Origin: Gekko japonicus
Taxonomy: Eukaryota
Length of the DNA stretch: 64,000 bases
NCBI RefSeq assembly: GCF_001447785.1
Contig: NW_015165235.1
Coordinates: 2,041,403-2,105,402 of the forward strand
Reading direction: 5' to 3'
The number at the start of each line of letters is the position of its first letter. The first letter of the stretch is position 1. Below are positions 1 through 64,000 of this stretch, in pieces. Both the position numbers and the translations under genes were made by a program. The notes under the pieces are model-generated. The model did not search any database. It saw only the letters and a program-made list of their open reading frames with translations, and was not told the origin of the DNA.

Positions 1-1847
1 TGTTTTCCACAGAGAGGTGGGCTTGTGGATTCCAAAGGACACAAGTTATGAATATTTCTTTGAATTTGTCAGTGCACAGAACCATGCAAGCATGACTGGC
101 TGAATGCTGTGGTTGTTTACACTGTATTATACTTTTGACCTTTATCCATTCATAAATGCTATGCAGAATGTTTTTATAACAGCAATAATGAAACTGGTCC
201 TTAATATTTTCATATACATCAGTTAAGCTCGAAGCTGGGACTCGGGAGAAGTTGTACTGTGCAAGCTGTCTTAGTGCACAATTTGAGAATGATTTTGGAA
301 AGGTATTCTGTCACTTTCTTGGCAGCAAGCCTTATGTATGTTGTGCCATGTCACATATTGTCTCAATAAGTAACTGTCAGGCTTTTAACATCTTGATTTT
401 GAGTCAGTGTGCTCCTGTTAAATATGCATAGTTGTGGTTTGCCGGTGTTTGCATGAGGTTCAGCCAGCTGAAGAATTTTTAAAGCCATAATTAAAATTTC
501 AGTTTATGTTGAAAAGAGAGATTTTTTTTTAAAGTTTCGGTTTAGTTTTGTAATTTGCCCCAACTGTGCATCCCATGTGTCTAAAAATTCAGTGGGAGAC
601 CTCTTCAGCTTGCTGTATTGATCAACTACTTTTACAACTAGGAAGCAATTTGTGGTATTTGACCTCAGCCTGCTTTTCCCATCTGTTTTCATCACAGTGA
701 AAAATGCTATAATGTTCCCTTTACAGTATGATTCCAAGAATATTTACTTATAGTATATCTACTAAATTCAGTGCATGTTCCAAGTAAATAGGCTTAGTTA
801 ACATTTCTCAAAGTTAAATGTGCATTTCTTTCCTTATTTCCTCAAGTAGCCCTTGTACTGTACCAAGCTTTTAAAAAAAAATCCTTAAAAAGGAGTGATC
901 AAAATACAGTGACTGTGTTCAGATTTTATAATAAGCTGTAATTAAACTGTGGTTAGGCATGAACAAGAAGTTATTGCTGTGGTTGCATGGCTACTTGTTC
1001 TTCAGCCTCCCTTGATGTGCAGAGTTTGATATAAAACTTCCAGGTCAAGCTCCAGACAGTTCGCTGTGATGTCCAGATGCAAACAATATGGTTAACTGGC
1101 ATTTGTGTACTCCATGCACTCTGGAATTATATGAAGGTTTAGCCACCTCAGTTACAGTTTTATGGAAAGGTGGGTTAAAATATTTTAAATGAATGAATAG
1201 AATCCTTGTTTGTGTGAAGTAAACAAATGGCAATTCATGGAGCTGTATGTGTTCAGATGTTTTGTTGAATTGGAGCTTGATCAAGCTGGAAAGTTTTGCA
1301 TTGTGTTCTACATGTGAAGGGTAGTGGGAGGAATGTGGTGCTTATATGAGCACAGCAACAAGCTGTGTTCAAGCCTGATTGGAGTACAATTGCAGCTTGT
1401 TATGACATCTGAACACAGCTGGTAGCTGAGATTTGGTTGGCAGCAGCCTGGATTCAAAGAACTGTGCGACTAGTTTCAGTTGCACACAAGGGGGCTTTGT
1501 ATTTATGTTTTTCAAATATACCTCTTTTTCTCTTATGACAAGATATTCAGAGGCAGCTAGTGATATGGTGTCTGGGCCTTCTGCTCATAGGGGAAACCCC
1601 TCCTATATAAAGGTTATGCCTAATGTCATCCTTTGGATCCTGGCCATTACTGTAGCACGCCACCTGCAGGTTCAACACTGATCTGTTAATTATTGCTCTT
1701 TGATAGGGCTTTCCATTAAGCTTTTATATCTTAAGGGAGAACCTTTGAAACCAGCTATTGTTTACTTTACTCTGTCATGTGGAATTCTGTTAGAATTCTC
1801 CTACTTCATTTCTCTCATCTGCCAAAACAATAAAGAAAATCCTTTTA

Positions 1848-2083
1848 AAGAACATAAGAGAAGCCAGTTTTGGATCAGGGCAACGGCCCATCCGGCCAAA
1901 AATGCCAGATGCCATCAGGAGATCCACCAGTGGGGCCAGGACTCTAGAAGCCCTCCCACTGTTGCCCCTCCCAAGAATACAGAGCATCACTTGCTGCATA
2001 TGTTTATTTAATTCCCTCTTGAAGCTGTCCATGCTTATAACCGCCACCACCTCCTGTGGCAGTGAATTCCATGTGTTAATCAC
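1848..2083 (-). mobile_element. CR1 LINE 3' end
   Basis: VINTWNSLPQEVV...FKRELNKHM RT C-terminus; (AAGAACAT)-type tail on +. Confidence 0.85.
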
Positions 2084-2809
2084 ACATGGTGTGGCTTGTT
2101 CTGAATAGCAGTGCATTTTTAAAAAGTTGCTTTGGGTGGCAAGAAGGTTCACAAGGGAGATGGATTGCTTAAAGATACAGCAAAGGCTGTGCAAGCACAG
2201 CTTCAGCTGAAGCTTCATTTCATTCTTATTATGTTCACTTAATAGCAGTCTTACGTGCCTATGAAGCACACTTGAAGAATTTTCCATTATCTTCAATGAA
2301 GAAGGCAACTCTGGTGTGTCAAAAGGGCAGGTTGTTCCTTTCATTCAGCTGCATAAAGTGGTTCACTTGAGTATCAGCATCTTGCATACATTGGAACTCA
2401 TCAGAAGTTCTGATTTAAGGCATAAGTGTTTTGTGCTTACGTGCAAGTGCAGGCCAATACAGCTGGTGACTAAGGCAGACAATGCCCACCTTCAATATAT
2501 ATTGGTTTGCCTGATGTCTGACAATTCCCCTATTTGTTCAGGTAATAAAGGTAGTGAATCCTTGCTTGACCACATTTCTGTGAGTCACAAGACATCAGAT
2601 AGTGCTATAATGTCTTTTTTCTATTTTACGATTAATTTATAATAATTATAATAATAATAATAATATCTTTCGATGCTGGCTCTGAGCAATTTATTTATTT
2701 ATTTTACTTTTATCCCGCCCTCCCGCCGAAGCGGCTCAGGGCGGCTTACAACATTAAAACCAATAAAACAATAATTTACAGTTACACATATTCACAAGGG
2801 ACTAACACT

Positions 2810-3135
2810 AAGACGTGTTCCAGATGGCATTCACTCGGCTTGGCTTGATGACGTCAGTTTTTCCAGGACTGCTTCAAGTCGCAGCGTCACACTGCCACCG
2901 CCTGGCCGGATTGGCCCATTGCAGGCTTCTTAATGCCGAAGAGATCTTTCCAGGCTTCCGAGCTTCTGAGCTGGACACTCCATTTCGCAGGCTAACACCT
3001 CCCCCCACCGGGGGGGTTTAGTGTACCCACCCTCTCTAAGGAGTGGTACCCATTTTATCTACTCACCGAAGCTTTCGAACCGCTGGATGGACGGCGAGCT
3101 GGGGACAAGGCTGGTAGCTCATAGCAGCACGGGCT
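2810..3135 (-). mobile_element. Divergent Sauria SINE-like element
   Basis: gtggtaccc..tttatctact..gctttcgaac core resembles the Sauria SINE copy at 9229-9308; boundaries approximate. Confidence 0.55.
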
Positions 3136-3504
3136 AGAACTGACAGCAGTTTATCATTTTAATGTTAAAACTGAATTTGCTGCATAGGCACTGCAGTTCT
3201 TTAGTGCACATAAAATAAAATGGACAGGTTATTGGAAGTAAACTACGATAATTCTGAGATGAGCTTGGTTGTTTCCACTAAGAATCTGGTGGTGGTAGAT
3301 TTTTTTTCTTTTAATGTTCTCCTGATTTAGTTCAGTACTTTCTCTAGGAACATTTTCCTGTGCTTTATGAAAGATGCTGCTTCTTGCCAAAATATTTTAA
3401 TGTTTTAAACTAATATGCTATGGCCATTGACTAATGCAGTAAAGAGTGATAAACCGAACACTTTAGTATTTTTTGGTTGGGTTTTTTTTGGTATTTTTCA
3501 TATG

Positions 3505-3700
3505 TGGGTGTGTGCACCTGAAAGTCATGGCGACCTCTGGTGACTGATCCCTACTGGGGGGTCTGGAGGATATTCAGAGAGGTGGCTGAATAAAGCCTGC
3601 CCCCGCCTCCCAACTGCTGGTATTCCTTGGAGGTCTCCCATCCAAATACTTGCCAGGGTTGACCCTGCTTAGCTTCCGAGATCTGACAAGATCGGGCTTG
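3505..3700 (-). mobile_element. 5S rRNA-derived SINE
   Basis: Reverse complement contains cccgatcttgtcagatctcggaagctaagcagggtc...ttggatgggagacc (5S internal promoter) followed by a non-5S body. Confidence 0.8.
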
Positions 3701-4868
3701 ATAAACTGAACACTTTAATGTTCCAGGTTCAATCCCCAGTATCTCAATTAAGGATCACATAACAATGCTGGGAAAGAACCTTTTCTGGAGAGTAACTGCT
3801 AGGCAGATACGTTTTTATTCAGAACACCTATGCATACACCTACTCAAGGCAGCTTAGGACATAGAAACGCTTAAATCATGAAAACCATACCACAATATAC
3901 AAGCTGTTAAAAAGGCCAGAGATGTAAAACATTCAGCAGCCTAAAACAATATTTATAAAGCATTCCCCAGGCTAGAAACAAACAAAAAACATTTTAAAGT
4001 GATGGAACCACTAGTGAGTAAAGCTGAGTAACATTTATTTATTTATTTCAATGTATATCCTGCCCTCCCCGCAAGCGGGTTCAGGGCAATACACATAAGG
4101 CATGATATTAAAACAGTAAATTATCACAAATATTACAAGTTAAAAGTTTAAAAATCAAAACATGCGAAGATCAGCATAAGACATTGCCTTGGTAGTGACG
4201 CTATGATGTACTACTTCTGAGTGGTACCAGTGAAACACAGGCTAGGGCTACCGGTAGGGGAGGCTGAGAGATGGAAGAATTTGAATGCCCGACTGCCTCA
4301 ACTAAAAGCTGAGTTAAATGTTGCGGTGCCTAAATGTGAGTAAGGTAAGCACCAAGCAAGCTTTATGGAGGAGTTCATTGTAGAAGTGAGGTACCATCAC
4401 TGAAAATGTCCCGTCTATATCCACCACCTGCCTCATCTCTGTGGGCGGTGAAGTAAAAGCCGGAAGGGGCTCTTGACTGTTGGGCTGGTCAGTACCAAAG
4501 GAGGTGGTCCTTCAAGTACGCCAGCCTCAAGCCATTTAGGGCCTTAATCTCAGAACAAGCACAATATTAAACAGTATTAGGTTAGATGGCCTCAGTGGTC
4601 TAAATATTTTAAGGCAACTTCATGTATTTCTTGTTTCTCTGTTGTCTTTGCATGCCTTTTTTCAGAATGTTCATGAGTATTCAAAACCAGAGTGGCCCAT
4701 TTGATGCTTCAGAGCATTTCCTTGTATGTTTATATGCACAAGAAAAAGATGAATGTTTGACTGATGCGTGATACATAGAATTTTAAAAGTTGAATACAAA
4801 TTGGGACAATTTTTTAAAAAGACATATGCTGATTTATACTAAACCCTTCAATATCTGTGCTGGAAGTC

Positions 4869-5345
4869 TAAGAAGATAAGAATAGCCCTGTTGGATCAGA
4901 CAAGTAGTCTGTCTAGTCCAACATCCTGTTTCACCCAGTGGCCAGTCAGTAGTCTTTGATTTCCTACAAACAAAGCACAGGGGTGAAGACCTTCCCTGTT
5001 TGCCTCCTGGTGCTGTTATTTAGAGGCTTGCTGCTTATAAATATGAAGGTTCCTTATTAGTCACCAAGGCTAAGTAGCCATTGATCGATCTAAACTCCAT
5101 GGATCTTCATGAATCCCCTTTTAAAGCCCCCTGTGTTTGTGGCCATCTCTGTGTCCACTTGGCAGTGAATTGAACCATTTGACTCCTTGTTGAGTAATGA
5201 AGTAGTTTCTTTTTTCTGGCTTGAATCTGTTGCCCATCAATTTTATTGGGTGCCACGGAGTTCTTGCATTATGGGAGAGGGAGAGGTTCTCTTTATCCAC
5301 TTTCTCCACCCCTTGCATAATTTCATAAACCTGTGTCTGTATGTC
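4869..5345 (-). mobile_element. CR1 LINE 3' fragment (old)
   Basis: Degenerate VYEIMQGVEKVDKE...KRNYFITQ..WFNSLP. Confidence 0.8.
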
Positions 5346-5571
5346 ATCCCCCCGCCCCTGTCTTGTGTGCTGCAAATGGCAAGCAGTGTGGTGTGGGTGG
5401 CGCTTGTTAGGAATAATGGGCAGATACAGCTGTCATTCCACTGAGGTAATTTCTGGGCTATGTGCCATGCGGTTTTTCCCCTTAGAGCAGCTCAGAATAC
5501 TTCCAGAGTGTTTATGTAGCAAAACTAAGGTATTTGTTACTCTTCATGCATTTTATTTTCTTTGTTTTTAG

Positions 5572-5687
5572 CAAAGTACCAACGTAGATGTGGTTCGTTT
5601 TCCATGTGTGGTTTACATCAACGAAGTACGTGTCATCCCTCCAGGAGTAAGAGCTCACTCTAATTTACCTGAAAATAGGGCTTATGG
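5572..5687 (+). CDS. VIRMA: VIRMA exon 2
   Basis: tttag|CAA...GG|gtaagt; [39 protein letters not shown]. Confidence 0.95.
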
Positions 5688-8600
5688 GTAAGTGCAAAAT
5701 GCTAAAGAGGCAACTGACTCCTGCTAATGAAACAAGAACCTTTGATTTGCAGGGTGATTTTTCATGTTCTCAGCAACTTAGGGTGAGGAGTAAGTTGTTA
5801 CTGCCATTGTATAGGTGGAGAACTTTGTGAGAGAGAGTGACTGACCCACAACTGTCCAACACAGTAACATGGCATCCCTTCTACCATAAGTCATAATGGA
5901 AAGCAGGCTTAAACTTAGACCTGCCTGTGTGGATTGCAAGAAAATTCCTTTTCTATCTAGGCAAATGTGCTGAGTTTTTCCCTTGGTAAAAACTGCTCAT
6001 TTTTTATGCATTTCAGCTGACATCTTCCATGCAGGGCCTCATTTGTTGTCTGCTTATCACTCCAGCTGTCTGCGTCAACTTGGCTCAGTAACCAGCTGTA
6101 ATTTTGTGTTTGCCACTGACTCCTCCAAAAGCCCTCTGGCATATTCAGAGCTCAGGGGAAGGGATGAGCACGTCTCTCTGTTTGCACTGAACACTGGAAG
6201 AGGCAAAAGTAATATGGTGTAGCTACTGCTTTGTCCATATGTCATGCATGTCTCTCTGTGTGTCAGGGGCTTTGTGGGTATCTCCCATATTGTGTTGGCC
6301 TATAGAGTAGGTTCCTGCCAACCTAGCAGTTCGAAAGCAAGAAATTGCAAGTAGATAAATAGGTACCACTTCGGTGGGAAGGTAACAGCGTTCTGTGCGC
6401 CTTGGTGTTTAGTCATGCCGGCCACATGACCATGGAAACGTCTTCGGACAGCGCTGGCTCTTCGGCTTTGAAATGGAGATGAGCACCGCAACCCTAGTCG
6501 GATTCGACTGGCTTTCGAGCAAGGGAACTTTACCTTTTTACAGAATAGGTAGAAACAGTGCAAGTCTCTCATACTGTTTCTGCCCGCTCCAGACTCACCA
6601 AGGCCTGAGAGAACTGGTATGAGGAAACCGTGTGCTGGCCAGGAAGGGGACCATCACCAGAAGGCAAGGGCACTTGACCCTTGCAAGCTGGTGACCATAT
6701 TTTGTATGGGCAGTGAGAAAATTCTGAACAGACAGTATAAGATAGCTTTGCAAACAACGCCTGGAAGATTGTCCTAGTTAGGGCTGCCCATAGCTTGTGC
6801 AATTCAAAACTGTGGTTAGGGCAGGAAGGTAGGAGGGAATCTGTGCGCAAGAGAGGTTAGTTTGGAGATCAGGAAACATGACAACTGAACTGAACCTTGG
6901 TGAGCTTCATAGCAGAAATCTGAACTTGACTTTTTTGCATTTAAACCATGCTGTGTCAAACAAGTGACTGATTCTCAAGATAATGAGAAATGTAGGCTGA
7001 TCTCCGCTCATGCACATACTGTGAACAGCCACTCTGCAAGACATTTATTTGTAATTTTTCTGTTCTGCCTTCAAGACTGTTTTCAAGGTTGCTTTGAAAA
7101 TTATTTAAAAATATAGTAACACCACTAAAAATTCCCTTTATTAAAAGTCAGCACTAAAGTATCTCTAGTCCCCCAACCCAAATAGAAGCAAGATCCACAG
7201 CAGAACAAAGAGCCCCCACCAAGAGAAATTACATAGTATCATAGGCTTGGGGAAATAAAAAATGTTTTCTCTTGACACGTAAATCTCAGAAAGTAGTTGC
7301 TAGGTGATTAAAGGGAGGGAACACAGGAGAGAGATGGAGATCCTAGTTATTGGACAGATTGATAAGAGATGTTACTTAGAAACAGCTCTGATTTTAATCC
7401 ATAGATGAATTGGGATAATGCCATATTTCACTCCACAGCATCATATTTGAGTTAGAAATTATAGTAAATAAATGACAACCATTGTGTTGGGGTCGGAAAG
7501 TAATGTTTCATGTAGATGACTTTAAGGATTAGGTTTAGTTTTATGACAGTTAAAGCTAAAATAAATGTTAAGGCTTCGGCTTTCTTCAGTTGTAATCTTG
7601 AGAGAGAACACTGTAAGGGAAATTATTAATTATTCTATTTAGTAAATTTTTATACTGCCCTTCCTCCAGTTAACTCAGGGAAGCATACATTTTTCTTCCC
7701 TCTTCCATTTTGTCTTCACGACAGCCACATGAGGCAAGTTAGGCTGAGTGGGCTATCCTCAGGCTTCTCCAATGAGGTTCCATGGCATAGTGGGGATCTG
7801 AACCTTTGGTCTCCCATATCCTAGTCCAGGGATCTGACGTATTACACCATACTGGTTTTGGTATCCTTCTGAACAAATGCAATCCTTAAATGAATGTGTT
7901 GTAGGTACTGTGGGTTTCTTCTATCAGATTTTAATTTTTTCCCCCTCCATGTTGTGCGTGATGACAGAGTCCTATTTTGATCTGCATTCATGTGAACAAA
8001 AATAATAAAAATATAATTGAGAAATGTTGCCTTGACAACAGCTCTTGTAATTTATTTAATTTAATTTTTTTGTAAACCGGTTTGTGAACACCTATGTTGA
8101 AAGGCAGTCTGGAAATATAGCAAATAAATACAAATGTTGGAGATGTAATTGGAGATCTGTAGATTTCTTATGTCTGGGATGAACATGCCTCAAAATGCAC
8201 ATGCATTGGACTATAATAGTGATAGATATTGAATGGACAATTTTCGTTTTGGCTCCAACAACAGTATTACTGTAAAAGCTTTGTTATTCAGCACTTGCTT
8301 ATCCAGAACACTCAGTCAACTGGCATTGCTCAGAGGATAAGCTCCTCCCCCTCAGCCACTATACCCCTATGTCTTTAGGCTCATGTGTTCCCCCTGCTTA
8401 CCTCTCCTGATGGATAGCTTGATGCCTTTGGCTGTTACTGGGGTTCTGACAGTATGATGTCATTCTTGGATGCCTCCTTTCCCCTCAGCCTGTCTCGAGT
8501 TTTCAAGAGCCAGGTTTTACAAAGGTCTCTTGAGCGACCTGCCTGATTGTCTGCCCTGCTATGTAGGGTGGCTCTGTGGCTCAGGAAGAAGGGTCCCACC

Positions 8601-11600
8601 AGTCATAGTGGATGTTGCTGTAGTGTTCCCAGTGGAGGTTTGGTCACTGCCAATGTTCCCTCTAAGCTGTGGAGTCTTGTGAGCACAAATTCTACTTTGT
8701 GAGTTGCTGGCATTAAAGTTGTGAGCGAGCGATTTGGCTACTGCATAAATTAGTTTGCTCTGGAGCCCTCCTTCCTGAGACAAGGCAAAAATGTGTGAGC
8801 TAGAGGCTAAAATACTGTGAGGTAGCTCACACTAACTCAGCTTAGAGGGAACTCTGGTCACTGCAGACTCCCCTGGGTAGGAGGTCCAGGGCAGAGCAAT
8901 AAGCTTGAGTATCCAGCATGTTTGATTAACCAGTATAAAGCACCACCACCCAATTCCCATGAGTGCCAGATAACAAAGTTTTTGCTGTTCTAGGTTTATA
9001 ATATAAAGTAATTAGATCTGAACAACTTGTATTAATTTCGCAGCTTCTGAATTTAGCGAAGCTTATGACTGAACTAATATGATTGAACCATACTAATACC
9101 AGTAATATTCCCACAGCTAAGGAATGGATCACAAAGGTCTAGCATGTTACCAAAATATCCACAGAAATTATTAGATTTAAAGATGGAAGCCAAGAGAGAG
9201 AATTTTGTAAATGTAGGATCTGTTTTTCAACGCTGTTACCTTCCCACCGAAGTGGTACCTATTTATCTACTTGCAATTTCTTGCTTTCGAACTGCTAGGT
9301 TGGCAGGAGCTGGAACTAGAGACAGGAGCTCACCCTGTCTTGCGGCACCCGGGTCTTGAACCGCTGAACTACTGACCTTCCACAGCCTGCAGTTCAGCGT
9401 CTTAACCACTTGAGCCACTGCAGCTCCACGTTTGTTAATACCGTGTAAAAGATTCTGATGAATCTGAGTCCTTATTTTCATAGTAATAAAAAGCCAGGAG
9501 TAATGGCTTTGCAATCTGAAGATGGAATACATTTTTATGAGATGGGAAGTGTTTTTATCTTGTACATTATTGCATATGTAATAATCAGTATTTCAGGTCT
9601 TGACTGTCTTGTTTATCAAGCTTCAGCAGAATAATTTTTTTATTTCGCTTTGGCTCTGTTTCCAGTGAGACATCCCCTCACACATTTCAGTTAGACCTGT
9701 TTTTCAACAATGTCAGCAAGCCAAGTGCCCCTGTATTTGACAGGCTGGGAAGGTAAGTGCTTATAAAATTTCTTAATAAACATAGGCTTTTAGTTAGGTC
9801 TGGAGTGGTAAATAGTGCAGTCTACGGAGAACGAACTTGTGATTTCTGAATTGACAGGGTGATACCTCTTAGTTGCCTCTTCATCACTGTAAGACCAATG
9901 TCTACCTAATCTTACTGTTCGGTAACCACTGAGCACATGCTAAAGGGCATTTTTGATGTCAGTTATAGGATGAAGAAACTATAGGATGAGATTTTCTCCC
10001 TGTTTCCATGCTCTCAGGGAACAGAGAAAATTATGTTGGGAAGCATCTGGGAACCCAAGAAAAATGTCTTTATTTTATAGAGACACATGAGTTTGTACGG
10101 GATTAGGTTTAGTGTTGTAAGGGATTACCAAGAGCTTTTGAGGATTGTAATACTGGGAATCTCTGAACTGTGACTGAGAGACTGGGTACAGGGTCTGCCT
10201 TTCCCTCTATCCGTCTCCTCTTTGGATCACATTTCTTCCAGCGACCTGTTAAATACTGCATTGGCAAAGATGTGAACTACAGTTAATGGTAACCAGATTT
10301 AGCAAGGATTTGCTAACCAGCATTCAACTCTCTTAAAAAAAATTGTTTAGAGTTGTTGTTGTTATTTTATTAAATTTCTGAATCGCTCCATCCCTGAGTA
10401 CACAGGGCTCTGGGTAATTTACAATAAATTAATATACAAAGTACAGTTTACAGTCAACAATCAGTTCATCCCAAAGTTTCACAGTCTTCCAATGGCGTTT
10501 ATAATTTGATCTGAAACCTGCTCTGGACTGTTCTTCCATCTCATGGGCAGGTTAAGGAGGAGGCCGAAGCAGGCAGGATGGAAAAAGAAAAAGAAGAAAA
10601 GAGGAGGGTGCCAGCTATGATGGAAACTGTCGTTGTCCTCAACCAAAAGCCTGGCAGAACATCTCTGCCCTACAGGCCCTGTAGAATTGCATTAAGTCCT
10701 GCGGTGCCCTGATGGAAGTTGGCAGAGAGTTCCACCAGGTTGGAGCCAGGGCCGAGAAGGCCCTGGCTCTGGTCGAGGACAGCCGGATACCTTTGGGGCC
10801 ATGGATCACCAGCAGATTACTCTCAGCAGACAACATGCCAGAGGAGACATTCCCGAAGTTAACCCTGTTTAACATTGGTGCCAGTGTATCACTTCACTCT
10901 GGCAAGGTCCAGTAACAGAATTGCCTTCAGAGGGGGAGGAAGAGCGAGAGAGTGAACCAGTTGTGTGATACTCTGGCTGGCTCCTAAGTGTGATTAAGTG
11001 TTCCCCAGTGCTAATGTCAGCACAAAACATTTGGAAGAGTCTGCCCAACGTTTGAGCATCAAACAGGACCGAGCAACTTTTAATGCTTGTAGTAGTAAGA
11101 TGTTGCAGAATTGGGACTGCAATAGATTTTGCAGAACTGGGGTTGCTGCTGCTGTGCTCTGTGTCAGTACTGTGCTGTGGTTCCTTCCCAAGAGGTGTAC
11201 GTTCAGTTTTCTATTAGCAAAGTATTATATGCCCCTGAGATGAGTTTGTAATGATGCTTTGTGTCCCTGTCATGTACGCCCACTTATACAGTGACTTACA
11301 GATGAAGTCCCAAGTCTGATTCAAGCCCAACCTCAGTCACAGGAAGTGCTAAGGGCAGTTAATGCTGCTTGGGTGGCTCAGGGAGTGTTCTCCTTTAGGG
11401 CCTCTGTATGGTGCAGTGGGTGGTGGCAGAAAAGACTGAAAGGTGAGGCCAGATAAGTCACCTGGTAGGGCCTCACTTTCCAGGAATGGGATCACACTTC
11501 AGTGGTACAGTCAGTTCCTGTACTGTAACAGTGAAAGCTAGTTTCCATGGGCCTTGTTTAAGATGAAGGCAGTTGTAAAAATAGCACTGGTTGGAGCCCC

Positions 11601-14600
11601 TGTATTCTGCAACTGAAATCAAGATTGCCACCTCAGACTTCAGAACATTATTTATAAGGAAATCCCCAAGTGGTGCAGGATGCTGGTGCAAATTTGATTT
11701 CTGTATGTACGTGGTGTCATGGTTTGTTTAATATCTGACACATATTGCTCTTCTGTTTAACAGTCTGGAATATGATGAGAACTCTTCAATTATATTTAGG
11801 CCCAATGCAAAGGTAATTATAAACTGATGCTGACCCCTTTATTTTAATGCAATTTTAAAAATTCAGAGTATTCGCCACTCATTAAGAAATGCCTGAAACC
11901 TTGACATAAGTATCTAACTGGCTGTGTAGATGCCACTTAGCATAGCTGACAAACAGTAGAATGAATAAGTAATTGAGGAATTCTGTCTTTTGTGAAGTGG
12001 CAGTCTGCTTTTCAAACTCCATCGCTTCTTTCAACTTTAGGCAACTCCTGTTTTCAGAAAGAAGGTCATGTTTTCAGGCATCTGTCTGCCACTGTGAGGA
12101 CTAGAATCTTTAAAAAATGGAGCAAAGGCTCTTAAGACTGCCACAGATACAGGCCATTAGCACTAGTCTAATTCTGTAGATTGTCTTACAGTTTGGCATA
12201 GTGGTTAAGTGTGCGGACTCTAATCTGGGAGAACTGGGTTTGATTCGTTGGAGGCCCCTGTATTCTGCAACTGAAATCAAGATTGCCACCTCAGACTTCA
12301 GAACATTATTTATAAGGAAATCCCCAAGTGGTGCAGGATGCTGGTGCAAATTTGATTTCTGTATGTACGTGGTGTCATGGTTTGTTTAATATCTGACACA
12401 TATTGCTCTTCTGTTTAACAGCCTGGAATATGATGAGAACTCTTCAATTATATTTAGGCCCAATGCAAAGGTAATTATAAACTGATGCTGACCCCTTTAT
12501 TTTAATGCAATTTTAAAAATTCAGAGTATTCGCCACTCAATAAGAAATGCCTGAAACCTTGACATAAGTATCTGACTGGCTGTGTAGATGCCACTTAGCA
12601 TAGCTGACAAACAGTAGAATGAATAAGTAATTGAGGAATTCTGTCTTTTGTGAAGTGGCAGTCTGCTTTTCAAACTCCATCGCTTCTTTCAACTTTAGGC
12701 AACTCCTGTTTTCAGAAAGAAGGTCATGTTTTCAGGCATCTGTCTGCCACTGTGAGGACTAGAATCTTTAAAAAATGGAGCAAAGGCTCTTAAGACTGCC
12801 ACAGATACAGGCCATTAGCACTAGTCTAATTCTGTAGATTGTCTTACAGTTTGGCATAGTGGTTAAGTGTGCGGACTCTAATCTGGGAGAACTGAGTTTG
12901 ATTCCCCACTCCTCCACTTGCAGCTGCTGGATGACCTTGGGCAAGCCATAGTTCTGTCAGAGGTGTTCTTGAAAAGAGCAGTTTCTGTCAGAGCTCTCTC
13001 AGCCCCACCTACTTCACAGGGTGTCTGTTGTGGGGAGGGGAAGGGAAAGGAGATTGTAAGCTGCTCTGAGACTCCGAGTGAAGGGTGGGGTATAAACCCA
13101 ATCTCTTCTCTTCTTCCTCTTCATAAATACTGTGCTTTTTTTTTTTAGTAAAACTTTGTCTCAAAAACATTGCATACATTCCAAAAGAGAAAATATTTCA
13201 GAGGCTTTTTCTCCAGTGTCCCCAAATATCTACATTTCCTGTTGGGAAAATTGAAATCAGGGTGGGAGGAGAACTGGAAAAAAATGGCAGTGGTGGGCAG
13301 GGGGTTTCACATCTCTCTAATCATTGTCGTCCTCCTCATGCCATTTTTTAAAAAAAAACACTTTCCCCTCCTTTTTATTTTGATTAATTTACTGAGCCAT
13401 ACTTTTCTACATACCCAGTTGAGTCCCTTGAGTTGGTAAGAGAAATGTGTTTTGCCTGTGGGTGGCCGTGTTGTGCAGATCTGCTTATTCACACAGAAAC
13501 CACCTTGTTCAGGATTAGATAGAATGATTGTTGTTGAGTTAGTCAAGTAGGTGAGAGTTGATATTTTCCGGGTTATATTTTGAATTCTTCCCTTTTCTTT
13601 CAAAAACTAGGTTAACACAGACGGCTTAGTTCTAAGAGGCTGGTACAACTGCTTGACGCTGGCAATATACGGCTCTGTTGATAGAGTAGTAAGCCATGAT
13701 AGGGACTCCCCTCCGCCCCCTCCTCCGCCACCACCTCCTCCTCAACAACCAACAGCTTTGAAAAGGACCCCCAAACTTGGTGAGTGTGCCTAAAACGTTT
13801 TTTTAAAAGCCAAGTCATGAAAGTGATTTTTTAAATATCAGTTGTACCCCTTATACCTAAACATTGCCTTCCAGTACTATTACTTTTGAAGTGTTTGGTT
13901 GTGGCTGGTGAAGTTATCTCTGCATATGCCAAGAGTATTCCCCCCCCCCTAACAGTATCCATTCAGCTACTTCCCAGGTGAGTCCTGAAACACAATTTTA
14001 AATGACCATTCGTTGTAACATGTTTTGTGGTTTGGTGGGAAATCTATTAAAAGAGGATGGATGCATACATAGGAGGCAGTTTCTCTTTTACCAGATCTTG
14101 CAGCTGGGGATTGGTTCATGTATGCAGCCTGCAGTCCTAAACTACTTTTCCTGGAGTAAGCTCTATGGAATAAAAGGGGACTTACTTCTGAGTAGACATT
14201 CTTGGAATTGATTCTGCAGTAAGATAATAATAAGGTGGCAGAATGGATCATGCCACTTCAGCCTGTAGGTAATGGATTCCAGCTTTGGATGTCCTTTGAA
14301 CCGGACAACTCAGTGCAGAGAGGACATNNNNNNNNNNNNNNNNNNNNNNNNNNNNNNNNNNNNNNNNNNNNNNNNNNNNNCTTTTAAGGGAGTTCTTAAC
14401 ATAAGGGAGCATTTCAAAATGCGATCATTATCCTGTCATCTGAAGAGGCATACTGTGACTGGCAGGATGTTCCAAAGTGTGGGAACAGTTGCTGAAAATG
14501 AGCCTGCATGGGGCTGTATTTGAACCAACCTCCCAAACAGAGGAGACTGTCAGAAGTCAGGCGCCATAGTTGGTGCATGGGCTTATCTGTTGAAAGGCAG

Positions 14601-17600
14601 TCCATTACATATGCAGCTCCCAAGCCATGCCTATCAAGTAAGGTGAATTGAAAAAGTTGTTTGGGCTTTTTCTGCCCCCCTGGATTGTGACCCTTTAAAA
14701 ATAGCCATTTTTTTCATTTTACAGAGCAGCATGTACATTAACTATGAATACGCTTTCTCTAACCCTTCATTATGGGTTGCATCCCAGGGATCAGGTCTGC
14801 ATAACAGGAGGCATTTTCCTCCTATGGAAGGAAGTAAAGCACCTTCACTAGCTGAACAGATCTGTGGTATTCAGCCCAATGTTGCTTATTCACATTATTA
14901 ATTATTGCAGCAACATGCTCATCATAATATCAACATGGTCATATAATTTTACGCTTGTTTGGTAATCCCAATTTAGTGGCTTCCCTTCCCAAACTGGTAA
15001 TTTTGTCTGTCTTGTTAGATTTGAGCCTACTGTGATAATTTACTGAGATGGAAGCTCTGGATTTTTCCATTGTTGGGTTATGAAGAACACTTCCATTGTT
15101 GGGTTAAAAAAAACACTTTTCATTTCCATTTAAAAATGTCTTTATAGCTGATGGTGAGAAAGAGGATCAATTCAATGGCAGTCCTCCACGACCACAGCCT
15201 AGAGGTCCAAGGACCCCACCAGGTCCTCCTCCTCCAGATGATGATGAAGATGAACCAATGCCTGTATCAGGTACCTTCTCTGTTGATCATTATTTGTGTA
15301 CATCTACATATAAGTAGAATGAGGAATACTTCATTTTACTAGCTAGAATTGTAAGATTTCACTGGTGATATCAGTTTTCTGCTTCTAATGAAAGCATCTG
15401 TGGTTTGATGTCTAGTGATGAGTATAAATGCAGTTTCAAAATAAGGAAGAATGTCTTGAACGTGCTTTCTTTACACTCATATCCTGCAGCACAGAGTCTG
15501 TGGTGCTGTGGCTCGAGTACTGTGGTGTGGTTTGGGCAACTGTACATGTTACAAGGTTTACCAGAGAAATTAAGTGTTCAGTCCAGTTCTCTATATGCAA
15601 TAGCTGAGTTGTAGCCCAGTGCTTCTAGACTAGCATACTTTTCAGAGAATCATCCCTGGGAAATGGCTGTTGTAACAAAATATATGTGCTGGGATGCTCT
15701 ATACATTGGCTTTGGTAAACATTTTATAGCTGTTGGGATGAGAACTTTGCCTGCTTTGGGACTGCAGAACCAAAGCAAATAATTAATTTAACCAAAGTGC
15801 CTCGGCTTCCCTATCTCAAGCAGTAAGAGCAGACTGTGTATGTTTTTAAAATCTACCCACAAATCCTTGTCTTTAAGGAGTACACAGTGTATATAGAAAG
15901 ACTGTAGTTGAAGTGCAAAGGATTCTTGCAAAAGACGTTTGATTTAAATAACTTGTATTCTTCATTAACCTTTATTGTAGGTTGCTTTCATTCTGTTTCT
16001 TTTTTTTAGAAAGAAATTCCACAATTTCTGCTATACATTTTAAATATGTTGTCTTGCTTTTAATATTCGCTTCAGTGGTCGGAGAAAAAGATGATGATGT
16101 TGATCACAGGGAGGATTACTTTGAGCCCATTTCTCCTGATCGGACGTCTGTTCATCCTGAGGGCCCATATTCTGATGAAGGAGAAGTGGAAGAAGACCAG
16201 CCTGAAGAAGTGGAGGATGATGAAGAGGGGGTAGATGTTGAAGAAGAGGAGGAGGATGAAGAGGATGATGATGGTCAAACAGTAGAGAGTATTCCAGAGG
16301 ATGAAGAAGAGGAGGAGGAAGATGAGGAGGAGGAGGAAGAAGCTGATGAAGAAGAAGAAGGTGAAGGTAGGCAAAGCATAAAAGCCAAAATTATTGTAAT
16401 TGTAAGACATGTATTCATGTTATGGTAGACTAGTTGATTCTCACACTGTATGTGTGTGTAAACTGTCACTACTGGAAAGGAAATAAGAACATATGAGGAG
16501 CTATACTGGGTCAGAGCAGCATTCTGTTCCCACAGTGATCAACCAGATGTCCCCAGAAAGCATAAAAGTCCTTCTGCAAGTGGTATTCAGATGTCATGTT
16601 AAGCAACTCAGACAGAACTTTAATGGTCCCCCACTGTCAACTCAAAAATAATGCTACCACTTGATGTTATAGTGAACTAGTGCCGATCATGCATGTGTGA
16701 GCTGGGCCTGCGAGTGAAATTAATGGCTGAGAACCAAGCACTTAAATAAGCAGTGGAGAAAAAGCTTCCAAAGTGGGAACTGTGCCTTGAGGGGATATCC
16801 TGTAATTTTTCTAAAACAAACACTTTTTTTGGGGGAAAGGGAGGTTCTCAACATTTAAATATGGAAAGAGATGCTGAAAACAGTGTTATCTAGAGAAGAG
16901 CCTATAGACTTTGCACCTTTCCAGCCATTCCTGGAGGGCTTCTAGTGTCCTGGCCCCACTGATGGACCTCCTGATGGCACCTGGTATTTTTGGCCACTGA
17001 CAGAGTGTTGGACTAGATGGGCCATCGCCTGATCCAACGTTGGCTTCTCTTATGTTCTTATATTCTTAAGTAGCCTTGTGCCATAAAGGCACAGTTCTGT
17101 TCATTTGCTGTAGGGCAGCTTTTGGTCAAAATAGGGACTGTGTTGGATAGAGATCTCATTTTCTCCATACTCAAGCTAGATTATGTTGTTGCAAGAAAAT
17201 GGCTGTTCCCCCGGTTGTTGTCAGTGATGCTCAGCAAGTGATAGTCAGCAAGCTTTTGGCTTTGTTAATAATGAATGACACAAATTCTCTTCCCCGGGGC
17301 TGTACCATTTCAATTTTTTCTAAGAAATAAAAATACTCTTTAGAGTTTGAGTGCTCTTCAATGGTTCCATTCAAGCAGTTCCACCCATTTATCTCTGGAA
17401 ACAGCCCCCCCCCCCCGCTTCTATCCAGCTAAACACTGGAGAGCAACACAGCAATGGAGTTTGCATATGGGTTGGGTTAATAGTCTAAGTCCCACCAACA
17501 CCTGATCTGGCCATCACAGGCCGTGTGCTGCATTCCTTGTGAAGAGTACTGGGGTTGTAGATTAGTAGGCAAGTTTAGTTTTTCAAAGTCTTCGCTTTCT

Positions 17601-20600
17601 TGGAGTTCTTCCTTGGAGCATAATAATGCCTGCATGTTCCTGTGTCCTTCGATCCATATTGTTTGTCTTGGTTGCTGAAGTTGTAGAGACAGAATTGTCA
17701 GCCGACCTACTTGCCTTTGTTTTGTTTGAACTTTGCCAATCTAGTCATGTTTACTGGGAAGTAAGTCTCACTCTGTTCAGCATAGCTTACTCCCAGGTAA
17801 GTGGGCCTAGAATTAGAGCTTTAGAGAATTTAAGGCAATTGTCGTTTTGACTGAAGGAAAGTTACTAAAACCATAGGATAAGAATTTCTGATGTGCAAAT
17901 TCAAAAGAGTAATTAGGTGATGTTTTTTATCCTTTTCTTATTGGTTGCTTTTTCTCTGTATTTTCAGTGGGTGCTATGCTGCTTGTTGGTAAGTAATTCT
18001 TCGATAGGTTTAAGGTGGCGTTATTCACCGTGGGGACACCCTATATATGATCAAAAAGAGAGGAATGATTGGGATGCTTCATTTTTCTCAACACCAATAC
18101 TTACATGTTCTTGGTTACTTTCTTGAATTAGACATGTCTGAATGCATTTTACAAGGTGGTCTTAAACCTTTGTTGCAGGGGATGATGGTTATGAGCAGAT
18201 TTCCAGTGATGAAGATGGGATTGCTGACTTGGAGCGTGAGACATTCAAGTATCCAAGCTTTGACATTGAGTACACAGCTGAGGACCTGGCCAGGGTGCCA
18301 CCCGTCACCTACGACCCTTTTGACAGGGAGCTTGGGCCCCTTCTGTACTTTAGCTGCCCCTACAAAACCACTTTTGAGACAGAAGTTGCCAAGCTGAGAG
18401 ATCAGGATCTAGACAAGGAAAATACCGGGGCAGCTGAGACCTCTGTTAAGTTGACTGAGCTCCTGGAACTGTATCAGGAGGAAAGAGGGGCAAAATGGGT
18501 CACTGCTTTGGAAGAAATTCCAAGTTTAACAGTCAAAGGACTGAGCTACTTGCAGATAAAGGACCCAAACCAGGATTATGTAAGCCAGTTGGTTGACTGG
18601 ACAATGCAGTCTTTGAACCTGCAGATGGCCCTGAGGCAGCCAATTGCTTTGAATGTCCGTCAGCTTAAAGCTGGGACAAAACTTGTCTCCTCACTAGTAG
18701 AATGTGGGACTCGAGGAATCACAGGCCTTCTGCGAGCGGGTGTCATTAATTCTTTATTTGAACTGCTGTTTGCGGATCATGTTTCTTCTTCTCTCAAACT
18801 CAACGCTTTCAAAGCTTTGGACAGTGTTATCAGCATGACTGAAGGAATTGAGGCTTTTTTGAAGTGTGGGTTGGAGGCGCATGAAAAAAGTGGCTATCAG
18901 AGGCTACTGGAGCTCATCCTGCTGGATCAGACTGTGAGGGTCGTCACCGCAGGCTCTGCGATTCTCCAGAAGTGCCACTTCTATGAGATTTTGTCTGAAG
19001 TAAAAAAAGTGGCCGACCAGTTGGCAGAAAATCCTCCTCTTCCTAATCACGCTGAGTCTGAGCAGGATTCAGATGCTGGGCTCGAGAGAGGCAACCAGGA
19101 ATATGAAAATGATGTGGAGGCCCCAATGGATATGGATAATCTTTTGGAGTCCTCCAGCATGAGCGAAGCAGAAGTGGAGAAACTCATTAGCCTTTTGGAT
19201 GAGATCTTACATTTGATGGAGACAGCCCCCCACACCATGATCCAGCCACCTGTGAAATCTTTCCCAACTACAGCACGTATTACAGGACCTCCAGAAAGGG
19301 ACGACCCTTTCCCAGTCCTATTCAGGCAAGTGTACCAAGCTGTCTTTATGCCTGCCAAAGAGCTGCTGGCTTTTGTATTTCCCTGTATTTTCAGCATTTG
19401 TGATTGCAATATACATGAAGTGTGTTGGTTAACAAGGGCAACACTGTATCTAATGCTGAAGATACTCCATTCTATACCGATACCTCCCTTTTGTTATTTC
19501 CACTGTTGTGTCTTCTGTCATGCTGTCTCATAACTCGATGTTTAGCCATGTCCTTCTAAGATAGTAGGTTTGTAGATAAGAGTGTTTTGGCCTGCACTGA
19601 GAAGATCCCCATTTGCACATGAAGCTTATTGAGTGGCCCAGTCAGGATGTGTCAGCTGAACGTAACTCACAGGGTGATTATGATGATAAAATGATACAAT
19701 TGCATGAAAAGCACCCTAAATTTGGAGGAATGGAAGGTTACATGTGTGACAAGTCTGATTGTTTAATAAAGTACTTGGGTTCAGGAGAGCAGTGCTGTCT
19801 GTCTGCCACATTATATCCTGCCACTCTTCCAAGCAGTGTGGAATACATGGTTCTGCCATCCTCCATTTAGGCTTTGCAACAACTGTGTCAAGTAGATTAG
19901 GCAAAGAGAGACTGCTGGCCCAAGGTTGTGAGTTCACAGAAAAGGGAGTTTAGAACCTCAGTCTCCCAAATGCTGCCCTGACCGTTACACACCACTACCT
20001 CTCGAATCCTGTAGAACTGTTTTATGTCCACTTTATGTACCATTTTATGTTTTATTTACCATTTTATGTCTGGGGGAAGTTTGGGTTCAAATTCGTAACA
20101 GTGGTTGTCTATCTCACAAAATGCTTAATCTTAATTAACCACAGTAGATGCTGTTATGACTGATTGTACTAAGGAAAATTAGGCTGTTTTTAAATAAAAG
20201 CTTCAGATAAGTCTTTGCATCTTTTAAATAATAATAAATAGGAAAAACATACAATAGCTAAGTAAACCTATAGTTAGTTGTCAGTCTTGGGGTTTCTTTT
20301 TAGCATTCTCATAGCCTTTTTCCTGACTAAGGAGCACAAATATTATTCTATAGTCGTGTGTTCAAAATCACTATGAATATTTATAATATGAATACAGAAT
20401 TATACTGTCTTCCATTTTTTGTACAGTTGCATGTAAGTTAGCAATCTCAAGTTACAGGAAATGGTTGGCCACCAGTATACTGTATCTTCCAATAATGTAT
20501 GTTTCTCTTTGATGTTTCTCTAGGTACCTCCATAATCACCATTTTTTGGAATCCGTTACATTGTTATTGTCCAATCCAATAACAAACGTACACCCTGGAG

Positions 20601-23600
20601 TGCTTCAGTCCATCAGGGACATACTGAGGTTCTTGGTGCAGTCACAGAAAGGTCTCCTCTTTTTTCTCTCTGAGTATGAAGCCACAAACCTGCTGGTTCG
20701 AGCCTTTTGCCAGTTTTCTGACCCTGATCAAGAGGAAGGTCTCCAGACAGATGGGGCAAGCGATGAAGCATTTCCCTTGTGGCTTCTTCACTCCACACAG
20801 ACTCTTCAGTGTATTTCAGAACTATTCTGCCACTTCCAGCGCTGCACGGCCACTGATGAAACTGATCATTCAGATCTCCTAGGAACACTTCATAACCTTT
20901 ACTTGATCACTTTTAACCCTGTTGGAAGATCTGCTGTAGCCCATGTCTTCAGCCTTGAGAAGAACCTCCAAAGTCTGATTACTTTAATGGAGTTCTATTC
21001 CAAAGAGGCTTTAGGGTAACTATAATTTCTGTTACCTTACTTCAATTTTCATGCATTAAGCTAGATGTTTGCAGGGGATGAGGGTTTCAGACACTTAACT
21101 TGGAGCTTGTTCTCTGTGATGGAATTCAGTATGCCATTTTACGGAATCTTGCTAACCTTCCCTTTTCTCTTTTCACAAAGGACTGCCTTAAAAGCAGTGA
21201 ACCAGATTTCCATAATTGTAGGGTGCTGGAAACTTTTTCTAGACTCCTCTTAGCCTACTTTGGGGTCTCTGTCTTTAACTGAGCATTAGGATTCCTTCCA
21301 GTCACTGCATAGTTATATGGCTGCTGTTGCTGCCAGGCTGGACAACATTTCTGTAGAAGTTTGGAAATATTTTTTCCCCCCACTTCGTTATTGATGGGAT
21401 CTGTATGACAAGATTTGAAAAACCGGCTCTGAGTTGTGTTACTACAAATTAAAAACCAAGCCACAGATGACACAAAAGAGTAGTGAGGATAAAAATGAAG
21501 CACTTGGGATGCTGACTGCCTTTTGAACCTTAGAATGACACAACAGAAAGCGGGAGTGTCCTCTGCCTCCTGTTCCTCCTCCTGTTCATCCCATGCAGAA
21601 CTGATCTTTTGTGTCTCCAGCATCATGTAGATCTACATTTCCCCCTTTCCTTGGGGGACAACAAAAAGTCTGCACACGGCAGCAGACTGGAGGCAGAAGA
21701 AAGTGTCAAGGTGGCACATTCACTTGTTCCTTTTTTATTCAGAACTGGTTCAAATCTGGCTGCCAAACTAGCCTTCTACTCCAACAGATTTGTCCCATAA
21801 ACCAAGTTAACTTGCATTACTGTAGAAAAGCCCATTTCTTCAACTAAAACAGAGTAACTGCTCTTCAAGTTCAAATGATGGATATTTGAACAGAGTCAAA
21901 AAGAATTTTAATACTGTTTATGCAAATGGATGCATACGCTTCTTTTGTGGAATTTTTTTATTGCATCAAAAATATATTCTCTTCAAGATGTAATTGTTTA
22001 AAAAGCATTACATAGTCTATAAATAAGAATCCAAATTGGCATATGGGGAGATTTTAGCTATGCCCAAAGCATGCCTCTTGTACATTGTTGCTCCAGAATA
22101 ACTTAATAATAAAAGCTAAATTGACTGCCAAAAGCATTCCAAGGAATTGACAGAGTGGAGCTACACAAATATTTGTAGCTTGTGTTCAAAGCTGTAAGTG
22201 CTGTCTGTATTCTCATTTGAGCTATTGCTTGATTGTGGCCAACGTTCTGAAAATATAAAGAAGAAAAACCAAAACCAAAGTTTCTAAAGATGAATTAATT
22301 TAAAGTAAATTAACACATGTCAGGATGACAGTCTCTCTTCCCAATTACAGTAACAGAACTTTCATTCTCCACTGCACAAATAGAGATGCTGATAAAAATC
22401 ATTCTCCACTGTGCAAATAGGGATGTTGATAAAAACTGGAATATGTAGACATAAAGATGCAAATATGGTACCTGATGTCGTTTTTAAAGTCTTAAAACCC
22501 TCCTCTGTTCCAGTGATTCGAAGTCAAAGAAGTCAGTTGCCTATAATTATGCCTGCATCCTTGTTCTGCTTGTGGTTCAGTCCTCGAGTGATGTCCAAAT
22601 GCTTGAGCAGTACTCGGCCGTCCTCTTGAAGCTTTGTAAGGCTGATGAAAATAACACCAAATTGCAAGGTACGGTACGTGCCATTATGGGGCAGTTTGGA
22701 CTGTTCAGAAGCAACGTTTTCAGTGTCTGTAATTAGGATTTTGGGACCATCTGGTTTTTGATAATGTGTGTAATGAGATTCCCTTTCTTTAAACAGATTA
22801 CTATGGTGACTCACTGAAGACTGCATGTTCTTCCCTCTATTATTAAAGAGGGGTTTTGTTATAAAAAGCTTCCTAGTTTGTGGCCCATTGGAGGCAATCG
22901 TTTGGTAATTGCAGAAAATGCCTGGTCTTTGACGGGAGGGAGGCATTTGTGACCCCTGTTATTCGTACAGCTCCTCCATCTCCATTTTGTGCATTTTGAG
23001 CTGATGCATCTGTATAACTTTAAAGCTTAGTGGGCAGGATCCAAAGTACTATACAACTTAGTTACTAATTCCCAAGAGAGTTCTATTCTTGTGTCCCTTA
23101 ACCATTATCCTCCTCTGCTGCATAGCGAAGGAGGGGAGGGTGCCACAACAGTTTCTGATACAGCATGGGAATGGGCTGCTGCTGAAAGAGAAGTAGTAAA
23201 GAATTCCATAGGCACGCCCAGTCCCATCGACATACCTAAAGTACTGACTGGTTTTCACCAATTTGTATGTAATATTTCTTTGCTAGATGCTGTTGTTGTT
23301 GTTTTTAAAAGAAAGGTGGGTTGTAAATATATATAAAATAGCTTTTTAGAACCTGACCAGTATTAAGATCATGTGTAGCTAAGATGGGATTTAACCGTGA
23401 CAATTTAAGGGATGGGATGTTTCAATTGCTAGTCACAACTGCCTGTTTGGGCAAGTAGACTAGGGGATTGTTCAAAGTTCTTGGCCCTTTTATAGGCTTA
23501 AGACGAGTCCAGTATTTTAAACCACGTTTTCCGAAATCCTTTTAAGGCTTATGTTAACTGCAGTCGATAGGATTTAATCTCAGGTTTGTTTTACAGCCTA

Positions 23601-26600
23601 GGTCAGAACTGGATTTATTTTTCTGTAGGGCATGAGAGAGGACTGTGGGGTGAGAAATGTGTGTCAGTCCTTGATTGTATTTATTAAAATGACAGGTCTT
23701 TGCTCGTGCATTCTTATGCATTGGCGCTTCAGCAGTGCTGCTGTTGTGCTGATTCTTGCATTGATGACAAGATCAGCTGAAATGTAGTATGATAACTGAA
23801 TAATTCAAACAACACTAAAATGTGAATTTGGTTCATGTGTATGTATTAGGTCATCTTCATTGGAACTAAAGCCATTCAGAGCTGGTTTGAAGGCTTAAAC
23901 TGATCTATACCAAAGGCCCATCACTTTGCCGTATCGCGTAGTATTTTTGTATGTACTGTTTTACAAAAGCAACTGCCATAGTAGAGCGCTGACATTCATC
24001 AAATTGCCTTGTTTGTTTTTAGAACTTGGCAAATGGCTGGAGCCTTTGAAAACCCTTCGATTTGAGATTAATTGCATCCCAAATCTCATTGAGTATATTA
24101 AACAGGTTAGTAAAGACATTTTGGCATTCACCCTTTGAAAAAGAAAAATCTGCCACATGGTGATTTGTTTATTATTTTGCAATGCATCTGTCACTTTCCT
24201 TAGTATGTAAGAAGATGACTTCTGTGACTTATTTGATTGCAGTTTAAATGTATAGGATTGACATTGTTTTATTATTAAAAAGTTCCCATGTTTAAACACA
24301 GAACTACAGCTTGTTTAGAATACTGAAAGTCAGTGTTTCTAGATTGCTATTATTTCCTTGTATTACAATGCCTGTCTTGGATATGTTGTATGTGGTAAAA
24401 AGTAAAACATGATCCATCTGTGGGCCTCCTAGTTGCTGTCACTGAGATTCTTGCAGGGCATCCTAGAATGGATGAGCTTGGTCTGATCCAGCAAGGCAAT
24501 TATGTTCTTAAGTAAAGATCACTTTAACATAGGATAGGTATGTCTTACTGTTAAATGATGTGCTCTTGCTTTCTAAATTTTAAAAAACACTAGTTTGTTG
24601 TAAAAATATAGACTGCACAGGGCTGAAGGCAACTGATCCCTATTGCAGAGGAGCAAAATAAGCCTGCCTGTTTTTAGACCTGTGTGTTAAATTAATAGAA
24701 AAGGTATATTTTTAGACCCGTATGTTAAATTAATAGAAAAGAATATAAAGTGAGACTGAGCCGACTGGACAAAGCCTGTGTGCCGCAGCTTGCACATGCA
24801 TAGGGGGGTCGATTTGGTTGTTAATAAGAGGCGGAGCCAGCACTCCCCTTCTGCATACCTTGGCTCTGTGCAGTCATAGGTCAATGGTACAGGGTTTCTG
24901 TTGAATATTAATTTCCACTAAAACATATATATCTATTTTTTTAGAATATTGATACGCTGATGACCCAGGATGGGGTTGGTCTTCCTACGGCACTTCGTGT
25001 CCTGTGCCACATTGCATGTCCGCCACCGCCTGTGGAAGGTATGATGCATTTGTTTGAATTTATTAACTCACATTTATTAGAGTATCTGAGACTACCATGA
25101 AGCGTGAGAATAAATAATAGTGCATTTGCATCAATTCTGTTTGTGATACAGAATATAATATTTGGACCTACACTGAATTCTCCTCCAGGGTATTTAGCCT
25201 AGTGAAAAGTTCTGTCACCAGTAGAAGATGGCTGTATAAAATGTATTATTGCACCAAATCTTAACAGCAAATCAAGACATGCTTTTTTTTGTCCTACTCC
25301 TGCAGGTCAGCAGAAGGACCTTAAGTGGAACCTTGCAGTTATTCAGCTGTTCTCTTCTGAAGGAATGGACACTTTTATTCGAGTGCTACAGAAGCTGAAC
25401 AGCATTCTTATTCAACCTTGGAGACTCCATGTCAACATGGGAACCACTCTTCATAGAGTTACGACAATCTCCATGGCCCGATGCACTCTTACACTCTTGA
25501 AAACCATGTTAACAGAATTACTTCGGGGAGGATCTTTTGAGTTCAAAGATATGCGTGTTCCTTCAGCACTTATTTCTTTACACATGCTGCTGTGTTCTAT
25601 TCCCCTCTCAGGACGTTTAGACAGTGATGAGCAAAAAATCCAGAACGATATAGTTGATATTTTGTTGACTTTTACCCAGGGCGTTAATGAAAAGCTAACA
25701 ATCTCGGAAGAAACTTTGGCCAATAATACTTGGTCACTAATGCTAAAAGAGGTTCTCACTTCTATATTGAGAATTCCTGAAGGATTTTTCTCAGGCCTTA
25801 TCCTGCTTTCTGAATTGCTGCCTCTTCCACTGCCCATGCAAACAACTCAGGTATGTTTACTTAGTCTTAAGTAAGCGGTTTTAAAAAGACTAATGGATCT
25901 GCTCCATTAAAAGACAGAGACAAAGAAAGTGTGTAGATAAGAACTTACAAGTGAGCTGTGCAGCTATCAGTCATTTTAGCACATTGTTATATGAATAGAA
26001 TTCCTTGTTACGCATGTGGAAGTACATGACTTAGCAAGTTTCTGGAATTTCTCTACCACCTTCTCATTGTAAAATTATTATTTTAAAAATGTCTGTACTG
26101 CTAGTTTGTCCACCAGTTGACTCTCATGAAATTGTCCTAGGGCTGAGGTGCTTGACAATCCTTGAAGTTATTATAGAGTCAAAATCTTCCTGTTACCTCA
26201 CATTTGTAGGTATTCTCTTCTAGGTTTTTTGATAAAACATTCACCTGTTCTGCTGAGCCTTTTTCACACATTCCAAATTCCCCAACACAGGGAGAATCAC
26301 TTCAGCCATGTGGAAGAAATAATGTTTGTGTTTACATTCAATAGAAGGTTCCTGATGGTATATGCATCCCAGTGTAAACATGCCATCAGCAATTATTTTC
26401 TTTCTGCAGAACAAATGTCTATATTTGAACCTTAGAAAAGTCATGTCATGTTTCCGGCAGGTTATTGAACCCCATGACATATCAGTGGCTCTCAACACCA
26501 GGAAACTATGGAGCATGCATCTTCATGTTCAAGCGAAGTTACTGCAAGAGATAGTACGGTCATTCTATGGCTCCACCTGTCAACCTATTCAACACATGTT

Positions 26601-29600
26601 GAGGCGTATTTGTGTCCAGCTGTGTGACCTGGCCTCACCGACTGCGCTGCTTATTATGAGAACTGTTCTGGATCTGCTTGTAGAAGATCTGCAGAGGTAG
26701 ATTTTAATCTGTCATCCACAGGTTCTTTGAGTGGCAGCCTAACTGATCCCAGTGGATTCAGCCTTGCCCAGGACTGCTGAGAGTCACCATGGGCCCTCCG
26801 ACAAAGATCCTATCTGCCCCCACATGACCCTGATCCAAACCAAATATCGTAAAAAAACAAATCACCTGGCTGACTGTTATTATGCACCTATGATAATAAA
26901 AGGAGCCACACGTCCACCTGTCTGTCCATTTGTGGCAGGCATAACTCATCAGAAAATAAAACTAGGAAAGTAAAAATTGGACTGCCAACTTCAGGATGAT
27001 CATACTAATTCCAGGGCCCGAAATGAAAGGAACTGGAATATCTTGGCCCATATTATCTCCAGCCCTCCATGCTATTTGCAATGGAATATAAGATACCCCT
27101 CTTTTTGCTATCACACACTAACAAGGTTGCCCCTTGATAAGATCTGGCTGTGCAGGAGCTGGGTGGAACTAAAGGGAAAAGGAAAACATAGACCTTTGTA
27201 GGAGCCTGCATCCTGTCCTGGCTGGTCTTCCTTTGCTCCAGTGCAGGCTTGGCTGATGAGTTTAGCAAGATCTGGTCAGCAAACAGAGTTTCCCTCAGCT
27301 GCATGGTAAACTTTGCAGAAAGGTCAAGCTCTTTGTTGTGTTATGCCTTCCCTGCTCCCCTAGTGGCTGCAGTCAGAACTGCATTAGAATATTTTTTTAA
27401 AATGTATTTCGTGAAAACCACATGACACCAGCTTCATGGGTCCTGCAGCTGATTTGGACCCCCAGAATTTTGTCCCTCCAGTCCCGTTCTGTCAGTGGCC
27501 CTGGCCTTGTCCTCTTCAAATGGAGGGCAGAGTTCAGAATCCCTGCCTATCAAGCCTGGGAAATGGGCTGCTATTGCCTTCTCACCTTACTCGATCTATC
27601 AATATTGTCATCCTTGTGTGGGCTGCCTTGGGTCAGGGTCTCCCATTTCCCCCCATTAAGCCTCTTCTGTCAGAATGTGCCTAGGTGCTGGGAGAGCCCT
27701 CTGTACCAGTCATTCTAGAAGGCTGCTTCATGGCAATTTTCTGCTGCACTCTCGGTCAAGCCGATTGCTGCTGTGATACCCCAGCTTTCTGATCCCCCCT
27801 CCCCTTTCCTTCTTGCTTACACCCAGTGTGACATTGACTTTCTTTCAATAATTATTGTAAAAGTGCCATAATGGAAGCTGGAATCCTCATTAACACATCC
27901 ACACATATGCATGCTTAGAGAATTATTGCAAATAGTTGCAATGGGTGTTGTCTTCATAAAAGGGCTGGTGTCATTTCAGCAATCCAGAAGATAAAGAGAA
28001 GCAGTACACTGGCCAGACGACCCGCTTACTTGCTCTGCTGGACGCCTTAGCTTCACACAAAGCTTGCAAACTGGCTATTTTGCACCTGATTAATGGAACT
28101 GTGAAAGGTGATGAGAAGTATGTGGAAGTTTTCCAAGAGCTGTTGTCTCTGATGCGAGCTACCGGGGACAACGTCATTCATCAGCAGTGTGCTGAATATC
28201 TAGCTTCTATTTTGCAATCCCTCTGTGACCAGGTACTTAAAAAGAGTCAAAATCTTGATATTTTTAAAATTGTGTGCACAGGGATGCACAAGTATAGGCA
28301 GATATGGAATGCAGTGGAGAAGCTTCTGTTGTTTCCCCCCAGGCAGACAAAATACATCTTTGGAAAGGCTGGGAGGATTTTTTTTTAACCAACCAGCTTC
28401 AAATGTTGGCTTAAGAATCATACCAGGTGAACCCTGGCATTATAGCTAACCCAGTAAAGTTTATACAGCAATTCTGGGGTGTGTTTGGATTTTGTTGTTG
28501 TTGTTTTGCCTTCTATAGACTATAGCTCTCATTAGCCAGATTCTGCCAATTTTGCAGGGGACAGACTCCCCTGCTTTCTAGGTGATATTGCCCTGTAATA
28601 TGGTGATTAATCTGAAAGCAGAAAATTTCAGGTGTTCAGACAAAGAAATATGGGGGCAGTCCGGTATATGAGCCTAACCATCTCCCATTTCTAATATGCT
28701 AGATTCTGGAAAAAAAACTAGGTTCATGAATGTTGGCCATAATTTTTCTTGCATTTTTGTTTGAGGTTTTTCAGTCATAAAAATAATTTCATGTTCTTCT
28801 TGTGCTTGTGTTGTGCCCATCTTTGGTCCCAAATATGCCTTACGACTGCTATAAGTCCCAATGACCTCCGTGCCATAAAAATCTTTCCCTGTCTACTGTG
28901 GTATTTTAAAAATGAGTAATGCTGCTTGTGTGAAGATCCAGACAAGCAGGCCTTTTAGTGCAGCACTGAGTTATATAACATTACAGTTGCTGCACATAAG
29001 AACATAATGTTTATATTTTTTCAGTGCATGTTACTTAAAAACACACACAGTGGGACTAGATCCTAGGGGATATTTCCCCCTGCAGTTTTCTGTACCTTCT
29101 GAAAAGCTATTTTTGGGGATTGGAAGACCCTTGGGGACAGGGTAGAATGCACTTATGAACTGCCACTAGAATGAGGAATCAGCAGAAATTGCTCATGGAG
29201 CTCTTGTTTTGTTTGCATAAGAGGTCAAACAAGAGGTGAGTGGGTCAATTGATGCCAGTTTCCTTTCCATATGCATCTCAGGCTTGGGCTGTGCAGCCAG
29301 TTCTGGATGCCCAAGATGTTTTGGATTCATGTTTAGTGAACAGCAGCCCGCTGTGTTGCTTGACAAAGAGCTTTGCAGTTGAAGTGAGTCTCAAAGGCAG
29401 TTTGTGGTGTAGTATAGACAAGGTTGCTGTTCAAATAAATTGGACTAGCACCAGCCTTTGGATGATTTTGAAACGCTTCTTTACATTTATTTAAAATATT
29501 TATATCCTGCTCTGTTTATTTATTTATTTATATCCTGCTTTTTGGTTTGTGGGTGTAACCTGTAGTTCCGTGACCAGTAAGCACAGTGGGCATCTTCCTG

Positions 29601-32600
29601 GTTACCTCAATACTGTGGTTTGTTTTTGCAGGATATTGCACTGATCTTGCCGAGCTCTTCAGAGAGCACTCCCTCTGAGTTGGAGCAGCTTTCCAATTCA
29701 CTGCCAAGTAAGGAACTCTTGGCTTCCATCTGTGACTCTCTAATGGAAACACTTGCTAATGCTGAGAGCAGCTATAACTGCTTGCTGACTTGTATTAGGA
29801 CAATGATGTTCCTTACAGAGCACGATTATGGATTCTATCACCTGAAGAGGTACCTTTGTGTTTCTAAGTATATACCTGTGTGTTTTGTGTGTGCAACTTC
29901 CATTAATTTCAGTGGGACTTGCAATGGAGAAAATTGCTAGAGAAGAAAACTTAATGGAAAGTTATCAGGGCTGTAAAAATGGCTAAAACTCCTCAGTATC
30001 AGCATCAAAAGTTGCTGTTTTGTGCTGGACTGTACAATTTCCCAGATCAGCATCAAAAGTTGTTTTGTGCTGGACTGTACAATTTCCCAGTGCTTTGGCT
30101 ATAAATCCATAAAGCTATTTCTCCATTTAAGTTCTTACTGTGGAGATGTGAAACCTTTGAATTTCGATATGTAAGCTTCCACCTGAAAGTTTATGCTTGG
30201 ATGCACTAGTACTTTTTGCAGACAGAAGGGGCTTTAGTCCATGAGGCATGACTACCCCCTCTGTCTACAGCCCCAAATTGCTCCCAAGTGCTATTCCTGG
30301 AAAATAGGGGACTCCAAGGAACAGCATGGAGGAAGGAAATGGACACTGGTAATGGGGAGAGACAGTTGGCAAATATCCAAATCTTCAATTTAATCCAAGC
30401 CACATAATCTGCAATGTGATGGCTCTGACATAGAATGGTAGCTGTACTTCAGTTCTTTGACATGTTAGAAATGTCAGAATATAAACAGATTCATACAGAG
30501 GCAACCATTTGTTTGCATTTGTGAAACTGTCTCTGTTTAGCTGCTTTAGCTCCCTTTATCAAATTTCTTCATGTGCATGCGCTTTAAAAAAAATAATTCA
30601 GTGACTAAAACATTTCTCTTTGAAAATTAAACAGTTCTCTAAGAAAACACTGCGGTGCTCTGCAAACTGTATTGAAGCGAGTCGTAAGCAGCTTTAGTAA
30701 GGACCCTGGAGAACTCGCCTCTTCGTTTTTGGATTTCATGAGACAGATACTAAATTCTGACATGCTGGTAAGTCAATATTCATGGAATTTTTTTCTTAGT
30801 TTGATCTACTTATGCTACAATTCAGCACTGATAGCTGTGATGCCCTCTGGGGCAAGGGAACATCATACCTGGGGTATTGAAAGTACCAGCCCAGTCTCTG
30901 CTTCTTTGCACAGATGGTTTTTATTTTCAGTCAGCTGCTTCAGATACCTGAAGGCGTGGTTATCTTCACCCGCCTCAGGGTTACAATAAATTACAAAGGA
31001 GAAGAGCCACAATACTGCAGCCTGCCTCTTTGCGTAGGAACCTCCCTGAGACCATTCTTCGCCCTCTCTCTCAGCCTTCTTCCTCCAGGCAGCCTCCTCT
31101 CATTTCCCTTTCCTTCCTTTTTATAGCCCCAGCTTCACACCTGGCCCTTGAGCTAAGCTCCGCCCTCCTTGTCTCTGTTCCCTCCTCTCCACAGCCACTC
31201 CCTGCCTTAAAACACCTGGGCCCAAAGAGCCATTGTTCTCCCATCCAGGCTTGCTTCTTCATACTGTCTGAGCTTCCTTGGGGCAGACTGCCAAAGCTGC
31301 CCAGTTGCTGAGTCTATCATAGCTGCACCCTCCTGACTCTGGTCCAACCCAGCTCCACCCAGATGAGTCTTGCTCCTGGGCCCAGGCGTGTGCTCTGCCC
31401 TGCCAGGCGGGTCATTGCGAGGTAGTCCGCCACAACAGCCCATAAAGAGGTGGTTTTTCTTCAGGTGGGAACAGGATGTCTAATTGATCCAGAGAAATGG
31501 AGGGAAACGTGGATAAAGCTTTGTTTTCAGACTTTTATGTTTGAAGGGCCCCAGTTCCACTGAATGGGAAAGTGGATTGAGTCTATACGGTGAAACTGAC
31601 AAAGGAACATTTTATCCCTGGTGTCTGGTGCTGTGCTGCCCAAGAAAAATATGTAGTGATGTTTAGATTCCCCTCCCCCCTTTTGTAGTTGGTGTCATGC
31701 TCAGTGTGCTGGATTGATAAAATACATTTTTGTTTCTTGCTCAATATGCTGGATTAATAAAATACATGTTTGTATGGGCTACGGGGAAATATACTTGGCG
31801 TATGTTGATTTGCTGTCTTAAATTCTGATTATCTAATCAAACCTGTCAAGGCTAAATGTCTATTGGCTGAATCTCATGGCTTTTTTTTTGAGATGCGATC
31901 CTCTCACACAGGGGTCTGCAACCTTTTTGAGCCTGCAGGTACCTTTGGAATTCTGACACAGGATGGTGGGTGCAGCCGGAAAATGGCTGCCTTAGGAGAA
32001 CTCTCCACAAAATGTCAGTGTGAGGTTATGCATAAATCTAACAGTAACTCTTCAACATTTCAGGCAGAAGCTCTGCTTAACGAGATGCCTTTTAAAATGA
32101 ACATGTTTTAAAACATTTTCTTGCATACACACAGCTTATCTTGAGTCATGTGGTAATGATCCTTGTGCTGTGGTGGCAGCTGCTGCCAAAGCAATTTTAA
32201 AAAAAAATCTGCACAGCCAATCAGAACTTCTTCAGGGCAAAACCCCACCTGGCCTCACCCACTTTCTAAAAACACTGGGTGGGCATCAGGAAAGATGTTG
32301 GCAGATGACTTCCCCCTCAGAGTCATGTGCAAATGGGCCTTCACAGTGTAGGGCAGCAAGTTACTGAATCTTTTTCAGTGCTTCTTTCCTAGTGACCAAA
32401 TACATGGTCTTCCGCAGTCAAAATAACAGAATTCTTTACTCTTTTCAATGTCACAAGACTTCTTGTTCCTTTCTAATGTTTATCACAAAATGCTTTTGTT
32501 ATGTGGATACTGAGGGGAAATATTGCCTTCTTTTTCTTAATTTTTATTATTTTATTGTATAACAGTCAAATGATTACAAAGTTTGAAATACAAAATGATA

Positions 32601-35600
32601 ACAGTGATAAACCAAACTAACCATTAACAATATGTAACATTTCGTTCACGAAAATAAAAGAGGTATTCACAGTCATACTTAAACAATACACTTAGCTGTA
32701 GATATTATATACAACACTATTCATCTTATCATTAGTTCAATAGGAAATAATCAAGTTTATATCAGATTTATCTAATATGTTAACTTTTGAAAAGTTTGTA
32801 TGTCCCAGAACTACCTGAACAAAAGGTGACCATTTTTTGGTGAAAGAAAGTTTACTTCTTTCTGAATTTGAATGATCCAATTCTACCGTTAGTTTATCAA
32901 AAACAAAATATTCCCAGGATTTGTTAATCCAGTCTTGTAAGGTAGGCATTTCTATATTTTTCCATTTAGATGCCAATAATGTCTTTGCGCAGCAAGTAGG
33001 GTTGCTATTAATTCTTGTACATGTTTGGGAATTTTTACCTCTTCCCACAGATTTAATAATACGACTTTAGGCGAATTGGGAATTTGATAATGTGTTATTT
33101 TGTTAATTTCTTTAACTATTAAAGTCCAAAAGCGCTTTATAATTGTGCAAGACCACCATGCGTGTATAAAATGTTGCCTTCTTGATCTATTCTAAGGGAT
33201 GGAACCATATAAGTGGGGAAAGGATTATACTGTAACTACTTGTTTACAGCCTTGTAGAATTTCTCTTGTACCTGCTCTTTTGATCAGGGGAATTTTATTT
33301 TTCTGGATTGTCACAGAATGTATACAGCAGGTATCATCAGTCTGCAGAGATACATTGCTACTATGTGGTCTCTTTTATACTTGGCAGCATTCTGTTATGT
33401 AATATACCTTTTAATGTTCCACAGGGATGTTGCGGAGATGATGGAAGTCTTGTGGAAGTAGATGGAACCCATCCTGCCAGAACTCTGGGTCTTACAACTG
33501 CGGAATTAAAATACCAGTTACAGAACAAAGAAGAAGCTCCTGAGAATCTGCTCCTTGAACTGGAGAAACTAGTTTTGGTAACACGATTTAAATAACAAAG
33601 TCCAAATATATCTTGCTTCATCATGGGGAATTGCACATGCGTTGTTCAGATGTTGATGGTTGCTAATGGAAAAATTGTAAAATAGGTCCCTTTTGTTGGT
33701 GTAGGCTTGTCTTAATTGAAGAGGGCCCGAGCTTTGGTGTTGCAAAAAAACTGCAGGTAGCAAGTGTGGGCAAGTTCAGATAGGAATTGGCACACATGTG
33801 CCATCTGTCTGTTGCCAGAGATGTGGGCAGATCATGTAGGTGAGATGTCCGTGCTAAGAATGTATGCAGATTAGCATTGGATGCCCTGCATGCTGTTGTG
33901 ATGGTGAACACTGAGTTTAAGACATGCTCCCACAGAATGTTCAGTTTATGTACTGGGAGGACTGTGAACCAGTCCAATGAAAAAGTTATTTCATTGCTCG
34001 CTTCAGAGGGTTTAGTGTTGTTGGAGGTTGAGCTACACTTTGCAAAGGCAATTGTGTTGCTGTTGAAAATGATAGCCCTGCGGTAATGGTCTCTTCTTCA
34101 CCCACAAATGGCTGTCACCCCACACGTGGCTGCCAGTTACGTACAAGGTAATGGAAATACACACTGTACTGACATCAAGACATCAATGTTGAACTGGATG
34201 TTATGGAAAGAACTTAATACAGGGTTCCCATTTTAGGCAAAAGCCATTTCCCCCTAATAATGAGTTAGGATGTCAAAGATTGGATACTACATTCAAGTTA
34301 CTCAGTTATAGTCTGTGGTGAAACAATTGGGCAATGGTGTGATTCTCACAACTGCCTTTGAAAAAAATGAAGAGTCTTAGGACTTCGACTGAAAAATCAC
34401 CAGGATAGCTGCATCTGAAGCTTGAGTGATACTGATCCAAAATTGCAAACTGAGAAGGTATTACGTAGATAATGTGAATCTAAAAAGAATTGCTAATTAT
34501 CTGCATTGGCTGTGTCTAGTAGGAGGGGTATTTAACTGAAGTAGAGTGACTGGACTGTTCCTTGCACAGGAGCGTTCTAAAGAGGATGACAGCCTGGAGT
34601 CTTTACTGGACAATGTAGTTGGACTGCGGCAAATGCTGGAATCTGCTGGCGATCCTTGTCCTCTGAGTGACCAGGATGTGGAACCAGTTCTACCTTCACC
34701 AGAATCTCTCCAGAATCTTTTTAATAATAGGTAAGGTGCACAAAAATCCCTTTTTTATGTAAGAGAATTAAAATGAATGAAGTTCTGCTTCGTGTGCTGT
34801 TGCATTTGGGACTAGAAAATAAATGCATTAATTTAAATCAAGCGCTCACTGCATTACAGCAGAGGTTCCCTAAGTCCCTTCCCCCCCCTCACAAGTGATG
34901 AACAGGTTGTGGTTTTGCAAGTTTCCTGTCTTGTTCCTTCAGGATTATTTGGTGACAAATGTCATTAGGCCCTGCTGACTTCATTTATTCAGCTTGCCTA
35001 AGTAATTCTTTGGCAAGCTCCTCTGTTAATTCTGACTTTCCTCAGTCTTGTTTAGGTCAATGTTGCTCAGGGGTTCATTGGAACCTGCCTTTCTTCACGA
35101 AGGCTGGAACCGAGTTAGCAGTGAACAATCCAGTATTCATTCTACCATCTGCCTCTACCATCTATCATCTAATTTTGAACTGAGCAGGGATCCAATGTAT
35201 TTTTCTTTTTCTCTCTCTACTCCTAGTTGCTCCTGCTAGGACGTGCTGTTCACATTTTGTTTTGTGCCTTCTACCATTATGTGCCTGGTATTTACTTTGA
35301 ACTGTTCCCTTAGTGGGGTAGAACAGCATTTGCATATTTTACAGTAGCAGAAAAACTAATATGCTGGAGATGCTGAACAAAATGTAGAAGTGATATGGTA
35401 CCTTCTCCAGAGGGGTTTCAATCAGGAAAGAACAGGGCTTGATTTTAAAAAAAAAAAAGTGAAATGGGACACCGGAGGACCTGATTGTGAGGGAGGCATG
35501 CGTATGGAAAGAAGTGCTTTGCTGTGGAAGGCACTCAGAGGAAGGAGCCGGGAGAGGAGGGACACTTGTTAGGTATGAAGAGGTGGTCATCCCTGTGCTG

Positions 35601-38600
35601 AAAGATCTGGTTCTGAGCACAGTTCGGAGTGCCAATCCTTTCCTTTCTCCCATTGAAGCTCCATGAGACAGTGCTCTTGAACAGCAGAAATGACTACAAC
35701 TTAAAGGGTGAAAGGACTGAAAAAAAAATTGCTATAGACCCAGTAATTTGGATTTTTTTAAAATCACAAAGTAAAAAATTCAGAGTGGCCAAAATTGAAA
35801 GTTCAGAATGACAAGGTAAAAAGGGGGTAAAATAATAATGATGAAGATGATGATAATACTTTTGATTTATTGATCGCTTTTTCCCACACACCTGTGGGCT
35901 CAGAGCGATTTACAGTTACTCATGACGTTTGGACTAACAATACTCATGGGGGATAGGGAAGATAACGTACAGTATTTTTAAATTACACACATTGTAGCTG
36001 GCCAGAGGATTCAACTGCGGGCTGGATCAGTCGTGTTCCGACGGCATGTATTCTGACAAAGCTTTGGCAGTTCAGATGTTATAGTTAAGCAGGGGAATTA
36101 TCCTCATAAAGCGGACGCTCGAGCAGAAAAGAGGTGTCTTCCTTTATTAACAATAAGCTCCTTTAACCAGAGGTTTTGAGCCATACAATGAAATCACAGT
36201 AAAATAATAAAAGGAAACAGTATGTCACTAATAAAATAACTTTGTGAGATTGTCAAGTTAAAACGTAGCAGGAGGGTCTCTCAAAGATATTATAATAGAC
36301 AAGAATTTGGCCACAGATCGCATACCTGCTGCAGGACTAGTATCAGCCAACAAAAAGGAAACTACCTGAGGTTTGATGCCAAGTTCGTACTTGCTCAGAA
36401 TGAGAGAGATCCAAAGTTCTTTGCAATGAAGACTATTGATAATAATATTGAAAAAGTGAGCAATGGTCTCAGTCGTGCCAGAGGCACAAGAACATAGGCA
36501 GCCAGATAATGAAATATTAGCAAACCGCCCCTTCCAATTTGTAGGCAGGGTTTTCAGTTTACTTAGCATAAATGCATGGTGGTTGCTACAAACACTGTTA
36601 TTCTAAGTATGGAGGAAGACTTGTGAGGGGAGAAGTTTCCAAGGGCTAGGGTGGGGAGTGTACATGGTGAGTCCGAAACTCCATTCTAATTCTGTTGAGT
36701 TTGATTGTCCTCTTTTTGATCTCTCTCAGTGCTTTGTATTTTGGATCATAGTAAGGGAAAGGACAAGACACTCCAATTTGCTGTCCGATGACTTCACCCA
36801 GGCACTTTTATGAGTATCTTCCCTCAGGAGACGTAAAAGACCTCCACAGGAGTTTGATACTAAAAGGGGAGTTTCAATCTCCGGCCCCGTTCACACGGAG
36901 CATTCGCTGCGCTAAAGGCACGATAGTCCGGCGGAGTTTCCGGGCACGATCACACCGGAACATCAGGGAGGCGTAGTGCACCCATGGCGTCCCGCCGAAG
37001 ATGCGCATTAAAAAAGTATCTGGGACGACCTACTGGCAAATGGTTTGCCACGGGCTGCATGCGGACTCCCTGGGTGTGATCGCACCGGCGCGTGGCTTTC
37101 TCCCTCTTTGTCCTCTTTGCCACGGGGAAGCTGCCGCCGCGTCTGATCGCATAATGGTGCATCAGAATGCGACGGCGCAAATAGCCGCGCTTCCCCCCGC
37201 GTTTTCTGGCACGTCTGACTGGGGCCTCAGATTAAAAGGACAAAGCCAAGCCCTAGATTCCAGTGGGTGTTGAGCAAACTCCATTCTTAGTGTAGTTCTT
37301 GCAACACGAGATGGTACTCCAGCGGAAAAGAGTCTTGCCTAAAGGGCATGATTCTTACCTGTAAGGCCTTAAATGATTTGGGGATGGATTCTTGAATGGC
37401 TGCCTCTTCCCATATTTCCCAGCCCTCCAGCTGAGATAATCTCAAACCCTGTGCTTTGTGGTTTCGCCTGCAGAGGTGAGGCAAGTGGCAACTAGAGAAA
37501 GCTTTTTTGGTGGTGATGCCTCTCCGGAATGCCCTCCTCGACCCTTGCCTGGTGCCTGCTTTCCTTTCCTTTAGGCACCAGGCCAAAACATTTCTCTTTA
37601 TCATTTCTAACGAACAGGTTCCATCTCTCTTTAGCTGTTTTATGGTCTGCTTTGATGAGTTTTTAAAAATCAATATTGTTACAGACTGTTCTGTTTTATA
37701 TGCTCTGGCTTGTCTTTATTGACTTGTTTTGATTTCTTTTATTGGCTTGGCTTGTTTTTGAGTGGCATAAATCTTTGCAATTGACTTATTTTTATTGTCA
37801 TGAGTGGTTTTGTTTCACTATTTTAGTCATAGGTTGCCTTGTACAGGTTTGGAGAGGTGGCATACAATCTTTGTACATAAACTTGTTTCCTGTACAGGTT
37901 GCACTGAGGAGCTGGAGAATGCAACAAAAATATGCTTACCACTAATCAAAACTGCATTTGGTATTACAGGACTGCATATATCTTGGCAGACGTCATGGAT
38001 GACCAGTTGAAGTCTATGTGGTTCTCACCATTCCAGGCTGAAGAGATTGAAACCGACCTAGACATGGTAAATTAGTTTGTTTACTTAATTTATACCCCAC
38101 CTTTCTCCCAATGGGAGCCCAAAACAGCTTATATGGTTCTCTGCTCCTCAATTTAATCCTCACAGCAGCTGTCTCAGGTAGGTTAGGTGGAAGATGTGTG
38201 ACTGGCCTGAGGTCACCCAGCAAGCTTCTAGGGCAGAGTGGGGATTCAAACCTGGGCCTCCAAAATTCTAGTCTGATACCACCACACAACACTGGCAGGA
38301 ATTTAATACTGAAGGGGGGGGGTTGAGTTGTCCATAGCATTTGTTAATATCATGAGCAACAAAAAATTATGCCATAAAGAGTTAGAGGGATACAACTGGT
38401 ACCTGATAGCAAAGGGCAAATAATAGTTTCACAGCGGAATCCAACCAGGCCGGCTCACCTGCTAGGTGAACTAGGCATTCGCCTAGAGCGTGGGCTGGCC
38501 CTTAGGGCACCAAATGCCCCCCGTCTGTGCCCTCCCCGCCCTCGGGACTGCCACCGGTGCCGGCTGCCGCTTTACCACGTGCTGTGGGGCCTGCTCGTTG

Positions 38601-41600
38601 AAGGCGCACAGCCAGGCTCGCTGCCAGTTCTTGCAGAAGGCGAAGAGCGCGGCCAGCAGGGCCCGGGCGCTGGGCGCCTCGCAGGGGGTGCCAGGCCCAG
38701 CCCAGGCACAGCATGGCTGTCCAGAGCCCCTGCACCGCCTCCCCCGGCTTTTAATCAATAAGTCAGAGAATTAGTCAGTTCATGTTAGTTCAAGTTCATT
38801 CAGGTGCATGCCGAGATTCTTCCATCATCATCTTCGTTTGCCCTTCTTGAGATTCTTGACTTTTTTCAGACATCAACCCCCCATCCCACCCTCCCACCAT
38901 GTCACAAACTTATCTGTTTACTAAAACATTTATGCCTGCCCTTCCTTCCTATGTTCAGGGTGGCTAACAATAAAAGGCTGAATTGGCCTTGAGTCTGAAT
39001 ATCCCACATCTAAGGAAAACCCTGATTCTGTGTAGAGGAAGTAACACATTACTTTTAAGCAATCAAAGTGTTCTCTGATCTAAAGGATTTATTTATTTTG
39101 CTTATTTAACTCACACAGCACTTAGCAGTGGATTTGTGGTAACATTTTTGTGGTTAATAATCTGTGTTGGAATGCTGGTCTAGTCAAGGCTACAAGACCT
39201 GAATGATTGACCTAGATTTGGGGTGTCAAACATGCGGCCCAGGGGCCGGATCACCCCCCCCCCCAAGGGCTTCTATCAGGCCTGCACTGGAACTGGCCAT
39301 CTCCTGCTTCCGGTTCTGCTGCTGCTGCATCATAGCTTGCTTTGCCAGACTCTCTTAATCACTCAGCCATTTCATGTTTCAACCTGGGTCCTAGACTCAG
39401 AACTCTGAGCAGGAGATTTCTGTGGTGAATGTCAATAAATCAAAAGTAGGTTTGCAGCTTACAGAGCTAATGTTTTAAGCATGTTTTTATTTTAAGTAAA
39501 AAAAATCTTTGTGTTTGTGTCCTTTATAAAGTTTATATCTCCACTACCTGGCATTACATCTTATGACACACATGGCCTGGCCCAACAAGGTCTCATTTAT
39601 GTCAGATCCAGCCCTCCTAACAAATGAGCTCGACACCCCTGGCCTAGATATTCCTTGAGGTTTTATACTCCTGCTACCTTTGAGTACCTGTAGCTCATTG
39701 TCTTCTAGACAACATAATGGGATCTTGGAAAGCAACTTCACATATTACATTGCAGTTAATGTATTTGCCAAGATATATTATGTGCAGCAGAGAGCCATGG
39801 CCAACACTGCCTCCTTTTGGTATGCTCGCCTATATATGTTTGAAAATGTTTGTTCTGTTTCTTGCACACATGACCTACATTTACAGGTTAAAAATGCAAA
39901 ATGTGAAGCGCAGTTAAGAGGCTGAAAGGGCTGGTCTATATTAGTCATGTTAATTGTTGCTTCCTCAGAGCCAGTTTGGTATAGTGGCTAAGAGTGGTGG
40001 AATCTAATCTGGAGAACTGGGTTTGATTCCCCACCTTCTTGAGATTCTTGACTTTTTTCAGACATCAACCCCCCATCCCACCCTCCCACCATGTCACAAA
40101 CTTATCTGTTTACTAAAACATTTATGCCTGCCCTTCCTTCCTATGTTCAGGGTGGCTAACAATAAAAGGCTGAATTGGCCTTGAGTCTGAATATCCCACA
40201 TCTAAGGAAAACCCTGATTCTGTGTAGAGGAAGTAACACATTACTTTTAAGCAATCAAAGTGTTCTCTGATCTAAAGGATTTATTTATTTTGCTTATTTA
40301 ACTCACACAGCACTTAGCAGTGGATTTGTGGTAACATTTTTGTGGTTAATAATCTGTGTTGGAATGCTGGTCTAGTCAAGGCTACAAGACCTGAATGATT
40401 GACCTAGATTTGGGGTGTCAAACATGCGGCCCAGGGGCCGGATCCCCCCCCCCCCCCCAAGGGCTTCTATCAGGCCTGCACTGGAACTGGCCATCTCCTG
40501 CTTCCGGTTCTGCTGCTGCTGCATCATAGCTTGCTTTGCCAGACTCTCTTAATCACTCAGCCATTTCATGTTTCAACCTGGGTCCTAGACTCAGAACTCT
40601 GAGCAGGAGATTTCTGTGGTGAATGTCAATAAATCAAAAGTAGGTTTGCAGCTTACAGAGCTAATGTTTTAAGCATGTTTTTATTTTAAGTAAAAAAAAT
40701 CTTTGTGTTTGTGTCCTTTATAAAGTTTATATCTCCACTACCTGGCATTACATCTTATGACACACATGCAAATGAGGTTGCACCATTGATTTATACAGTG
40801 ACATTATGATACTGGCTGATTTGTTTTCAATTCCCTTCCTAATAATCCCCAGCATAGCGTTGGCCTTTTTTATTGCAGTCACACATTGTCTCGGCATTTT
40901 CAGTGGGTTATCTACTACGACTCCAAGATCTCTCTCTTGGTCAGTCTCCACCAGTTCAGCCCCATTAACGTGTATTTGTAGTTAGTATTTTTGGCCCCAG
41001 TGTGCATCACTTTGCACTTGGCCACACTGAACCCCATTTGCCACGTTGACGCTCACTTGCCCATCCTCGACAGATTCCTTTGGAGTGCCTCACAATCCTC
41101 CCTGGTTGTCACCACCTTGAACAACTTTGTGTCATCTGCAAGTTTAGCCACTTCACTGTTTACTCCCAACTCCAAATCATAAATAAACAAAAAAGCATTG
41201 GACCCAGTACTGAGCCCTGTGGTACCCCACTGCTTACCACCCTCCACTGTGAAAATTGCCCATTTATACTCTCTGTTTCCTGTTAATTAGCCATTTTTTG
41301 ATCCACAAGAGGACCTGTCCTTTTATCCCATGACTATTGAGCTTACTTAGGAGCCTTTGATGAACTTTTATCAAAAGCTTTCTGGACATCAAGGTAAACA
41401 ACATCTATTGGGTTCCCCTTGTCCACATGTTTGTTCACCCCCTCAAAGAACACTAATCAACTCTTCTTCTACTACTACTACTATGAACCGATAAGGAAGG
41501 CAGAGACAGTAGCTTCTTCACTGAAACAAATTAATTGGTTTATTGAAGCACAGGAATAAAAGAGAGAATAAAAATAGAATATTAGATGAGAATGACAAGA

Positions 41601-44600
41601 ATGCCCAGAAACACTGTAAAATAAAAACCAGTGATAAAACAGCAGAATGGTTATTAGCAAATGGTTATTACGGTAATGTATTTTAGCCTACATCATTATA
41701 GCCTTTAAATTCTCCTAACACACACTGCTGCTTCTAAAAAAACTTAGTTCCGCAAGTTACTTTAGGTGTGACCAGCAGCTTTCGTAATTACCTCTCAGAG
41801 GATCCAAAAAACATCTACTTCTCCATGGCACAAATGAGAAATTCAGACCACCCTATCCTGGACCTTTTTAACCTTTTCCTTGGTCAAGGGTGGTACCGGG
41901 TTGCTACACCACTCTTCAGGGCTGAGGACAGAGGGATGGGCACAGTTTCCCCTACACTTCTGTTTACTTTATTGCCTAATCCAAGGGGACAAAGTTTATG
42001 TTCTCTTAACATCTGTCACATTGTCCCCAGATTAGTGCCCTCTGTCTCCAGTCATATCTTGGTTCTTGGCCATCTATAACATTTGGATTTCATGCTTTTT
42101 TATTTTGTGTGTGTGTGTGTGCATGTGTACCTGGAAAGTCATGGTTGACTTCTGGTGGCCCCTACTGGGGCTTGGACATTCAGAGAGGTAGTGTTATAAT
42201 ACCTGCCTCTGCATCCCGACCCTGGTATTCTTTGGAGGTCTCCCATCCAAGTACTTGCCAGGGTCAGTACTGCTTAGCTTCTGAGATCTGACAAGATCTG
42301 GCTTGACTGGGCTATCCAGGCCAGGGCCGGATTTCATGCTTTTCAAGCTTGCTTGTCTTTTTGCCCTTCTCAGACCATGCCAGTGGATTTTGGGAATATT
42401 AAGATACCAGCTTCTATGTAAGAGCTTTAGGGTACCCTTTTGAGTCATGGTTACGCATATACATAGTTTTAAGGGTCCCTCTTATGTACAAGGCTGTGTT
42501 CTTTGCAGTTCATGTACAGGTGACTTTGGTTCAGGAGGACATACAAGCCTCTCTCTGCATTGTAGCTCCTGGTATGTTTTTGGCACTATCAATCCCCTGC
42601 CTCCCCATATTTTGTTACCATAATATTGAGCAGCTTCCTCCTTAGCCAGGTCTGAAATTGAGCTGTTCAGTTCATAAGCTCCTGTTTTAAGAAAACACTT
42701 GCAACCATTTTTCATAGCACAATATTTTGTGGAGTTAAAACATTTAGGGTCTTTCTGAAGGGTCCTTTGCTTATAGAAATCTATCTGAAAAACCAGTCTG
42801 TGAGCAAAAATCTTTCCTCAGATGTCAAAGAGACAGTTTCAGTTGTTTACAAGTTTTTCCTGGACTAACCTTGCAGCTGAACAGTAATGCAGTCAAAGAT
42901 TACTGTTTTTCCTCTATTCTTTATTCAACCCGTCCCATTCAGGATGAAAGATCTGAGCCAGACCTATGTTAGGGTAGCTTAAGCATCTTAGGGCGGGATT
43001 CCTCAGAGTTAACAGAACTCTATTAACAAGTCCTCCACCACTCATTTAGGTCACTCGTTTAACCCCCCCCCCCCAAGGTGCCGTGCTCCTTTACTGGAAT
43101 GCCTACATTTGACTGTGGAAATGATTAAAATGCAGTGACTTCCTTACTTTTACAGGTAAAGGTGGACTTAATTGACTTGTCAGAAAAAGGATGCAGCGAT
43201 TTTGACTTGCAAGCGGAGTTGGAGAGGTCATTTCTATCAGAGCCATCTTCTCCTGGACGGACAAAAACCACAAAAGGCTTTAAACTTGGCAAACACAAGC
43301 ATGAGACATTCATAACTTCCAGGTAACCAGTGGCTGTGAGCACACACCACCTGCCTTACTGGGGACAGGGATTTCCACATTGCAAGGGTGATGATGGGTT
43401 GCAAGGGTAGGGTTGGATCCAGCCAGTTTTCCCCCTCAATCTTATTTAATTCCTCTGCTTGTTACAGACCCCCCCCCCCCCCTGCACACGCCTTTTGTCC
43501 CTGCAGGTCCCATGAGCACCCCTCCTTCCTTTTCTACTAACAGAAAAGCTGGCTGGATCTAACTTACATGTTAATTTAAAGGGGCTTAATGCACAATTAA
43601 CTCTGCTTCAACACATGTCTGGAATGCTAGGGTTTTTTTTAATCTTATGTGACTACTCCAAACTACCTCATTTCCATGTGGATTAAACCATATGGTGACT
43701 GTAAGATATCAACAGTGTCTCAGAATGGAACAGGAGGAGGAGGAGAGGAGATTGGATTTATAACCCACCCTTCACTCGGAGTCTCAGAGTGGCTTACAAC
43801 CTCCTTTCCCTTCCCCTTCCCCTTCCCACAACAGACACCCTGTGAGGTAGGTGAGGCTGAGAGAGCTATGGCTTGCCCAAGGTCATCCAACAGCTGCAAG
43901 TGGAGGAGTGGGGAATCAAGCCCGGTTCTCCAAGATTAGAGTCTGTGCACTTAACCACTACACGAGACTGAAGCAGAAGAGTAAAGGTCCTGTGGATAAT
44001 GAAAAATGGAATGAACATGGGATTTTGCCTAAGGGTTACACTTTATTCTAAAGAAATTTACAAGTGCCTGGATTGTGATTTCTTCATCTCCAGTGCTTAA
44101 TAAACAGATCTGCCAGCATAGAATTGGGTGTGACATGACAGGGACTTAGAACATAGAGGGTGGCACAGAGCGGTTGGGCTTGGAGTGCCACAGCTGTTTA
44201 GCTTGTAGGGAAGAGAGCTGTTGTCCTGTGAAGCCTGCCAGTATGCTAAAGAGAAACAAAGCAGCCAGTGCCATTAAGCAGGGCAGTGTCACAGCCAGTG
44301 CCAATGAGTGACGAAAGAGGAGGATGTGGGTATTAAAGTGCAGTACTAAGAAAAGGCTGCCATGGAAAAACTGCATCTGGTACTCTGCTTCTCCCCCAAT
44401 CCAAAGAATTGAGGCTCAGTGCTAAGATTTGGCAACTCTTGTAAGTTGAAGTTGCTCTTTTATTACCCCTACAAAACTTGCTTGAGCAATTCTTGCTGAT
44501 CTAGAACAATAGTGAGAGGCAGTTGGAAAGGAGAGGAGGAAAGGAAGCTCCTGTTTGATGTTCTTTAGATGAAATGTCTTGCATTAATTTAAGCTTACTG

Positions 44601-46631
44601 TGCTACTATTTTGGGCCTTAACAGTGGGAAGTCAGAGTACATCGAACCTGCCAAGAGAGCCCATATCGTGCCCCCTCCTAGAGGAAGGGGCAGGGGAGCG
44701 TTTGGCCAAGGCATCCGGCCCCATGATATCTTCCGTCAGAGGAAGCAGAATACAAGCAGGCCACCTTCTATGCATGTGGATGATTTTGTGGCTGCTGAAA
44801 GCAAAGAAGTGGTTCCACCAGATGGGATACCGCCTCCCAAGAGACCACCAAAGGTTTCACAGAAGATCTCCTCACGTGGTGGGTTCTCAGGGAACAGAGG
44901 AGGGCGAGGTGCCTTTCACAGCCAGAATCGGTTCTTCACACCACCTGCTTCTAAAGGTATGTTCTTGGTTCCGTTTGAGGTATGTGGGCTTTAAGGGTGG
45001 TGCCCCCTGGGTTAAGGTTCCATTATCTGGAGAGTTCTTCAAAGTACACTTCAGTTTAGTGATGCTACTGTATCTAGTGATGCTGATCTTTGCAAGCAGA
45101 AGTGTTTTACATTCTTTTGTTCCTTCTTTCAACAACCCTAGTAGTATTCATATGTTATAGATGGGATCTGAGGATTAAAGGGAATGGTTTCTTTAAGATC
45201 ACGAGGTGATGCAATGGTAATTGCAGGGGTTGAATTTACAGCTTCCATTTCAGAGCTTAAATCTGTCCACCGAGCTGCATTATTGTGCCGCTTAGAGATT
45301 TAATTAAACATAAAGTGCAGTTTAGCATTTTATGCTGAATGCTGAAATGTTCTGTAATTGTTTTAGCCAGTTATCCTCACTGTTTAGGAAATTACAGTCG
45401 TCGTGAAGGAGCTAGAGGGTCAAGTTGGAGCGTGCAGAGTTCTCCACGAGGCACCTACAGTGAAAGCAGAGGTGGACAAAGCAATTTTAACAGGGGCCCT
45501 TTACCACCCCTGAGGCCATTAAGTTCTGCAGGTATGTGGTTTTTTTTCACATGCTAGAAATATACATATTACTAGCTGAATTTATGATAACATAATAAGT
45601 GTATCACATCCCACTTGGCCTTCCCCTTGAGGTTGCAGCATATGGTAAGTTTGCTCCAGATATGATAACTCCTTTAGAAACTAATGTTAGGTAAAAAGAC
45701 CTGAATAACGCGGTTTTTCATTTCGTTTTTTTTTAATTAGGCCACATTACTGGTGGCTTGGTAATGTTGTGTGTTTGTGAAAGAGTCCCTGTCTCTCTGC
45801 CCCTGCTTTGTGAAATGAAAGCCGAGCCTGACCCAAGTCACCTGTATGCCTCCTGTGAGCATGGGCTCCCTGGGGCACTGACACCCATAAGAAGAAATGA
45901 GGGCAATTTTGCCCCTGAGTGCCTTTGATCTACCATGATCGGGTAGATATTTTATATCTAATAAAACAAGACTGGTAAATATGTGTATGACAGAGAATGG
46001 GGGCTATTCTGTTACATTTGAAATTAACAGGATCTCCACACCATATTACATACATGTTCTCCAGTCACAACTTTTACTTGTCTTGATTTCAGTGGAACTT
46101 TACTTTTCTGTAAGTCATCCTATTTGGGTCCCCCCTTTTCTCTAGAGCAGAAAAAGTCTTAAGCCTTTAGCTGTTAGTGACCAGTTCGTTATGCAAATGG
46201 AAACAGCTCTGTATTAGTCCTGCCAAACAGGGCTGTTTGCAGTTCCCTGCTGTGTTGTGTGCCATCAAGTCGATGAATTAATAACCCTCCACAGATCGTA
46301 GGCTGTGGCTTCTTTTACTGAGACAATGCTTCTCATGTTGGGTCTTGGTATTTTGCTGCTGCCTTCTAGCATTTCCTAGCATTGCATATTGTAATATACA
46401 TATTTGCCCTCATTTAGAGTCTGATAGAAACCACCAATGCACTGTTATTGATTACCTTTTTTCTCATTTTAAGCCTATCGGCCAAGTCCTCGTGATCGTG
46501 CTTCAAGAGGCCGTGGAGGAATTGGGCCATCTTGGGCAAGCGCGAATAGTGGCAGTAGCAGTGGCTCAAGAGGAAAATTCATTAGTGGAGGCAGTGGAAG
46601 AGGGCGTCATGTTCGTTCTTTCACTCGATAG
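5572..46631 (+). CDS. VIRMA: Protein virilizer homolog (VIRMA/KIAA1429), spliced CDS, exons 2-24 (5'-partial)
   Basis: Exons 5572-5687, 9666-9752, 11764-11812 (or its duplicate 12422-12470), 13611-13779, 15148-15270, 16076-16366, 18179-19325, 20524-21015, 22514-22668, 24023-24105, 24945-25038, 25306-25850, 26461-26696, 27980-28232, 29632-29849, 30635-30767, 33425-33577, 34570-34730, 37970-38066, 43156-43322, 44625-44956, 45388-45531, 46474-46631 join in frame (5403 nt, 1800 aa + TAG). Translation follows human VIRMA as remembered, from [24 protein letters not shown] to [11 protein letters not shown]. Confidence 0.97.
6313..6540 (+). mobile_element. Sauria SINE, 3' portion
   Basis: cctgccaacctagcagttcgaaagc core and ACCTTT-type tail. 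Confidence 0.85.
7625..7860 (-). mobile_element. Squam3-like tRNA-derived SINE
   Basis: tRNA-like head (ccagtatggtgtaat...ggttcagatcccca on -); body similar to 12848-13115; boundaries approximate. Confidence 0.65.
8270..8987. mobile_element. Tc1/mariner (Tigger-like) non-autonomous element
   Basis: Imperfect TIRs ctgtaaaagctttgttattcagcac / gtgccagataacaaagtttttgctg with TA on the left. Confidence 0.55.
8651..8856 (-). mobile_element. 206-bp hAT MITE nested in the Tigger-like element
   Basis: TIR caatgttccctctaagctg / cagcttagagggaactctg; perfect 8-bp TSD GTCACTGC. Confidence 0.9.
9229..9428 (-). mobile_element. Sauria SINE, 5' portion
   Basis: tRNA-like head (gtggctcaagtggttaag...ggttcaagaccc on -) plus core; truncated at 9229. 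Confidence 0.85.
9666..9752 (+). CDS. VIRMA: VIRMA exon 3
   Basis: ccag|T...AG|gtaagt; [28 protein letters not shown]. Confidence 0.95.
10637..10830 (-). mobile_element. L2 LINE 3' fragment
   Basis: [19 protein letters not shown]...F...LF-type L2 RT C-terminus. Confidence 0.8.
11764..11812 (+). CDS. VIRMA: VIRMA exon 4, copy 1
   Basis: acag|T...AAG|gtaatt; [17 protein letters not shown], 49 nt. Confidence 0.8.
12422..12470 (+). CDS. VIRMA: VIRMA exon 4, copy 2 (tandem duplicate)
   Basis: Same 49-nt exon with intact splice sites and one synonymous difference (AGT vs AGC across the junction). Confidence 0.8.
12848..13115 (+). mobile_element. Squam3-like tRNA-derived SINE, full length
   Basis: A box tggcatagtggttaag, B box gtttgattccc, (TCT)-rich tail; related copy at 43733-43965. 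Confidence 0.8.
13611..13779 (+). CDS. VIRMA: VIRMA exon 5
   Basis: ctag|GTT...G|gtgagt; [33 protein letters not shown], then poly-Pro. Confidence 0.95.
14328..14380. other. Assembly gap
   Basis: Run of N. Confidence 1.
15148..15270 (+). CDS. VIRMA: VIRMA exon 6
   Basis: atag|CT...G|gtacct; [40 protein letters not shown]. Confidence 0.95.
16076..16366 (+). CDS. VIRMA: VIRMA exon 7 (acidic tract)
   Basis: ttcag|TG...G|gtaggc; [13 protein letters not shown] plus poly-E/D. Confidence 0.92.
17968..17988 (+). CDS. Candidate 21-nt alternative microexon of VIRMA (adds VGAMLLV)
   Basis: Long pyrimidine tract + ttttcag| TGGGTGCTATGCTGCTTGTTG |gtaagt; phase 1-1, frame-preserving, no stop. Confidence 0.6.
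18179..19325 (+). CDS. VIRMA: VIRMA exon 8 (1147 nt, GC donor)
   Basis: gcag|GG GAT GAT...TTC AG|gcaagt; [26 protein letters not shown]...[13 protein letters not shown]. Confidence 0.95.
20524..21015 (+). CDS. VIRMA: VIRMA exon 9
   Basis: ctag|G...GG|gtaact; [15 protein letters not shown]...EFYSKEALG. Confidence 0.95.
22514..22668 (+). CDS. VIRMA: VIRMA exon 10
   Basis: [32 protein letters not shown]...NTKLQ; AG/GT boundaries. Confidence 0.95.
24023..24105 (+). CDS. VIRMA: VIRMA exon 11
   Basis: [28 protein letters not shown]; AG/GT boundaries. Confidence 0.95.
24671..24741 (+). repeat. Short direct repeat (2 x 33 bp, 38-bp period)
   Basis: tttttagaccYgtRtgttaaattaatagaaaag twice. Confidence 0.85.
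24945..25038 (+). CDS. VIRMA: VIRMA exon 12
   Basis: [31 protein letters not shown]; AG/GT boundaries. Confidence 0.95.
25306..25850 (+). CDS. VIRMA: VIRMA exon 13
   Basis: [31 protein letters not shown]...[11 protein letters not shown]. Confidence 0.95.
26461..26696 (+). CDS. VIRMA: VIRMA exon 14
   Basis: [28 protein letters not shown]...LVEDLQ. Confidence 0.95.
27980..28232 (+). CDS. VIRMA: VIRMA exon 15
   Basis: [34 protein letters not shown]...ILQSLCDQ. Confidence 0.95.
29632..29849 (+). CDS. VIRMA: VIRMA exon 16
   Basis: [25 protein letters not shown]...HDYGFYHLK. Confidence 0.95.
29998..30090 (+). repeat. Tandem duplication (48 + 45 bp)
   Basis: atcagcatcaaaagtt(gct)gttttgtgctggactgtacaatttcccag twice. 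Confidence 0.9.
30635..30767 (+). CDS. VIRMA: VIRMA exon 17
   Basis: [44 protein letters not shown]. Confidence 0.95.
31909..32305 (+). mobile_element. hAT-Charlie-like element fragment
   Basis: caggggtctgcaacctttttgagcc terminus; right end not clear. Confidence 0.55.
32530..33175 (-). mobile_element. L1/Tx1-type LINE 3' fragment
   Basis: [26 protein letters not shown] motif typical of a reptile L1 ORF2 C-terminus; T-rich tail on +. Confidence 0.7.
33425..33577 (+). CDS. VIRMA: VIRMA exon 18
   Basis: [14 protein letters not shown]...LELEKLVL. Confidence 0.95.
34570..34730 (+). CDS. VIRMA: VIRMA exon 19
   Basis: [25 protein letters not shown]...ESLQNLFNN. Confidence 0.95.
36200..36880 (-). 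mobile_element. Non-LTR retrotransposon ORF2 C-terminal remnant
   Basis: Degenerate GRF..I....LCSC..G..ETIAH Cys/His motif; clade uncertain. Confidence 0.5.
36883..37226. mobile_element. CpG-rich PIF/Harbinger-like MITE
   Basis: TIR ggccccgttcacacg / cgtctgactggggcc (12/15 match); 3-bp flanks TCC/TCA. Confidence 0.7.
37970..38066 (+). CDS. VIRMA: VIRMA exon 20
   Basis: [32 protein letters not shown]. Confidence 0.95.
38085..38300 (-). mobile_element. Squam3-like SINE
   Basis: ccagtgttgtgtggtgg...ggtttgaatccccactc head on -; boundaries approximate. Confidence 0.7.
38446..38520 (+). mobile_element. hAT(Tip100)-like non-autonomous transposon left end
   Basis: CAGGCCGGC terminus followed by the TAGG...CTAGGC...CGCCTAG subterminal pattern; no right end seen. 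Confidence 0.5.
38520..38749 (-). pseudogene. Decayed fragment of C2CD2L/TMEM24 exon 1 3' end plus the start of intron 1
   Basis: [35 protein letters not shown]|gtaaag vs remembered human [38 protein letters not shown]. Confidence 0.75.
38842..40768 (+). repeat. Near-identical ~735-bp direct duplication (38842-39574 and 40034-40768)
   Basis: Copies appear to differ only around a poly-C tract. Confidence 0.95.
39218..39641 (+). mobile_element. hAT-Charlie MITE, 424 bp
   Basis: TIR ttggggtgtcaaac / gctcgacacccctg; 8-bp TSD ACCTAGAT/GCCTAGAT. Confidence 0.8.
40769..41452 (-). mobile_element. CR1 LINE RT fragment
   Basis: [12 protein letters not shown]; [26 protein letters not shown]. Confidence 0.9.
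42120..42325 (-). mobile_element. 5S rRNA-derived SINE
   Basis: Same family as 3505-3700; (TG)n tail on +. Confidence 0.8.
43156..43322 (+). CDS. VIRMA: VIRMA exon 21
   Basis: [18 protein letters not shown]...[11 protein letters not shown]. Confidence 0.95.
43733..43965 (-). mobile_element. Squam3-like SINE
   Basis: Reverse-complement relative of 12848-13115. Confidence 0.8.
44625..44956 (+). CDS. VIRMA: VIRMA exon 22
   Basis: [13 protein letters not shown]...[18 protein letters not shown]...FTPPASK. Confidence 0.95.
45388..45531 (+). CDS. VIRMA: VIRMA exon 23
   Basis: [14 protein letters not shown]...[12 protein letters not shown]. Confidence 0.95.
46474..46631 (+). CDS. VIRMA: VIRMA exon 24 (coding part, to stop)
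   Basis: [15 protein letters not shown]...[14 protein letters not shown]. Confidence 0.95.
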
Positions 46632-46787
46632 ACCATTTGGAGCATCTTGACTCTGAACATTTCAAGATATCTACAGAAAGCTTAAGCGCTTGAGGACCAA
46701 TGGTAGACTTACTGGAATCCAGGCCAGCAAGAGGTTTTGTTTTGTTGGAAAGAATCAAATTTTGTTTGATACAAGATCTGAGATTTC

Positions 46788-46793
46788 AATAAA
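46788..46793 (+). terminator. Candidate proximal poly(A) signal of VIRMA
   Basis: AATAAA 157 nt after the stop, followed by T/GT-rich sequence; further AATAAA at 47986 and 48929. Confidence 0.5.
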
Positions 46794-48313
46794 ACTTTTT
46801 TTTGTGTACAGTTGCCTGCATTTTCTGGCGGAATAGGGCATTGTATGCCAGAAGTACTGATTTAAGGCTCGCTTTAGCAATGTCCCCTTGTCATGCTACA
46901 AGCAGTACAGCCATGTATGTAGCCTCAATATCAAAGTCAATACTGTTGTCAAGAAGGCGACTCCCTTATGCATTTAAGGTAAAATATAAAATCAGGATGT
47001 TCTGCATTTGCTTTTCTGTTAAGGTGCAATAGTTCTTAAATGTGCTAATTTCTCACAATCCCATCCCTCAGCTATTGCCCTGGCTTTGCTCTTACATCAG
47101 CCTGTTTGAGTTAGAAGTCGTCTCGTTACAGCCAATCTTTCAATTTTTATATCCTCCAGAAGCTGTCTGTATAAAACCATGGGTTGGATCCTGAAAATAC
47201 AGTTCTTATAGCACAGTGGAAGGAGCCTTTCTTTCAAGATGCTAGTGGCATCAGGTTGCAAACCACCTTGAAAAAAGGACCTGCCCCCTCTGCAGTGGCC
47301 ATTGAAACTTTTCATTGGCCGAAGTGAATATCCCACTAAGCCTCTGTTCAAGGAGCAGGATTTTTCTCCCTCTCCATGTGGTTAGCGACCTTATAGTGGA
47401 ATGGATTCAACCTCAGGTAATACAGTTCTGTTTTGTACAGAAGAGAGTTACAATATTTTTTATCTTGCTGATAAGGTTCTCAAGTTAGTGTTCATGACTG
47501 ATCAAATCTAGATCTGGTTAGCTCTGAATCATATTTGGAATTGATACAAGAGGTATTTCTTTATGTTCATCTTCATCTGAAATTTTCAGCTGTTTCACAT
47601 ATTCTCCCTTTAAATCTTGCACATGATTTTTCAGTGTCAAGTGCTTCTTCTCAGTTAGTCAATAGATAGGCTTTTTAGTTTGCTGTTACGAAGTCAGGTG
47701 CACTCGTGTAGCAGAAATCAGCAGTACAACTGCTGACAGGCAAGATTGTGAGTGTGGGGTGGAAAAAGAACAAGGTAAATTGTTTTAAATCAGTGTTAAT
47801 TGGGGTAGCATACGCAAGACCCCCCCCACACACACACACAGAGGTCTTAGCTATCCTTATGTTCCCAAGTAGCATTAAGCTGAAACCTTCTCGATGATGA
47901 ACCTGGCGACACAACACATGGCTCACTTTTCTCCTATCTGTGAAGTGGCAATGAATACCCTACAGGAGAGAGTTGCTCTGAATGTAATAAAAAGGAAGCA
48001 TTTGTACTTGATGTACAAAAGGAGATCTGCAAATGGGTTTGGACTGCAGGGAAGGAGTGCCCAGTTCCCCTTTTTCTTTCAGTATGCTGTGCTTGTGGAA
48101 GAGGGAGGGGATTTCATCTCAGTCCTTCACACCACCATATCGCCAGTGTTTGCAAGTCACATTTCTGGGGCTGCTCGTCTTGCAAGATGATCCAGTCCAC
48201 AGTGTCCCTCCTTCCCACTCCATGGTGCTCTGTCTATCCCTTGGCCCATTGTCAAGAGACATTCCATAATTCCTCATCAACTCGCTAAATATTCTGAAGC
48301 GACAGATCTTAAC

Positions 48314-48506
48314 TAGGGTTGCCAGGTCTGGGTTGGTAAATACTTGGGAGACTTTGGGGATGGATCCAGGAAAGGGTGGGGTTTGGGGAGTGGCCTTAGC
48401 ATGGCACAATGCCTTAGAGTCCACCCTTCAATGCAGCCATTTTCTCCAGGGGATCAGTTGTAAAAGCGGGAGATCTCCAGGCCCCACCTGGAGGCTGGCA
48501 ACCCTA
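48314..48506. mobile_element. hAT (Blackjack-like) MITE
   Basis: TIR tagggttgcca / tggcaacccta; perfect 8-bp TSD ATCTTAAC; a partial relative starts at 59948. Confidence 0.9.
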
Positions 48507-49099
48507 ATCTTAACAGAGGTTATAAAAACTGACATCTACATTTCACGGGGGGGGTTTATCTTTTTTTTTGGCTGATCATCAAATCTCGGATGTAAACTGC
48601 AATTTTTTCCTCCTGAAAAATGTGCATCACCTGTCTGTCTGAACACAGCAAGTGTCCTACCAGGTTACCCAGATCTCTGACTTCAGAATAGATTTTACTT
48701 CCCTCCACCACCTCCCCAAAACTAAGAAACATTCCAAGTCACTTGAAACAAATAATGCATAAATTATTTTTAAAGAAATTAGTACCTATTCTCTACACTA
48801 ACAAGGTACTATTCTCTACACTAACAAGTTTGAGTTATTTGGTAGTAACTAGTCAGCAGAAAGACGGGTTGTTAAGCCAAGAGATACTTTAAGGCATGAG
48901 TGCAAAAGAGAGCCAGTGAGACTTCAAAAATAAAGGTTTTCTGGCCAGTGAACCCAGGAGCAGGGTCTGCTCAGATCATAGCCACTGAGGACCTGAAAGT
49001 AGCCTTTATCGGAAAATGCAGCTGTGTGGTGCCTCTACAAACCCAATATAATGCACAGTTTTCCTTACAGTGCTAAGGAAGGACATGGTCTCAAATCTT

Positions 49100-49109
49100 T
49101 TTATTTATT
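49100..49109 (-). terminator. Candidate poly(A) signal of the RING-finger gene
   Basis: tttatttatt on + = overlapping AATAAA hexamers on -, ~1.3 kb downstream of the stop. Confidence 0.4.
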
Positions 49110-50419
49110 ATCCAAGATAAGACACTAAACATCAGTACAAGAATGACATACCATTTCTAATGGAATAGATGACATGAGATATGGGGGAAGGCTGCATAAT
49201 TTGAGTTTTCAGGTTGGTTTTATGAAGTTTTCAATGTGCCAAGAACAGTTGAAGAAATGACATTGACATACTAAACTGTTTATGCATCACACAACAGTTC
49301 CTAGAAGGAGAGAAATTTAAGTTCTCTGTTTTTCAGTAAATATATTCCATAATACTACAGTATAAAATATTAACACTAGGTTCCAAAGTTCATTAGACAA
49401 TTCCACTTGGGTATTTTCAGCTCTACCCTCGCAGTCCCCTACATAGCCAATGAAGAGAAAACTTAGTACCCCACACATGTAGAAGCAGTTTTGTATAGGC
49501 TTCTCTGGATCCCAGCCATAGCGGTTGAAGAAACAACTCTCTCTCTCTGAAATGTATCACAAATGCTACAGTAATATTCCTCTTGTAAAACTTTGGCTTA
49601 TGCTTCTATCTTCACAAAGGATTTGTTATAATAAAGGCACTACAAACCCCATTTTAAAGGTCTAAGCCACTGGTATATAGTTTAAGTTTCCCTTTCAATT
49701 CCATACTTTCACACCAGATTTTAGCTTTTTATGCTGGCCTAAACATGTATAAAGGATCACACAGAATAAATACTTGAAGAATTTCCACACGACTCCATCA
49801 ATTTTTGACATATGGAAGTTCAGGTAGCTTTTGAATTGTCTGAATCTGAAAACTAGCTACATTTGGTGCGTGGGGAGTTGCTATAACATTTATGCATTCG
49901 TAGGATTGTTAGGGCCCCTTCTGACCACCAAAAAGACTCAATTCATGTGACCCCTTTGTGTACAAAAGCTGTATGGGGCCGGTGCTGTAATGTGGAGAGA
50001 AATCAGGTGAGATTGAGCAGAAAAACTGGCAGGATCCAAGTTGTAGCATCTGTAGAGCCACTGCAAAGAACAGCCTTTGATCAGCTATAGAACTGTGCTT
50101 TCAGTAAGGAAAGTCCCATTCCTACAAATGAAATAATTCCTTTAAAAAGATTTGGGCAAGAAAGACAATCCCAAGAAAATCTTTGTTATCATATTAAACA
50201 ATTCTTTTAAGATTCATAATTGATTCTCCTTATGCTTCCTGAAATGCTATCCTTCAAGGCACAGCTGATGCCTGATCTTTAGCAGAGGGGATCCCATGTG
50301 TGGCCTTACTCAAGTGAGCAGCTCTACAGTACTGTTGGACTGCATCCCTTTTATGTGCATATTACGCAGGAGCAAGTCCAAATGTAGACAGAGGAAGCAG
50401 GAATTTGAGAGCTTCCTTT

Positions 50420-50653
50420 TTATATGACCGTGACCTCTCTTGGTTTCCGCTTCATACTTTCCAGTCGAGTTAGTGGTCGAACGTTTGTCCCTTTCTTGTT
50501 GCCATCCCGAGTCAATCGGTAATCTTTCTGGAGGCCCTTCACAAGCTCCAGCAATTCCTGTTTTTCAAGTTCTGCCTGCTCCAGTTTTTGACGGTGCTGC
50601 CTTTCAGTTGCCATCAGGGTATGTATATCAGACATCATCCGAGACATCTGACT
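50420..50653 (-). CDS. RING gene coding exon 5 (to stop)
   Basis: tttttag|SQMSRMMSDIHTLMATERQHRQKLEQAELEKQELLELVKGLQ...KPREVTVI*. Confidence 0.85.
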   Translation of the reverse strand, partial: SQMSRMMSDIHTLMATERQHRQKLEQAELEKQELLELVKGLQKDYRLTRDGNKKGTNVRPLTRLESMKRKPREVTVI

Positions 50654-53600
50654 CTAAAAAGTATTAATACAAGTGGCTTTTAAATGAAAGCTGTGTTATC
50701 CGTTAAGCACTCTTCAGAACTACAAACTTAAGAAGGTCACAATTTTCTGTCTCATTTGTGCCTTGCCCTCCTCCCAAGGAATTCAGGGGAGGACTGTGGC
50801 TCAGAGGCAGAGTATGCAGAAGGTCCCAGGTTCAGTCCCTGGCATCTCCAGTTAAAGGATCTGGGATGCAAAAGATCTCTGCCTGAGACCCTGGAGAGCC
50901 ACTGCCAGTCTGAGTAGACAATACTGACTCTGATGGACCAAAGGTCTGATTCAGTATAAGGCAGCTTCATGTGTTCATGCGTCTAGCCACACTGGCAGTG
51001 GATGGCTTTCTTGTCAGCTGTAACATCCCTGAATCTGTCACATTCATTGGGAAGAGTGCAACAATAGGCTCAAGAACTTGCACGTGCCATTCTCTCCAAT
51101 CTATTGTTTTGGTGGGCTGTACACCATACTTCTTTGACCCAGTAGCCTGAGGTTCCAAACGCTGTGCAGACCAACAATTAGCAGCAATTCATCAAATCTG
51201 AATTTTGATGGCTCCAGACAATTTATTTCATGGATCTCCCCCATACCCAGAACCATTTCAGACTGGTTCCATACCCTCGAAGATTGACCTGCTCTGCTCC
51301 ACTGTGCTATTTTCTATCCCAGTGTTCACCAGTGCAAGGCACACTGGCACACTGTCATAATGAGCTTCAGGTCCCAGATGCTGCTGTGTGCATGGGAACT
51401 GCTGGGTAGTGCTGCTCATACTTGCAGGCAGCAGCATTTAGAGCCTGCTGCCTTAGTAAGCATGGAAAGGACAGGAATGAGGGCTGTTAGCAGTTGGAGG
51501 GCTGGATGGCAAAGAAGGCTGAAGGACAATTTTGGAATCAGTCTGACTTACAAATCAGAATGATTACAAAGGTCTATTCAACATTCATATGACTGGTTTG
51601 CACATCACCTAACACCTGCTTCCCTGGGTTTCTGACGGGATTCCTGATGCTCAAAGCATTACTTCAAAAAAAGTATATGTTATAGCTACTTGAAAACACA
51701 ACATTCAGCAAGGAATAAATTAGACAGAGGCATTAAGTCACTAAAAGAAACCATTTAGGGAAGCAAAATTATCCGAGAGGTAAATGTAGTACAATTCAGT
51801 ACAAAAATTATACATATACCTTGAGCTCTTCAATCTCATTTTGCAAAAGACTCTCTTTTTGCACCATATGTCTCCTTTGAAAATCTAATCTGGATTCCAT
51901 CTCATGTTTTGCTTCTTCCATTCTGCAGACCATCTCTGACCTAGAAAATATATTTTTTAAAACCTAAAAATGAAACACTATTTCTACACACACAAAAAGC
52001 TGTTCTGACAGTATTTAAAATACTGTTCAGTTATGGCAAAACAACAATCACCTTCAGAAACTGCTCTGCCAGCTTCCTGTAGTCCTGCACACATCACAAG
52101 TCTTTAGAAGCAATTTAGCCTCTTGTTGAGAATCTGTCCTTTCCAATAATGGCAGAAATAACACACAGAAGATAGACGGTTGCAAACTCTTCCAAGGACC
52201 TTAGCATCAGTTCATCCTACTTACTTTCAATAGGTTTTAGCGTGCTTTCACACAAAAATGCGTATGTTTCAAAGTTAGGCCATTTAGCTTAGTAGAAATT
52301 TAGGAAAGTTTCACAACTCCCCAAAGTGATGATGTAATAGGAAAAAGCAACAAGACAAGATGGTTGAGGTCTGTGATCACAGTAGTGTTAATGCAGAATG
52401 CATTATTAGGGCACAGATAATGAGTCAGTAGCGCTATTTAAAAAATGGTACTCAATCCCATCAAGGTGTTTTAACACTCTGAAAACTTGAATTATTCCAG
52501 AATCTTATTTGTAAATGGAGAGTGTCTGTTTCCAGCTTCACTTACCAAGATGATCAGTGCTTGCTGAGCAACTAAAGGAATAAGCCTGGAGATACCAGTA
52601 GAAAAAGATGGGAAGAATAGCAAAGCTGCAGGAAGACCAAGAAAAAGGAATGAAGAACAGGAAAAGGGCTGAGTATTTTCTAGGCAGAGGTGATGAACTG
52701 TGCAAATACGATAACATGCTGGAAATATTCTAACTGGAAGGAAACCCTCAAATGTGCATTAAAAAGTGGTCCACGCAGAAAACAATATTAGAGAGCAGGA
52801 GCGGAGTTAAGCAGACATTTGTCAATTCTCTGCCTCTCTGCTAGGCTTCCCTGCTTCATCTTTCTAGTCTTTCTTTTGCTCCGGAATCTCAGGCTTTGGA
52901 ACCCCCCTCCCCTGCAAATTCCCTGAAAGCCTAAACTGTGATTCTTGGCTACACATAATAAACACTCACTCTGGCTTATAATGGCAATAATTTCTGTGCC
53001 ATCCTGTGGCACAGAACATGGCTGACAGTTTCTTTTTAATATTGAACAACTATTGTCCAAGGAGGGAGAAAGAGGGTAATCGACTAGAGATTGACAAATG
53101 GGAGGAAAGCCACACCCAAAAGACTTATATAGAGATGGGCAAAACAAAGTTTATGATCAGATACTAAATTCTGTCTAAAACATCATTCTCTCATTGCTGA
53201 TTTGACAATAATCAAATGTGATCAAAGATTATTTTTAACCTTCCATACATTTGAAGTCATACTCGTTTATAGAGGTTTTTTCCTGTTAATCCAAGATAAA
53301 TATGCATCACATTTTGACATGCCAAAATCAGCTGAATTATCAGTCCATAAACTTGTGCTGGATGAATGATATTTAGTTTTGAAGACAGACATTTTACATT
53401 ACAGTAGAAGCTTTGTTATCTAGCATTTGATTATGCAGAATGCTCAGTTAGCCAGTACAGCCCAGAAAGCAACCTCTTCATATGCCATGTTCCCCCCACA
53501 GCCTGCCTCATGCACTCAGGAGACAGCTCTGCCGAGGGGCTCCCAAGGTGCTGGCCCAGTTGTCTGCCTGCTGCATGAAATGGCTCTGCGGCTGGGGAAG

Positions 53601-56600
53601 TGGGGAGGCTCTTGCCAGTTGCGGGGTTGTCACTCTGGCATTCCCTGTGGGGATGGGGTCTGGTTGCTGCAGATTCCTCTCAGGAGAAGGCAGAGAAGAG
53701 CAATAAGCTGGAGAAGTCTGCATATTTGATTAAAGGGCAACTCTCATTCCCCATGTGGGACTACCCTGGCGTTCCCTATGCGGTACCAAGAAATGGTTGA
53801 CTTGTTGACTATTTCAGTGAATTTGGCACAATTTTTATAAATTGAAAAAGAGTACAAGGAGATGGCAGTGGTCACAGTTCATGAAGCTAACACTGCTAAC
53901 CACCAGAGAGCTGCAGAAACACCAGAGTTTGTTTTCAAATAGTTCCTTTTGCACATCAATGAACACACAGACTATTAAAAATACTGGAAATTCAAAGAGA
54001 TACTAGTTGCAATAATTAACTATCAATGAATGCCTTTTGTTTCAGAAAATGTGAATAGTCAGAGAAAAAGAGAGTTACTCTACTCACCTGAGCAGTTCTA
54101 GTTCTGTTCTCAGCTCTGCCATGCAACTGTGTGGTGCACCTTCAGCTCGGAGACTGCTGTACCCACAGCCATTGGGGCATTCTCGGCTTCGGTATTCACA
54201 CTCTGCCAAGTGGCTATCTAAGTTGCATCGTTCAACCTGGACTGGGCAGCCTGAACAGAAAGCAGTAGATCAGAGGGGAAGCAGTAAGCACTAGTTTTCA
54301 GTGCAATCCTCAGCAGAGCCCAGAGCCATCAATGGACTTAGAAGGGTGGTAACTCTTCTTCGGATTGTACTGTTTATCCTAGTTCGTATCAGAGCCAGAA
54401 TTATTTCAACATCCCATGATAGTCCAAGTACATATGAAATGTTAACAAGCAAATGGCTTCCTGTGTTATTCCATTATCCAACTATGTCAGTGCCAAACTA
54501 GAGAGGACACGAGGTTCTTAATTAGGACTTCTCATCTTTTTAAAAAAAGTTCAAATCAGCCACGTGGAGCTGATGTGGGATGGAAAAATTCCCATTCCTA
54601 TATTGTTCATAGAAATGTTTACATTTCTAAAATGCATTTGTCATTAAAGTGATTAGAAATGTAATGAATGGATATAATACCATTCCAACTGGGGAACTGA
54701 AAGTTACATGATAAAGTGGATTAGTGCACAACAGTGGCATATCCAGTATATTTCTCTAGGTGTGGTAGCTGTCAGTGCCTAAATTTTCTTTCTTAAAATT
54801 TAAACAATGGAAGGGTAATATATGCTATTGATCCATCATTTCTTAAACATTATCAGAAGTGAGAGGAGCAATAAGAAAAGACCTTTTCAGTTGTGGCACC
54901 CTGATTATGGGAACACCCTCCCCTTATCTGCTTCCCTGCCACCAAGTTTCCTAAGCTTGTAGTATCAAGTGAAGAGCTAGGGAGCAATCCTAAACAGGTA
55001 TACTTGGGACCAAGTTTCATGTTATTCAATGGAGATTACTTCCAGGACATCACATGATTGCCCTTAGGCCTGCAGCATTATTAAGCACGAACTGGCACAA
55101 ATTTGCTAATTTGAAGTTTATAGAAAATCAAAGAAAAACCGGGGAGATGTTGATCCCAGATCTGTTGCACCATGCCTATTTTAGCCTTAGGTTAGTGTTT
55201 CCTATGGCTGGACAGGTACAAGAACTTCCACTGGTGTGCAGTAAAAGGAATATTAGCTCCCCAAACATTGGTGCCAATCCATCATAAAAGCCATACTGTT
55301 TCAACTAATCCTAGCAAAAAGCAGAGGGGAGTTCACAGAGAAATACCACTCAATAACAGCCACCAACTGTGAAGCCTTCTTGATCTATATTCTAAAAACA
55401 TGGAACTGAATTCAAAAGAAAATGGAGAATGTCCTGCTTGCAAGGTAAAAAGGCATTTCTCATACATCTCTGCCTACCAGCATTAGAACAGGGGATCTGG
55501 CTGTATTTACACTCGCGTTCATGTCTGTCAATGGATTCCAGTGAACACACCATTTCACAACCGCATTCTTTGTTTCTGCAGTGAAGCTGGAGTCGATTAA
55601 GATCATTCTTCATGTACCTGGATATAGAAGTTATTTCTTTTCATCCTTACAATACTGTAAAATTGTTTATATGATATATTGCAAAAGAAATATTATCTAT
55701 TTAATAAATAATACATTCTCATAACCAAATCCGTTTTACACACCGATTTCATATCAATAACATGCCAAAACATACATATGGGCAGATTATATCTTGAAAT
55801 CCCAGTATATTAGAAATACAGACCAGCATTCAAATGTATTCACTCTAAAATTTGATGTGATTTGCACACAATTTGATCATTAAATTATTCATCATTCTTT
55901 TAGGTGCTTTTTCATGTTTCCAATTTGTTGCTATACTAATTTTGCCACAGTCCGTAGATTTATAACTATTTCTAAATCTACATACAATACATCATATTTT
56001 AAATAACAATATTATTACCATGGTTCATTAGTAATCTGCATCTTGTAATTTCAAATACTTGGTCCAAAACACCAATACAAAAAGCTTGAATCTTCTGGCA
56101 TGTCTAAAAGATATGTTTAAAATCTGTTCTATTAGCATAGCACCACCAACATTTATCACATCTATTTTATATATTAAACTTATTCTGTCTTGCATCAAAT
56201 AACCATTAGTACTGAATTTTAACAAAGTTTTCTTTTTAAAAATAAAGGTTCATTTGGAAGGGATGTATTCCATACCAATTTCCAATCAGAATCCTTAAAT
56301 CCTTTCCCATTTTTTCCAAAATGTAGGGACTGAGTAATCTAGTTCTGCCAACACGTGATAAATGGAAATATTCAACAATAGAGAAGGCAATTCATACAGA
56401 AGTCAATGAAATACAGTTATATTCTTTTAAGAAGAATTCTGATGCTGAATGAAAGTGACTAAATTTGTTACGCAGCTTAGATAATTTCACCTTTGTTTTG
56501 ATAACCTGAAGTTAGTGTACAAAAAGGAGGGGAAGCCCCACCATTGCCTTTATAATGCCGTCAATCAGAGCTAGCGATGGGAGTGATGTGTCCCAAGTTA

Positions 56601-56815
56601 GTTACACACCTGTAGAGAGGTTGGAGGTTGGACAGATCAAGTGGTTGACGGTCCTCTGGGCAGTTATTGTAATGGACAAGCCATCCTTGTATGCAGGAAG
56701 TGCAGAAAGCATGTTCACAAGGAGCCTGCAGGGGATCTTCTAGAACATCTCGGCAGATGCAGCACAAGAGACCCTCGTTAACATAACCGACGAAGCGCTC
56801 AGTGTCATAACCCAT
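50420..56815 (-). CDS. RNF151/RNF41(NRDP1)-like RING-finger E3 ubiquitin ligase, 287 aa, 5 coding exons
   Basis: Exons 56815-56610, 55617-55478, 54250-54088, 51940-51820, 50653-50420 join in frame (864 nt) with GT-AG sites. MGYDTERF start; C3HC4 RING (CCICRDVLEDPLQAPCEHAFCTSC...CPEDR); SIAH/TRAF-type Zn fingers; coiled-coil tail ending REVTVI*. Confidence 0.92.
50786..50980 (+). mobile_element. tRNA-derived squamate SINE (Squam2-like)
   Basis: gtggctcagaggcagag A box, ggttcagtccctggc B box; decayed relative at ~3720-3805. Confidence 0.7.
51820..51940 (-). CDS. RING gene coding exon 4
   Basis: SEMVCRMEEAKHEMESRLDFQRRHMVQKESLLQNEIEELK; tctag / gtatat. Confidence 0.88.
54088..54250 (-). CDS. 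RING gene coding exon 3
   Basis: GCPVQVERCNLDSHLAECEYRSRECPNGCGYSSLRAEGAPHSCMAELRTELELL; ttcag / gtgagt. Confidence 0.9.
55478..55617 (-). CDS. RING gene coding exon 2
   Basis: YMKNDLNRLQLHCRNKECGCEMVCSLESIDRHERECKYSQIPCSNA. Confidence 0.92.
55640..56520 (-). mobile_element. Decayed AT-rich L1-like LINE fragment
   Basis: Composition and broken ORF2-like translation; weak. Confidence 0.4.
56610..56815 (-). CDS. RING gene coding exon 1 (RING domain)
   Basis: ATG at 56815; donor AG|gtgtgt; upstream acceptor candidate at 56839. Confidence 0.92.
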
Positions 56816-58599
56816 TCTTGCTACAGACCTTTAGCCAACTAGAGTAATGAAACAGAATCAGTGTTGCTGGAAAACCACAACTATTTCTCATGCTGTCTTT
56901 GAAAGGGAAGGGAGCATTTGTAACACACCTGCATGCTGCATCTATAACGCCAAGAGGACAAGAGAACTATAAGGACAAGAGAACGTGTCCTATGAACAAC
57001 ATGGCAGGAGGTATCTTGCATGCCATCCTACCTCACCAGAGGGCCATAGGCATATGCTCCAGAAAGTGGACTTGTGTTAGGACTTGTTTACAAGGATTTG
57101 ATTTAAACAGGCTAACAGACACAAATGTTTCCATAGTATGGCTAAAGGTCACTGTATACAAAATCTCTACCACCTTATTTCTGGAAATGGGGAGATAATA
57201 ATAAATAAATATGCAGAGGCAAATGGCAGGAAACTGGAAGCTTTAAAAAGTCATTTGAGATACAGCATCCTTTTTTCCTGAGTTGTGGGTCTACTGGAGT
57301 ACGGAATTGAGATCTCACCCCTTCAGTTACGTTAAACCAGACTGTACATTTGGGAATAAATTATTATAATATTTATCATGTATACAGCACCATCAATGTG
57401 CATGCTTTAGAGATTATGAGAATACAGGAGTTTATGTGTTACAATATACTTTCTGTAGTTCACGACATTCAGCTGAACATCTCTGTGATGTGATGTGTAA
57501 CTCCTTGAGGGAGAAGCAGCAGACTACAAAAACTTTTCTTACACTGCTTTTTTAACCAATATAGACTCTAAAATTAAAGCATTGCCAATTAGTCTGGAAA
57601 CTGAATCAAAATGGGATGGAAAACAGATTGTGGTATCAAAAGGGTTGTTCTATGAAAGGATAAGAAATTTCATAGCTAAATAAATCTGTTAGAGGTTATA
57701 ATGGCCTGCCTAAAGGACCTGAATACAACTTTTGACTTTTCCCAAGTATGCAAAGCCATAAATTAGATAAAAGGAACACTTACCCTGTCCTGTTAGTTCA
57801 ACTGCTTTTATACAACAAGAAAGTTCACTTTTAGGAAAACCAACACGAGCCTTAATCATAGGCTTTTTTACATTGTGCCAGATTTCAAGGTAATATTACA
57901 CTGTTTTTGGACACTCTAATTTCTCCTAATGGTAACTCACTGAAATGGGTTACCTTTTCCTTTCCTTTTTCATAATTAAATGCACAAATAAATGGAAACA
58001 TTTAATCCAAATATAAAGTCTTATATTTTCACATAAGCGGCCTGCTGTGCATCCTGTAAATACGTTGTTACTCTCCTACTTTCAGTTGGAAAGTGTTAAA
58101 TGTGTGCTTATCTTTTCCACCACAACTGACACAAGTAACCAACTTTGACTGGATCATGCCCAATGTTTTCTGCTTATTGTTGACAGGCTCTCAGTGTTCC
58201 ATAATGGAAACAGTATCCACTTTTTTTTGCCCTGGCTCTTCAATAATACTCACCATTCATCTTTCAAGTGTTTTCTTAAAGTTGTTTTTCTAAAATGCAT
58301 CTTTCAAAGATGATCTCTCACCTCCAAACATGATAGAGTTTAGTTTGGTTTGTACTATTCTCCTAGGTGTTGAGAAAATACTGAAAATGTGCCACTCACA
58401 TTTCTCGTAAATTAAGTCCTACTGAGTTCAATGGCATTTCCTTTCACCCAAAACAGCATATTAGTCTACATTTTCCTTTGTATGTTTACTCAGAAGTAAA
58501 TCCCACGAAGTGCAATGGGCTTTGCTTCTATACAGAATACCTTACAGTCTGACCCTGTGCCAATTTTACTCCCCAGTAAGCAAACATAAGGGTTATAGC

Positions 58600-58805
58600 C
58601 AGTGTTCCCTCTAAGCTGAATTAGTGTGAGCTAGCTCACAGTTTTTTAGCCTCCGGCTCACACATTTTTGTCTCAGCTCAGGAAGGATGGCTCCAGAGCA
58701 AACTAATTTATGCAGTAGCCAAATCGCTTGCTCACAACTTTAATGCCAGTAGCTCACAAAGTAGAATTTTTGCTCACAAGACTCTACAGCTTAGAGGGGA
58801 CATTG
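58600..58805 (+). mobile_element. 206-bp hAT MITE (same family as 8651-8856, opposite orientation)
   Basis: TIR cagtgttccctctaagctg / cagcttagaggggacattg; perfect TSD GTTATAGC. Confidence 0.9.
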
Positions 58806-59219
58806 GTTATAGCCTGAATGTACATTGTTCCCTGTTTTGGAAATTCACAAAACCAGATCCTAAAGTCTTACCACAAAGCCCATAATGTCATAAATGAAAC
58901 TTCAATCATTTTATTATTAAAATTACAGGTAGCCTTGTATGATACTAATTCCAGCGGTGTAACCCTGTTGTAGAAAAATTAAACAGGAGTCCCGTGGCAT
59001 TTTAAGGACTAACAGAGGCGATTTCAGGGCAAGTCACAGCTTGCTTCATCAGATGCAGACTTGTGACATCCTACAGATTAATAATATTCGGTAAGTCTTT
59101 TAAGGTGTGACAAGACTACTGGCTGCAGCAGAATAACAGGACCTACCTCATTCTAATGACCGTAAATAAGGTCTAGCATTCGTTATATTATGTCCTTACA
59201 AGAAAAATCATAAAGCCAA

Positions 59220-59900
59220 AACCCACAATCTCCGATGCCAGCCCAGCTCGACCACCTACAGCCGCCTCCTCTGTCCCAGGGCCAGGTCTTCGCCTCCCCT
59301 CTTACTTCAAGAGACCCCGCGCGACATCAATCTCTCCATCAGGGAGGGGCGCACTTTCCTCCCCTGCCGCCAGGAGGAGAAGAAAATGGCTGATAGCGAA
59401 GCCCTCCTCTAACCACAGAGCGCCACCCCCTCCTTCTCCCGTTCGGTTGCCATGCAGCTTCGTTAAGTGCTGTAAATAGCACGTAGCCCGGACAACGGGA
59501 AGAAGAAGATACCATTTTGCGACACACATCGGCCATGTTGAGCGGTGGGGGAATTGCGTGTCGGGCATGCGCAATAGCGAACTTGCTCGCGCCTACTTTT
59601 AAGAGCGGTGACAGGAGGATGTAGAGGGAAGGGTTTTAAAAAAAGGACCAAAGCAGTACGCTTGGATCATTGAGCATGCGCAGTAAATTGGACGGTCACT
59701 GGGAAAGAGGATTGGCCTACCGGCAAGTGTTGACATCGACTGCGCATGGGCAGTTGGGTTAGGATTCGATGGCGCAGCCGTAGCCTCCGTGTGGCGGGAC
59801 CGTTGAATTGGAATGTGAGTGCGGTTGGGTAGCCAGGGACCGGGACGAATTGAGGGCGGTAGTGGAGACTGCTAGTGGGCATTTTTACGGATCAAAGAGA
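59220..59900. promoter_or_regulatory. CpG-rich bidirectional promoter (RING gene / RAD54B) with putative non-coding first exons
   Basis: CpG-dense island between divergent genes. NRF1-like GCATGCGCA at 59565 and 59674, TGCGCATG at 59741; ATTGG (CCAAT box) at 59711; YY1-like CCATTTT at 59512. Outward-facing donors: - strand GAA|gtaaga at 59305, + strand AAT|gtgagt at 59815. Confidence 0.75.
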
Positions 59901-60307
59901 TGGTACAGCCATTCCCGCCTTTTAAGTGTACAATACGGTTCAGCTGCTAGGGTTGCCAACTCCATTTTGGGGAAATCCTGGAGTGTTGTAGGGGGAGGGA
60001 TCTCAGGGGGTATAATGCCATAGAATCCACCTTCCAAAACAGATATTTTATCCAGGGGAACTGATATCGGTGGTCTGGAGATTCGTTGTTGATTGGGAAG
60101 ATCTCTGGGCCCCACCTTAAGGCTGGTATGCTTGTGGTACTTCAGTTTTCCAAAAATTCATTTTCTATATTGCTGTAGCAGTTTCTTTCTCTGCCTTTCT
60201 CTCCTAGCTTTAGAAAACCTGTAGTGCCATTCTAAGCAGCGTTATACCCAGATGTCACAGACGGGGAAGGATATAGCCATTTGCTGTGGCACTGTTGGTG
60301 TTTTTAT

Positions 60308-60725
60308 NNNNNNNNNNNNNNNNNNNNNNNNNNNNNNNNNNNNNNNNNNNNNNNNNNNNNNNNNNNNNNNNNNNNNNNNNNNNNNNNNNNNNNNNNNNNN
60401 NNNNNNNNNNNNNNNNNNNNNNNNNNNNNNNNNNNNNNNNNNNNNNNNNNNNNNNNNNNNNNNNNNNNNNNNNNNNNNNNNNNNNNNNNNNNNNNNNNNN
60501 NNNNNNNNNNNNNNNNNNNNNNNNNNNNNNNNNNNNNNNNNNNNNNNNNNNNNNNNNNNNNNNNNNNNNNNNNNNNNNNNNNNNNNNNNNNNNNNNNNNN
60601 NNNNNNNNNNNNNNNNNNNNNNNNNNNNNNNNNNNNNNNNNNNNNNNNNNNNNNNNNNNNNNNNNNNNNNNNNNNNNNNNNNNNNNNNNNNNNNNNNNNN
60701 NNNNNNNNNNNNNNNNNNNNNNNNN
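60308..60725. other. Assembly gap
   Basis: Run of N; followed by a hAT-like right end (gccatcactg|gcctagac near 60862). Confidence 1.
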
Positions 60726-60998
60726 GGATATAAATTTAATAATAAAAATAAAATATATAAATAAATAATCAGGTTAAATTACCATGTTGGCACTTTGCGA
60801 TAAATAAGTGGGTTTTGGGTCGCAGTTTGGGCACTCGGTCTCTAAAAGGTTTGCCATCACTGGCCTAGACACTTCTATCTTTGCTCCGTGGTTTGATGGG
60901 AGGTATAGCCACGAGCATGAGTTATGGGAAATACTTCAGGTTGGCTTCTACAGCAAGCTTCTTTGTCATTGTGTTTCAGACCATCAGCTGAATGGAAC

Positions 60999-61136
60999 AT
61001 GAGGCGTTCTGCAGCTCCAAGTCAACTGCTGGGGAATTCAGCCAAAAAACCAAGGTTTATGCCTCCAGGGAAAGCCAATTCGGTTTATTTGAAGAAAGAG
61101 CCTGACAACTCAGACCTAGAAATTAAAATAACTAAG
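60999..61136 (+). CDS. RAD54B: RAD54B first coding exon
   Basis: Acceptor tttcag at 60979; MRRSAAPSQLLGNSAKKPRFMPPGK matches the RAD54B N-terminus as remembered (MRRSAAPSQLQGNSFKKPKFIPPG); donor AAG|gtagtg; same-strand position downstream of VIRMA matches human synteny. Confidence 0.92.
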
Positions 61137-61862
61137 GTAGTGCTAAAAGGAGAGAATCATGTACACTGACATGACTAAGTTCCACATGTTGCTTTAATGT
61201 CAATAATGCATGAACTGAATTCTGAGCAGACTGAATTCTCCTTGCTTCTTTGGCGTATTTCTCACTGAGGTGGCAAACCTATGTCTGAGCCAATCTTATT
61301 CAGACTGCAGGTGAGGACTTATGTAACTGAATGGTCTTCCATACAAAAACATCTCTTCCATGTAAAAACCTAGATGTCAAGAAGATAGGGTCTAGTTTAG
61401 TTTTTCCCTGATATACTAGGTTTCTATGTGAATTTTTTTTTCTTCCAGTGTAGGAGCAATCAATTATGTTTCCTTCCACCTGTAGTCTAAGTAGTACAGC
61501 TCAGGTGTAGATTTGCTACCTTGATCAGAACTAAGCCATTAATGTAATCATAGTTTGCATGGTTAGAGATACCCTGGTTTCAAAAGGAGTTTCAAAAGGA
61601 GTAAATGCAACATCGTTATCTCATGTAAGCAATCCTTTTTTTTCAGAGAGTACTTGAGTTACTATTGTTTTTCTATTTTATAGCACTTGTAATATTTTTA
61701 ACAGTATTATCCTATTAAATTTACTCAGACAAAATCCCACTGAGTTCTGGGCAGTTTACTCTCAAGTAAGAATGAATAAAATTGCAGCAATTCTGTGCAT
61801 TCTTACCCCATTGATATTGGTTTCAAATCGATATACTCAGGCTGTTTTTGTACATTCTCATA

Positions 61863-62455
61863 ATAAGAACATAAGAGATGCCAATATTGGGTCAGGCCAA
61901 AGGCCCATCCAGTCCAACACTCTGTGTCACACAGTGGCCAGAAATACCAGTGCCATCAGGAGGTCCACTAGTGGGGCCAGGACATTAGAAGCCCTCCCAC
62001 TGTTGACCCCCCCTAGCACCAAGAAGACAGAGCATCACTTGCCCCAGAGCCCTTATCTATACCTTGTGGCTAATAGCCACTGATGGACCTCTGCTCCATA
62101 TGTTTATCCAATTCCCTCTTGAAGCCATCCATGCTTGTAGCCGCCACCACTTCCTGTGGCAGTGAATTCCATTCCATGTGTTAATCACTCTTTGGGTGAA
62201 GAAGTACTTCCTTTTATCCGTTCTAACCCGACCGCTCAGCAATTTCATTGAGTGCCCACGAGTTCTTGTATTGTGAGAAAGGGAGAAAAGTACCTCTTTC
62301 TCTACCTGCTCTATCCCATGCATAATCTTAGAAACCTCAATCATGTCTCCCCTCAGTCGTCGTTTCTCCAAGCTAAAGAGCCCTAAGCGCTTTAACCTTT
62401 CCTCAGAGGGAAAGTGTTCCAACCCTTTTATCATTCGAGTTGCCCTTTTCTGCAC
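61863..62455 (-). mobile_element. CR1 LINE 3' end (relatively young)
   Basis: QKRATRMIKGLEHFPSEERLKRLGLFSLEKRRLRGDMIEV...FFTQRVINTWN plus CR1 3' tail. Confidence 0.92.
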
Positions 62456-63400
62456 TTACTTGAATAATGATCTTGTCAAGTAATTTATGCTTTATGCTGA
62501 GGTGGTAACTAGTCCATGGCAATATTATTTTCCTTATGGTTGTGAAGTTATAAAGATTAGTGGATTGGAAACAATGCTAGTGTACTGGCTGATCAGAGAT
62601 TCACTCTAGGATTTTAACAAAAGTTCAAACGTCCTGTAGTATAATATACTTGCTAGCCAACGTCATAGGTCTCTAAAAAGATGTGAAGACATCTAAGTGA
62701 CCTTGAAATTCTAAGGGTTTGTAGGTTAGCCATTGTTGAGGCAACAGAGATCCACTTATATCGGCCTCCCCTGTATTGCTGTCAACATCTATCGCTGTCA
62801 ATCTGTATTGTCTGCTCTCCGTCCGTTTCCCCAGTATCAATTACCATCCATCTACAACCCTTGGGGAAGTTATATGGGAGCAGAAGGAGACAGAGTAGTT
62901 GAATGGTTGCCATCGATATAGTAATTGATCTTATTGTAAATTGGGTTTTAATGATGTGATATTTAAAATATTGTATTTCGTATTATTGCTTGTTGTAACC
63001 CACCCTGAGCCTGCTTGCAGGGAAGGTTAGGCTAGAAGTTAAACCAGTAAATGGACACACCCACTGGTCATGTGATCATTGTCCTCTCCAAGAATCTAAT
63101 CTTGGAAAGCACTCCAGTATGTGCTTTTAGAAGAGCCATTTCTCCAAGTCTTGAGTGTCACTTAGAATGACAAGTTCTTGTTGCCTAGGCAATTGGGAAG
63201 TTAAGGGTTCAGGCAAAAGTCCTGAATGCTGAACTCTTCCTCCTCCTCTACACTAGAGACTCCCTTTCAAAGGCCTTCTTTCTGAAGCATATATCCATGC
63301 CATTCCCCCCCAGCTTTAATTTATATTTCAATAAAGAATAAAAAAGCTATCTTTGTGAGAGAGAAAACAGTCGTAATCAAGGGTTTTTGGTTTATTTTAG

Positions 63401-63551
63401 GTGGATGAGAAACAACAGAATGGCTCATCATCTGTAAACACGTCTACCATTTGTGGCTCCAGTCCTACAATAGCTGGGAAATCTGATAGAGGAGATGGAG
63501 AAAATGGGCATTTGGGCACTGGAGTGAGATCAGTATATAGAACTAAAACAG
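63401..63551 (+). CDS. RAD54B: RAD54B second coding exon (gene continues beyond the window)
   Basis: tttattttag|GTG GAT GAG...ACA G|gtaaga, open in phase 0; poorly conserved linker sequence. Confidence 0.75.
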
Positions 63552-64000
63552 GTAAGAAAACACATTCAAAAGCTATCCTGATCTAATGTAAAGCAGAACT
63601 GCTTTTAAATTCACTTCTGGAGGAAACTGCTGGATTCAGGGCAAGTCTATTAAAGATGACAGAGGTATTCAATGTGGGAGAAACATACTTGGCAAAGTAC
63701 ATAGAGAAACAAGTAGCTACACTGCATACACAAAGGGTGGCCTGAATCCCATTGAAGATTTCTGTGGATGGAGGTGGGGGCTGGTGATTAACCTCCTATT
63801 GGTGAACTGTGACTCCTCCATCATGCTCTTCCTGGGAGTCCCCTCCCCTGTTCTCCAGGGCCAACATTTTGGGGAGCATTTGGGGGTGCAGTGGCAGGAG
63901 AGGTGAGGAAGTTGCTCTCTGTGGACAGAAATCCCTTCCTTTGGTGGAAATTACCAGTGGATCCAAGCTGGCATTTGGAGTGTGTCACAGTGCCTGGGTT

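What the first reader, a model, noticed from the sequence alone, without database searches (positions are those of the whole stretch)
38446..38749. Foreign gene fragment (C2CD2L/TMEM24 exon 1-intron 1 junction) behind a hAT-like transposon end in VIRMA intron 20
Seen: an isolated GC/CpG-rich 300-bp island in an AT-rich intron. On the - strand it reads [35 protein letters not shown] (38680-38576), then a donor-like gtaaag at 38575 and GC-rich non-coding sequence. One frameshift upstream it reads [10 protein letters not shown]. Knowledge (from memory): human C2CD2L has GVWRSLLRLR...[38 protein letters not shown], at the start of the SMP domain. The differences look like neutral decay: two R>C changes (CGC>TGC, CpG deamination), a 3-codon deletion between two Phe codons, and a frameshift. 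Homology stops at a splice donor instead of continuing into SSIQI, so the source was genomic DNA and not spliced mRNA. Inference: the adjoining CAGGCCGGC...TAGG...CGCCTAG end at 38446 belongs to a non-autonomous hAT that captured and moved a piece of a host gene's CpG island. Such Pack-type capture is well known in plants (Pack-MULEs) and poorly documented in amniotes. No right TIR or TSD was found.
Basis: partly seen in the sequence, partly recalled or inferred. Interest (0 to 1): 0.8.

Follow-up and report, generated by a model that had tools for sequence, protein, structure and literature searches.

The report
Dead C2CD2L fragment in dispersed repeat
A 300-base GC-rich patch in an intron of a gecko's VIRMA gene is a decayed piece of another gene (C2CD2L/TMEM24, end of exon 1 plus the start of intron 1) that sits beside a very abundant repeat end, exists in several other copies in the same genome and is missing at this spot in a related species, so it most likely travelled as transposon cargo and does nothing now.

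Summary
38446-38749 is a GC/CpG island (GC 0.71, CpG o/e 0.58; flanks about 0.1). Its minus strand encodes, in two frames, about 60 residues of C2CD2L exon 1, ending at the exon's end before a GT. The only solved-structure hit is TMEM24 (E 5e-7), and gecko orthologues are the closest.

Public contigs laid on the region add four things:
- 38446-38514 is a very high-copy repeat in this species and in a related one.
- The gene-like part is present in about 8-13 copy-equivalents (4-7 distinct contigs). Some span the same repeat/fragment junction, and two share the window's indels.
- 38750-38841 is a third repeat, at about 40-60x.
- By contig-length arithmetic, the related species has an empty site lacking the whole 396-bp unit 38446-38841.

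This points to a composite, amplified, lineage-specific insertion, that is, Pack-type transduplication. The hAT label is not supported: I found no partner TIR, no 8-bp TSD and no YARNG start. Canonical Helitron ends fail as well. There is no sign of function.

Such capture is already catalogued in animals (Tan et al. 2021), although multicopy cases are rare. The one that was followed up (GLUD1) was read as a one-off repair patch.

The parts
38446..38841 (-). Whole inserted composite unit (396 bp), antisense to VIRMA. It consists of a repeat end, a linker, the C2CD2L fragment and a second repeat.
   Evidence: Summed contig depth changes at 38446 and about 38844. An X1 contig starts at 38812, 30 letters before 38842. 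An organism B contig of 833 letters (depth 8.1) accounts for both flanks with no room for the unit: 212 letters = 86 + about 125 (inference from lengths).
38446..38514 (.). It reads CAGGCCGGCTCACC..., with three CTAGG motifs and two short palindromes.
   Evidence: Summed contig depth is about 400,000 (X1), 280,000 (X2) and 24,000 (organism B), against 52-62 for single-copy contigs of X1. RNA reads also fall on it. There is no second copy or inverted partner in the window. The fold is not significant, z -1.4.
38515..38528 (.). Short linker between the repeat end and the gene-derived part. Other copies carry indels here.
   Evidence: Other copies carry insertions at 38515/38516 and an 8-bp deletion at 38523. 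Total depth is 440-850 in X1.
38529..38575 (-). GC-rich non-coding stretch after the exon-1 end, starting with a GT. It is presumed to be the start of C2CD2L intron 1.
   Evidence: No exon-2 (SSIQITFE) sequence follows. Sister copies align without gaps to 38529. Similarity to the intron read-through of P0001 is only weak.
38576..38704 (-). C2CD2L exon-1 piece, frame 1: [23 protein letters not shown][-RAF][20 protein letters not shown].
   Evidence: The best match is P0001 (28/45). LLAALFAF occurs only in geckos and P0001.
38688..38750 (-). C2CD2L exon-1 piece, other frame: [21 protein letters not shown]. The frameshift lies at about 38690-38700.
   Evidence: the best match is Euleptes europaea, GLWTALLRLGWARH (14/23); the tblastn frame -3 match reaches the island edge at 38750.
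38750..38841 (.). AT-rich right part of the unit. It is a moderately repeated sequence specific to organism A.
   Evidence: Summed depth is 2,100-3,500 in X1/X2 (about 40-60 times single copy). Seven contigs share A at 38803. Depth is 0 in organism B.

Best explanation
The island is a dead, non-functional copy of about 220 bp of genomic C2CD2L DNA: the last two thirds of exon 1 after the membrane helix, the splice donor and the first tens of bases of intron 1. The piece was built into a composite repeat next to the end of a very abundant DNA-transposon-like family (transduplication, 'Pack'-type). The capture happened elsewhere and earlier. The captured piece acquired a 9-nt deletion and a frameshift, and the composite then spread to roughly ten places in this gecko lineage. 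One copy, the 396-bp unit 38446-38841, landed antisense in a VIRMA intron, 380 bp downstream of an exon, after the split from the related organism B. It has since lost CpGs.

Shown: the gene identity, the multiple copies, the shared junction and indels, and the repeat status of both flanking parts.
Inferred: the empty site in organism B, the mode of spread (transposition) and the order of events.
Not resolved: the superfamily of the carrier.
For: Identity.

Not from spliced mRNA: the alignments stop at the exon-1 end, a GT follows, and no exon-2 match appears.

Repeat context and copy number:
- 38460-38514 has a summed depth of about 4e5, against 52-62 for single-copy contigs.
- 38515-38734 has 550-740 in X1 and 180-230 in X2, with 4-7 distinct contigs at the variant sites.
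- X2 contig 17 spans 38471-38631 (repeat end plus fragment) at about 86% identity.
- Two more X1 contigs cross 38515/38516 with indels.
- Contigs 1 and 18 align to 38529-38745 with 0 gaps. They therefore share the 9-nt deletion and the frameshift, which must predate the spread.

Decay: the majority letters of the other copies restore the orthologue states W>R, T>A, C>R and F>L. Five of the six changes are transitions and 3 restore a CpG. CpG o/e is 0.58.

Lineage-specific insertion: the length arithmetic of the organism B contig.

Independent support for the locus: exact 146-bp contigs in X1 and X2, and an X1 contig across 38841|38842.

Precedent: Tan et al. 2021 report that multicopy Pack-TIRs favour GC-rich cargo.
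Against: There is no inverted partner of the 38446 end, no target-site duplication (AATCCAAC against CTTCTTGA) and no recognisable transposon terminus at 38841.

The three parts of the unit differ about 100-fold in abundance.

Two 84% sister copies carry unlike sequence on both sides of 38529-38745, so the module also occurs in other contexts.

Summed contig depth is, by the tool's own warning, not a copy number.

The empty site is inferred from lengths and equal depths, not read from a listed joint.

Depth alone cannot show that 38446, rather than 38514, is the outer end of the abundant repeat.
Confidence: 0.55

Rival explanations
1. One-off repair patch. A double-strand break in the VIRMA intron was mended by copying 396 bp from an existing composite or pseudogene locus (template switching or gap filling), without any transposition. 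The other copies arose likewise or by segmental duplication.
For: No TSD or TIR. The neighbourhood shows another templated-looking rearrangement, duplicate 38842-39574 = 40034-40768, which starts exactly at the unit's edge. Tan et al. find that most animal Pack-TIRs are single gap-filling events. The scan's GLUD1 follow-up in this genome reached the same reading (untested here).
Against: Several diverged copies share the repeat/fragment junction and the same indels. Repeated independent patches copying the same composite are unlikely. Both parts flanking the fragment are themselves repeats.
Confidence: 0.25
2. Not cargo. The abundant repeat was simply inserted in intron 1 of C2CD2L (or of a duplicated pseudogene of it), and a stretch spanning exon 1, intron and repeat was later duplicated to this and other places.
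For: Depth cannot tell which side of 38446-38514 is the repeat's true terminus. Sister copies with other flanks exist (contigs 1, 18 and 21).
Against: The CAGG... start faces away from the fragment, as an outer terminus would. The intron read-through of the closest orthologue-like contig, P0001, shows nothing like the repeat in its 119 codons. This reading also leaves the third repeat, 38750-38841, on the other side unexplained.
Confidence: 0.1
3. Retro-origin. Reverse transcriptase switched template from the 3' end of a LINE or SINE (38446-38514 on the minus strand) to unspliced C2CD2L pre-mRNA, giving a chimeric retrocopy.
For: The fragment and the abundant segment are co-linear, with the abundant part at the 3' side on the minus strand. 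The fragment starts mid-exon, like a 5' truncation.
Against: There is no poly-A or microsatellite tail and no TSD. Abundance does not fall steadily toward the 5' side: 38750-38841 is more abundant than the fragment. No Rfam or SINE-type RNA match was found.
Confidence: 0.06
4. Assembly or contamination artefact.
For: The nearby, essentially identical 735-bp duplicate may be an assembly artefact.
Against: Exact contigs of the island occur in two other runs of the same species, and an X1 contig crosses the unit's right junction.
Confidence: 0.02

Closest known systems
Pack-TIRs of animals (Tan et al. 2021, Nat Commun 12:4280, PMC8277862). The multicopy cases include Pack-hAT-N8_XT with the CAPSL 5'UTR in Xenopus tropicalis and one case in the American alligator.
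   Same: A short GC-rich 5' gene piece next to DNA-transposon sequence, present in several dispersed copies, absent at the orthologous site of an outgroup, and non-coding.
   Different: Those cases have both TIRs and distinct TSDs. Here only one transposon-like end is seen, no TSD is present, and the superfamily is unknown.
Pack-MULEs of rice and other plants (PMC5861414)
   Same: Capture of genomic (intron-containing) gene fragments, with a preference for GC-rich 5' ends, followed by amplification.
   Different: A different superfamily (Mutator, with long TIRs and 9-bp TSDs), thousands of elements, and often expressed.
Helitron gene capture, e.g. HelibatN3 carrying the NUBPL promoter and first exon in Myotis (PMC2997563, PMC4224331)
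   Same: No TIR and no TSD, a first-exon cargo, short palindromes 9-26 nt from one end, and a terminal part far more abundant than the interior.
   Different: The 5' TC is absent, the A|T target is not seen, and CTRR fits only if one flank base is counted. Copy number is about 10, not above 1000.
Turmoil-1 transduplication in C. elegans (PMC2572040)
   Same: An animal DNA transposon with incorporated pieces of host coding sequence.
   Different: In Turmoil-1 the captured pieces lie within long inverted terminal repeats.

Membership tests
C2CD2L (TMEM24) gene-derived sequence | Significant, specific protein similarity to C2CD2L exon 1 at the start of the SMP domain | tested here: met
   PDB 5TOD is the only hit, E 4.6e-7. 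Among 1.84 billion representatives, the hits are C2CD2L-type apart from one repetitive protein. The alignment to 14 orthologues puts geckos closest.
C2CD2L (TMEM24) gene-derived sequence | Nucleotide identity to the species' own gene running into intron 1 | not testable with these tools
The protein-level intron similarity to P0001 is weak.
hAT superfamily element | 8-bp target-site duplication | tested here: not met
   The flanks are AATCCAAC (38438-38445) and CTTCTTGA (38842-38849). They share no 5-mer within 20 bp of either edge (read).
hAT superfamily element | Terminal inverted repeats | tested here: not met
   There is no inverted match of the 38446 end anywhere in the 64-kb window.
hAT superfamily element | Terminal YARNG motif | tested here: not met
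   The end reads CAGGC, with C rather than G as the fifth base. For contrast, the real hAT-type MITE at 39219-39642 has ...CAGGGGTGTC at its right end and an 8-bp TSD.
Pack-TIR / transduplication | Host gene fragment inside transposon sequence, with the composite present at more than one locus | tested here: inconclusive
   Other diverged contigs span the same repeat/fragment junction, and sister copies share the indels. However, only one transposon-like end is seen, and the flanks of the other copies could not be read.
Pack-TIR / transduplication | Empty orthologous site in an outgroup | tested here: inconclusive
   The organism B contig (833 letters, depth 8.1) fits an empty site by length arithmetic. 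The joint itself was not among the rows shown.
Helitron | 5' TC and 3' CTRR termini, inserted between A and T | tested here: not met
   On the minus strand the unit begins GGCAAACG after a G. The 3' end is CCTG|G, which gives CTGG+T only if 38445 is counted as part of the unit. The definition is taken from PMC2997563.
Helitron | [quoted passage not shown] | tested here: inconclusive
   TCACCTAGCAGGTGA lies 9 nt from the end and CTAGGCGAATGCCTAG lies 26 nt from it. The fold is no better than shuffles, z -1.4.

The most novel reading that the evidence does not exclude
This gecko lineage hosts a DNA-transposon family, still unclassified and lacking TIRs and TSDs, that repeatedly picks up CpG-island first exons and spreads them. 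That would be a Pack-MULE- or Helibat-like habit in a squamate.
Probability: 0.2. Interest if true: 0.7.

Novelty: new member of a known kind. Interest (0 to 1): 0.4.

Why it matters
On its own this is a neutral relic with no sign of function. Its value is as a worked case. Multicopy gene-fragment capture by DNA transposons is rare in vertebrates: Tan et al. 2021 found 4 multicopy cases among 370 animal Pack-TIRs, and only one in an amniote. A squamate case with a GC-rich first-exon cargo adds to the hint that capture favours open, GC-rich promoter-proximal DNA.

If the many similar notes from this genome belong to one carrier family, geckos could become a vertebrate model for how such capture works.

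For annotation, such islands can be mistaken for orphan promoters or hidden exons.

Tried and rejected
- Pfam scan of the three minus-strand ORFs: nothing.
- Word-index protein search with the 91-aa ORF: nothing in its length range.
- Rfam scan of 37000-41500: only a chance-level scaRNA match elsewhere. A passing likeness of the repeat end to 5S rRNA was dropped for that reason.
- Search for a partner TIR or other copies of the repeat end in the window: none.
- Exact 28-mer of the repeat end in metagenome contigs: none.
- DNA fold of the terminus: not significant.
- Intron read-through similarity to P0001 and P0002: not significant.
- I first took the 84% contigs (records 1 and 18) for the working source gene and rejected that. 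They align without gaps, so they share the 9-nt deletion and the frameshift.
- Depth steps as proof of true family termini: rejected, because alignments are clipped wherever the window stops matching.
- RNA: no reads on the island, but none on the single-copy intron either, with only 3% of the run read. This is uninformative.
- The two reading frames were searched and aligned as separate pieces.
I left the conserved VIRMA exon out of the laid stretch on purpose.
Full report
**1. What is in the sequence**

38446-38749 stands out from an AT-rich intron. GC is 0.72 in 38500-38699, against 0.36-0.46 around it. The stretch holds 22 CpG in 304 bp (o/e 0.58), against 0.09 and 0.12 in the flanks and 0.25 for the window.

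GTAAAG follows it, and another frame upstream holds [10 protein letters not shown].

The host gene is VIRMA on the plus strand. 37971-38066 matches residues 1516-1547 of 'Protein virilizer homolog', PDB 7VF2, at E 9e-14. The island lies about 380 bp into the following intron, antisense to VIRMA. I did not check the intron number.

**2. Identity of the fragment**

- The 91-aa minus-strand ORF has one hit among all solved structures: TMEM24 (= C2CD2L) SMP domain, 5TOD, E 4.6e-7.
- Pfam and the word-index search were blank.
- The search of 1.84 billion representatives gave four hits:
  - two unnamed Logan-contig ORFs that read exon 1 on into the intron (P0001 at 3.5e-7, P0002 at 4.3e-6);
  - Pseudonaja textilis 'C2CD2 like' (P0004, 3.5e-4);
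  - one repetitive protein (P0003), which I take for a composition match.
- With a snake orthologue as query I fetched 48 named C2CD2L proteins, including the geckos Sphaerodactylus townsendi and Euleptes europaea.
- I aligned the window's two frames separately. [21 protein letters not shown] is closest to Euleptes (GLWTALLRLGWARH, 14/23). WAGPG...NEQAPQHV is closest to P0001 (28/45). LLAALFAF, with A rather than S, occurs only in the geckos and P0001.
- The fragment therefore starts after the membrane helix (about residue 46 of P0001) and ends exactly where all orthologues pass to exon 2 (SS[IV]QI). No exon-2 match follows in any frame.

The source was unspliced sequence, most simply genomic DNA. 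Similarity of the next 25 codons to the intron read-through of P0001 is only suggestive (281 of 5000 shuffles score as well).

Against every orthologue the window lacks the RAF codons, has R>C, R>W and R>Q type changes, and has its two conserved blocks in different frames. It is a dead fragment.

**3. What public reads add**

I laid contigs of two DNA runs of the same species (X1, X2), contigs of one DNA run of a related species (X15, organism B) and raw reads of one RNA run on 38075-39700 at 80% likeness. Single-copy contigs of X1 have depth 52-62.

| Stretch | Summed depth | Note |
|---|---|---|
| 38460-38514 | about 400,000 (X1), 280,000 (X2), 24,000 (X15) | a very abundant repeat, shared by both species |
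| 38515-38734 | 550-740 (X1), 180-230 (X2) | 4-7 distinct contigs at variant sites |
| 38735-38844 | 2,100-3,500 (X1, X2), 0 (X15) | depth falls to 62 from 38845 |

The tool warns that summed depth is not a copy number. I therefore rely mainly on the distinct contigs:

- Exact 146-bp contigs of the island occur in X1 and X2.
- A 158-letter X2 contig spans 38471-38631, that is the repeat end plus the fragment. It is about 86% identical and has an 8-bp deletion at 38523.
- Two X1 contigs cross 38515/38516 with small insertions.
- Contigs of 250 and 392 letters align to 38529-38745 at 84% with no gaps, then run on unlike on both sides.

The zero gaps mean that the last two contigs share the 9-nt deletion and the frameshift. 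They are sister pseudo-copies, not the working gene, and those indels predate the spread.

At six sites most other copies differ from the window. Their letters give R, R, A, R and L where the window has W, H, T, C and F. Four of these (R for W, A, R, L) are orthologue states. Five of the six changes are transitions and three restore a CpG. That amounts to about 3% private decay of this copy.

**4. The unit and its age**

An X1 contig begins at 38812 and runs unbranched through 38841|38842. With 31-letter words, that places the end of the shared repeat at 38841.

In organism B, one contig of 833 letters and depth 8.1 aligns to 39207-38928. The same depth value recurs on 38323-38445, on 38955-39174 and on 39670-39700. 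The 212 contig letters left of 38928 equal 86 (38842-38927) plus about 125 (38323-38445).

I infer that organism B has an empty site, with neither the 396-bp unit 38446-38841 nor the MITE at 39219-39642. The joint itself was not among the rows printed, so this is an inference and not a reading. The flanks differ by about 5% between the two species, which makes the insertion younger than their split.

**5. Which mobile element?**

The hAT tests fail:
- There is no inverted partner of CAGGCCGGCTCACC... in 64 kb.
- The flanks AATCCAAC and CTTCTTGA share nothing.
- CAGGC is not YARNG.

For contrast, the neighbouring element 39219-39642 is a proper hAT-type MITE. It has the 8-bp TSD CCTAGATT/CCTAGATA...CAGGGGTGTC at its right end, and loose ends of low agreement at both termini.

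A Helitron would explain the missing TIR and TSD, the cargo, and the two short palindromes 9 and 26 nt from the 38446 end. But the 5' TC and the A|T target are absent, CTRR fits only if base 38445 is counted, and the fold is no better than shuffles.

The three parts of the unit differ about 100-fold in abundance, and the module also occurs in other contexts. The family is therefore a mosaic, and I leave the superfamily open.

**6. Reading**

The most likely history (0.55) is this. A C2CD2L exon-1/intron-1 piece was copied into transposon sequence elsewhere, suffered indels, spread as a composite to about ten places, and one copy landed here.

The main rival (0.25) is a transposition-free repair patch copied from such a composite. 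The other rivals are:
- a repeat that merely sat in the source intron (0.10);
- a template-switch retrocopy (0.06);
- an artefact (0.02).

Nothing suggests function. No RNA read lies on the island, but the surrounding intron is equally bare and only 3% of the run was read.

**7. Known or new**

Capture of gene pieces by DNA transposons is catalogued in animals. Tan et al. 2021 list 370 Pack-TIRs, 208 of them hAT. Only four are multicopy (three in Xenopus, one in alligator), and the multicopy ones favour GC-rich cargo. Helibat carries a first exon at more than 1000 copies. This case is a new member of that kind, of modest interest.

These are untested leads. The only one followed up (GLUD1) was read as a one-off repair patch.

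**8. Limits**

- The two frames were never joined.

Noticed in passing
window 38842-39574 and 40034-40768: A 735-bp direct duplicate, identical except in a poly-C tract. The second copy starts exactly at the right edge of the C2CD2L unit. It follows a SINE head cut at 40033 and ends in the middle of a MITE at 40768. In run X1 the first copy has single-copy depth, and its contig crosses 38841|38842 unbranched. The duplicate is therefore either very recent, polymorphic or an assembly artefact. I cannot explain why its breakpoint coincides with the unit's edge.
   Followed up: partly
window 39219-39642: A hAT-type MITE with the 8-bp TSD CCTAGATT/CCTAGATA and ends (T)GGGGTGTCAAAC...GCTCGACACCCCTGG. 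It belongs to a very high-copy family (summed depth 1-7 million) and is apparently absent at this site in organism B. Many family members carry a deletion of about 112-118 bp between 39327-39333 and 39445-39447.
   Followed up: partly
window 36850-37220: A second CpG-rich block (GC 0.55-0.60, CpG o/e about 1.0) 1.2 kb upstream, in the preceding VIRMA intron. It contains internal ...GATCGCAC/CACCGG... repeats and no long ORF of note. Its nature is unknown. A similar block lies at about 59300-59850.
   Followed up: no
window 38080-38300: A tRNA-type SINE on the minus strand directly after the VIRMA exon's donor. It is very high copy in both species and in RNA.
   Followed up: no
window 12167-12246 and 12825-12909: Two copies of the same SINE head with the same 22-bp left flank, 658 bp apart. 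One is cut after GATTC. This is another local duplication of the kind seen at 38842/40034.
   Followed up: no
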